A stretch of DNA of 58,491 bases, filler included, from Dugesia japonica (lineage: Eukaryota), in assembly GCA_001938525.1 (NCBI GenBank). It is 5 parts of 5 records of this genome, joined end to end, with 100 filler letters (N's around TTAATTAATTAA, not from the genome) between each part and the next. Parts side by side here need not be neighbours in the genome. Positions count along the whole stretch, not along the records: positions 39,696 to 48,497 come from MQRL01631347.1; 4 more parts are not named here. One strand, 5' to 3'. Position numbers and translations under genes: made by a program. This document shows, piece by piece, positions 1 to 58,491 of this stretch; position 1 is the first letter of the stretch, and each line of letters opens with the position of its first letter. Below the pieces are notes generated by a model, which saw nothing but the letters and a program-made list of their open reading frames with translations, ran no database searches and was not told the origin of the DNA.

Positions 1-362
1 AAAAAGTAAACTTTTCATATCTTCTCTGCTTTTAAAGATATTAAAGCTTAGATTTTTAAATTTTTTTAAGTATAACTACTATGGAATAAATTCAATTCTT
101 AATTTTGTTAGTATGTACATTGATTTTCTTATTGTGTTACGTGTTTAAAATTTAGTAAATTTGTTGATTAAACATTTATTTTTAGATTTCACACAATTCC
201 GAATTTATATATTCTACGAAAACTGAAAAGTGAATTTTTAAAATTAGATTAAACCATTTATGTATTGCAGTAATGATAAAGAAAATCAGAAGTATTCAGA
301 AAATCTCATATCTGGCATTCCTAGTTTTCCTTTGGAAGAGTAAATTAAATTTAATTTTTATA
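1..362 (+). repeat. Near-identical direct copy of 2113-2474 (GOLGA2 intron 2, exons 3-4)
   Basis: Direct comparison at offset 2112 nt shows only about 2 mismatches. Confidence 0.9.
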
Positions 363-778
363 ATCAGTAAATGACGCTTTCCCCTTATGCTTTAGCAAAT
401 CCTAGTCATAATACAAAAAAAACTATTTTTTATCATGATTTGAATAAAAACAATTTTTAACAAAGTATTTATGAAGTTCTTCACTTTTCTCTTTTGAATA
501 AACTACACCAGGAGGTTTTAATTTATGACATAAATTTTAATGTTCTTTAAATTTTGTTTTAGTAGTCTTAAATTTTTGATGACAACAATAACATTTTCAT
601 TCCTTATTAAAAATGATTCTACATTCACTTGATTCTAAATGTTTTTATAAATTAACTTTACCATCAATTTTTTCTTTATAATCATTACAAGTATATTCTT
701 TCATTTTATAAATAAAAAATTTTATTATATTTTTAAAAATCAAAATATCAGAAAATCAAAAACCAAAAACAAAACCTA

Positions 779-925
779 AGTAAATGGAAATTGACGAATT
801 CCATTTGGTTTTACAATTCACTTTCATAATACAAAATTTTATATTGTTATTTTTTCTATGTATTAAACATGTACTTAAATGAAAAGGGAAAAACCTTGAA
901 GGGAATTCGTCATTTTCCATTTACT
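779..925. mobile_element. MITE-like element with 24-bp terminal inverted repeats
   Basis: agtaaatggaaattgacgaattcc (779-802) pairs with ggaattcgtcattttccatttact (902-925), 1 mismatch. Confidence 0.55.
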
Positions 926-1441
926 CATCACTCTAGTGTCCTCCAGACCTACGTATGCCGGTTCTATGCTCATTTTACAGTATAAGTTCTATAGGCAATG
1001 TATAGGTTGAATTCAGGGGCTTCGTCAAAATTCGGGATACCAAAGCAAATTCAATTTGAATGTGAAATGAATTTTACATTATATCAGTTTAGTCAATTGT
1101 GTACTTTATTAGGAATTAAAAACCCTTTACTTCAATTTACTACCAGCAATCAGACGGTTTGATAGAGCGGACATTCAGAAGAGCGAAATAAGTGTATTGA
1201 TGAAAGAACAAAATATAAAGGTTCAGAGCAAAGTATTATTGATAGTTGATTACGGTTTGAGAATCGCTGCTCATAAAACAAAAAAGTATTCACCATATGA
1301 AAATATATTTGTTCGTAAACCAAGGCTACAATTTTGTAATATTTTTAAAAAACAATGATGTTGAAACAATAAATTATGACCAGTTTACATTTAATCTACG
1401 AGGGGAATTAAAATTGATACAAAAAAAATGTTTAAAAAAAT

Positions 1442-1666
1442 GTGGAAACAATGAACCAAAGAAGAGCTGAAAAGTATGATAGAACAAGATGGAATAAGAA
1501 ACTAAATGAGGGAAATCGGGCAATGGTGGGAAACGAACACAGAGAAGGATTTGGTCAAAGATTTATCGGGCCCTTCATTATTATTTCAATTAGAAACGAG
1601 AGTCAACAACTAATACAAAGAAAATGTAATCAAATCAAACACATTCCGACAAGAATGACAAGATGA
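1442..1666 (+). mobile_element. Gypsy integrase C-terminal (GPY/F) fragment
   Basis: Translation contains KYDRTRWNKKLNEG...GQRFIGPFII, typical of the Ty3/Gypsy integrase tail. Confidence 0.45.
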
Positions 1667-1945
1667 TAACATCAGGTGATAACATATATAAATATAAATT
1701 ATCTGTACTTTTGATAATTTTTTAAAATTTATGTGCAGTATTCTTAAAATAAAAAGTGTGTTTTACTGCAGCATTATTTGTCCTTGAAATTATTGTCAAC
1801 GTGTTGCTTATTATTTATAATAGAAATTCAGTTTCACCAGAGATTTCGGGAAGAGAACAATTTTTTAATATTAAATATAATAATTGATTTACAGATTTCA
1901 CAGTTAATTAAAATAATTTTGGAAATAATATTCGTTTTAAATTAA

Positions 1946-4900
1946 ATGTCAGAAAAATCAAGAGACGAGAAATTGGCTGCTGGAAAAAAAAAAGTATAAA
2001 TATTTTATTTGTTACTTTCTGTATTTATTTAATTTGAAGTTAAAAAAGTTTCAAGAAATTACCTCTAAATTAAAAGATAATGAAAAGAATTCGCAGAGTA
2101 ATTTCAAAAACAAAAAAGTAAACTTTTCATATCTTTTCTGCTTTTAAAGATATTAAAGCTTAGATTTTTAAATTTTTTTAAGTATAACTACTATGGAATA
2201 AATTCAATTCTTAATTTTGTTAGTATGTACATTGATTTTCTTATTGTGTTACGTGTTTAAAATTTAGTAAATTTGTTGATTAAACATTTATTTTTAGATT
2301 TCACACAATTCCGAATTTATATATTCTACGAAAACTGAAAAGTGAATTTTTAAAATTAGATTAAACCATTTATGTATTGCAGTAATGATAAAGAAAATCA
2401 GAAGTATTCAGAAAATCTCATATCTGGCATTCCTAGTTTTCCTTTGGAAGAGTAAATTAAATTTCATTTTTATAGGTTTTGATATATAAAAATTGATAAC
2501 TTGATATGTAAAGGTTAACTATAGTAATAATTAGCTTCTGAATAATTTAAAAATATAATTTCTCTTAAAACTTGGCAGTATACCCCTTTTATGTTAATTT
2601 TAATTTATCGCAATTGCGAGTTCTAGAACTAATGGACCTATTTTCTAGGCATCACATTTCGATTAGTAAATTACTTAATTCATTAGAATCAAGAAATTTC
2701 CAATTTCCCATAGTTCAAGAAAGCAACATATTTGATCCAACGTATTCCTTACTTTTTTAATAAATGTTTTTTACCTTTTACTAAATATCTTTGTTATTAA
2801 AATATCTTTGTCTTGTATTATTATTACAAATATCACATCTAATTATTGGTTTTTCTATAATCTTTTTACATTTTGAAAATCTTACATAAGTAGTAAATCC
2901 AGATAAAGTTTGTCACATATTTCACATTTAAATAATAAATTTTCTGAAACATAAACGCGTAATTTAGAAGTTATTTTATGTTTTTTCAATCCATTTAATG
3001 AGGTTGGGTTACTAGGCTTTTTAATGTTGTTTATTTATCGTTCTTTAAAATCATTCTGTTATTACTCTCTTAACTGCATTTCTTCCTCTTTCTTGATTAT
3101 CGTTTTTGTCTGGGGAATGATACCTAGTAACCACAATAATTTGAGTTTCTTTCTCTAGCAACAAAGAGAAATGAATGAGATGAATCCATTCCCGGATTCA
3201 GCGGGACTATGCTGTATCCTGTCTTGTGTGTTCAATTTCTATTATATTCTATTATTATATCCGGCTCTCGACTATTCGACGTTATTTGTCGTCATTAATT
3301 GTTAATAATCTTTTCAATTAAAACAATTTATAAAGAAACTTTATTTCCGTCACACTATATCATGCATCTAAATCGATAATCTATTTGATCCTTTCTTTAT
3401 CCATCTCATTTTCCGGTTTCGACACCTGTGTGAGTGTACGAACCGTTGTTATCACGTGTTTCACGGTTGAAATCGAAAAAACATGAAATTTAATATAAAG
3501 TTTACGTAATGTTTTAGAAATATAGGATGTCTTATATAACATGACAAAATTCAATATAATGAAACTGGATTCAATTTTTATTTTAGTCATTAAAGTAGAT
3601 AGGAACATTTTGATGTGAATTTATATTTCGTATATTTAAATTTTTATTTCATTTTCATAGACCAACAGGAACAACAGAAACAATTAAACAAATTTCCAGA
3701 CATTTGAATGGAATAATAAGCTGTAGTAACTCAAGTTTAGATCGTGAGTCTCAACAAGAATATCTGAGTACCATATACGAGTTGGAGGTAAACGAAATTA
3801 CTTAAATATACAATTATAATAAATTCCACAAATTTTCCCCATTTGTCTTTCATATGATCAGATATTTTCTCGACTCCTGTGTGTACTTACCGTATCGACT
3901 CTAGTATCTCGTCCTTGTGTGTCATTGTTTTCTTTCCGAAAACACTGTCCTTTTTGGCTATCCTTTATTTCTTTAATTTCATAAATTTGGTTTTTATCTT
4001 TCTTTTCTTGGCTTCTTCGTGAGTTTAAATTTATGGCACTGAACAGAATTTTTGAATTTCTCAACTATTTTCCAGATATGTTTTATGCGATATCTTCCTA
4101 TTCAGTCAATTAAAGAAAGCACTTCAAGGATTCCGATTTCAGTCAGTAAAACAAAAAATATTGCTGATGAAAATTCAAAATATTGAATATAAAAAGTGAT
4201 TCAAATGTAGGATTCAACGTTGGTAAATGTGTGTTGATGGTATTACTTTGGGTAGCATATTTTTAAAATCTTTTATTTAAAAGAAAGATTTAAATTATTG
4301 ATGAAAGATTTTAATAACAAATATTTGGTTAAATGATAAATTAAAATTTCTAAAGTGAACGAAAATTTTGTCTTAAATTTGTAATGACAATTAAGTAAAT
4401 AAATAAAATTTTTTAAATAAATTAAATTAATTTTAAATAAATAAAATTTTTGTTTTTAAATATTAAAAATGACGATTGAATAGTAAAGTAAAATTTTTTT
4501 AAATAACTTAAAATAAATTTTAAAAAGATAATCACCAATTAAAACACGGAATTTTAATTTGTTTGAATAAAAAAGTATAGTTTTGTTTTAATAATAATAA
4601 ATTTTGATATTGATGATCCGATGAGTACTCCAAACTCATCTAATGACTTAATTTATTTATTATATTTTGTTGGGATGCGGCAATAACCTAAGGTCACTAA
4701 TATCATAAAGTTTCTAACTCTTAAACCTTTGAAATTTAAAATTAAACGTTTAACTGGTCATTTTTAGAAAAGAAATGTGGAATTAGCAAATCTAAATTCT
4801 AATAAAGTCGAACAAATGGAATTATTTAATAGCAAAATAGGATCCTTGCATGCGACAATTGACAGAATTACAAAAGAGTTTGAAAATGAAAAATTATATT

Positions 4901-7900
4901 TAGAAAATTCATGTAAAAAACAAATTGAGTCTTATAAAACTCAGTTGCAAAGTCAAGTACACACGATAAGTTTGTTAATAGCAGAAAAATCTGAATTGCA
5001 AAGTCAAGTGTCTCATAATCAAAAACTGGCTAATCAGCGTTTTCAGGTACTTGAATTGCAAAATTTAATCTAAGAAATTTATTATTACAGGAAATAGACG
5101 ATTTTACAAATAAATTGAAGGCATCAAGACAAAAAGTTGGTGATTTGGAAAAATCTGTTAGTGAATTAAAACATGCAAATGAAAAATATGAAGAGGCTAT
5201 GTCTGATATACTAAGACAGTTAGAACAAACTCGTAATGAAATTAAAAAAGTTAAGTCAGAGAAAGAAGATTTATTTTCTGAAAATTCTCAATTAAAATCC
5301 AAGTTAATATCAAAAACACAAGAAATATCAGATATGGAATTAACCTTTGATGATTTAAAATCTGAATTAGAAATAGCTCAAGTAAGAATTTTTTTTTTTA
5401 ATTTTAAAACTATTATGTTAGGTACAAATTCAACATTTGACAAATAATCAAGAAGGTCATTATGACAATTTATGTTCTAAATTAAAAATAACTGAACAAA
5501 ACAATATTGACTTGAAAGGAAACATTGAATCATTGAAATCTAATCTGCAACAAAGTGAATTACAAAATATTCGGTTACAAAATCAATATCGTTGTTACAT
5601 TGAAGAAGTGGAATTTTTTTATTATAATTTTACAATTAATTTATTAAGACGGAAGAAAAGTTAAAAAATTATCAATCTCAGTTTTTTGAAGCACTTGAAA
5701 CTAAAAATGACACTTTACAAATAGAAAATGGCAAAAATCAATCAACCGGAAATGGTTAGATACTTTTAAAGTTGATTATTTGATAACTTAATAAACTGTA
5801 GTTTTCTTGATTGGTATTTCCGTCTCTAAACCTTCAACATTGCTGTACAAAATCTATACTTGAATTTCCTTTCCTAGCCTGTAATTATATTGTAATTATA
5901 TCGGTCTTCTACTGAATTTCATTGATGTGTTTGTATTCTCTTGTATTCTCTTGAGTTTTCATTATTTGTTAAGTGTTTGATGCTGCATTGTAAAGACAAA
6001 CTGCTTTAGTCTTATCAACATTGTTGTTTTCTTCTCATTTTCTATACTTGAGTTCAAAATCGTAATCCAAAATTTGGCATCCAAATTGTGGAATTGTGGA
6101 ATATCCGGTTTCATTTAGGAACACAAACGCTTTGTTATTTGTTCTTACAAAGCGTTCCAGATTTATTTTTATCCCCGAATCTCTGGTACTGCAAAAAACT
6201 GTCTTGTGATCTTATTGTGATCCACTAAAGTCTTCCCGTACAACTGAATACCGTCCATATATACAATAACTCTCTTTATTAAACCTTCAAGCATCGCGTA
6301 CATTAACTTCTGATAAGTAACCAGTGCCGTAGCTAATCCAAAAAGCATGCATCTGAAATTACCTTCTTTCGTTCTGAAGTTAATAACATCCCTTGACTTT
6401 TCCACCAATTCCACTTGTTAATGGCCTTTATCTAGATCAATCGATGAAAATATTTTCGCTTCTGATTAGTAATCTAAATAATAGCTGGATGTCCGACATG
6501 GGAAAAGTACTTTTTCTGTTCACAAATTCATTTGTCTGTAATACACACACATTCTTGTTGGGCCCTCCTTTTCATCCATAATACTACTTAAGAATTCCAA
6601 GAACTGTTACACTTGGTAATGACACTAATCTTCGCTAATTATTTAAAAACATCTTTAGTTTTCTTTTCTAAATGCATCGACTGTATACTAGGGTGTTGTA
6701 TCACCAGATTATCTTGCACTTATTTCATATTTTACCTTTCTAGTATATCCTATATCGAACTTCGAAGCCACGAATACATCAACAAAATAATGATGTTTAA
6801 TTTCGTTAATTTCATTCCAAAATTACGCACAATATCGATGTCACCTATAAATTCTAGATGGATCTGTCCTACTGAGATAATTTTAATATTTCATCGTATA
6901 TTCAAAAAATAACTAATAAAAAATAAAGTTTTATTTAACAAACACTGGTATGACCAATCTCGTTAAACAGGTCACGATAGGCATAGCAAAAGCTAATACC
7001 TCAATTTTCTACATACAACAAACAACAGATTTTTTAAAAAACAGTCTGAGCTCAAACATCACAATCTATAGTATTGAACTATATTATTAGCCTTGAACTA
7101 AAGATTCTGGGACTGGCTTTTATTACTTTTTTCTGTTAGCATTTGTTTAATTATTTGTTAAAGTATTTAATTCTTTTGATATTCAGTTCAATCGCTTTTT
7201 TTTGGTTGACTGGGCTCCAAGATCCAAGTTTTCCGATGAAAACTTGGATCTTTATGATACTTGGCCCCGATTGATTTTCCAACTTGTTTGTATTCATTTT
7301 TGTTGTCTATTCTCACTTTGTTGAAGCCTACGAAGGAATCATATGGCATTTTCACATCGAGTATGCGGATTTTCGCATTTTAATGCTAGTTATAACTAGA
7401 TCTGGCCTCAGTTTGGTATTGAGTCTTTGAGGTAAGCAGTCATTTTGAGCGTCAGAATCCCGTTTCCTAAATATGGAATCCTTTTCAAGGATTCTGTTAT
7501 GTTTTTTATATTTTTGAATTTTCAAGGCTGGATAATGATTGAAAATATGAGTTTGAGTGTCAGCATGTCTCCAGTAACAAAATGGGCAAGTTCTTTTTCA
7601 GTCTATTAGGGTTATAATTTGTTCTAAGGAGGTAGTTTCTTACTCTAACTATGTACAGGAAATTTCTCTCAGACACATTGATCTTCTTCATAAATTTAAT
7701 ACCGTAGGCGCAGAGATTGGCAATTAATTAAATTAATTAAATTGGCAATTAATTATTGAGTTAAAGGTCTGCTTTATTTATAATAGTAAGTAAAGCCGAT
7801 TTCTTTATGAAGAGTTTTGTAGACTTAGACTTCGAATCTCTGTTGAATATTGATTAATTGATTATATTCTGCAAGCTGAGACAAGCTCATGGAGATCTGA

Positions 7901-10900
7901 TCTTCGTCAAAATAGAAAATAACTTTGAGCCTAATGAACTCCTTGATTGCTTTAATAACTAGTCTGACTCTAGTCCACCAAGAGGCTACCACATAAGCTT
8001 TGTCTTTTGGCGGTATTGTATCATTTAACCAATCTAAGCGTTTATCCAAATTAAGAGTGTCGTCTTTCCTGAAACGATGTTTCCCAGTAAACTCCAGTTC
8101 AAAAGTTGCAAATTTTCTGAAAGCCTTTATATCAGAGTTGAGAGTACGAAAAGTATGCACAATTGTTTAAATATAGTATTCATCTATTGATGGCATCAAA
8201 CCAAGTTCACCCAGGTTAGTTAGTACAAACAGGAATGCATTGTTGTGAATTGTGTTTGGGGTCTTAATTATGTTTTATAGCATTTTCTTAATTTTTTGTT
8301 CGTAGATTTTTTGTTCGTAGGATTTTTGAGTTTCAATTGAAGAATCTTTCTGTTTCTCATAAAGTATATAATCCTTGAATGGATACCATTTTGTATTTTC
8401 TGAGCCGGATTAAGCAAGTTTTTTATAGTCAAGAGGTAACGTGTAAAAGATGTGGAAATGGTGGACATAGTGCAAAAGAGTGTTACACAATTTTGAAAAT
8501 GAAAATAACAACCGATATATTTGTGAATAATGATATAATCGAATTCATGTGATTGAAGATGAAGAACTCAATACAAACGATGGATATGAAAAAGTATATG
8601 AAAGTGATTCTAAAAGGCAGTACCCAAAAGGTAGGGCTCCACCAGTAGAGGAGTTGGTTGGGGCCATCTATTGCTAAATAAAGTAAGTGATTATTCTCCA
8701 TGGATCGAAAAGTAGGATGATATAGTACAAACGATAGTACACTTGAAATTGTTGGTAAAGTTAGAACAATTGATGACGTTTTCCTTTACAGTTACCTTTT
8801 TAGTTGCAGAAAGAGTGACAGCAGATCTGATAGGAGGAATAGATATGCAGAAGACCTTTGGATACCAGCTTGTATGGAAAGTGAACATTAAAACTAATAA
8901 AAAAGTCGAAAATTACATTTGTAATATTGAAGCAAAAGTTGGAAGACAAATTAAAAAGGGAGAGCGATTGACAAAAGATTTAACTATTCTGAAGATTTAA
9001 GACCATGAACGGTTATTGAAGATAATGTGCAATAAAGAAGAGGTTTTCATGGTGGATAAATAGGATATAGGACACACATCTGATAACACGAAAGTGTTGA
9101 ACTAATCAACGTTAAACCGTATAGATAATCAATTAACTTGGAAGCTACAATTGAAGATGCTCTCCAGAACCTGTTTGAGAAATGTATTATCTGGAAATGC
9201 AACTCAACATACTCCACTTAAATGTGTTTGGCAAATAGGAAAAGAAAGACATAAGAATATATTTTGATTTCAGACAATTGAATGCAGTAACGAAAAGACA
9301 ATCCTTTCCTATACCTAACGTTGATGAAATGCTGTACAAGTTAGATGGAGCAAAATATTTCAGTTCAATAGATTTGAGAAATGCTTATTATCAGGTAGAA
9401 GTAGAAGAAGAATCTCAAGTAAAAACAGCATTCAGTTATTTACGAACAATAAAGATCAACACTATTAAGTAATTGAGAGTTGTGTAGCTGACCAAGCAAC
9501 AAGAACTTAGAATGAACAGATGAAATAAACGATACTTTTGAGGGTTTGGTGAAAGCTCTAATGACTGCGCTAATATTGTGTTTTCAAGACATAAATAGAT
9601 CATTTCTATTAGAAACAGGTGTCAATTTCGATACAATTAGAGCAGTATTGTCACAGAGAGATAAAGAAAGCAGAGAAATAGTAGAAATTTTTTCTACTAT
9701 ATAAGTATATTTTAATATTCATTATTAATATTATTATTATACATATTTCTATTATCTGGATTTTATAAATTAAATTCAATGCTTTTAATGTATTATTAAA
9801 TTTTAGTGTCATATTACGAAAATATTATCCATGAACTAGAAAATGTGAAGCAATGCTTGACTAAGAAGACTGAATCTTTAGAAAGTCATAATGTGGATTT
9901 AAAAGAAAAAAATGCATGTTTGTTAAATAAAAATGAAAAATTGATTAAAAATATTGAAGAATTGGAAATCAAAAATGAAGGTTTAATAGAAAGAACAAAT
10001 CAATTCGAATTAAATCAGATGGATTATAATCAATTATTAAATCAAGTGCAATCTGATAAGACTGCATTAAGTCGTGCTTTGACACAAAACAAACAATTAA
10101 AATCACAGTTGATAGAACTACAAGAAGCTTTTGTAAAATTAGTAAATTTCCTTTAACTTTATCATAAATTTTAAAATATATTTAGAGTTCTGATAATATG
10201 GATTATTCAACTCAACTTCAACATGAAAAGTACATTAGTAAAGAACTAGCAACGAGGTTAGGTGAACAAGAAGATGAATTAACAGATATCCGGAGAACGG
10301 TGACTAACTATATCTTTATATATAGTTATTATTACTTGTAGTTATCCGCGAAAGATGAAGACGTATCTAAATCAAATCATTCTATCCATCGACTTACTGA
10401 AGAATTATTGACTTTTAGTAGTAATTTGGAAAATGATTCTTTGCAAAGATCAGAATCACATTTCAACATGGCTAATAAAGTGTTTATTGAAAATTTACAA
10501 AATGATTTATTGAATTCCCAGGTTAGATTTAAAAGGTTAATTTATTTTCTTTTCCATATAGTATTATTTTTCATCAGGAGGGGGATACATGTAGTCTAGA
10601 CCAGAAAGTGACGTAATCATTAAGATGTTAATTTTCACACCTTTACAATAAACAATGTTAGGTATAAATTTTCACACTTTATTTGACCTGAAAAATTAAA
10701 TTTTTATTTCTAATCACAGTTTAATGTAAACAATTGATTTTTTATGGCTTTGTTTGTTTAAAGCATTGCGCATTGAGCATTAATACATAAAATTATTATT
10801 ATTATATTATTACTATAATTAATGTTAATATTAAAACGTTTTTTAAAGTTTAAATTTCAGAACTTTGAAGCCAATTTCATGCATTAATAAAAACAATATT

Positions 10901-11082
10901 TTTTTTAATTATTATAAAAATGTTATTTTTCATAGGTGTGTATTCAGTTCACATCTTGAGTTTTCACACATGTGCTTAGTACTTTCACATAATAGTGAAA
11001 GACCGTGAGAAATTTCACACTTCAAACTTGACCTAAACACATTAATTGTCAATTATTATTTTTTTTATTATTACAATTATTA

Positions 11083-11116
<34 letters not shown>

Positions 11117-12954
11117 GATTATTATTATTACTAATAATAATAATAGCCTACAAGCAATAAATACTTATTTACATGATTATAAATAGTGCACACAAAGTTT
11201 TAAACATTTTTTGTAAGCACAGTAATCTCCATGATTATAATATATACAGAAAAAATTATCAGTTATACATAATTGTAGAGTTATAATTAACAATTCGAAG
11301 AGTCGGGAAAAAGTGTTTGACAGTATTAGTTTTCTTTCCTTTTACTTGATCATTCACATAAAACAATGTATATTAAGAATTTTTTTCAAATCATCGAGAA
11401 TTTGAATTGGATCAAATTTACAATCTCCGTTGTGAGATAGTTTTTAAAAGCAGATTTAATTTTTTGTATTTTGAGGCGGAATTTATTGAAATAAATTGGT
11501 TAAATATTTAAATTTTTTTCAAAAAATAAGATAAAATATTTAAAATGTATTTTTAAATTTGACATTTTTAAAATTAATTAATTATTAATAATTATTAATT
11601 ATTGTTATATTTTCATTTAGAAGTTTTAATAATAGTCATTCAATGTCATTGCCAAAGAAGAGAAGGATTATTGATGAAAAACGGATGTTTAATGAAAATG
11701 GGAAAATTTTTGTGACAGAAATGAAGGACAAAATACAATGTCTAATTTGTATGCAGTGCATATCTGTTCCAAAAGAATACAACGTACACAGACACTTTGA
11801 TACAATGCACAAAGAACAGTATAAAACAATAACTGGAAAAATCCGCGATGAAAAAGTTCAATATCTAAAAGCATCAATTGGAAAGTTTGCGGGAAGAATT
11901 TTACCGCCGTTTTCAGAAATTTAAAAAGCTTGAACCGCAATTTAAAATTTTTCTATACCATCTGTAGTGTTCCAGATGAACTACAGATGGAGATATTGGA
12001 ACTTCAATGTGACACCATTCTCAAACAGAAGTATATAGCTGTTGATCTAGTGGATTTCTATAAATTTCTATAAGCGAGAAATATCCAAATTTACTTGCTA
12101 TGTGTGCCAAGATGATGTCAATGTTTGGTAGCACATATTTGTGCAAACAATTCTTCTCATCAATGATAATTAACAAATCTGTTCTGCGGTCGACGATCAC
12201 AGATGAACATTTGCTGGCAATCTTACGACTGGATGTATCACATTATATCAAGGCCTATGTTGACTCTCTGGTAAATGCGAAACGCTGTCAACTGAGTAGT
12301 CAGAGTGACGAATGTTCGAAATAATAAAATTTAATAAAAATGTTTNNNAGATTTATTAGAATAGAATTTAATTAGAATTTAATGGTTATTTTATTTCTTT
12401 TAGAATAATATTTCTATGCTTCCCAATAATTAGCCTACTTAATGTCCTAAACATATAATATGAATAATAAAATGAAATAATAATGAAGAATTTCAACCAA
12501 TAGAAATAGGTGAAAATGATTAATTTATTCAATAATAGATTGTTGTTAAGATAGTGTTGTATATAATGGAAGAAATNGTTACAGTGAGTTACGGTATTAA
12601 TGCGGTCCGCTGACTAACGAATTTGGTCTAATGCGGCCCGAGAAATCACTTGAGTTTGAGACCCCTGCTCTAGATGTACCTAACACCCATAAACAGTTAC
12701 AAAATTATTTGTTATAATTACATGCAAAATATGTTACACTTATTGTTGCAAATATGAATTTCTAAAATTGATTGTGCCAAATTAGACACTTAAGAATTAA
12801 TATTGATATCTTAACAATTACTGTTATTGTTACATTCATTTGAAATTTTATATTTTTATTTCAGGAAAGAATAAATCAATTAACAACAGAAAATAACAAT
12901 TTACAATATGAGCTTAATCAAAATATTAAAAGATTTATGATAAACAAATCTGAG
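1946..12954 (+). CDS. GOLGA2: Golgin subfamily A member 2 (GM130)-like coiled-coil protein; 13 exons, 3' end missing at the contig join
   Basis: Phase-consistent GT-AG exons: 1946-1993, 2040-2117, 2298-2341, 2383-2451, 3661-3787, 4768-5046, 5091-5381, 5422-5607, 5649-5754, 9807-10141, 10186-10299, 10342-10521, 12865-12954. GM130-type motifs: N-terminal MSEKSRDEKLAAGKKK|LKKFQE, TIKQISRHLNGII, QVHTISLLIAEKSELQ, KLKASRQKVGDLEK, DKTALSRALTQNKQLKSQLIELQEAFVKL|SSDNM. Confidence 0.9.
5790..6900 (-). mobile_element. Decayed Ty3/Gypsy pol fragment (RT to RNase H)
   Basis: FRTKEGNFRCMLFGLATALVTYQKLM...VIVYMDGIQLYGKT matches the RT MPFGL and YxDD regions in degenerate form; stops and frameshifts present. 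Confidence 0.75.
7140..8255 (-). mobile_element. 3' part of an RLE-type (R2/NeSL/R4/CRE group) non-LTR retrotransposon, decayed
   Basis: Minus-strand translation gives RT thumb AFLFVLTNLGELGLMPSIDEY..HTFRTLNSD, zinc knuckle CPFC-x8-HIFNH, KHN (RHN-like) motif, then LRPDLVI...ILDVKMPYD...KY, the PD-(D/E)xK restriction-like endonuclease. Confidence 0.75.
8260..9690 (+). mobile_element. Decayed Ty3/Gypsy gag-pol remnant, same family as 37150-38917
   Basis: Zinc knuckle CKRCGNGGHSAKEC, protease end DLIGGIDMQK, RT DFRQLNAVTKRQSFPIPNVDEML..AKYFSSIDLRNAYYQV, RNase H FLLETG..AVLSQ. DNA similarity to 37850-38900. Confidence 0.85.
10602..12667 (+). mobile_element. Internally deleted hAT (Buster/SPIN/GTF2IRD2-type) DNA transposon in GOLGA2 intron 12
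   Basis: 11643 ORF has BED-like CLIC..ISVPKEYNVHRHFDTMH; 12100 ORF has the hATC motif FGSTYLCKQFFS..KS.LRSTITDEHL. Right TIR gagtttgagacccctg ends at 12667. Imperfect 8-bp TSD gtctagac/ctctagat; the left boundary is uncertain. Confidence 0.8.
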
Positions 12955-13463
12955 GTTAGTGAATGACCAATTTTTAATATTAAAGTTTTAATGTTTTTAA
13001 TTTTAATATTAAATCTGAAATTTTAAATTTTAAATTAAAATATGAAATTAATCATAAAATGTTAAATAATATATAATATTAAATATATCAGATCATTTGT
13101 ATTGATTTTAAGTTAAGTTACTAAGCGTATAATTAATGTTATATTAGTACATATCGTGTTGTTAAAATTAAGATAAAATATTGTATTAGAAGAGTTTTGA
13201 AAACTCAGATTATCAACATCAAAATTCAACTCCATAAAATTTATTTCAAAATAAAAAACTATGCTTAACACTTTTTGTTTATTCAAACAAATTGAAATCC
13301 CGTGTTTTCATTCTTGATCATTTTTAAAATTAATTTATTTAAAACATTTTATTTATTTAAAATTAATTCAATTTAATTTTATAATTACAATTATTGTGAG
13401 AATAATTGTTGGACTTAACCATTGATCGCACTTGAGGTTTCATTAAAATAAAGAAAAAGCTTC

Positions 13464-13563
13464 NNNNNNNNNNNNNNNNNNNNNNNNNNNNNNNNNNNNN
13501 NNNNNNNTTAATTAATTAANNNNNNNNNNNNNNNNNNNNNNNNNNNNNNNNNNNNNNNNNNNN
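13464..13563. other. Artificial contig join (44N-TTAATTAATTAA-44N)
   Basis: Exactly 100 nt, with a six-frame stop linker at 13508-13519. Confidence 0.95.
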
Positions 13564-13949
13564 TTACTATTATCATAGAAATTATTAAAATTGTTATTAT
13601 CATTATTTTCCACTAGGGTGATGATCATCATTATAGTTACTATTATTGGTATGATTAAGCTCATGAATATTGAGTTATGCCCTTCAACAAATCAATAACT
13701 TTATCACTGTCATGAGGTTATAATCACCGGTGTTGCTTACCTGATGCTCCTTACTCGATGGGTCATAGATTAATAAGTTGATAAATCTAATAGATATTAG
13801 TGTTACTTGATAATGTTAGGCCATGGTGCCAGCGATCTGATTAGGTTGCTATTAAATTGTTCACCACCCTGTTCAACTCTACCTTGATAACGAATGAACG
13901 GCCCTTTTATCGAAATAAACTCTGGCTTACTAATTTCCGTATTTAGGAC

Positions 13950-15692
13950 ATGTCCGGGGAATTAAAGGCTACCCTCCATTTAATTCGGAAGCAAAGGAAA
14001 GATGCTTGCCTAAAGCAGTACTTGGCTCACACATTATCGCGGGGAATAGTGGAGCACCCGGACAAAACCAATTTGGCCTGTTTCGCCGAAATGTTTCCCG
14101 TGCCAGTTATAGTAGATCTGGATGCAGGAAAGGAGTGCCATTAATTTATTGTCGAACTGAATAAAACTTTTTTTGTGGACATAGTTTTAGTGAGAAAGGG
14201 ACGATCAGTGTAACAAAACTTTATTTATATTTATGAAAATATTTTTTTGTTTTTTATTTTTTTCTATTTACCCAACTTTTATAACTATAAGAATGGAATC
14301 CATTTGGGAACGAATAGTCGATCGGCAAACGCGCCGCATCATCTTTAGACGAAACCGTAACCCGTATAACCGCGATGCTGGTATACTGTTCGAACGAACT
14401 AACATTCCCCCTGGGGATGCTGTGGTAACTCGCATTGAGAGCTTCGGGGAAAGGTTGAATTACCAATAATGGAATGGCCCGACGCGAAATCACACTACTC
14501 CTTTCCATTATCAGGCTCCGGCTCCTCCCCGAAGGTGCAAGCGTTTATCAATAACTTGCTTTGGGGCGTTAGGGAACCCTCGGGGGTGGAGGACACAGAC
14601 AACACGGTTCCTGCTACGGACGCATCCCCTAACTCCTAGTGTTTAATTTAGTTATCATTTATATTTATCAATAAATGTGTGTTTCTATTTAATAGTAATA
14701 TAACTCACCCCTTTCGTTATAAAANNTTTTTTTCTTTTATTATTAATAATAGGATTTCGGTTTATCGCTAAGAAAAAAAAGGAGTTTCGAGTATTTTCTA
14801 ACATCATTAAATTTAGTAAATGTATGCTCTTTTACAGTGCATTCGTCTCTAAATCGTTCTACGGCTCCCACTAAAAAGATGAGGGATAACAGCGAGGACA
14901 AAGAAATGACTTGGGACCTCTATCGTCTTGCGAAGCGACGCTGGGAAGCAGAAATAGCCATCGCAAACAGTAAAGTGCTTGGATATAAAAAGAAATGTAC
15001 CACTTTTAAAAAAGAAACCGAAGCCTCCTACACGCAAGAACGTGTGTGGAAAAAACAAATCGAATCCTTCACTGAAATCATCAAGTCTTATCAGGAGCGT
15101 GAGAATAAATTAATAGAGAAGATATTGAAATTGAGGACGGCCATACCTTTGGCCCCACTTATGATCGATAAAGGTACCCAGACTAACCGTTCCCGAGTCT
15201 TCATGTTTCAATTTTTGATTAAATTTAATAAATTGTTTATTATTTGTATCTTCTCTAATCTACTTCTCCGATTTCATTTATGGAGGTGCCTACCTAAACT
15301 GTAATTTTTCTGTAGTGCCTCAAATTTTATTTCCAACTAGTTTGCGGAGATATCATTGGATTATGCGCTGTCTATTGCTAGAACGCCATTTAAAGCGTAA
15401 AACCGACCAGGCCTTGTTAAGACATCTCTCCCAGTGAGATCAATTGATCAAGAAGTTAGATTTAGTGATTAAGAAACAAAATGACTTAGCCGAAAAAACT
15501 AAGGCTCTCGAAGCACAGAATACCCAGATGATACTGCAACGGAAAGTAGAATTCTTAAAACAATATATAGTCAAGTCAGATGGGCAACCCAACTTGGATA
15601 CAATGGGATGACAACGACAAAGTCGCCGCTTTCAATTTTTTGTCAACCAACCCGGACCAGTGGTTAGACCCTGGCATGTTGGAAGAAATGTA
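13950..15692 (+). other. Orphan block of short co-oriented, partly decayed ORFs (probable unknown mobile or viral element)
   Basis: GC visibly higher than the flanks. ORFs start at 13950, about 14293, 14880 and 15363. Coiled-coil-like peptides with occasional in-frame stops. Confidence 0.4.
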
Positions 15693-15879
15693 AATGTCAT
15701 AGTAATAGATGTCTTCGACTCGTTTTTTGTTTCAAATTTTAGTGTGAGTTAAGGGAAATAGGTGAACCCAAATTAAAGGTATACGTGTGTGCACCTCTAA
15801 TAAAGTAGGAGGTCAACCGCCCTATACTGAAAACTTAAATAAAGGACTTTAGGTTAAATTCTTGTAAGGGTCCCCTGAG

Positions 15880-16463
15880 GGCTGTTTTTCCCCAGCCATC
15901 TGTTCTTGTCACCAAACTCAGGTGGAACCCCAACACATTTATCGAACTTCCATACTTTTCCAAGTTTATGGAAATGGTATAAAGTTCTTACATGACTTAC
16001 GCCTAAATTCTTCCCAAGCTCCCAAGTGGTTGCGCGTGGATCTGCTTCAATTATTACCTTCAAATCGTCCTTGATAACTTCTGATGGACGTCTCCAACCT
16101 TCGCCATCTTCACTCCTGAATTTTTTTTACCAAAATTGCACCGTTCTTTCTTTTGCAGTTTCATTGCCTAATGCGTTGTTGACTTTCCGAGTCGTCTCTG
16201 CTGCTTTAGATCCCAGTTTATTTTCCTATATAAATATTGCTCGTATTTGATATTTATCCAACATGTCTTCCAAAATAATATTTCACAATAAAATAGTAAT
16301 AAAAATAAAATATTACTTGTATTATACAAGTTGTATAATATAAAATTGAATATCCCCCTCAAAATGACATATAGATTAATATATTAAAACAAATGGTTCT
16401 TTTAACTAATTACTTTTAAAGTAATATTATATAAAACTGCAATTATTTTCTTACCAACCTAAT
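15880..16463 (-). mobile_element. 5' half of a mariner transposon
   Basis: TIR ttaggttggtaagaaaataattgcagtttt on the minus strand at about 16433-16463. Transposase N-terminus AAETTRKVNNALG..ERTVQFW..FRS, LKVIIEADPRATTWEL, degenerate WVPHEL. Confidence 0.85.
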
Positions 16464-19400
16464 AATTCGTAGTGTTTTTATTGAAAATAAATTTTCTTCT
16501 GACTATATAATTAGTAATCAATATCAATGATAAAATATCGTTTTTATAGATGTGTAGGGATCACAGAATATTTTACAAATTTGGAGAGCCGCACACAAAC
16601 CCTTGTCTTAAATCATATTATTATATTACATTTAAATTATAGTTATTTTGTTGTAATGCTGAAAAATTTACAAGATTTCATTTTTTTAAAAATTTAGGAA
16701 AAGTGCTAATTACAATTTTAAAAAAAACCAAATTTAATGCACTTCAATAGATTTATTAACAATATTTTTGGATTTGTTACACAATTTTTGAGAAATCTTT
16801 TTAATGTTAATTTACTTATTTATTTTATTATCTTTATTTTAAATTTTATAATCTATTATTAGTTCATAATGTTTTTATTTCAATTTCTTTGGTATGCCGC
16901 TCATTTGCATTTAACGGATGCTTTAAATTTAGCTTTTTATAATTTTCACTTTGTTTTAATTTATAATTTTCTTGGGAACCATTTTCATCATTTTCTTCCG
17001 AATACTCAAGATTTAGTGTCATTGTATTTCTGATTTAGTTTATTTTCTTTACTCGTATTAATAATATTTTTGAAATTTTTAACAGTTCAATTACCAAATT
17101 ATCCATTTCTCTATAATTAACAACTAGTCTTTTTCTCCTGAATCTTTTCTTTTATTTATAATTATATTTCACTTCCACTTTTTTATTATTCTGCCCTGCC
17201 ATTCTTTTTTTTATTAAAAAATTCAGATTTCATTGACTTTTTAACTCCAAAATAATAAAATTTTAATGAAGAATTAAAACGGCTAGAAAATTTTCATTTT
17301 ATCTTATTACTAGAAAATAACCGATNTCAGAATTATTATTTAAATAATTTCAGATTTTCTTTGTGATATAATTTAAACAAAGTTGGATAAATAATTATTT
17401 CTATTTTTTTTAGAAAATTGACTGATAATTTAAATCGTAAGAATTGTGTAGATGGATTTTTGAACTCTTTCAGAATTTCCCATATACTATTGTTACATAT
17501 TAAGCAGTTTAAATCTTATCTAAACTAAAAAAATCAATCTTAACGGGATCAAATTTCGTTAACCACAATTAGAAACTTTTAAATAACTCATAGACTAATA
17601 ACTTTTTTTCACAACAAACGGATTACGTTGTTCTACATTATTTCCCACAATAAACTTCAAATTATGCATTTTTACATATGAAATTTAACATTTATTCAAA
17701 TATAATATAAGTTGTAGCAGTATATAATATAGGAATGGGCCTTATGCATCGAAGTTTTTAAACAGAACTTATTCGTTTATTGGTGCACCAATGCAGAAAA
17801 CTTGGTTTTCACCCTAGCCCTAATATAATAATTCTAATAATTATCGAAACAAACAAACAAATTTTGTTATTTTTACGTAATTCGCCTCTAAAAATATTGT
17901 GAATAAATGCGAGTAAACGTATTATTATCACAATCCATCATTTTCTAGTCATTACTCATACTGCAATCCGTCAGAATTTAAAGAAAGATGGTTGGAATTT
18001 TTTGAGGTATATTATGGAAAATTCAGTAAAACTACTATGAATAATTATATTTACTAATAAGGCTACCAAAGATAAAAAATAATTTAAATATTAATTTATA
18101 ATTAAATTTTGTAATAAAAAGACTCACTTACCATCATAACTCATTTGAAATAAATTCACTGTTTCACAAATTAGATTAAAGTAAATGTCAAACTTACCAA
18201 ACAAACACACTACTGATTAATTTATTATTAGAATTTAATTAAAATTTTTGAAAATCGATTTTACAAAAGTTTAGTCAAATAGTTTAATGGCACAGATTTT
18301 GGTGAATCAGGCTTTTTTATGGTTTTAACTTCAACTTCGACGTGATTCTTCTTAATTGAATACAAATTGATTTATTAATAAAAATTTTTTAATCAACTTT
18401 TAGACATTTTAGAGTTACAAATGTAATCATCATGCTTATCAACAGGCCCAGATTAAGGTGGGGGGCTAACCTGCCGACAGCTCGAGGTACTTAAACTTTT
18501 TTGTAAAATCAAGCAACTTAAATACATAAAGTGAAAAGTTTGCTTTGTCTTTGATACCAACTTTATATTCATTAAATATNNNNNNNNNNNNNNNNNNNNN
18601 NNNNNNNNNNNNNNNNNNNNNNNNNAAACATCAATATTTTATGTTTTTCAGAAAGAAAAGTTCCACATTATGAAATACTAATATTATTATAATATTATCT
18701 AAATTCTAATGTTTTCAGTTGAAACTTAGTTTACGTGACTACTGGCTGGCACTACACTTCTGAAATATATATTTATATATATCAGAGAATGAAACAAATG
18801 AAAGGGTAATACTAAAATAAATAAGAAAATAATCAGAAATAAAAGAAATATTAATCAACAAAATGGTAAGAAAATGATTTTTAAATAATAATAATTTGAA
18901 TTAAAAAGCACAAGAAAATATTGAACAAAATCTAGGGTAAAACAGTAATAAGAAAATAAAGATTAATAAGTTGTTGAGAAAACCAAGAAATGATTAAGTA
19001 TTAAAATATATAATAATTGAAGATAATAAATAGTTAGATGGCTCCAAAGAAACTAAGATAAAATAGTGCTCAGAAAAATTAATCAAATTATTTAAGTAAT
19101 CGAAAAAGAGAAGGTAAATAAAACCAGGTATATACATAATTATTTATAATTTATATAAATGTTAAAACTATTTATATATTAAAAAAAATTTTATTGATGA
19201 GAGAAAAGGAAAGATTAAAACAAATAATTATATTAAAACATTTTGATATTTTAAAGAGAAATGATAGGAAATAAAAAGCAAAATAAATCATCATCATCAT
19301 TATAAATAATAAAATATTAGATTATCAGTCAGATTTAAGTAGAAGAATTTTATTATTATTATTATAATTTTATATAAAATTTGAAAATGTGAAATTATAA

Positions 19401-20031
19401 TTATTATCGATAAATATAAATATAATTATTATTATTATTCAACAAATATTATTATTTATAATAAACAAGAAGGAATTAAAACAGGAAAATTATATGTAGA
19501 AGAAGGTCTCATGATTTTATGTAAGAATTTAGTATTGATATTTTCATATTTGCATGTGATTGTGTAATCATCTTTATTTCTAAAACTCTTACAAGTTTCA
19601 GAAAATTATTATTTTTTAAGAAAAATGTTATTTTTTTAAAGCCGTTACACTTGAGGAAAAAACAGAATATCTGTGAACACCTAACCCGCTACAGAATTAA
19701 CAAAAAATAAAAACTATCATTTCCATATTTGGACATTTTTGTAGAATCTATGGGTGAGCGTCGTACGATTCCTTTCATTAACAAAAAATGTGAAGTGGAC
19801 ACCCACTATATCTGTCAAAATTGGATGATACAGTGAAGTACAAAAGGAAAGCAAAAAAATTAGATTTTTCACTTAAAAATTTATTGTGGAGCTCTTAGCA
19901 GTTTGACTTTACAAAACTCCTAAGCAGTATTACCAGTTAAATCTATCAAGGAACAGAAGTAAAATTTCGATTTATTTGTTTTATAATTCGATAATATTTA
20001 TTTTATATTTCGATAAATTTTTCTCAATAAA

Positions 20032-22040
20032 TGGAGGACACCGGGGAAGAATCGTCATTAGTTGGCTCAGCTGGCGGTGACGGTCGTTCCTGACAGGTGC
20101 CTCATCCACTCTTGATAAACTAGTAAGCGCAACGTTAAAATATTATGATGATCCATGATGAGCGAATAAATGAATTAAGAACAAGTTGCAATACATCATT
20201 GAATTGATAATGAGGTACGACATCTAAATGAATTACGATATATCAATGAATTGAGAATGAGATATAAGCTATGGACCAATCCGCGATCATAATTGTAACT
20301 TACGAGAAGTGTGATCATGAGAGTCAAACGATATGAGATATGAGACGCCATGATAAAGGAAAATGGTGTGAAGGTTGAACTTTCTATTGCTGAATTATAA
20401 GGTGGACGATAAACATTTTGAGTTATGACGTGAAGATAAATTTGTGCTTATTGTATTTAATGGATATAATGAATTGAGTTTAATATGAATTTACTTGAAA
20501 ATATTAATTTCCGCTTATAAAATTGTGCTGTTACGTTTTTATTTCATAGATCTATATATTATTGTTTTTGTTTATGAAAAGAAATTTTTATATGAATAAT
20601 TAATTAAATTAGAACAATTATTTTGAGACAGTTATATATTTCCTAAAATAAAATATAAAATGCTTAACTATTTTATTGATACCGTTATATATTTCAAACA
20701 GATTAAACTAATAATGATGATCATAAAACAAAATTGTTTAAAATTATTGACGCGACTTAAAAATTTTAAATCATTAATAAGTAGCTGGTCGGGATGCATC
20801 GGTTCCTGAGAGCAATAAGAAACGAAGCTCTCGCCGAGGACTCTCACATCCTTACTCGCATATACAATACAAATTAAAGATCATAAAAATCAAAGTATGA
20901 AATATTCGAAATTATTGTAATTTGTAATGTAAATAGTTATGTGAATAATAAAATTGTTTAGAAATGTCTAGGAAAATATCGAATGATGAAGCAATGAAAT
21001 TACTAAATGGATGAACCTTCACGACTGGAGTCTGCAATCGGATGCCAATATTATATAATTCGGGGAATGACTACGGCACCCACAAGGATCCATGGTTAAG
21101 ATTACGAGAGATGGAAATCAGAGATCAGAAGAAGGAGATACTTCGTTTAAGAAAACAGAACAGGCTGCTACACGACCAACTCCATAATCAGGAACACGAG
21201 CAAGAAAGACACAATCTTGCACTCGCATAATTATTATACAAGGTTTCGAATCACCTTAAAAAGCAACCAACAATAACAGAACAAAATACTGGGTTTAAAC
21301 GGAACCTACTGGAGCATAATCAAGTCGGTAAACGATTAGGACAGTGGATAGAACGAATAATGCCGACGCTTGTAGCTCATCTAGAGAATCTGGAGGATGG
21401 AGAATTAATCGAAGAAACAACTGTATAATCAAACTGTGGCGATAACCTCTTTGTAATCATAAACAAATTTATAGTGAATATATTTTGTTGATGAGATGAC
21501 TTCTTATTTGTCGAGAACTATCTTTAAGAAATTAGCAAAAATTCGATCACCATAAATAAACTCTTGTGAATAGTTTTGAGTTATTGCTTGCGAAAAATTG
21601 AACTATGTGACGATAAATGATTAGTTTATTTAAATATCAGAATGTCAATGAGAATCACCAAATCCACTCAGGAGGAGTTTTTGGTTGATTAGCGCGTGGC
21701 CAAACTGGAACTATAGAGGTTTGGTAAGGAAGATAAAGAACTACGAGAGACGATCAGCCTCACCAAGTGAAAGATGTCTACATTGTCAGAACGATTGAGT
21801 GTGAGTCGCTAGAGAGAACTCACACTCATCGCGAACAACCGAATGCTTGTCAAAATCATGAAAACTTATGCGGATCGAGAAGCACCAGTCCTCACCAACG
21901 TAAAGACCTTATGGAAGGAATATGAGGTGAAGAGCAAAAGTGACGATGAATGTGTGATTACCGAGGAAAAAATCTTCGAGTCACCATATCAAAATAAATG
22001 TGTAATTATTTTCAGAGTCTTTCTCATTTTGCAAGGGATA
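20032..22040 (+). other. Second orphan block of short co-oriented decayed ORFs
   Basis: ORFs start at about 20032, 20963 and 21642 and can be read through single stops. Coiled-coil-like; GC higher than the flanks. Confidence 0.4.
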
Positions 22041-22044
22041 AAAG

Positions 22045-22712
22045 TAAATTTATTAATCAAATTCTAACCGTCGATGAAATATGGTTGCATTTCTTTGATC
22101 CTGAAACCAAATAACAATTCATGGAGTGAAAGCATTACGGATCACCCCGACCCAAAAAATTCCGAAGACAAAAGTGTGCAGGAAAAGTCTTAGCCACTGT
22201 TTTCTGGGATTGCAAAGGCATTGNGATGATAGACTTTTTAGAAAAAGGCTCAACGATAAATTATGAATATTATTCATCTTTATTGGTCAAAGTTAAGGAA
22301 AATTAAAACAAAACGGCCTGGAAAGTTAAGAAATGGTATTCAATTTTTGCAGGACAAATAACCTGCACATACCACCTTACAGACATTGAATACAATTCAA
22401 GATATTGGTTTCCAAGTTTTAGAACATCCAGCCTATTCTCCTGATTTGGCTTCGTCCGATTATTTTTGTTTTTATATTTGAAAAAATGTGGAAAGGAAAG
22501 CATTTCGAAACAAACAGTGATGTCATCATAACTACGAAGCATGTTTTAAAGCCCAATCTGCGGACTTCTACTATGAAGGCATAGCTTCATTAGAAAAAAG
22601 ATGTAAAAAGTGTATTAATTGTTTGGGAGAATATATTGAATAAAAATACTGGTTTTCTCTTTTTTGAAATATTAAGTATGGGTTAGGCTAAAAACTTTTC
22701 AGACCCCCCTCG
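22045..22712 (+). mobile_element. 3' half of a mariner (irritans-like) transposon
   Basis: TVDEIWLHFFDPETK, AGKVLATVFWDCKG, FLQD, HPAYSPDLASSDY. Right TIR aaaacttttcagacccccctcg followed by TA. Confidence 0.9.
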
Positions 22713-22938
22713 TATTGTACATAGGTAAAATATTTGGATGAACATACTTTTAAATAATATGATCATAAGATTTTTTAAATTTGCATATTATTGTGATGGG
22801 CATTCTATTTGAAAATATTTGTTATTATTAATTTTATTATTTACTTTTTCATTAAATAAAGTTTTAAATTTATTAGCTATTGTCAAATGACCTTAGATAT
22901 TTGTTTTAAAATAATATTAATAAAATTTTGAAATTCTA

Positions 22939-24788
22939 ATGACTGTTCTTTATTCACATACTCTAAGTAAAATACATATATGGACTGTATTCACTATTCT
23001 TTGGAGGTTCAAAATTGATTATTTCTTAACTGTCTGTTTAAAATTGCTGTCATTTAGATGGAAAGGAAGTGTATTTAAATTGGTTTGGTTTGAGGGTTTT
23101 GTATTTTTTTCAATTTATGCAGCTCTTTCAATTCTGTACAGATTCATACTATTTCCGTATCATGATAAATCGGAATTGTAAGTCGTAAATTTACTCTGAA
23201 ATTGGTGTTTTATAGTTCTCATGAAAGTTATGTTTTATTTCATTTTATGTTATATTTCATTGGCGACTTGAAAAAATATTGACTCAATATCGAAATGATT
23301 CAACTAGTTTATTGTTGTTCATATTATAAATATTATAATTTTAACAAATAATAGAAAGCTTTATAAACAAGTATAATTTAACAAAATAAAAATTAAAAAA
23401 AACAATTTCTTAAATTTTAACCTTTTTATTTAATTTATTTGATGTTTTAAAGTGTAAATCAGGTATGTGCAACTTAGTTGTGACTGCAGGCCGTGAAATA
23501 AATATTACATCAAATCGTGGACCTGACTTATATTTCCAATTTGAAAACAGTGTAAGAACTTTTTGAGGTTATTTCAAGAAATAATATTAAAAGCGTACCA
23601 ACATTGGATTTTTCTTTTATTATATTAATTCTCTTTTATATACACACATTAAATTATAGTTTATTGTAATTAATTGATTTTTTATTTATTCAAGTTTGCT
23701 CAAGTATTAAAAATTTCATTCATATTCCATATAAATATTGAAATTAATTTAATTCTAACTTCTATTTATCCGCTGTATTAATTTATTTCGAATTTTACCG
23801 AAACTAAAATTAAATTTTAATTTAATATTCAACCATAGCAGAATAAATACTTAGAAGGTTAATCTAATTTTCTATAAACAATGTTACAAAACTATAAGGA
23901 AATAAATAACTATTAAAAAATTTCAACCAATAAAAATTGATTAAAATTATTTTAATTGATTTTTAGTTTCTATTTCAGAATATTTATGTATATTTATAGT
24001 TTTAAATTGAAAATACAAATATGTGTGAAATTAATATTTGTGATTTGGAAAATAAATTATCTTTAGAAGATGTACTATAATTTCATCTTTCGAGATTTTT
24101 AATAAAATTTACCCATTTTAAAATGAAATATTTTCTAAATATTGCAAATGTTGTGACTTGTTAAAATTTTCTATATAAGAAAACTTCATAATCATCTAGA
24201 AAGTGTTTTCATCGTATTAATTTAGTTTTTCACATTTTGTATTAAAATTAATAAATGGAAAAAAGTTTTTTCTTTTTATTTCGACAGCTGAAAGTAATTG
24301 CAAATAATTTTGTTGTATTTATATATTGTAATATTGTTGTATTTTTAATCTTCTGTTGTGTTCAAACATACTACTGCACTTCAGATAATTGGAAAGTCAA
24401 ATTAATGAGCACTGATAAAATAAAAGTGAAGAAAATAAAAAGTTGACAGAAAAACTAAGAAAAACACTTATCGTATTAAGTGAAGCAAAAACAAAAGAAT
24501 GATTAAAGTTAAAAAGTTACATTAAGAAAAAATAAAATTACAAAAGAAAAACTATTCAAAACTTTATTTCAACGATTGAAGATCAATAATTTTACATGGA
24601 AAAAATAAAATACAGCTAACTTAAAGATAAAGAATTTTACATCTTGATTTTTGTTTAAATATCTATGTAAATAATTTAGTATCTTTGTTTCAAGTTTACA
24701 ATCACCATTTCCACTATAAAATTTAGTCAAATAATAATTAAAAAATGACTCAATTTTAGATTGAACTTGTGAAATTAATAATTTAATT

Positions 24789-24852
<64 letters not shown>

Positions 24853-27800
24853 NNNNNNNNNNNNNNNNNNNNNNNNNNNNNNNNNNNNNNNNNNNNNNNN
24901 NNNNNNNAAGAAGAAGAAGAAGAAGAAGAAGAAGAAGAAGAAGAAGAAGGAGAAGAAGGAGAATAATTATAATAAGAATGATAAAATTAATAATAATAAT
25001 AGTAATTATAATTAAATAAATAATAATGATAATAAAATAAATAATATATCAATCCTTTTCCTAATATCAACATTAGATCGAAATTTTAATAAATTTATTT
25101 CCTCACCCTACAGAACCAAATCACTGAAATTCAAATACTATTTTTAATATCAAATTTAAAAACACCATAAATTACAAATATTTTCATTTTGTGCAGAGAT
25201 TTTATGTTTAATCAACTTTTTTTGAATTATCATTAAAGATTTGATTGAATACACGAATTAAAACAATTAACAGAACTTATATTTAACATTTCTCTAATTA
25301 GTTCCCCATAATACATTGTTGTTTGTCCAAAGACGATACGAGATTATTCCATGAGAAAATTCTAAGAATGTCGAAAAAGGAGTAAAGAATAAGTGGTGGT
25401 ATAATGAATTAATTAACTGAATTAATTTCTTTAAAATTAATTTCATTTTCAAAATTTGTATAAATTTTTTTTGTAATCAACCGAACTTATAAATTATAGG
25501 ATATTTTTACTAATTTATGTTAAATTAAAGATTGATATTAGTTTTTTTGTCAGAGTATTCATACAGAGAAGGGATTAATTGGTTTTTTATTATTCTATTG
25601 CATTGTTTTTGTAAGTATAAATTGATTTATAATTACAATTATTGCGAGAATAATGGTTTTATGTAACCATTGATCGTTTTTCAGAATTCGTTTCAAAATT
25701 TTTTTCAAAATAAAAGTCGAAAATTATATTTATTATCAAAAACAAAAAAAATTGACCAAAGCTTTTATTTTAATGAAGTATAAATTGAACTCATAAATTG
25801 AACTCATTATATTTCAAATGACAGTTGAAACTAATATAAGCAGTAAAATGTTGTTATTCTTTTCAATTTTAAAATTATTCTTCTGTAACAAATTTAATAT
25901 CTAAAATTTTCCAAAATAACCTGAGTTTACAATCAACGTTCCCTCTAATTTTGAAAACCCGTGTGCGGGTTAAACTGCAATGTTGGCAAACCATATAAAT
26001 TAAAAGAAAATTGGTCAAAATATAAAACATCCCAAAATTTTTTTGTACTGTAATTTTATTTTTTAGTATGTAAATAAAAATTATAACTTATTATATTATA
26101 TTCAAACAAGAAGTGTGACTAATTTAATGAAAAGTTATAAATAGAAAACAAAAACAATGTACCTATATTAAATTCAGAAGGTAAAATATATAACTATAAA
26201 AAATATAAAATCATAATTTCGTGGGGGGATAAGAATGCTGAATGGGCAACCATTTTTATCTGGGCGGCCGCCCGCCTTCAAACCTTACAGGCAAAGTTGT
26301 TTACAATGGTCCTATGGATTGATTTCAAAGCGGAAATGATATAAAAATAATAACAATAACAAAAAATTATTTAATTGTTAATTAATTTTATGTATTATAA
26401 ACAATATAAATTAATCATTGTAAATAAAAACATACGCTTTTTAAAAAATCTTTGGAAAACAATTTGACCATAGGCATAAATTTTCCAAAATTGAAACTTA
26501 AAACAATTAAATGTATACTGAAAGAAAAGATAAACTTCGTTTTTATTAATGTTATTATTATTGTTTGATAAAATAACGTTATTTCCTTCAGTATCTTTCA
26601 ATTCAATTTTCTCTGTCGTTAACACATCATTAATATCATTTTCATTTAAGCTAAGTTCGTCGTAATTACATTCAGATTCTGTTTCCAGTGATTTTTCGTC
26701 GTCAGTTTCAACTTCTTTTGTTTTATTACAGAACGGATAATTGATTTTATTTTTTATCAAGTTAATTTGAAATTTTTTTTCAAGTTTACGTTTAAATATA
26801 GACTGATTTTGTTTGTAATTTTTATATATTGAAATTTGATTGGTTGTTGATGTTATTAATTTATTTTCTAGAAAATTAACTTCATAAGATTTTGATGTTC
26901 GATATTCCAAATGACATTTTAAAGCACGATTTGTTTGTTTGATGGTTTTTTTACGATTATTTAAATAGTTTATCACTTCAGAAACATCAAAGTTATTAGG
27001 AAATAACCGAAATCCGTCGACATTAAATTTATGCCTTTGATGATAAAATTCATCCAGGCAAGCAGCACATTCAATTTTACATAATTTAGAATTACGTTGA
27101 CAATATTTTTTCAGCCATTTTTTTCTTGATTTAAGAGGTTCAATTATGATTGCTCGGTCTAGTTCTATATTCTTGTTTTCTTTTTTGATGAGATTTCGAA
27201 TTCTATTTTTTCGTTCGATCAATTTCATTTCAAGCCAAATGTTATTATTAGTCATGTTGAACATTTATTTAATTAGAATTTTCATTTTATTTCTTTACCA
27301 ATATTATATGTTATAAAGAATATGGCTCATTGAAATTATTTATATGAATATTATTAATCAATTAAATATATAAATTATTAAATATGCTACTACATTTAAT
27401 AATTAAATTATTACAATTCTTTTTCAATGAAGTGAATTAAAATTTTTGTTTAATATACTTATTAATTATAATTTTCGAGAAATTTATTTTTTGGCCGACT
27501 TCCAAGTGTTTAAAAACTTCACTTAAGAACTCCTGAATAATTAATTCAATTTACCATGACTTTATTTCATTATATTTTGAAAATATTAAAAATAATGGAA
27601 CATTGTAAATACTACTAAAAAAGAGTAGTAAAGATTTTTCCGAATACCTTTATACCAATGGACATAATAAACATTGGGAAAGTATGCAAAAAGTAATCAC
27701 AATTCATAAATTTGTTATGATTAAGTGTTGTTTAAAAAACAAATAAAACGTGAAATAATCAATTAATCAATGTTTATTCACCAATCTTTTTAATTAAAAA

Positions 27801-28914
27801 TTATCAAACTAAAAATAAACTGTCAAGTCAATCATCATGCTCAAAGCAATTTCATTTCAGTTTTCGTAAAAACCTGTTTTTTTTTCTCAATGAAACTGTT
27901 TCTTTTTTGAAAAAATATTAAATTAATTAAACAAATAGTAATATACAAAAATTTATTACAAATTAACAAATTGTTTCAATGAATTTTTATTTTTTATTTG
28001 TAGTGTATTTTCATTTACATGTTTGTACTGCACTGAAATCATGAAAAGAATTCCAGTTGCTTTTGTGTTAGGATTTTATGTAAGTATTGTTATCAATTGG
28101 TGGTCAGAACAATTCAAATCATTACCCTGGCCTGATGATATTGCTCTGCAATTATCTGCATTTCTACAAGGTGAAACAGAAGAAATCATATTGTTGAGGC
28201 GAACTATTGTTAGATATGTTAATATGGGAATGATTATCGCTTTTAGAGGTATCTCTAAAAGTACTCAAGCATTATATAAAACATTAGAATCAATGAGAAA
28301 AGCTGGTAATTTTAAAACCAGCCTATTAATGTTAAGATTGTCATATTTAAATTTAGGTTTGATGAATATGAGTGAATTAAAAGCTTTACAATCTATTGAT
28401 CGGTCTTATAATAAATATTATGTTCCTTTAGTTTGGGCTGCAAATCTAATAAGAGACGCAAGACGGCAAAATTTAATAACAGATGATAGACAACTTGATG
28501 TCTTAGTAGAAACATTAACTACATTCAGAGGAGTTCTTTGCGATTTATTTGTTCACCAATGGATCAGTCCTCCATTAGTTTATACACAAGTGAAATCTTT
28601 TAACCACTTTTGTTATTTCAATAAATATTCAATAAATTTTAATTTTAAAAGGTTGCAACTATTGCAGTTTATTGCTATTTTCTTGCTGCTTTGATGGCCT
28701 GGCAATTTGTTTCTGGAAAGGATGATTATATATTTCCTTTTTTTGGAATGCTACAGTTTATTTTTTATATGGGATGGTTAAAGGTGATCAAATGGAATAT
28801 AAATGTGTAGACTATTATAACAAACAATTTTAGGTAGCCGAAAATTTAATCAATCCATTTGGAGACAAAGATGACGATTTTGATATGACATTTCTTATTG
28901 AAAGAAATGTACAA
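22939..28914 (+). CDS. Bestrophin family chloride channel; 6 exons seen, C-terminus missing at the contig join
   Basis: Phase-consistent exons 22939-23006, 23058-23177, 28004-28305, 28357-28589, 28652-28783, 28834-28914. Motifs [78 protein letters not shown]. Confidence 0.95.
24790..24962 (+). repeat. (AAT)n and (AAG)n microsatellites flanking a gap
   Basis: Read directly from the sequence. Confidence 0.9.
25934..26299. mobile_element. Non-autonomous hAT MITE in bestrophin intron 2
   Basis: Perfect 8-bp TSD tttacaat (25926-25933 and 26300-26307). Imperfect TIRs caacgttccctctaa / ttacaggcaaagttg. Confidence 0.8.
26395..27264 (-). CDS. Hypothetical 289-aa orphan protein nested antisense in bestrophin intron 2
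   Basis: 870-nt uninterrupted frame in very AT-rich DNA with an ATG start. Contains a Cys cluster (CQRNSKLCKIECAAC..H) and an acidic stretch. The true 3' end may be spliced. Confidence 0.6.
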   Translation of the reverse strand: MFNMTNNNIWLEMKLIERKNRIRNLIKKENKNIELDRAIIIEPLKSRKKWLKKYCQRNSKLCKIECAACLDEFYHQRHKFNVDGFRLFPNNFDVSEVINYLNNRKKTIKQTNRALKCHLEYRTSKSYEVNFLENKLITSTTNQISIYKNYKQNQSIFKRKLEKKFQINLIKNKINYPFCNKTKEVETDDEKSLETESECNYDELSLNENDINDVLTTEKIELKDTEGNNVILSNNNNNINKNEVYLFFQYTFNCFKFQFWKIYAYGQIVFQRFFKKRMFLFTMINLYCL

Positions 28915-29415
28915 GTAAATATTATTTTAAAAAAATGCGTTACATTTTTTTCAATAATATTTTAAATAACTGTTGAAAATAAAACGATTGTGTTCAAACT
29001 TTAACAATAAAACAAAATGAGTAAAAAGAAAACCACATATAAATAAAGATAACCAAATTAATGACACCAAATTAATAATTAATATTATTTATTTAAATTC
29101 AAAATAGCCCCGTTAAAAATTTTATAATTATTATTATTAATATTGTTGGGGTCTTACCCTAGGTAGGTTGATTTATTACATGATTCCATCTAAGGGGGTG
29201 TCGCACTTTATATGGAATTTTGTCTAGGGTAATTTACCCGGTAAAACCCCGCGATGAATTTGAATCTGGTGTCCCCAAAAATCCAGATCTTCGGAATGTA
29301 GCCGTTGACTCGGTAGTCGAGTGCAGACTCGCATTCCTTTTGTTTGGGTTCCTTTTCTATAGTACTCGCTAAAGTATGATAATTATTCCGTCGATTTTGG
29401 TCAATGGTGTCAGTT

Positions 29416-29515
29416 NNNNNNNNNNNNNNNNNNNNNNNNNNNNNNNNNNNNNNNNNNNNTTAATTAATTAANNNNNNNNNNNNNNNNNNNNNNNNNNNNN
29501 NNNNNNNNNNNNNNN
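29416..29515. other. Artificial contig join
   Basis: 44N-TTAATTAATTAA-44N. Confidence 0.95.
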
Positions 29516-30771
29516 TTGAAAACAAAACTTTATAATGGTGAAATTATAAATAAAAACGAAAATATATTACTAATTTAATTGCAGTTGTTTTAATGTAAAT
29601 TTAATGCAATAAGGTTTTTATTAAAATCGATGTTTATTAGTTAAATTTTTAAATGTAAATTTGAAATTTAATTGTAAAGCTTTATAAGAATATTTATTTA
29701 AAAAAGTTTTTAAATGCAAATATTTAGTGAAAAGTTTAATAATTGGATTTTATCGTTTATTTTAAATTATTATAAATTCGAAATTTTTATATTTTCAAAA
29801 TATATTTTTAATAAATATAATAAATTTCTTTAAGTTTATTATTATTTAAAAATATAAATTGGGAAAGGCAAATGTTGGAAGAAGCGTTCATAAAGCAAGA
29901 AGAATTTCTAATTTAAGAAAAATTATTTGTATTTTAAATAAAGTATTTAATCAAAAGTCTTATTTTAGTTGATTTAAATGAAGAAAACGAATAAAAATAA
30001 CAACAGTAAATAAATCTACTTTTTGGAGGGAAATTTAAATTATTTTTTTCTGAAATTTTGTGGCGCAAAATTTAAATTTCTTTTATTTTCTTTTTCCTAA
30101 CTATCTTTTATTTTTTTTATTTTTTGAAGGTTTTGAATTTGTAATTGAATAGAATATTTGAGTCTGTATCTATAACTTTTTACAAAAGGTTTTCTGTTGG
30201 TTACAGTGGTGTGCTATTGGATTTCAGTTTAATGTGTCCAGTGTTGTGATTTTTTCATGGATTTGGATGATTTTTGCTTGGAATGAAAGAGAAAAATGGG
30301 GGACATCTTACAATTTAAAGGTGATTGTGTTTGTGTGTTAAAATGTATATTTTCAAAAGGAAAATCGCAACAGAATGGGTAACGGGTATTAATTTTTGGT
30401 TCAGATGGTATATTTGAGTTGGTCATCGAAATCGGTTTATAGGTTGCCATATGTATCTATGTGTTGCATACATGCAGTTTTTGTGTTAAATATGATTTTT
30501 GAATTCGGATAATGTGTGCTGCTAATGTATTGCTCATGTATTGCATCTGTGTTGCATCTCTATTGCATTATTTTAAAAAAATACATTACAGTGGAACTTT
30601 TTATAAAAGAAAATTAATTTTTTTTACTATTATACTATTGGAAAAAAATCATTAAGCCTGAAACTTTTTAATAAAAAATTCTGTACAATGGAACCTTTTA
30701 TATAAAACAAAGTTCATTACAGTGGAACTCTTTATAAATAATTCATTAAGCGTGGAACTTTTTAAAAACTA

Positions 30772-31783
30772 TTAGATTGTCACATATGAAATGTCCGATT
30801 TTAGAACTCGTTTTTTAAACTAATATATTTTTATGTAATATTTAACATTTAGAACTTATTTATATATCATTTTGAAGGTGATATTTTTGATTATCATTTT
30901 ATAATATTTGCTTTGAAAATCTTTTTATTTAAATTATTTTTAGACAGCATGGAACACAAGCTAAAAAATACGGAAATGCGAACATTATTTTTATATGAAT
31001 GGAAATTAAAGCATAACACAACAGAAGCCGCCCGAAACATTAATTTTGCATTTGGAGAGGGTTCAGCTAATGAAAGATTTTTTCGGAGATGGTTCGACAA
31101 ATTTCAAAAGGGTGATTTGACCCGGGTCAATAAGTAAGTTAAAAATAAGTTATTCATCACAATCGTAGACGTTCTGCACAATGGTTAGATGCCGATAAGC
31201 CTCCTTTACACTGTCCTAAACCGGATTTACATCCGAAAAAGACAATGCTGACAGTTTAGTGGTTTATAGCCGGAGTCATACAATTTTCTTTGTTAAAAGA
31301 AGGTCAAACCATTAACTCAGACAAATAATGTTCTGAAATTAAATTAATGCACAAAGATTTATGCAATTAACAGCTTTCATTGGTCTATAGGAAAGGAATC
31401 ATCTTCTTGCTTGATAATGCCTGACCATGTAAGGCAAAGAAGACGTCGCAAAGGTTGACAGACTGAAAAATTGAAACTTTGCCACATCCACTATATTCGC
31501 CCGACTTATCTCCGACAGACTATCACTTTTTTAAGCATTTTGATAATTCTTTGGTTAAAAAATCATTGCTGATCGGGAGGATGTCAAAATGGTCATATCT
31601 GAATTCATAGACCCCAGAGAAAATAATTATTTTGCTAATGGTATTTTGAAACTAGTTTCTACATAACAAAAAGGTGTAGAATCAAATGGTTACTATTTTA
31701 CTTAAATAAAACTTATTTTTATTGGATTTTTATTGATTTTTTTGTCTATTACGTAATCGGAAATTTCATATGTGACAACTTTA
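30772..31783 (+). mobile_element. Internally deleted mariner transposon with both TIRs
   Basis: TIRs ttagattgtcacatatgaaatgtccgatt / aatcggaaatttcatatgtgacaacttta, each flanked by TA. EAARNINFAFGEGSANER..RWFDKF, LHPKKTMLTV, LLDNA, HPLYSPDLSPTDYHFF. Confidence 0.92.
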
Positions 31784-31789
31784 TATAAA

Positions 31790-32358
31790 GTCGACAGACT
31801 TTGAAATACGCCATAAATTCAATAAATGGGCCATTGAAATTTTGCATGAAAATGAAATAATTTTTCAAAAAGTGATCTTTAGCGACGAGGCATATTTTGA
31901 ACTAGGAGAATTTGTGAACACACTGAATTTTAGAATTTGGGGCAATGAACAACCACATGAAATACTTAATACAAAAACAATTTTCATTCAAAAAATGTGG
32001 TTTTTGGATGGGTGGTGTTATCGGTCCTTATATTGTTGAGAATGAAGCTGGGAATTCTGTAACAGATACCGGAGCTCGATATCGAAATATGATTGGAAAG
32101 TTTTTGTTTCATAAATTGAAATGTATAGATACCCAGAACATGTGATTTTTAGCAAAATGGTTTCACATCTCATACGGCAAAAGAAACAATTACCCTTTTA
32201 AGAGAAGGATTTGGTGTAAGATCACTTGCATGACATTATTTTTCATTGTTACATCGAAATATATGTACTATCATTGTAAATAAATATATTGCTACATTTC
32301 ATTCCTTTAGCTTATTTTATTGAAAATTTAAAATGTAACCTTAAATTGGAACACCCTG
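31790..32358 (+). mobile_element. Tc1/mariner-superfamily (rosa/DD41D-like) transposase fragment
   Basis: VIFSDEAYFELGEFVNTLNFRIWG, CGFWMGGVIGPY, GARYRNMI. Terminal ttaaattggaacaccctg resembles a CAGGGTG-type TIR. Confidence 0.75.
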
Positions 32359-33189
32359 CATTATAGGATCATTATATTTATAATATTATTAGTCTTATAC
32401 ACATATTTTTAAATATATATTTAATTATATATATACATATATATTTATTTTTTTACAAAATAAAAAAGTATTTTTTACCAACATTGATGCTTTCAACTCT
32501 NNNNNNNNNNNNNNNNNNNNNNNNNNNNNNNNNNNNNNNNNNNNNNNNNNNNNNNNNNNNNNNNNNNNNNNNNNNNNNNNNNNNNNATATGATTTATATC
32601 TAATTCATTCTAAATGAGCATATAAAAGCCAAATAATTCTAGAGTATTTACCTCCAAAGACTTTAATAAATCTTGATAATTTTCGTCAAGAACATCAGAA
32701 TTACCTAATATGTTTTAAAATTAAAATTAAGTAATATTAGTATTTTAAATTTTCATAGTTTTCTTTAATTTCTTTAAGAGATTCCTGTAAATTAATTTTA
32801 TAATAAACAGTCATTGTTTTGACAAAACATTCATGTTATGAACGAGTAGCATTGAATACAACACATTTACTGAATTAATCAAGTAAGACTAAATTATATT
32901 TTTCAGCACTTATTTTCTTTTGGTATGGTTCACAAATATCTATATAAATACTATCAAAAACATTTTGTATATACGGACACGAATAAAATTGACAAAATGC
33001 AATAATTTATTTAATTTTGTTGAAATTTTATTTTAGAAACGTCGATATCAAGTTTTCAATAATATGTCTCTTATCTTATGTCTGATCTAATTGGTTTAAA
33101 GCTTTGTTAACATTTTTAGTCTGGTTTATCTTCTGGATTTCCATCAACATAAGTAGATAATTCCTGGCGCACTGAAACACATCACCTTC

Positions 33190-33310
33190 CAAAATAGTGG
33201 TTTAGTAAATTGGTGGTTTCGACGTTGACCTAGTTTAGAAATTTGATGATTTGAACTTTCACCTGGTTTAGTATTTCTGTGGTTTGACTTTAGACCTGGT
33301 GCTGAAATTT
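33190..33310 (+). repeat. Degenerate ~33-bp tandem repeat, 3-4 units
   Basis: Recurring cctggtttag(t/a)aatt.gtggttt unit. Confidence 0.55.
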
Positions 33311-34199
33311 GTATATAGAAATACATGCGCTGCAGTTCAAATTTTCGTATTGACTTTATAATTACCTTATAAAGCTCTATAAGAACATATAAACCCGCAT
33401 AATTACTTTATTAGCCTAGTAAACCATATAATTCCTTAAAGAAAAATATTTTAGAAACCCATTTGACGAGTCTTATAGATACCAATAGAAAATACATAGA
33501 AATTTAAAGAAACCTTAAGAAAATAAATTCAAATAATTAGAAAACAGAAAAATATCGAAATACATAGAGACTTAGAAAATGAAACTAATAAACCTTTAAT
33601 GGGGTTTATATGTTAACTTGTATAATGTTTATAGTGTTTTATAAGGTATCCATATTGTTTTAATTGGATTCGATAATGTTTTATTATATTTATATAGGAT
33701 CACATGTGGTTTCTATATGTTTTTATATGATGGTTTAACTATTAACACATGCAGTGATAAAGAAATATAAATCATCGTCAATAACAGAACTTACAAATAG
33801 ACATTCACAATTGCTGAAGTTCAACATACAATAATATGAGCAGATTTCCTGAGGTACCTCAAACTGCTGGTTGATTCTCACAATATGAAATTAATAGAAA
33901 CAAAAAGCAAAGGTAATACAATAATTACAGCGCAGTTCAACAGAAAAGCCAGAAATAAAATAGATAAAGGGGTAGTGAACATAACTTCAACAAAAAACCA
34001 AAACCATATTTTAACAACCATGATAGAAATAAACATTTCAACAAAGAAATACAAAGGTATTACATAAAACATTTAAATTACAATATTTATATAAAATTAT
34101 ATTGTATCATAATGTTGATCATAATTGGTCTGGATTCTAGTAACTGTCTAAGATTTAATACAATAATTTAGTTTAATTGACTGATTTGATCGAGTACCG

Positions 34200-35385
34200 T
34201 GATAAATACTGCAATTTATATTCACTCATTTAATCTATTCATTGATTTACTGAAACACATAGGCTTACAGCACTGTTTACTTACTCTATCAGAAGGGTTT
34301 TACTCTATCATATTTGCTTACTATGTCCATGACTTTTAGTGTTTCATATAGGTTTACTGTAACACATTGGTTTTATTAAAACACATGAGCTTACTTTATT
34401 CATTGATTTATTCGTGGGTTTTACTGTATCACATCGGTTTTCTGTACTCATTTGCTTGCTATATATTTTGATTTTTGTATAAATATATATATATATATAT
34501 ATAAAGTTAAAAAAATCAAGTGATAAAAATAATATTTAGACCTGAAAATGTCAAACTAATGTCTCAATTGATACGTATGTAGTTGTAATTTACACATAGG
34601 TTTCAAAAATTTGTACATAGTTTACTATATTTTACACATATGTGGTGAAAGCTTTCTTATTGATGTATAACATTTATTCATTGGTGGTTGTAATTTGTAC
34701 AATGATAGTTACAATTTATTCAAACGGTTGTGGTATTTATGTATAGGTAGTTACAATTTGCAGATCACTTAATGAAAATAATGTACGAATCATTGGACTT
34801 AATAAACTGATAATTGTAAATTAATTAGATAAGTTAGTAATAAGTTAAATAATTTATTTTAACAATTTGATTTGATCAGGTACTATGTGTGATAGTCATT
34901 AACTTTACTATATTACATTGGTTTTACTGTAACCTGTGGGCTTTACTGTGACCATCGGTTTCACTGTTACACATTAGTTTACTGTAAGATATTGGTTTAC
35001 TTTATTACATTGGTTTATTATACTCATTTGCTTACTCTATCACACTGTACTCATTGGCTAATTACTGTAGTTGTCTTTGAAAAAATTTTTAAATCACTTA
35101 ATAAATAATTCTATAAATTGATTAATTGCATCATTAGTTGTATGATGAAATGCATTGTAGCTATAAAATAAATATCCAAATGTAATACAGTAAACCAATA
35201 TGGTACAGTAAACCAATGTGTAACAGTAAAACCTATCTAATATAGTAGAGTTAATAAATACACACATATTACCTGATCGAATCAAATTGTTAAAATAAAT
35301 TATTCAACTTATTTAATTATATAATTATATATAATTGAATATAATTATATATTCAACTTCTATAATTAATTTCCAATTATACTGC
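34200..35385. repeat. Degenerate ~19-bp minisatellite with a long inverted repeat (foldback/MITE-like)
   Basis: Units like ttactgtaacacattggtt. About 34838-34933 is the reverse complement of about 35221-35313. Confidence 0.65.
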
Positions 35386-36850
35386 TCGGTGTTTTTTACT
35401 TCAAACTTTTTCCCGAGATGAAAGGTATCTACCCTATATATTTCGTTTGAGCTAATTCCCAATATAATCTCAGTTTTTCTATATCACGTCTCATTTTGGA
35501 GAAAATTGACTTCTCTTAAAACAGGAAATTTACATAAAAAGCCTCTATGCAGCACATATAAATTTAAGTTGACATATAGCTACGATACCAAAACTAAGTC
35601 ATATCACTTTTATTTGAAGTATTATCAAACTTTTAACAGCCAGCAAAAGACGCCTATCATACGTTGGGAAAGTTAGAACCGAAGTGATAATTGATAACGT
35701 TTGCAAAGAGATTACTTTCTTAGTTGCTGAAATAGTAACACCAGATCTGATAGGATATGCAGATAATGTTCTGTATAATGTTCTGTACATCGACAATGGC
35801 TTAATGCTTGATTTTGTCTTGCCAGGCTTGGTCATTCATTATTTATATAATGTTGATCACGAGTTCTACTATACCATAAGCATAGAAAGCAGCAGTATTC
35901 GATATATCCACCTTGTAATCCTTTCAAGATGCCAATTAACTTTAGATCTCCGCCAGTCTTTGAACCGAAAGTCATCGTAATGCAATATATCCTTAAGAGA
36001 GTTCACGATGTCATATGTTTCCTCTTCCTAACTAAAATACACCATCGGAATGGAAGGAAATTCGTTTTCCTTATGAAGGAGACCAGCCTTTACAATAGCC
36101 GTGCTGCCATTAATAAATAGTCACCAGTCCGTGATGACTTTATATATTATGTTAAGCATATTCAGCAAACTGGTAATATTGCTACAGTACACAAATTCAG
36201 TTTACTTTTTTGAAAAAACACAACATACCGCTTATCCTTTCCTTTATACCAGTAAAATCAGGTTTTGGGGCAAGAACACAGAATCTCTTTAGTATTGCGC
36301 CAGCTTTAATAGCAACTTTCTTTGATAACCCTAGTCCACTAACGAATGAATCCAATTAATGCCATCTGATTTGATTGTGGTTGTCATTTTCCCATTTCTC
36401 ATTGTTATCATCATGCGTTAAAGAATCACTAGCCACGTCAGATATATCACTGTTTGGATAAGGAGCTATTGAATCATCATCCTTATTATATGGTGTTGAT
36501 CTTATTGCTGATAGCAAATCTCGATATTTAATATGCTTGACTGACCTCTTGTTAAAACCCGATACTCTGTTTTGGCAAAATAGCAATCGTCATAATTATT
36601 TTTTTGCTCCCTCTAAGCAATCCGCGTATTAAGCGGTAAGTTATTTATCTTACCTGCTTCAAACATGGTAAAGTATGAAGAACATTTTCTGCATACAATA
36701 TGAGGAGCAAAATTTTTATTCTGGTTGCCTAATTTCATTTGGAAATATGTTCTAAATCTATGCTTTATGACTTATGTAATGCTCAACCGGTAATCTTTGA
36801 AAACATATTCCCCAAAGATGTTACAGAAATGGTTTAACAGCAATTCCATT
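35381..36850 (-). mobile_element. Decayed Chapaev3-like (Transib-related) DNA transposon
   Basis: KLGNQNKNFAPHIVC, DDCYFC..VSGFN..IKY.DLLSAIR, LFINGS..VKAGLLH, GDLKLIGILKGLQGGYIEYCCFLCLW. Superfamily assigned from recalled motifs. A ~100-nt Gypsy protease fragment lies inside at about 35660-35755. Confidence 0.65.
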
Positions 36851-37149
36851 AAAATGTATAGACCCGTAATTAAAATATAGACTTATGTTATAAAGATTTA
36901 TTAAATTTCTATTACTTTCAGTAAAGTTGATTGAAGATTTATTAATTTCAATAAATTTCATCGAATATAATAGGTTTAATAGATTTATGGTATTCTTTAT
37001 GTGTACTGTATTTTTTGTGTTTTGTAGAGTTTATTTATTTGTATTTAAACAGTAGACCAATAGTTATAGTAAATACCGATTCTATTACTAAGAGGTTATC
37101 ACTAAAGATATTCTGCAGAGGAGATAATATTGATAAATTTACCTAGCTG

Positions 37150-38917
37150 TGTGAATTGAATTTTGAAGCCAAAATCATCACCCATGTGAAACAACAGGAG
37201 AGATTAGTTTCGTGTTTGTTAGATGAAGATTTGTTGGAAGAATATGGAAAGATGTTGAAAAATGTTGAAGGTTTTTTAGGCTCACTTATGTATGGCATTT
37301 AAGAAAGAGAAAGATGTTATCAAAGATTTTCAAAATTTGATTAACTANNNNNNNNNNNNNNNNNNNNNNNNNNNNNNNNNNNNNNNNNTAAAAGATTTAG
37401 TAAAAAGTTTATTTACAAATAAAGATTTTACTGGAGGAAAAATGGTAGCGAAGATGCTATTATATTGTTCAGATAACAAAAAAGTTGAGGAAGAGGTCAC
37501 TTTTGCAGAAACGAGAGAATATAGAAAAAATTAAAAAAACAATGATGTTAGTAGATCGAGTAGAGAAAAACAGAGATCGAGTTGATACGAGATCGAGAAG
37601 TTACGCGAGAGCTACAAATAAAGATTATCAGAAACCGGTAAATCATACAGTGAATAGACATGAGGAGAAAAGAAAGGAAAAATAAAATATTGAATGTTGG
37701 TTATGTCATAAGATCGGTCATACTAAAGCAAATTGTCCGACAAAAAAAGTCGTAGAGTGCTAGAGTTGTCATAAAAACGAGATTGTCCAAACAAAAAACC
37801 AACAAAATGTTTTGTTTGTGGAAAGGCTGGCCATATAAGAAGGTTATATCAAGAAGTGAGGTGTAAAAGATATGGTAATGGTGGGCATAGAGCAAAAGAG
37901 TGTTACAAAAATTTGAGAGGGAAAAGAACAAGTGAGAAATTTATCACTGCAGAAAGATCAAGAAACCGATATAATCGAGTACATGCAATTGATAATGAAG
38001 ATGTCACTACAAACAATGAATATAAGGAAGTATATGAAAGTTATTTTGAAAGACAGTACCCAAAGGGCAGGGCTCCATCAGTAGAGAAGTTGGTTGAAGC
38101 CATTTTTTGTTAAATTACGTTAGTAATTATCCTCAATGGTTCGAAAAGTGGGATGATATAGAAAAGGTTTCAAAAGAAGGTATACAGTGTCTTAAAGAGG
38201 GAAAATTTTGAGGATAAGAGGAAAATAGAATAATTTGGAACAATTGAAGCAGAAAAGAAAACCAATACTTCATTCCATAAATTGCAACGCAGATTAAGTG
38301 TTACAGTATCAATTCAAGGAAATAAAGTAGGATGTCTATTAGATACAGAGGCTCGAATTAACGTGATGAGCTTGCGTTGTTTTAAAAGACTTACGAGAAT
38401 TAAATTTAGAAATATGTGATGGAAGATTGCGTTGTGCAAATAATAGTACACTTGAAATTGTTTGGAAAGTTAGAACCGACGTGATAATTATAACGTTTGC
38501 ATAGAGATTACTTTCTTAGTTACTGAAATAGTAACACCAGATCTGATAGGAGGAATAGATATGCAAAAGATATTTGGATACCAGCTTATGCAAAAGTCGT
38601 TAGCAAAACGGATGAAAAGTAGAAAATTACATTTGCAATATTGAAGTGAAATTTGGAAGACAAATTAAAAAATGGAGAGCGATTGACAAGAGCCTTAAAT
38701 ATCTTGAAGATTAAAGAGGATCAACGGTTATTGAAAATAATTGAAAGTAAAGAAAATGCTTTTATGGTGGATAAATGGGATGTAGGACGGACACATCTGA
38801 CAAGACACCAAATAATCACAAGTTGTGAACCAATCAATGTCACACCGTATAGACAACCAATAAACTTAGAATCTAAAATTGAAGTAGCTATCCAAAACGT
38901 TTTTATGAAAAAGGATA
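37150..38917 (+). mobile_element. Decayed Ty3/Gypsy gag-protease region
   Basis: Zinc knuckles CWLCHKIGHTKANC and CKRYGNGGHRAKEC. Protease CLLDT(E)ARINVMS...DLIGGIDMQK. RT start DVGRTHLTRHQIIT..PINVTPYRQP. Confidence 0.88.
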
Positions 38918-39189
38918 NNNNNNNNNNNNNNNNNNNNNNNNNNNNNNNNNNNNNNNNNNNNNNNNNNNNNNNNNNNNNNNNGGCAGTAGATTTACTCTTA
39001 GAACATATCACAAAGCTCTATATTTCATGATGAAGGAAGCATGAGTGTTGGCAATTATAAAAAACTGAAGTTGCAAAAGGATTTCTACCTCGGTGGGTGG
39101 CCCCTTCTGCTAATATTCATCTACTTTCATTGTTATTCTTTATTGTTTTGTTAACTTAACTTTATAAAAATTAAAATTGCTTATCTAAC

Positions 39190-39539
39190 GTGTATGTTGC
39201 TTTTATGAAGGTAATGCCAAAAATTTAAGGTAAAAGCTTTAATATCAATAATGATTCAATATTGAAAATCTTGTAACAGCTACCTTGATATTCGGCATTC
39301 AAACATCGAGATGCAGAGACTTTAAATCCTCGATTTTCTAATTTATGCTCGCTAAACAAATATCGAATATTTGATGGGTAACACACATCCTGAATATAAA
39401 TGATCATAAATTGATCTAATTATTTAGATCATACACAAATATTTGTTGCAGTACAATCTACATTGTGACCTTCATTAAGAACAAATATAAAGTTTCCATC
39501 ATTGAATTGATCTTTAATTGTATTGAGAAATGATTGAAT
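39190..39539 (-). CDS. Three internal or 3' exons of an unidentified host gene, weakly resembling the C-terminal end of a class II HDAC domain
   Basis: Phase-consistent exons 39539-39435, 39389-39284, 39236-39190 with 45- and 47-nt introns. Peptide IQSFLNTIKDQFNDGNFIFVLNEGHNVDCTATNIC-DVCYP...CLNAEYQ-AFTLNFWHYL. Confidence 0.55.
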
Positions 39540-39595
39540 CTAAAGAACATTTTGTCAATTATAATAAAACGCTGCATAAGATTATTTACATAATC

Positions 39596-39695
39596 NNNNN
39601 NNNNNNNNNNNNNNNNNNNNNNNNNNNNNNNNNNNNNNNTTAATTAATTAANNNNNNNNNNNNNNNNNNNNNNNNNNNNNNNNNNNNNNNNNNNN
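39596..39695. other. Artificial contig join
   Basis: 44N-TTAATTAATTAA-44N. Confidence 0.95.
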
Positions 39696-41325
39696 TTAAA
39701 AATATTTAGCAGAAAATTATTTCATAACATTTCATATTTATTTCAAATCAAGCAAGTATTATTGTATAATGCAGGGCTGCCCAACATTTTGGTTACCGAC
39801 CACCGCACAACAAAATCTTTTCTTTTATAACGGATATACGATATCTTATAACATTAATTGCAACACCATTTAATAAATATTTAAATACAAATAATCAAAA
39901 TTTATTATACAAAAAATAATTAATAAATATTTATTTTATTTAAGCTCAACACGAAAATCAATGACTGCTTTTGTTTAGATAAGCGAAATTAAAAACTTTG
40001 TATAGCTTGTTTATTATATTTTATGATTATAGATTTAAGCACAATACTACAATTTAAAATCAAATCAATTAATATCAATAATATTTAAATAAAGTAAAAA
40101 ATATATATTGTCTATATACAATGTCTAATGTGGTTCTCTTCAATTTTACATTTATTATTTGCCATTTTCTCTCTAAATTTGAAATTTCTCAAAATTTGCA
40201 AATCAATGGATTAATGATTTAGATAATTAAAACAACTAATTATTATTAATAATTATATATAAAACTGGTTAAATGCTGCTAATTTTGCATCTGATAGTAA
40301 TGACATTACTTATGGGTACCCCTAATACATTTTTTTATGTCAAAATAATTTTCAATTAATTTAAAGTCACATTTGTAAACTAACGGTAGATTGAAATATT
40401 AATAACGTCTCTCAAAAGATTAATATTTGAGATATGGATGTGCATTGGAATCTAATTTTTCAAATTCATAAAATTACGTTTCGAAAGTTAAATATAGATT
40501 AATCAGATAACTAAAATAAATTTGATTATTTAAATCGCAAACCAGTAAATAAATATTTAAAAATAATGTAATGCTAGAATAAATCCTTGGTGAACCATTA
40601 TANNNNNNNNNNNNNNNNNNNNNNNNNNNNNNNNNNNNNNNNNNNNNNNNNNNNNNNNNNNNNNNNNNNNNNNNNNNNNNNNNNNNNNNNNNNNNNNNNN
40701 NNNNNNNNNNNNNNNNNNNNNNNNNNNNNNNNNNNNNNNNNNNNNNNNNNNNNNNNNNNNNNNNNNNNNNNNNNNNNNNNNNNNNNNNNNNNNNNNNNNN
40801 NNNNNNNNNNNNNNNNNNNNNNNNNNNNNNNNNNNNNNNNNNNNNNNNNNNNNNTATTTTTAAAATATTTCATCAAGCTACAAATAGAAAAAATAATGTC
40901 TTCATTATATTGTACTATAAATATGAAAAGTATGTGGCAACATGGTCACCGGGCAAGGATGTTTACATTATAAAAGATGTGAACTTTCAAACCGCATTTG
41001 TTAACACTCAAACCATATGAATTTTTACAATTCATAAAATTTTCTAACTGCTATGTAAATTTTAATAATTNNNNNNNNNNNNNNNNNNNNNNNTGTTATT
41101 TTTTACACTGCATTCGTAAACAAGGTGTTACTGACAATTCTAAATTATCTGTTGAGGTATGGATAAATCACACAAGCCAAAGTGTAGAACTGTGAACGCA
41201 CATTATTAAATTATTCTAGCTATATATACTTAAGATTTTTTTATTTTTAAAATTCTTTTGTTCATTGTTATTAAAATTTACCAATTACTTATTCTTATTA
41301 TTATGATTATATTTTTCCTTTTTGT

Positions 41326-41449
41326 TACAGGATTGCCAATTCAGTTTAATAAATTTCCATTTCAATTTAATATTTATAATTATGTTGATATTTAATATTA
41401 ATATATTAAATTGAAATGGAAATCTTTTAACTAAACTGGAAACCTTGTA
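41326..41449. mobile_element. Short hairpin MITE (Tc1/mariner-derived)
   Basis: About 50-bp imperfect inverted arms: tacaggattgcca..atttccatttcaatttaata / tattaaattgaaatggaaat..tggaaaccttgta. Confidence 0.6.
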
Positions 41450-42032
41450 TTATTTATTATTATAAAACATCAACTTTAAACTTAAATGAATATTTCTTCT
41501 TCTTCTTCTTCTTCTTNNNNNNNNNNTTATTATTATTATTTGGGTTGGAAACAAAATTCTTTTATCAATAAAAATATGCAATGGAAAAATGCAATAAAAA
41601 AGCGCATATCAATCATCAATGTAATCACCATTGTTCTGAAGCACATTTGAAGCACACTAATTGCATTCTTAAATATGAGGAATATAAGTGATGCAATTTT
41701 TCGAGAAATATATTATTTAATTAACAATGTTCATACAGGTCGCATCAACCTCAACATACATACGGGTGACATCAATCGCAACATGCATACATCAATATTT
41801 AATTATCAGAAATATATCCTACTCACAGAGACAATAATAATAAGTAATGATTAATTTTGATNNNNNNNNNNNNNNNNNNNNNNNNNNNNNNNNNNNNNNN
41901 NNNNNNNNNNNNNNNNNNNNNNNNNNNNNNNNNNNNNNNNNNNNNNNNNNNNNNNNNNNNNNNNNNNNNNNNNNNNNNNNNNNNNNNNNNNNNNNNNNNN
42001 NNNNNNNNNNNNNNNNNNNNNNNNNNNNNNNN

Positions 42033-42082
<50 letters not shown>

Positions 42083-42399
42083 ATTTGAGTTCACGTTATC
42101 ATATTTTGAGTTGGATGAACTATCACACCTCAACGGATGATATATAGATTTCATTACATTGTTAACAAATACGATGTAAAGATTCACACGGTTTGAGTTA
42201 TTAACAAGGTTTATTGTAAATGAGAATGAGGGAGAATTCACACTTCTGATAATGAAAACATCCTGTTCTCAAGTCCTCACTTCTCANNNNNNNNNNNNNN
42301 NNNNTATTGAAAATATCGATGATAAAGAGTAATAATTAATGTTTTACTAAAAATAAAACATTTAAAAATCTGACGTCTGACAAAATAAAAAAAACTGAC

Positions 42400-42596
42400 T
42401 TTGAAATCGGTAGAATTAGCCTCATTTAATAGACTAACACTAACAATATTCCATTCTGAAACAGTAACACTGTGAGATTTCCATAATGGTTTGCTTTCGC
42501 TATGTATTTTAATTAAAATATTTTGTTCTTGCTTTTAAATCTTACCAAAATACAGCTGGAAAACCAGTATCTTTATTAATAACAGATCTACAGGAT
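42400..42596 (-). CDS. Exon-pair cassette 5 (D) of the MAM-like alternative array
   Basis: Exons 42596-42546 (51 nt) and 42499-42400 (100 nt): SCRSVINKDTGFPAVFC|ESKPLWKSHSVTVSEWNIVSVSLLNEANSTDFK. Confidence 0.88.
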
Positions 42597-42733
42597 CTAG
42601 AATCATCAAAAAAACAACATTTAAACTTGTTATTTATTATTTAAATTATTAGGAGCAGACTTAAAGCAGATAAATAAACCAAAAGTAATACAATTTATGA
42701 TGAAAATTCATGGAATTAAGTCAAAAGTGATAC

Positions 42734-42950
42734 CTTAAAATCAGTTCCAGTTGCATTTGATAAAGATATTAAAACTTTTTCCCAAGTTCCCAATTGCTTA
42801 CTTGCGCTCAAAGAAGAAGAACTAGTCCATAATGGCCAACTATCGCTAAGATCAAAAGATACATTGTGAATTTAGAATAATATGGATATAATATCTCACC
42901 ACACCAAACGCGGATGTCCTGTTTCTTTATTAACTACGGTTTTACAGGAT
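42734..42950 (-). CDS. Exon-pair cassette 4 (C) of the MAM-like alternative array
   Basis: Exons 42950-42900 (51 nt) and 42845-42734 (112 nt): SCKTVVNKETGHPRLVC|DSWPLWTSSSSLSASKQLGTWEKVLISLSNATGTDFK. Confidence 0.88.
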
Positions 42951-43254
42951 CTAAGAAAGTAATCAATTAAAAGTCGACAATTAAAAGGNNNNNNNNNNNN
43001 NNNNNNNNNNNNNNNNNNNNNNNNNNNNNNNNNNNNNNNNNNNNNNNNNNNNNNNNNNNNNNNNGTTTAAATAAATTTCAAATATATCTAATTAAGATAT
43101 CTCAAGTTTTATATAAAGCTTTGAAAAAAATAAAAGAATTATCCCATTTTATTGTTTACTTGAAATTCTCTTAATTTAATTAATTATTAACCAATCAAAT
43201 TTTCAAAAAATTCTTTTAAAAAAACTGATATTCATTTAGATTTCTAATTACGGA

Positions 43255-43325
<71 letters not shown>
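43255..43325 (+). repeat. (AAT)n microsatellite
   Basis: Read directly from the sequence. Confidence 0.9.
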
Positions 43326-43952
43326 NNNNNNNNNNNNNNNNNNNNNNNNNNNNNNNNNNNNNNNNNNNNNNNNNNATATCATTCTCTAAGAGTTCGAATT
43401 AACAAACATAAATTTCATTTTGTTATATCTGAATGAAAAAAAGCATATAAGTATTTGAAATAGGTTTTAACAAGCAATTCCAATAAAGCCCAAGAATCGT
43501 TGTAAGTTAGAATTTGTTATGGATTAATTTATCAATAATTTTAATGATTCTAACAGGCATCTATTTAAATGATCGATTTATCATGAAAATACTGTCAACA
43601 TAGTTCCAATAAATTAGAATGAAAATATTTGATAAAATCTAAAAAAGCATTTTAATATTTAAAAACCAACAGAAAACGATTTATTTGAAGTGTATAAAGA
43701 AATTTATATAATTAATTAAAATTGAAGTCTAATTTTCATTCTAATTGATTTAAATAAAAGTATTTTTCATATAAAATTTGTAAAAATCTATTGATTTTAG
43801 TAATAAGCTATGAAACGTTTAAAATGGTATTTATAAATTCTTTTGAAACCAGTTTAAAAGTAATTTTTACAAAATAAATATAATATGAATTTGATTGTGA
43901 GTTAAACAGAAATAAATTATCGATTTGAAAATTTACACCGGAAAACACTGAC

Positions 43953-44146
43953 TTTAAAATCTGTTGCATTATCACTATTCAAATCAACTTGCACTTTTTC
44001 CCATCCCGAAAATACTCTATTTTCAGATGTCCACAAAGGTTTACTTTCACTAAATAAAAAGGTTGAGAACCCCAAGTGATTTATTGTAATCTTACCAAGA
44101 GACAATAGGAAAACCAGTATCTTTATTAATTACTGATCGACAAGAT
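43953..44146 (-). CDS. Exon-pair cassette 3 (B) of the MAM-like alternative array
   Basis: Exons 44146-44096 (51 nt) and 44049-43953 (97 nt): SCRSVINKDTGFPIVSC|ESKPLWTSENRVFSGWEKVQVDLNSDNATDFK. Confidence 0.88.
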
Positions 44147-44531
44147 CTACAATCAAATAAAAATTTCATCACAATTCAAATGTTTATTTAAAAAAAAAAC
44201 AGATAAAAATAGACGAGGAGATACCACAGAGACCATTTAAAAATATAATATCAATTTATTAATAAAAATGATTAATTAAAAGAAATATATATAGAAGAGT
44301 AATTATTCAGCCAGTGAAATATCTTTACTATGAAATTTTTCAAAAAAGATCACAAAACAGGAATTTAAAGCAACCATTTTTATCATAAATAAATTCTTCT
44401 AATGATTCACAGATGTTTTTTCAGGAAATACCGTGACTAGTAAGCTTTAAAATTATTATTAATTCATTTTAAAAAAAGTAAATTGGTAAAAAAAAGTAAT
44501 AAAAACAAAATTTTTGTAATAAATAGTCTAC

Positions 44532-44742
44532 CTTAAAATCAGAACTATTCGATTCTGTCATTGATATTGACACTTTTTTCCAATTATTTTTAATGACTTC
44601 ATCTTCATTAGGAATATCACTACGCCATAAATTACGACTATCACTATTTTATTGGGAATTATAGCATTTATGTTAGAAATATATTTGTTACCAAACTAAT
44701 CTAGGATCACCAGTTTCCTTATTGACTATTGATTTACATGAT
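44532..44742 (-). CDS. Exon-pair cassette 2 (A) of the MAM-like alternative array
   Basis: Exons 44742-44692 (51 nt) and 44643-44532 (112 nt): SCKSIVNKETGDPRLVC|DSRNLWRSDIPNEDEVIKNNWKKVSISMTESNSSDFK. Confidence 0.88.
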
Positions 44743-45123
44743 CTAAAATCATTATTGACAAAGTCAATCGTTAACAATATGCTATGAATAATGATTTAGA
44801 CTTCAAAATACAGCAGAGCTAACAAACAATTTGAAAATCCACGTAATAATGAATAGAATCAAATATAGAAAAGCATCAGATATATTAATTTTTTACAAGA
44901 AATTATGAATATTTACCATCAAAATAGAACTAAAAAAACAATTCGGAAANNNNNNNNNNNNNNNNNNNNNNNNNNNNAAAAAAAATTAAGCGCATTTTTA
45001 AAAAAATAATTTTTACATTTCAAATTAAGTTAAATTAGCTGTAGAAAATAGCTATTGATTAAAATAAGCAATTATAAGTAATTACTAAGATTTATACTTG
45101 AAAAAATGTAATTTTGAAAGATA

Positions 45124-46345
45124 TTAGGCCATTAAGTATGAAATGTCGGATTTCGTGAAGTCCAAAGTTTAACAGTCGATATTTTTAATATTTGACTTTG
45201 ACAAATATTTGTTTTGCTTGACTATATAGATACGCCATTACTCTTTTAAGCCCACGCTTTAATTTCTGATTATATTCTGAATTATTTTTTTCCATTAAAT
45301 TTTCAGAAACTATGGATATGTCAAAAATTCATACTATTTTCGAATGAGTTCCGTCGTGGAACTAATGCAAGACAGACAGTTCGAAATATAAACGAAGTGT
45401 TTGTTAAGAGTATCATCACTGAACGAATGATACAGAGATAGTTTCAGAAATTCCGTTCTGAAGATTTTAGTAACGAAAATAAGACACGTGGGCGACCACA
45501 AACGAAGGATAATAATAGTGATCTCAAAGCTTTAGTGGAAGAGGTTTCTTCAAAAAATACTCTCAAATTAGTGGCGAAGTTCAACGTTTTCATTCCAACA
45601 ACGATCTACCATTAAAAACAAATTTACAAGGTCAAAAGGTTAGACCTATGGGTTCCTTATGAATTAACCGACCAGCAGAAAATAAATTGTTACGATGTTT
45701 ACTATCACGATATGACGGCGAGTAATTTCTTCAACGTGACATGTCATGAAAAATGTATTCGTTTCGACAATCGTAGGTGAATATTTCGATGGTTGGATAA
45801 AAATGAAGCAACAAAACAGAATTCAAAGCTGAATAAGCTAATGGTATCTGTTTGGTGGATCAGTGCTGGTATTATCCATTACAACGTTTTGAAACTTGGT
45901 AAATTCATTACAGCAGATGTCTACTGTAATCAATTTGACGACATAATGAAATTGTTTGCAATTAACCAACCGAGACAGGTCAATTTTCTTGAAGACAACG
46001 AACGACCTCATGTTGCCCAAGTAACGCTGCTCAAACTGCAGGAATTGGAATTGGAAACTCTCTATCACTTATCGTATTAACTAGCTATTAGTACAAGGGA
46101 TTATATTCATTTCCAAGCATTAGACAACTTCTTGGTGGGAAAATTATTCAAATCAGAAGAGGCTGTGAAAATCACCTTTCTATCACTAAACTTTTTCGTT
46201 ACTGGAATAAACAAAATGCCACTAAGATGGCAGAATTATGTCNATTGTTTGGTAGATGTTTCAAATAAATGTATTGATATTTGCTTGTTATATTATAATC
46301 CGAAATTTTGATTAAAAATCCGACATGTAATACTTAATACCATAT
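45124..46345 (+). mobile_element. Near-full-length decayed mariner inserted inside the cassette array
   Basis: TIRs ttaggccattaagtatgaaatgtcggattt / aaatccgacatgtaatacttaataccatat with TA flanks. WVPYEL, KLMVSVWW..GIIHY, EDNERPH. Confidence 0.9.
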
Positions 46346-47455
46346 TATTAAAAAAAATTTAATTAAATAACTCGTGATAAGAAAAATAAGCTGAAGAAGA
46401 TATCAAAAGATATATTCTATGTAATATTATAAATATACATTTCAAATTTTTCATTCGCATTTTAAATATTTTAACATACTTTTATTTTACATACAAAAAT
46501 CAATTATAATAATTATGAGGCTAATTTGATTTTGAATTTACTATTTATTAATATCTTTAATTAATTAAAATATTCCTTGCATTAACATATAGTCATTAAA
46601 CCTATTCAAGGAAATTTAAACAAATAAAAATATTTAAAAAACTGTTTGTAATTAAAAGAAAATAATAAGATTAATTCCAAGAAAAACATTAAAATATTAA
46701 TCACTTAAAAATATATTTGAAAAAAATTAATAATTTAAAAAACATTTAAAAAAACAAAAAACTATTGTACATTAATATTTCTTAAAAGAATAATTAAGTG
46801 AAATTTTTAATTAAAAACTTCAAGTAAAATTTAAAAAATANNNNNNNNNNNNNNNNNNNNNNNNNNNNNNNNNNNNNNNNNNNNNNNNNNNNNNNNNNNN
46901 NNNNNNNNNNNNNNNNNNNNNNNNNNNNNNNNNNNNNNNNNNNNNNNNNNNNNNNNNAATAAAAATCTATTAATATTAATCCGTTTAGAAAACAATTATT
47001 TTTAAAATTTTTAAATTTATAAATTTAAATCAATTATAATTCGATAAATTTTGAAATAATAACATTCAAAAATAATTACCATCACACAAAATCATCGAAT
47101 TAGAAAATTAAAAAAAAATAAATACATATTTTATTATTAGTTTTCTAAAAATTATCGGTGTGCATAGCAACAAATAATTATGGTTAACCAATTATTAAAA
47201 TTCGAATGAAGTGAATATTTTGAAANAAAAAAATCAAAAAAAAACAAGATTTTTGTTATCAAAAAGAACAACACTTTAATGAATATGAAAAATTTTAAAT
47301 AAAAAAATTTCCAAATGTAAGGAATAATTTATTTATTTATTTTATGATAAATACAGAAGACAAAAAAAGAATTTTAATGAAAAAATGAAAAAAAATTTAC
47401 ACTGAAAGTTAAAAAGATTTTAAGAAATTTGAAAATCTTCAAACTGTTTGCTAAC

Positions 47456-47658
47456 TTTATAATCAGAAGACAATTGCTCCATGGTTATTGAAACATGATT
47501 CCATTCGCTTTTTGATTCTTTTACCTTACTACTCGTCCAAATAGGATCACTTGAACTAGATGTCAACACGAAATTACGAATTTTTAATTTTCCAAATTAC
47601 AACTTACCACAGGACTGTTGGTTTCCCATTGTTGTGATCCATTATTTGTTTGCAGGAT
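47456..47658 (-). CDS. Exon-pair cassette 1 (E) of the MAM-like alternative array
   Basis: Exons 47658-47608 (51 nt) and 47555-47456 (100 nt): SCKQIMDHNNGKPTVLC|SSDPIWTSSKVKESKSEWNHVSITMEQLSSDYK. Confidence 0.85.
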
Positions 47659-48497
47659 CTTTAAGTTGAAGTTTAATGTTAAGATTTTAAAATCATCAAT
47701 TATATTTAATATTTTTATAAATTTTCTATAATTTGCAGAGCTTCAAAAATGTTTACAAGCAAACAGGACAGAATAAATTATATTTATTTCAAAATATGAT
47801 TATTGAAAAAAAAAACAAAAAGGAAGTATTGAAAGAAACATTTGAATTTTTGATTTCTTGTCAAATCAGCTGAAATTTTCCATTAAAATATTCTTTTAAT
47901 GCAATTAATTTGAAAATAATTTGAATTGAATTATTATAAAAATATAATTAATAAATAATTCCCTAAATAGGGATTTCTTTCTAAAAATTAAAAGATATTT
48001 AGTTTATTATAATTTCAATTTGACAATGATTTTTAATTATTAAATTGTCAAATTTAAAATGAATTTTATTGTAAAATTTATTGATAGGATTGTTTTTAAA
48101 ATAAAAAAATGATTTTAAGAAATACCAATATAAATTTTTAATTATGGAATTTTAGAAATATATAATTAGAAATATATAATATATATATAATTTTATTGTT
48201 AACATGGTTTTTAAAGTAATTAAACGATATTAGAAATAAATAAATAAATTTTTTAAGCTTATGAAAACTGCAGTTGAAAAAAGAATTATTTAATTTGTTA
48301 TTAAAAAACNAATTTATAATAAATTTTAAATGGACTAGACTTTTAAATTCAGCGATGAGTGTGCCAAACTCATATAACAGTTATAAAATAAAGTGTATTA
48401 AGAATCACATGAATTCTTAATTTATCAACAAAGTTTTCCATTACAATTAATTATTTATAACAAATCCATTTTCACAAATTAAATGCCTTTTTAAAAC

Positions 48498-48597
48498 NNN
48501 NNNNNNNNNNNNNNNNNNNNNNNNNNNNNNNNNNNNNNNNNTTAATTAATTAANNNNNNNNNNNNNNNNNNNNNNNNNNNNNNNNNNNNNNNNNNNN
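48498..48597. other. Artificial contig join
   Basis: 44N-TTAATTAATTAA-44N. Confidence 0.95.
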
Positions 48598-48690
48598 ATA
48601 ATATAATAATTAAAATTTTTTTTTTAATGAAGATGGTGATTTCTAGACTCATGAAAAATAATTTGTTTTCTTATTTTATTACTAAAGAAA

Positions 48691-49035
48691 ATGGATACAA
48701 CAAAACTTGATCTTAATTATAATATTTATTTTCAACACTTCTTTCTAAAAAATGATGTTTTAAGAATTTCACCTTCAGCTGGAACAATAACTAATTTAAT
48801 GTCTTTTGAAGAAATAACTTTTCAATCTTTACAATCTACAAAGCCATTAGATATTTGTAATTCACTGTTATATTTTAAAATAGAGATTGATGCTAAAGAT
48901 GGAGATAAAATAACTTTGGAAAATAATTGGTTTCTAAGTTTATTTAAAACAATGAGATTAACTTTAGGATCTTCAGATGTAGAAATAATTAATGATCCTG
49001 GAATAGCATCAACAATATTAAATTTTATATCACCC
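48691..49035 (+). pseudogene. Polinton major capsid protein, N-terminal fragment
   Basis: LDICNSLLYFKIEI..ITLENNWFLSLFKTMRLTLGSSDVEIINDPGIASTIL fits the double-jelly-roll MCP N-terminus. Truncated and abutting the integrase. Confidence 0.7.
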
Positions 49036-49055
49036 CGTTTGCTCCTTACTTGCAA

Positions 49056-49801
49056 ATGAATTACGTAAAGATTATAGATAACCAAAACATTTCCTAAAAG
49101 TAATAATAAAAGAAATTGATGAAACTTGGTCTGCAGATTTAATTTTTATGCCTAATAAGAAAATAATACTAACAGTTATTGATTCATATTCTAAATATGC
49201 ATTCGTAGAAATATGTAACTCAAAAACAGGTCAAGTAATAACAAATGCATTAGAAAATGATAGAATTCCAAATCATTTATGGGTTGATAAAGGAAGTGAA
49301 TTTTAAAATAAAATATTTAAATCGTTTTGTAAAGAAAATAATATTAATTTATATTCAACTGAAAATGAAGGTAAGGCGTTTGTTAAAGAAAAATTTAATA
49401 AAACATTTAAAAATAAATTATTTAAATATTTTACATTAGTTGGAAATCAAAAATGGGATAATAACTTATTAAAAAAGATTTTAAATGATTTACTTTAATA
49501 TAAAAACAACTTCAAAAGATGCCAGTGAAAATCCAGAAAAAATAAAAGAAATTATAAATCAACATAACCATGAAAATGATGATTTAAAAGAAAAACAAAA
49601 TTTAAAATTGGTGAAAGTGTTAGAATCTTTAAACATAAATATAAATTTGAAAAAGGTTTTACGGCTAAATGGATAAATGAAATATTTGTTGTAACAAAAG
49701 TATATAAAACAAGACCAATAACTTATGGAATTACTGATTTAGAAAATGAAAAAATTGTAGGTAGACTTTATAATAATGAACTTCAGAAAACTGTTTTATA
49801 A
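49056..49801 (+). pseudogene. Polinton rve-type integrase (frameshifted)
   Basis: IDETWSADL, ILTVIDSYSKYAFV, PNHLWVDKGSEF, YSTENEGKA..EKFNKTFK, FEKGFTAKW..EIF, RPITY.I.DL..E.I.G.LY..ELQK. Confidence 0.9.
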
Positions 49802-49815
49802 ATTAATAAATTAAA

Positions 49816-50565
49816 ATGAGAGAGAATTCTTTTGATTTAATTTTAAAAGGTATTTTAAATGAAGAATCATAAAATACTCTAAAAGAAGAAATTAAACAAG
49901 AATTAAAAGAAGAATTAAAAGAACTTCTTCAAAAAGAATTTAAATAAGAATTTAAGCAAGAATTTAAAAAAGAATTAAAATTAAGAATTTTAAAAAAATC
50001 AGAAGAAAATAAATATTTAAAGAAATCACTTGCAGCTATAAATTTTAGAAATCCACCAGAATTATTTTGGAAGTGAATGACTGCAGATACTATTGAAGTT
50101 GGAACAGATGAAGAAACTTTAGTTTTGATCAATTATTTTAATTTCAGTAATTTGGATCCATGTAGTATAGGTATATTAAATCTAGTTGTTAATAAACTAG
50201 GCGATCCTTCACAAAAAGATGAATTTTTAGATGATAAAATAACTTTTGATTATAATAAATCTTAATTTTTATAAATTTTAAGTTAATAAAATATAAACAT
50301 GGGAAATACACAAAGTTCTAAAAATTCAATTTAAAAAGATAAAGAAACAATTGAAAAAGATAAAGATAAGGAAGAGCTAACACTAGCCAAAGGTGAGAAA
50401 AAACCTAAACCATTTTGGAAGTGGTTAACTGCTGATACTTTTGAATACATGTCTAAAGAAAAAATAGATGAAATTCAATTTTAAAATAATATAAATTTTA
50501 TAAATATGGGTATTCCTAATTTGGCTAAACAAGAGTGTTAGTAAATTAGCTAATGATTACATAAA
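49816..50565 (+). pseudogene. Two tandem paralogous small Polinton ORFs of unknown function
   Basis: 49816-50265 contains PELFWK*MTADTIE..VVNKL. 50299-50565 starts MGNTQSS and contains PKPFWKWLTADTFE..VSKL. Confidence 0.6.
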
Positions 50566-50594
50566 AAGCAAATCTTTATTTTTAATAAATAAAA

Positions 50595-51330
50595 ATGGCT
50601 TTGCTAATCTGGAATAAAAATAAAAACATATTTAATAATAAAATCTTTCCTTCTGATTTTAGATTACTAATAATTGGTTCTTTAGGATCAGGTAAAAATG
50701 TTTTGTTAATGAAAATGTTATTAACTCTAAAGTTTTTAGATTATGAAACTTAAATAATTTATTCTACAACTGTAAATCAATTTGAATTACAATTATTTTC
50801 TCATGGTTTTGAAAATGGTTTAAGTAAACAAGATATTATTTTTGTTTTTGAACATCAAAATATAGTTCCTGATTCCTTATTATCTCCATTACAAGTTATA
50901 CAATGGTTTATAGAAAAAAAGTACTTCACAAATAAACCCCGATTAATAAACATAGTTCTAAGTAATAAACCAAATGAAATTATTCCTTGTGATAAATTAT
51001 CTTAACACAAAAAGAATTTAATAATTTTTGATGATAATGTAAATATAAAATATCAAGAAATTCAAAAAAGTTATTTTACTAGACGAAGACATGTAAATTG
51101 TAATGTTATTTATATTTCTCAAACATATTTTCATTTAGATAAAAATTCATTAGAAATAATTCTAACTGTTTAATATTTTTTAAATTAAATAAAACAGATA
51201 AAGATAATGTTTATTATGATTTATTTAGTAATATATTTTCTAGTAAANNNNAATATGATTATAATGTAAATTTATATGGGAAAACTAAGTATAATTATTA
51301 TTATTTAGATAGAGAAACTGATGTATTAAT
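50595..51330 (+). pseudogene. A32-like DNA packaging ATPase
   Basis: Walker A FRLLIIGSLGSGKN, Walker B LIIFDD, YFTRRRHVNCNVIYISQTYF, RNNSN. Confidence 0.9.
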
Positions 51331-51455
51331 AGAAGACTTATTCGAGGACAAGAAAGAGGATTAGAGAGGATTTGAAGAGATGAAAGAGGAGAAAGAGAAT
51401 TTGAATTTAGATAGTAAACATAAAAAAGAATATTTTTATTATTTTTTAAAAGAAA

Positions 51456-51970
51456 ATGTCTTCAATATCAGAACAAGAATTAATTATTTGGTAAATTCAA
51501 ATAAAAGTAAATATGTAAAAATTAATGGTAAAAACTATTGGATTGGTAATAAAGTTAAAGAAGAAATAAAAAACAATTAGGTAAAGAACATAAAGGTGGA
51601 TTTGCTTTCCTTGCTGCAATACCGGCTATAATTGCTGGTTAAGCATCAACAGCCGGAATTGCGACTCGAATAGCATCAACTGTGAGTAATTCTAGATATG
51701 CAATTAAAAAACAACAAGAAACTGAATAAGTTGAATTACAGAAAAAAGAAAAATTAATTCTAATAGAAAAATTAGTAAAAAAGAAGGTTCGGATAAAACT
51801 AGTTCTGGATCAGGTTTATACTTAAAACCTTATCAAGAAAGTGCAATTCATAAATATTTAAAGAATAATTTATCAAACTCAGAGTTGAAGATGATTACCA
51901 TAAACTTTAAAATCAGAGTACAAATAAAAACTAGTGGTGATGGTTTATATTTTAAACCTTTTGTTAATTC
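51456..51970 (+). pseudogene. Polinton core/membrane-lytic-type protein with adenain-type glycine motifs
   Basis: KGGFAFLAAIPAIIAG..STAGIA amphipathic stretch; repeated GSGLYLKPY / GDGLYFKPF. Confidence 0.6.
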
Positions 51971-52779
51971 TCATGATCACATTCAGTTTCAACATACGCC
52001 TATATAAAATGGATAATGAAGAAATGTTGGCAAGAATAAAACTTTTGTAAGAATTAATGAAAACTCAAGATGATTATAATAATTTATTAACTGGTAATGT
52101 AATTGAATAAAAAATTTTACAAGATATTTTAACCTTTGAGCAACAACCTACTATTAAAGCTATTGAAAAATTAAGTACAAAGCCTATAAACTCTTGAAAA
52201 TTCCAAAGGGTCCCATAGAATACCATTCTTTGCTGAACTTAACCTAAATGTTGATAATATTTCTAAAACAATTATACCAATATTAAAAATAGAAGTTATT
52301 AATAATAAAAAATTTCAAAAATTAATTTACCCACACAAAGAAATATATTTATTCGAAGAAAGTGATGGAAAGAAATACTTTTTAACAAAAGAAGAACTAA
52401 TACCTTATTCTGAAGAAGTAATGAATTTNNNNNNNNNNNNNNNNNNNNNNNNNNNNNNNNNNNNNNNNNNNNNNNNNNTGATGGAAAGAAATACTTTTTA
52501 ACAAAAGAAGAACTAATACCTTATTCTGAAGAAGTAATGAATTTAATTTTAGAAAATGGAAGTAATGATGAAGAAGCAAAAGATATTTATTTAAATAAAT
52601 TAAATATCAAAATTACTACTACTTATAGTTATTATAAATTTTTAACTGGGAAAAAAACTCCTGAAAGTCGTGAAACTTCAAAAATACCTAAGCTTAAAAA
52701 TTTTCATGACTGTGAAAAAGAAATCCAAGAAGATATTATTAAAGGTGAATGTTTAAATTTAATTTCAACTTCAAACTAA

Positions 52780-52930
52780 GATCATGAAACTAAAGATGAT
52801 CCAGTATCTTTATTTGAAAGATTAAAATTATTAATTTCAGCAGAAAAAGCTGGTCATAATAATTTAAACAAAGAAATTAAATCTGTTTGTAAAGAATTAT
52901 TAAACCAAGAATTAATTACCAAAAAAAGTA
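52780..52930 (+). pseudogene. Conserved Polinton uncharacterised C-terminal domain
   Basis: DDPVSLFERLKLLISAEKAGHNNLNKEIKSVCKELL, a motif I recognise as recurrent in animal Polintons. Confidence 0.6.
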
Positions 52931-52967
52931 CAATGTTTATAAAAATAATTATTTTTGGTTAAAGAAA

Positions 52968-53440
52968 ATGTCCCATAAATTTTTAGTTGTTGGTAAAGAT
53001 TCTAATTTAGAAGTTGATTTAAAATTTGCAATAGAATTAGATTCTGATTATAAAAGGGTTTATTATGTTTTAGTTGTTATGATATAATTTTTAATGTTAC
53101 TAGTAAAAATAATACTTTTATATTAAAAAAGAACAAAAAACCTGAAACCTGGTGCTTATGAAATTAAAGAAATATCTAATAAATTAAAAGATTATGGAAT
53201 AGAAGTTACACCAGATCTTTCAACTACAAAATGTAATTTAAAAACAAAACATAAAATTAAGTTTAATAAAGAATCTTTTTTTCATACAATCATAGGTTTT
53301 TATACTTTATCCTCCAATTTATTCAAGATTAAACTCTAAATGTATTCTTTAAAATTAAATATTATAGATGAAAATAATAATCCAATAGACTTTAATGGTC
53401 AAACTATTTCTTTATTAGTTTATATAAGAAAATGTCTTAC
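52968..53440 (+). pseudogene. Polinton minor capsid (penton) protein, internally deleted
   Basis: FNVTSKNNTF, PGAYEIKEI, STTKC, LKLNIIDENNNPIDFNGQTISLLVYIR. Confidence 0.7.
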
Positions 53441-53857
53441 AGGATTTTAGATTTTCTAAAAACATTTGGAATAAATACTAAAATCAATTTTGATTTGTAT
53501 TCTATTGCAGATTTTTTAAATTTAGAAATAGAAATATTAATGAGAGATGAAGTCGCAAAGCTCCTAAAAAATGAAGTCTCGTCTCAAATCTTGAAAGATA
53601 AAAAGTGTGCTAAAATTATTAATTATCAAAATAAAAATCAAAAAGGTAGTCATTTGGTTGCTTTTTATAAAGATTATTATTTTGATTCATATGGATTAAA
53701 ACATTTTAAAGAAATTGAAAAACACGTAAAGGTATATAATAAAATTCAAGTTCAACCTTTTGTAATTAGTTTTGTGGAATATTATGTTTATATTTTTTAC
53801 CCTCTTTAAATTTCAAAACCTTTGATGAAATTATTAATGAATTATATATTACTTTAA
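53432..53857 (+). pseudogene. Adenain-like cysteine protease (frameshift near the catalytic Cys)
   Basis: IINYQ..QKGSHLVAF..YYFDSYGL..YNKIQVQ, then SFCGILC in the shifted frame (H-D-Q-C set). Confidence 0.85.
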
Positions 53858-54114
53858 ATAAATAAATGAATTTTTGTGTAGAAACTTTAAACAATTAAAA
53901 TAATGAAGAAATATTAAAACATGTTTCTGCTAAATTAAAATTAGAATCTATAGAGAACGAAGCTAGATTTGTTAATGAAAGTGGATATTCAATTACTTCC
54001 TTGAAAATTATTAATGAACCTAAAAATGAATTAGATGCTACTAATTTAAAATATTTTACTTAATTAGAAAAACAAGTTGCTGATTTAAAGAAACAAGTAA
54101 ATGAGCTAACGGAA

Positions 54115-54537
54115 ATGAAGAGCAAACAAAATACTTATATTCAACAAATTTTAGAAAATAATAAATCATGGATTAAAACGAAGAGTGATTTGATTATTAA
54201 AATAAATAAATTAAATGAATCTTTTATTTCTTTGAAAAATGGGTTAACACAAATAAAGAGTGACAAAAATATTAATGACAAAATAATAGAATTGAAAAAA
54301 GAGATTAATAATTTATCTAGTAATTGTTCTCCTGAAAAATTTAATAAAATTAATTCAGAATTGGAAAATTTAAATTACAAAATCGAATTTAATATACAAA
54401 TCATGAATAATCCTTTAATTCCTTTAAAAGAAGAATTTATTAAAATAAAACAAGATCTTCATAATGATCGTGTTAAAGAAATTAATGATTGTATTGATAA
54501 ATTAAAAAAAACAAGCATCATAAGAAAAACTTTATGA
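54115..54537 (+). CDS. Polinton coiled-coil hypothetical protein (fragment)
   Basis: 140-aa K/E/N/L-rich frame inside the element. Confidence 0.45.
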   Translation: MKSKQNTYIQQILENNKSWIKTKSDLIIKINKLNESFISLKNGLTQIKSDKNINDKIIELKKEINNLSSNCSPEKFNKINSELENLNYKIEFNIQIMNNPLIPLKEEFIKIKQDLHNDRVKEINDCIDKLKKTSIIRKTL

Positions 54538-55140
54538 ACAAGATTTATTAAAAAAGATTAAAGAAATAATTAATAATTATTTTCCATTTCTTATTTAAAA
54601 AAATTATGGTAAGTATAATGATGTATTAATATTTTTATTAACCCCTGTAATTATAAAGAATGATCCCTACGGGTTCCCATTACCAAGTTATTTTGGTTTA
54701 ATTCCGCCATTTAAGATAAAAAGAAAAGGAAGAATAATTGATCCCGTTATTACTTTCCATAAAATTCAATACTTGAGAAAATATTATTACCTTGAACAAT
54801 CATTAGAACTTTATTTTCATTTAAATAGATAAATAAATAAGAAATAATGCTTACTTTATAATTCAAGGATTTGCGATATTTCATATTTTGAAATATATGT
54901 AATGATTGATAATATTCTAAAAGGATTTGAATAAAACTATTAAAAACTAAGAATTTAAACTTTTTAAAGAATACCTAGAAATTCTAGAAATTGATAGAGC
55001 CATTCAAGATAGTGTTACTTAAATTTTACCTAAAAATATTTATATTTATAAAATTATTATTTTAAGTGATAATCCAATTGCTAAAAAATCACATTCTGAT
55101 TTAGTATTATTAAATTATCCTAAATTATCTCTAAAATAAA

Positions 55141-55860
55141 ATGGATAAAGATTTAAATGTTAATTAGCAAATGTTGGCTAAAGGTGAAAATAAAAATATA
55201 AATGAGCTAACGCAAACGAAGAGCGAAAAGAAAAATCTATATCTAGATTTAGAAAAATATATTTACAAAGATTATGAATATACTATTCAAAATCGCATGA
55301 CTAAATTATCAAATTTAAGAATTGTAGATTTTAAATCAGATCTTTATTTCATTGATGATAAAGTTATTCATTATAAAGATTTTTAAAAAAGATGGTCAAG
55401 GTTAGATACTTCGATTAGATTTACAGAAATACTTATTGGAAATTGTGTTGGAATTACTGGAGCAATTATTATTTCTTTAGGAACTTTTGGTATTGGAACA
55501 AAATAGTTTAATTCCTATAGTTATAGTTTAATTCCTATAATCTTAACTACAACAGTTTCTTGTATTCCTATAATTGGAACTTTAAATGTATCTTAAATAA
55601 AATCAAAAAAAGAAATATAAAAATTTAATTCATGAATTAGTAACTATAAATGATAAATTATTTTTATTTCAACAAAAAGCTTTATTTGACGGTATTTTAA
55701 CTGATGAAGAAATTGCTACAAGTAAAAATATGGTAAAAGAAATTAAAGATATTATTTCACATGAAAATAAAAAAAAATTTTATATGAAAGTGAAATTTTA
55801 AAGAAACTTGAAAATCAAATTGATGATCAAGAGAAAATAATTAATAAATTAAAGAAATAA
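55141..55860 (+). pseudogene. GasderminX-like Polinton membrane protein
   Basis: Central hydrophobic Gly-rich hairpin (ILIGNCVGITGAIIISLGTFGIG..IPIILTTTVSCIPIIG) followed by QKALFDGILTDEE. Confidence 0.55.
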
Positions 55861-55899
55861 ATTTGACGTCTGCAGACGACACTTTTTTTATATTTTAAT

Positions 55900-56490
55900 T
55901 TTAATTTTGTTATTTAGGATTTTAGAAATTAATTGAGACACGCGTGTCTCGATTTATCTTTATATTAAACTACATTTTAATTTTCGTTTTAACTTATCTA
56001 ATCTTAAATGATAATTATTACAAACTTCACAATAAAACTTATTTCCATGAGGCATTGTTCTTATACTATTGTCCTCAATTAATCTTTTATCATCATAACC
56101 AGTTAAAGCAATCTTTTTTGTTCTATTAACTCGATTTTGTGTTTATGTGATTTTAAACTAGGATTAGTTCATTAATTAATTGATTAATTATTTCTTTCGT
56201 AATACTTAAAACTTAATCATATTCTTCCATTTCAATTTTATTAATTTTTGAAACTCTTTTATGTTTTGTTTCTATATTAATATAGGACCCATTGGGATAA
56301 CATCCTGATTTTTTATCTTGAATAATATAACTTTTTGCTTTAATAAAGTTACATTTAGTTATTTCATTATTAGGTTTTCATCTTTCATTTGAAATAAATT
56401 ATTGCCTAATAAACTTGTCAATTTGTTTAAATAATCTTGAGTTTTAATTTCCACAAATATAGAATCTGTATCAGAATAATGAATTTTGTA
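55900..56490 (-). pseudogene. Protein-primed DNA polymerase B, C-terminal fragment
   Basis: KIHYSDTDSIFVEIKT (YxDTDS catalytic motif), followed by KDE and AKSY-type segments. Confidence 0.85.
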
Positions 56491-56491
56491 T

Positions 56492-56803
56492 TTATTTAGA
56501 ATTGCATATTTTTCGATAATCTATAATGTGTTTTTGTATGAAACCCTTTAAGACTTCTTTTAGTTGTTGATTTTGAACTGGTTTAATAGAAGTTTTGTCA
56601 AATCGTTTTATTAAAGATTTATATTGTCCATTAACACCTCTTTCTGGAAATTTAATGGGTTTTTTTCGATTATAAGGAATATTAAATACTCTTAAATATT
56701 TTGTTACTGTTTTTTCATTTACATTATTTTGTTTACAAAACTTAGAAATATGGTTTTCAATAAAATTATAACTTTTTAATAGTTTATAAAAATCACTATC
56801 CAT
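56492..56803 (-). CDS. Small Polinton-associated protein, HTH-like
   Basis: 103-aa ORF; ISKFCKQNNVNEKTVTKYL resembles a helix-turn-helix. Confidence 0.45.
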   Translation of the reverse strand: MDSDFYKLLKSYNFIENHISKFCKQNNVNEKTVTKYLRVFNIPYNRKKPIKFPERGVNGQYKSLIKRFDKTSIKPVQNQQLKEVLKGFIQKHIIDYRKICNSK

Positions 56804-57110
56804 TTTATTAATAAAAAATTTTATAATACCTTTACGATTAAGATTACCATACGATTACCAGACGATTACTATTTGATTACGATTACGATTACGATTAATA
56901 AAAACTACATTTTTTTAGTTTCATTTTCTTATTTGCGTTAGCTCCAATTTTAAAGTTTCTAAATCTTTTATCAAATTATTAGTTTTCTTTAANNNNNNNN
57001 NNNNNNNNNNNNNNNNNNNNNNNNNNNNNNNNNNNNNNNNNNNNNNNNNNNNNNNNNNNNNNNNNNNNNNNNNNNNNNNNNNNNNNNNNNNNNNNNNNNN
57101 NNNNNNNNNN

Positions 57111-58065
57111 NCCGTTTTCCCGACAAGTATTTATTTATATTTACTATACATTATTTTATCCCAAGACAGATCGTAAGGTTAAGGATAGCTTCTACCTACA
57201 TTTATTTTCACTTGAATTTGGTTTAGTTTCATAATGTTTCAAGTTTTTAGAGTCAATTACAGAAAATACATTTATTTTCCAATCGTTTAATTTTTCCAAT
57301 TTTTTAATATCATCAATACTTACAGGAAATTTAATTCCATTTGTTTTTAATTCTTGTAAATAAAGAATATATTTTTCAACTCAAGTTGGATGATCAAATA
57401 TATATTTATGAGCTAAAATTAAATAGAGAAAACATTTATCATCTTTGTTTTGAATATTAATTACACCCGGTTTAGAAAATGGTAATTTTTGATAAGTTGC
57501 TCCAGCTAAAGATTGATATTTAGAAAGTTCGATTTTATAATCAACAATGTAATTTAAATTTCAACCAGATTCATTTCGATCTTCATCTTCAATATATCTT
57601 TGCATTTCATTTATAATATCATTTACACCATCATTAATTTCACTTTGAATAGTAAATTGTCTATTCTTTGACTATGAATTAAAAATATTTTCAATATTTT
57701 CACCGTTGGAATCTTTATTATAATTACAATTTACATTCATTCGAACAATAATCTTTTTACCATAATTAAAATACTTGGTAATATTTAGTTATTTCTTTTT
57801 GAAATTCACTAATCTTTTTCTTTTCGAGAGTTTCAAATTTTCTGGTTAATTCAACTTTACTATCTTTAAAATATTCAATTTCATTATCTTTGTACATTCT
57901 AAAGATGTCACGAGTTTCTGGTTCAAAATCAATTGCTTCTTCACCAGGAAGTTGATCAAATAATAATTTGTTAACCATTTCTTTGTGTTTCTTTGAATTG
58001 TAATGAGATTTTGAATGATCTTTTCTTTTAAATTTTAATTTACAAATTTTACAATACAAACACAT
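57111..58065 (-). pseudogene. pPolB N-terminal (terminal protein) region with a C2H2 zinc finger
   Basis: CKIC-x12-H-x5-H; ESG*NL..KYQSLAGATYQKLP..VINIQNKDDKCFLY..GIKFPVSIDDIKKLEKLN..INVFS. Confidence 0.85.
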
Positions 58066-58491
58066 TTTATGTGGATTTCCACAAATTGTTGAATTAAAAT
58101 CTTCTTATAATCCAACTTCAGAACGAAATGATACAAAACATTTCGAACAACTAAATCTTCTTAAAGTTGGATAACAACATCTAAATCTAACATGAAATGT
58201 TAGACCTGATTTTTTTTTAAAAATCTTTTTGCAAAGATTGTTTGGACAAATTTACTGATTTATTTAACCATCCAATAGTTATAGCATTTATTTCAACACC
58301 GCGTTCCCCCTGAAATAATCCCCCTCTTATTTTAATTTTTTCTTCAATAAACTGAAAACTTTTTTGAAACTTTAAAAAAGTCAATTCCTGACGAAGACAA
58401 GGTCGAAATATAGAATTGTTATCAAATATCAATAAATTAAAAACCAAATTTTAATCGAAGCTTTTATTTTAAATGATTATATATATATATA

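Follow-up and report, generated by a model that had tools for sequence, protein, structure and literature searches.

Surface receptors diversified through large arrays of mutually exclusive exons are well established in arthropods, where the exon 4, 6 and 9 clusters of Drosophila Dscam1 consist of tandem paralogous variable exons within one cell-surface gene and the independent clusters are freely combined. Each Dscam1 variant represents part of a beta-sandwich domain, such that the binding surface varies and the scaffold is kept, and the variable exons depend on docking/selector RNA pairing. The variants of vertebrate clustered protocadherins are chosen by promoter. Frame-enforced mutually exclusive exon pairs, which have a length that is not a multiple of three and for which only single inclusion is productive, are usually two-exon choices. 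To our knowledge, no comparable system has been established outside arthropods and vertebrates. Homophilic adhesion by receptors of the RPTPmu type involves their MAM domains; in RPTPmu, PTPRK, the neuropilins and the meprins, the domain is an invariant component of a multidomain ectodomain.

The locus described here lies in a window of 58,491 nucleotides (filler included) that joins five parts of the genome of Dugesia japonica. One of these, the 8.8-kb piece MQRL01631347.1, very probably represents an internal fragment of the second of two exon arrays (cluster II) in a flatworm gene for a single-pass membrane protein with one MAM domain as its sole recognisable ectodomain, from which each mRNA would take one cassette. 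The piece contains five paralogous two-exon cassettes (A to E), all on the minus strand. They had been proposed in an earlier note from inspection of the sequence, and their coordinates and dimensions, with a first exon of 51 nt, an intron of 46-54 nt and a second exon of 97-112 nt, were confirmed. In cassette A, the first base of exon 1 (47608..47658, 51 nt) finishes the preceding codon and is followed by S-C-x14 and two nucleotides of a Cys codon, and exon 2 (47456..47555, 100 nt) encodes ...IW.S...W..V...DYK and is followed by GTTAGC. Exon 1 of cassette B (44692..44742, 51 nt; repeat family D1) has 45/51 bases in common with metagenome contig L002, and the closest relatives of its exon 2 (44532..44643, 112 nt, then GTAGAC) are the same contig and protein P0004. 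Cassette C comprises exons of 51 nt (44096..44146) and 97 nt (43953..44049, then GTCAGT). In cassette D, the 3' splice site of the 51-nt exon 1 (42900..42950) lies 39 nt from the assembly gap at 42989-43064, and exon 2 (42734..42845, 112 nt) is followed by GTATCA. Cassette E is composed of exon 1 (42546..42596, 51 nt) and exon 2 (42400..42499, 100 nt, then GTCAGT). The internal introns of A to E measure 52, 48, 46, 54 and 46 nt, respectively. Every cassette follows the splice pattern AG|A-TCN-TGY...TG|GT for exon 1 and AG|Y...AAR|GT for exon 2, and encodes a peptide of 49-54 amino acids with the motif S-C-x14-C-x4-[LI]W-x-S...W-x-x-V...D[FY]K. Recounting upheld the claim that four of the five carry an NxS/T sequon right before DFK. 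A spacer of about 137 nt had been placed between C and D; its length was correct, but it separates D from E (42597..42733, minus strand, gap-free), where it would be the intron between two alternative cassettes, and the C-D spacer is ~1 kb long and contains two assembly gaps. The assembly gaps (42989-43064, 43326-43375, 44950-44977 and 46841-46957) all fall within inter-cassette spacers, and none crosses an exon, an internal intron or a statement on frame: D and E lie in one gap-free block (42305-42988), B and C in another (43376-44949) and A in a separate one. Further cassettes could be hidden in these gaps only where the assembly understates the gap lengths.

A profile of the second exons of the Dugesia japonica cassettes, searched against 1.84 billion proteins, matched S. 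mattheei protein P0002 (E 2.9e-9), which contains four cassette copies. On its genomic source, contig L001, a first exon of 51 nt and a second of ~100 nt flank an intron of 46-59 nt, and this architecture, together with a split Cys codon, is common to Dugesia japonica and the Schistosoma MAM protein gene. In the chromosome-level annotation of S. mattheei, ~15 isoforms of one "MAM domain-containing protein" (P0007, P0009-P0022) are placed on one 91.9-Mb contig. These isoforms and S. mansoni A0A5K4F7P9, all taken from database annotation, agree fully in their signal peptide and are 100% identical in the C-terminal part, which in S. mattheei comprises the last MAM strands, membrane segment and tail. 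Each S. mattheei isoform has a single cassette, drawn from a set of at least 11 and freely mixed with one of at least seven N-terminal MAM halves, and it is through these orthologs that the mutually exclusive segment postulated earlier gains its support. The cassettes of relatives are arrayed in tandem in the genome on one strand. In S. japonicum (locus L003), at least 15 cluster-I units are followed by ~19-24 cassettes and a constant exon, and in E. multilocularis (locus L004) at least six cluster-I units precede ~17 cassettes and a constant exon. The cluster-I unit is a tandem exon of ~400 nt that encodes the N-terminal half of the MAM domain and ends with the GG of a Gly codon, and the constant exon encodes the last MAM strands (LILEGTIPAGYPDARICVDNITSY; pattern ILEG.IPAGYPDA.ICVDNIT.Y). 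Some of the S. japonicum cluster-II copies are intronless. Orthologs are also present as EWB00_003944 in S. japonicum and in Opisthorchis, Paragonimus, Echinococcus (as 'MAM'), Taenia, Hymenolepis, Mesocestoides, Spirometra, Cichlidogyrus and Protopolystoma. A literature search found no published description of the flatworm gene, although databases annotate its isoforms.

The reading frame appears to restrict how such cassettes can be used. The total exon lengths of cassettes A-E are 151, 163, 148, 163 and 151 nt, all 1 mod 3, and all five are entered in phase 2 (first base A) and left in phase 0, so that only mRNAs with a single cassette would encode protein. At each of the four joins between neighbouring cassettes a stop is reached within 3-7 codons, which reproduces the early stops quoted in the earlier note. 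The same 1-mod-3 length was found in 20/20 cleanly modelled cassettes from the Dugesia japonica piece, L001, L002, L003 and L004, a sample of four species and one metagenome contig that is confined to cassettes that could be modelled cleanly. The older gene models P0002, P0006, P0008, P0028 and P0030 do chain 2-5 cassettes, as would be expected of a long mRNA in which every cassette is included, the frame is mended by small linker exons that escaped notice or by alternative splice sites, and the protein contains many partial MAM-like repeats. Such serial inclusion is very improbable. The linkers in these models are heterogeneous (a 54-nt exon, read-through past a 5' splice site, a 102-nt exon), with no conservation from one cassette to the next, a single cassette amounts to only about a third of the MAM fold, and the newer S. 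mattheei annotation assigns one cassette to each isoform. Moreover, the gap-free 137-nt D-E spacer holds no stop-free AG..GT micro-exon that would restore the frame. Several of the deposited gene models concatenate cassettes and are therefore flagged as systematic misannotation. It is more improbable still that each cassette is its own transcription unit, as a tandem gene or an alternative first exon in the manner of clustered protocadherins or chelicerate sDscam. Promoter-chosen arrays of variable exons are known in other recognition genes and the piece has no shared upstream exons, but every cassette opens at a phase-2 3' splice site with neither a start codon nor a signal peptide, a signal peptide and a cluster-I unit lie upstream of the cassette in every full-length ortholog isoform, and spacers of 137 nt and 385 nt are too small for other exons or for a promoter with a leader exon. 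The choice of one cassette per mRNA is the reading that is followed here.

Comparison of the cassettes with one another revealed conserved exons, with introns and flanks that could not be aligned. The dN/dS ratio between cassettes, a calculation that the earlier note had proposed, ranged from 0.21 (C versus E) to 0.9 at saturated synonymous sites. Selection on the cassette exons, which the earlier note had described as purifying, is evident from their sequences. Elsewhere in the piece, 22% of 17-codon windows and 5.4% of 33-codon windows are free of stops, and the chance of openness is ~1% per cassette and ~1e-10 for all five. A profile based solely on S. mattheei put the five second exons at ranks 1-5 of the 435 stop-free segments in the piece, at E-values from 1.7e-7 to 0.01 (A 0.01, B 4e-5, C 1.7e-7, D 1.8e-4 and E 8.6e-7), A being the most diverged copy. 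The corresponding exon-1 profile placed the first exons of four of the five cassettes at ranks 1-4 (E 9e-5 for A and 0.011 for E), and that of D ninth (E 1.3). These data bear on whether the array might be mostly dead, with one functional exon pair beside degenerating copies that are skipped altogether or spliced in to no productive effect. The 5' splice site 3' of every cassette is non-consensus and weak, cassette A is very diverged, and one S. japonicum cluster-I unit carries in-frame stops, so pseudo-exons do occur in the gene family. Nevertheless, decay of this kind is improbable, since all five cassettes are open with AG/GT intact despite the saturation of synonymous sites, exons are conserved and introns are not, and the annotated S. 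mattheei isoforms use at least 11 different cassettes. In addition, and as indirect evidence of expression, the share of sampled words from 42400-44742 in small Dugesia japonica runs of transcriptome size from several studies, the transcriptome status of which is a guess, was 0.18-0.22, which fits runs that contain each of the eight B-E exons (expected share with only these exons, 0.181).

The identity of the domain was approached through the orthologs. A Pfam search with a single Dugesia japonica cassette gave no match, as is expected of about a third of a MAM domain. The full domains of orthologs P0014, P0019 and P0020 scored 48.2, 44.6 and 38.4 bits against PF00629, for which the gathering cut-off is 26.4 bits. 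In P0014, the match covers residues 34-214 and includes the cassette (residues 135-185), over profile positions 1-158; the homologous segment of the S. mattheei, S. mansoni and S. japonicum proteins likewise falls within the Pfam MAM domain. A profile of the ectodomain, compared with the PDB, retrieved the neuropilin-1 MAM domain (5l73), in which the stretch W...V.L...Y-x-[VL]-I-[FL]-E-G aligns. An AF2 model of P0014 residues 17-216, based on an alignment that included the Dugesia japonica second exons as rows, had a pLDDT of 88.1 and a pTM of 0.83, and Foldseek ranked MAM-containing PDB entries at every position from 1 to 14. The best was again neuropilin-1 MAM (5l73, E 5e-8), and other top matches were LAST-MAM, meprin alpha and beta, SR-C MAM, PTPRK and RPTPmu (8a1f, 2v5y and 4gwm among the entries). 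The proposal of a MAM-like domain is therefore borne out for the orthologs, and sequence and predicted structure support the view that the cassettes encode part of a MAM domain. The flatworm gene shares its fold and the PF00629 sequence family with RPTPmu, PTPRK, neuropilins and meprins. In contrast to these proteins, the flatworm MAM domain constitutes the whole ectodomain, with ~85% of it encoded by alternative exons, and the Cys-x14-Cys hairpin of exon 1 is specific to the flatworm family.

Complete orthologous loci run from a signal-peptide exon through cluster I, cluster II and the constant exon to the exons for membrane segment and tail, and each mRNA would receive one cluster-I unit and one cluster-II cassette. 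Within the cassette, exon 1 would supply a Cys-bridged hairpin, and exon 2 the LW.S and W..V.L strands, joined by a loop that varies in length and followed by a loop that is usually glycosylated, such that one cassette would contribute about four of roughly eleven jelly-roll strands. Inclusion of zero or two cassettes would shift the frame, and such products are expected to be lost by nonsense-mediated decay. The five Dugesia japonica cassettes are presumably spliced in this way; because the piece contains neither the flanking constant exons nor cluster I, we infer from the orthologs that they belong to transcripts with shared ends. The gene would resemble Dscam1 in its tandem paralogous exons, in the free combination of independent clusters and in varying part of a beta-sandwich domain. 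It differs in its phylum (Platyhelminthes), in the use of MAM rather than an Ig domain, in building one single domain from both clusters and in having an exon pair as the cluster-II choice unit. Variant numbers are roughly 15 x 20, compared with 12 x 48 x 33, and the frame forbids zero or two cassettes, whereas Dscam1 variable exons stay in frame if doubled or skipped. No signal of docking/selector pairing was found: in the piece, which holds no flanking constitutive intron, the flanks of the five cassettes have no common motif beyond chance, and in S. japonicum, scanning the locus for ungapped complementarity gave nothing above controls. Compared with other frame-enforced exon pairs, the array is large, with at least five two-exon cassettes here and ~20 in relatives.

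By analogy with RPTPmu-type adhesion, isoform diversity may serve isoform-specific recognition, and roles in recognition, immunity or the host interface can be speculated upon. A bolder suggestion, which is tentative and rather doubtful at present, is that of an undescribed phylum-wide counterpart of Dscam1, conserved from monogeneans, flukes and tapeworms to Dugesia japonica, in which a MAM ectodomain assembled from two arrays (roughly 15 x 20, hundreds of isoforms) would give cell identity through isoform-specific, probably homophilic binding, for instance in neuronal self-avoidance or tissue recognition, and perhaps surface variation in parasites. If true, the combinatorial use of two exon arrays for a single MAM domain in a conserved flatworm gene would amount to a third solution, independent of the others and built on another fold. 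It could be studied in planarian and schistosome models, and flatworm isoform codes, the way exclusivity is enforced for an exon pair and the use of variation by parasites would become testable questions.

Within the flatworms, the Dugesia japonica cassettes share with their orthologs the motif S/A-C...G...C-x4-LW.S...W..V.L...D[YF][KQ], the phases, the 1-mod-3 length and the tandem arrangement on one strand. They differ in extent, in that the 8.8-kb piece holds five cassettes and no constant exon, membrane segment, tail, cluster I or signal peptide, and in kinship, as cassettes B-E cluster together with no one-to-one pairing with schistosome cassettes. Base composition is also different, at ~21% GC in Dugesia japonica compared with 29-31% and 42% in the compared loci. 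Cestode cassettes end in DFQ, whereas those of Dugesia japonica end in DFK or DYK, as in trematodes.

The cassettes lie in a piece of the window (39696-48497) with a G+C content of about 21%, and the five two-exon units that the earlier note had placed on its minus strand are all found exactly there on re-reading of the sequence: A at 47658-47456, B at 44742-44532, C at 44146-43953, D at 42950-42734 and E at 42596-42400. In each the first exon is 51 nt long with the pattern AG/A TCN TGY ... TG/GT (slashes mark splice junctions), a Cys codon is split at the junction of the two exons, and the second exon terminates in AAR/GT. Internal intron, second exon and total exon length are 52, 100 and 151 nt in A, 48, 112 and 163 nt in B, 46, 97 and 148 nt in C, 54, 112 and 163 nt in D, and 46, 100 and 151 nt in E, all five totals being 1 mod 3. 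The spliced peptides (49-54 residues) read S-C-x14-C-x4-[LI]W-x-S ... W-x-x-V ... D[FY]K, with an N-x-S/T sequon ahead of DFK in four of the five. That sequon count agrees with the one reported earlier, as do the early stops listed for joined neighbouring cassettes, which are reproduced; the 137-nt spacer that had been assigned to C-D actually separates D from E (42733-42597).

Runs of N at 42989-43064, 43326-43375, 44950-44977 and 46841-46957 all fall inside inter-cassette spacers, and assembly gaps interrupt none of the exons or internal introns and bear on none of the statements about frame. One gap-free block contains both D and E, a second B and C, and a third A; five is a minimum cassette count. 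Pure AAT/TTA microsatellites at 43255-43325 (24 copies) and 42033-42085 (18 copies) directly adjoin the gaps at 43326-43375 and 41862-42032, which probably mark unassembled microsatellites. The A-B inter-cassette intron contains the relic of a mariner-like DNA transposon (45105-46364) with 49-nt terminal inverted repeats (45105-45153 and 46316-46364, 73% complementary) and a decayed plus-strand transposase frame (Pfam Transposase_1 PF01359, 49.5 bits at 45793-46080). An Rfam search of the piece matched no family.

Elsewhere in the piece, 22% of 17-codon windows and 5.4% of 33-codon windows are free of stops, rates at which five open cassettes would arise by chance with a probability of about 1e-10. 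When cassettes are compared with one another the exons can be aligned, and the internal introns and both flanks cannot. Synonymous sites are saturated (dS >1), and dN/dS is 0.21 for C-E, 0.25 for C-D and 0.5-0.9 for the remaining pairs. The suggestion that the cassettes are under selection is thus borne out, both by frames kept intact despite saturated dS and by these ratios, and the same persistence of frames at saturated divergence contradicts the view that most of the array is dead.

A profile of the five window second exons, run against a representative protein set, gave two relevant matches: P0004, an open reading frame on a metagenome contig, and P0002, a 287-residue S. mattheei model with four cassette copies (E 2.9e-9). 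The repeat protein P0001 and the bacterial protein P0003, the latter matched over GWNKVSISLSG, were rejected as chance matches. The metagenome contig (ENA ERZ27256860, k141_4077181, positions 1-608) carries one complete cassette, nearest to B among the window cassettes: exon 1 has 45 of its 51 bases in common with that of B, both cassettes follow one exon-intron plan, and the exons but not the introns can be aligned. The contig appears to derive either from a related species or from a paralog that has not been sampled. In the S. mattheei contig of P0002 the cassette plan recurs: the first exon is 51 nt long, the intron 46-59 nt, and a second exon follows. The "linkers" between cassettes in P0002 are of three unlike kinds, two being extra exons and one a read-through; they show no conservation, and we read them as inventions of the gene finder. 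Between two and five alternative cassettes are strung together with invented linkers in the deposited models P0002, P0006, P0008, P0028 and P0030, from S. mattheei (old assembly), Trichobilharzia szidati, S. curassoni, E. granulosus and E. multilocularis, which is likely to be a systematic misannotation of the locus.

A search with residues 1-200 of P0007, an S. mattheei "MAM domain-containing protein", recovered about 15 S. mattheei entries of that name on a single 91.9-Mb contig, together with S. mansoni A0A5K4F7P9 and orthologs in S. japonicum, Opisthorchis, Paragonimus, Echinococcus, Taenia, Mesocestoides, Hymenolepis and Spirometra; a profile search added Heterobilharzia and the monogeneans Cichlidogyrus and Protopolystoma. 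A cassette profile built from S. mattheei only has as its top matches in the piece exactly the five window second exons.

Pfam finds no MAM match in the spliced window cassette peptides, returning only a sub-threshold DUF4246_N. In the S. mattheei isoform P0014, residues 34-214 match Pfam MAM (PF00629) over profile positions 1-158 at 48.2 bits (cut-off 26.4), and the cassette occupies residues 135-185 of this match. An ectodomain profile matches the neuropilin-1 MAM structure 5l73 (E 4e-6), where W..V.L...YK-LILEG aligns with W...V.L...YQ-VIFEG. AlphaFold with a ten-row alignment gave a poor model (pLDDT 50.7), which was set aside; when paralogous exons of the S. mattheei contig, the S. japonicum and E. 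multilocularis loci and the window were added as partial rows, pLDDT rose to 88.1 and pTM was 0.83. Every entry at Foldseek ranks 1-14 of the latter model contains a MAM domain, among them neuropilin-1, LAST-MAM, meprin alpha and beta, SR-C, PTPRK and RPTPmu. The cassette forms residues 119-169 of the model, with strands at 120-124, 131-135, 138-142 and 153-158. The earlier description of the segment as MAM-like is therefore upheld by three approaches applied to the orthologous domain.

The S. mattheei isoforms vary in only two blocks. The first is N-terminal, about 120-150 residues long and present in at least seven versions; the second is exactly the window-type cassette, in at least eleven versions, one per isoform. 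The two mix freely, one N block occurring with at least six cassettes and one cassette with different N blocks. All full-length isoforms have a common signal peptide, with the exception of P0021, which has a different, shorter start, and the C-terminal part is 100% identical from LILEGTIPAGYPDARICVDNITSYTEPC through the membrane segment to the tail. Gly always precedes the cassette, which fits an upstream exon ending in GG followed by the first cassette base, A.

This arrangement has a genomic counterpart in two tandem clusters, of N-half MAM exons (cluster I) and of cassettes (cluster II). In the S. japonicum locus, cluster I (3.2-17 kb) has at least 15 units, one of which (SKCS01000025, 13052-13414) is a pseudo-exon with in-frame stops, and cluster II (20-60 kb) gives about 19-24 cassette matches; a constant exon (62467) and a membrane exon (63658) follow. 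In the E. multilocularis locus at least six cluster-I units are present; the cassettes, about 17 in number, span 7.1-17.8 kb, and the constant exon is at 18490. Length is 1 mod 3 in 20 of 20 cleanly modelled cassettes (window five, S. mattheei contig three, metagenome contig one, S. japonicum nine, E. multilocularis two). Three S. japonicum cassettes (SKCS01000025, 26262-26423, 27558-27746 and 28667-28841) are fused, without the internal intron, so that the exon pair is better seen as one coding unit divided by a losable intron.

Given this frame rule, only single-cassette mRNAs would be productive. Most likely, each mRNA takes a single cluster-I unit and a single cassette, flanked by exons common to all; inclusion of zero or two cassettes would be unproductive through frame, two window cassettes leading to a stop within 3-7 codons, and the membrane-anchored protein would be encoded by single-cassette mRNAs only. 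Serial inclusion of cassettes in one mRNA is contradicted by the annotated isoforms, which carry one cassette each, and by the D-E spacer, which was examined for a frame-restoring micro-exon and has no possible linker exon. Every cassette opens at a phase-2 acceptor, which, like the cassette spacing, contradicts separate genes or a choice of promoter for each cassette. Single-cassette choice is the most likely reading for D. japonica, where the anatomy is directly visible and the splicing is inferred.

The 5' splice sites past the cassettes are weak and non-consensus in all five (minus strand: E GTCAGT, 42394-42399; D GTATCA, 42728-42733; C GTCAGT, 43947-43952; B GTAGAC, 44526-44531; A GTTAGC, 47450-47455), and those of the internal introns are near GTAAGW, a combination that would be compatible with regulated choice of exons. 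The flanks of the five window cassettes have no selector-like motif in common, their shared k-mers being no more frequent than in shuffles, and in the complete S. japonicum locus an ungapped complementarity scan for docking/selector pairing gave no excess over controls. Seven small runs of transcriptome size, drawn from five studies, contain 0.18-0.22 of the sampled words of 42400-44742; the eight B-E exons alone would account for a share of 0.181. These shares are indirect evidence on expression in D. japonica.

A literature search found no description of this gene or its splicing, and flatworms are not covered in the Kassiopeia paper; the S. mattheei isoforms are already in public annotation. 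Mutually exclusive exon arrays are a known class, and this one is set apart by the MAM fold, the occurrence in flatworms, the two arrays feeding one domain and the exon-pair unit.

Variation in the cassette falls on the hairpin, on a loop whose length differs between copies and on a glycosylated loop, and together with the variable N-half it would alter most of the MAM surface. MAM domains participate in homophilic adhesion of RPTPmu-type receptors, and by this analogy isoform-specific recognition would be the likeliest use of the diversity. Flukes and tapeworms have a strongly conserved cytoplasmic tail (P0023, P0026, P0028 and P0035) in common, with the motifs NLW.YIGGKE, DLPDVV.P.GRVV, PPPGYDEA and a C-terminal YGLPVAEI, which suggests conserved intracellular partners.
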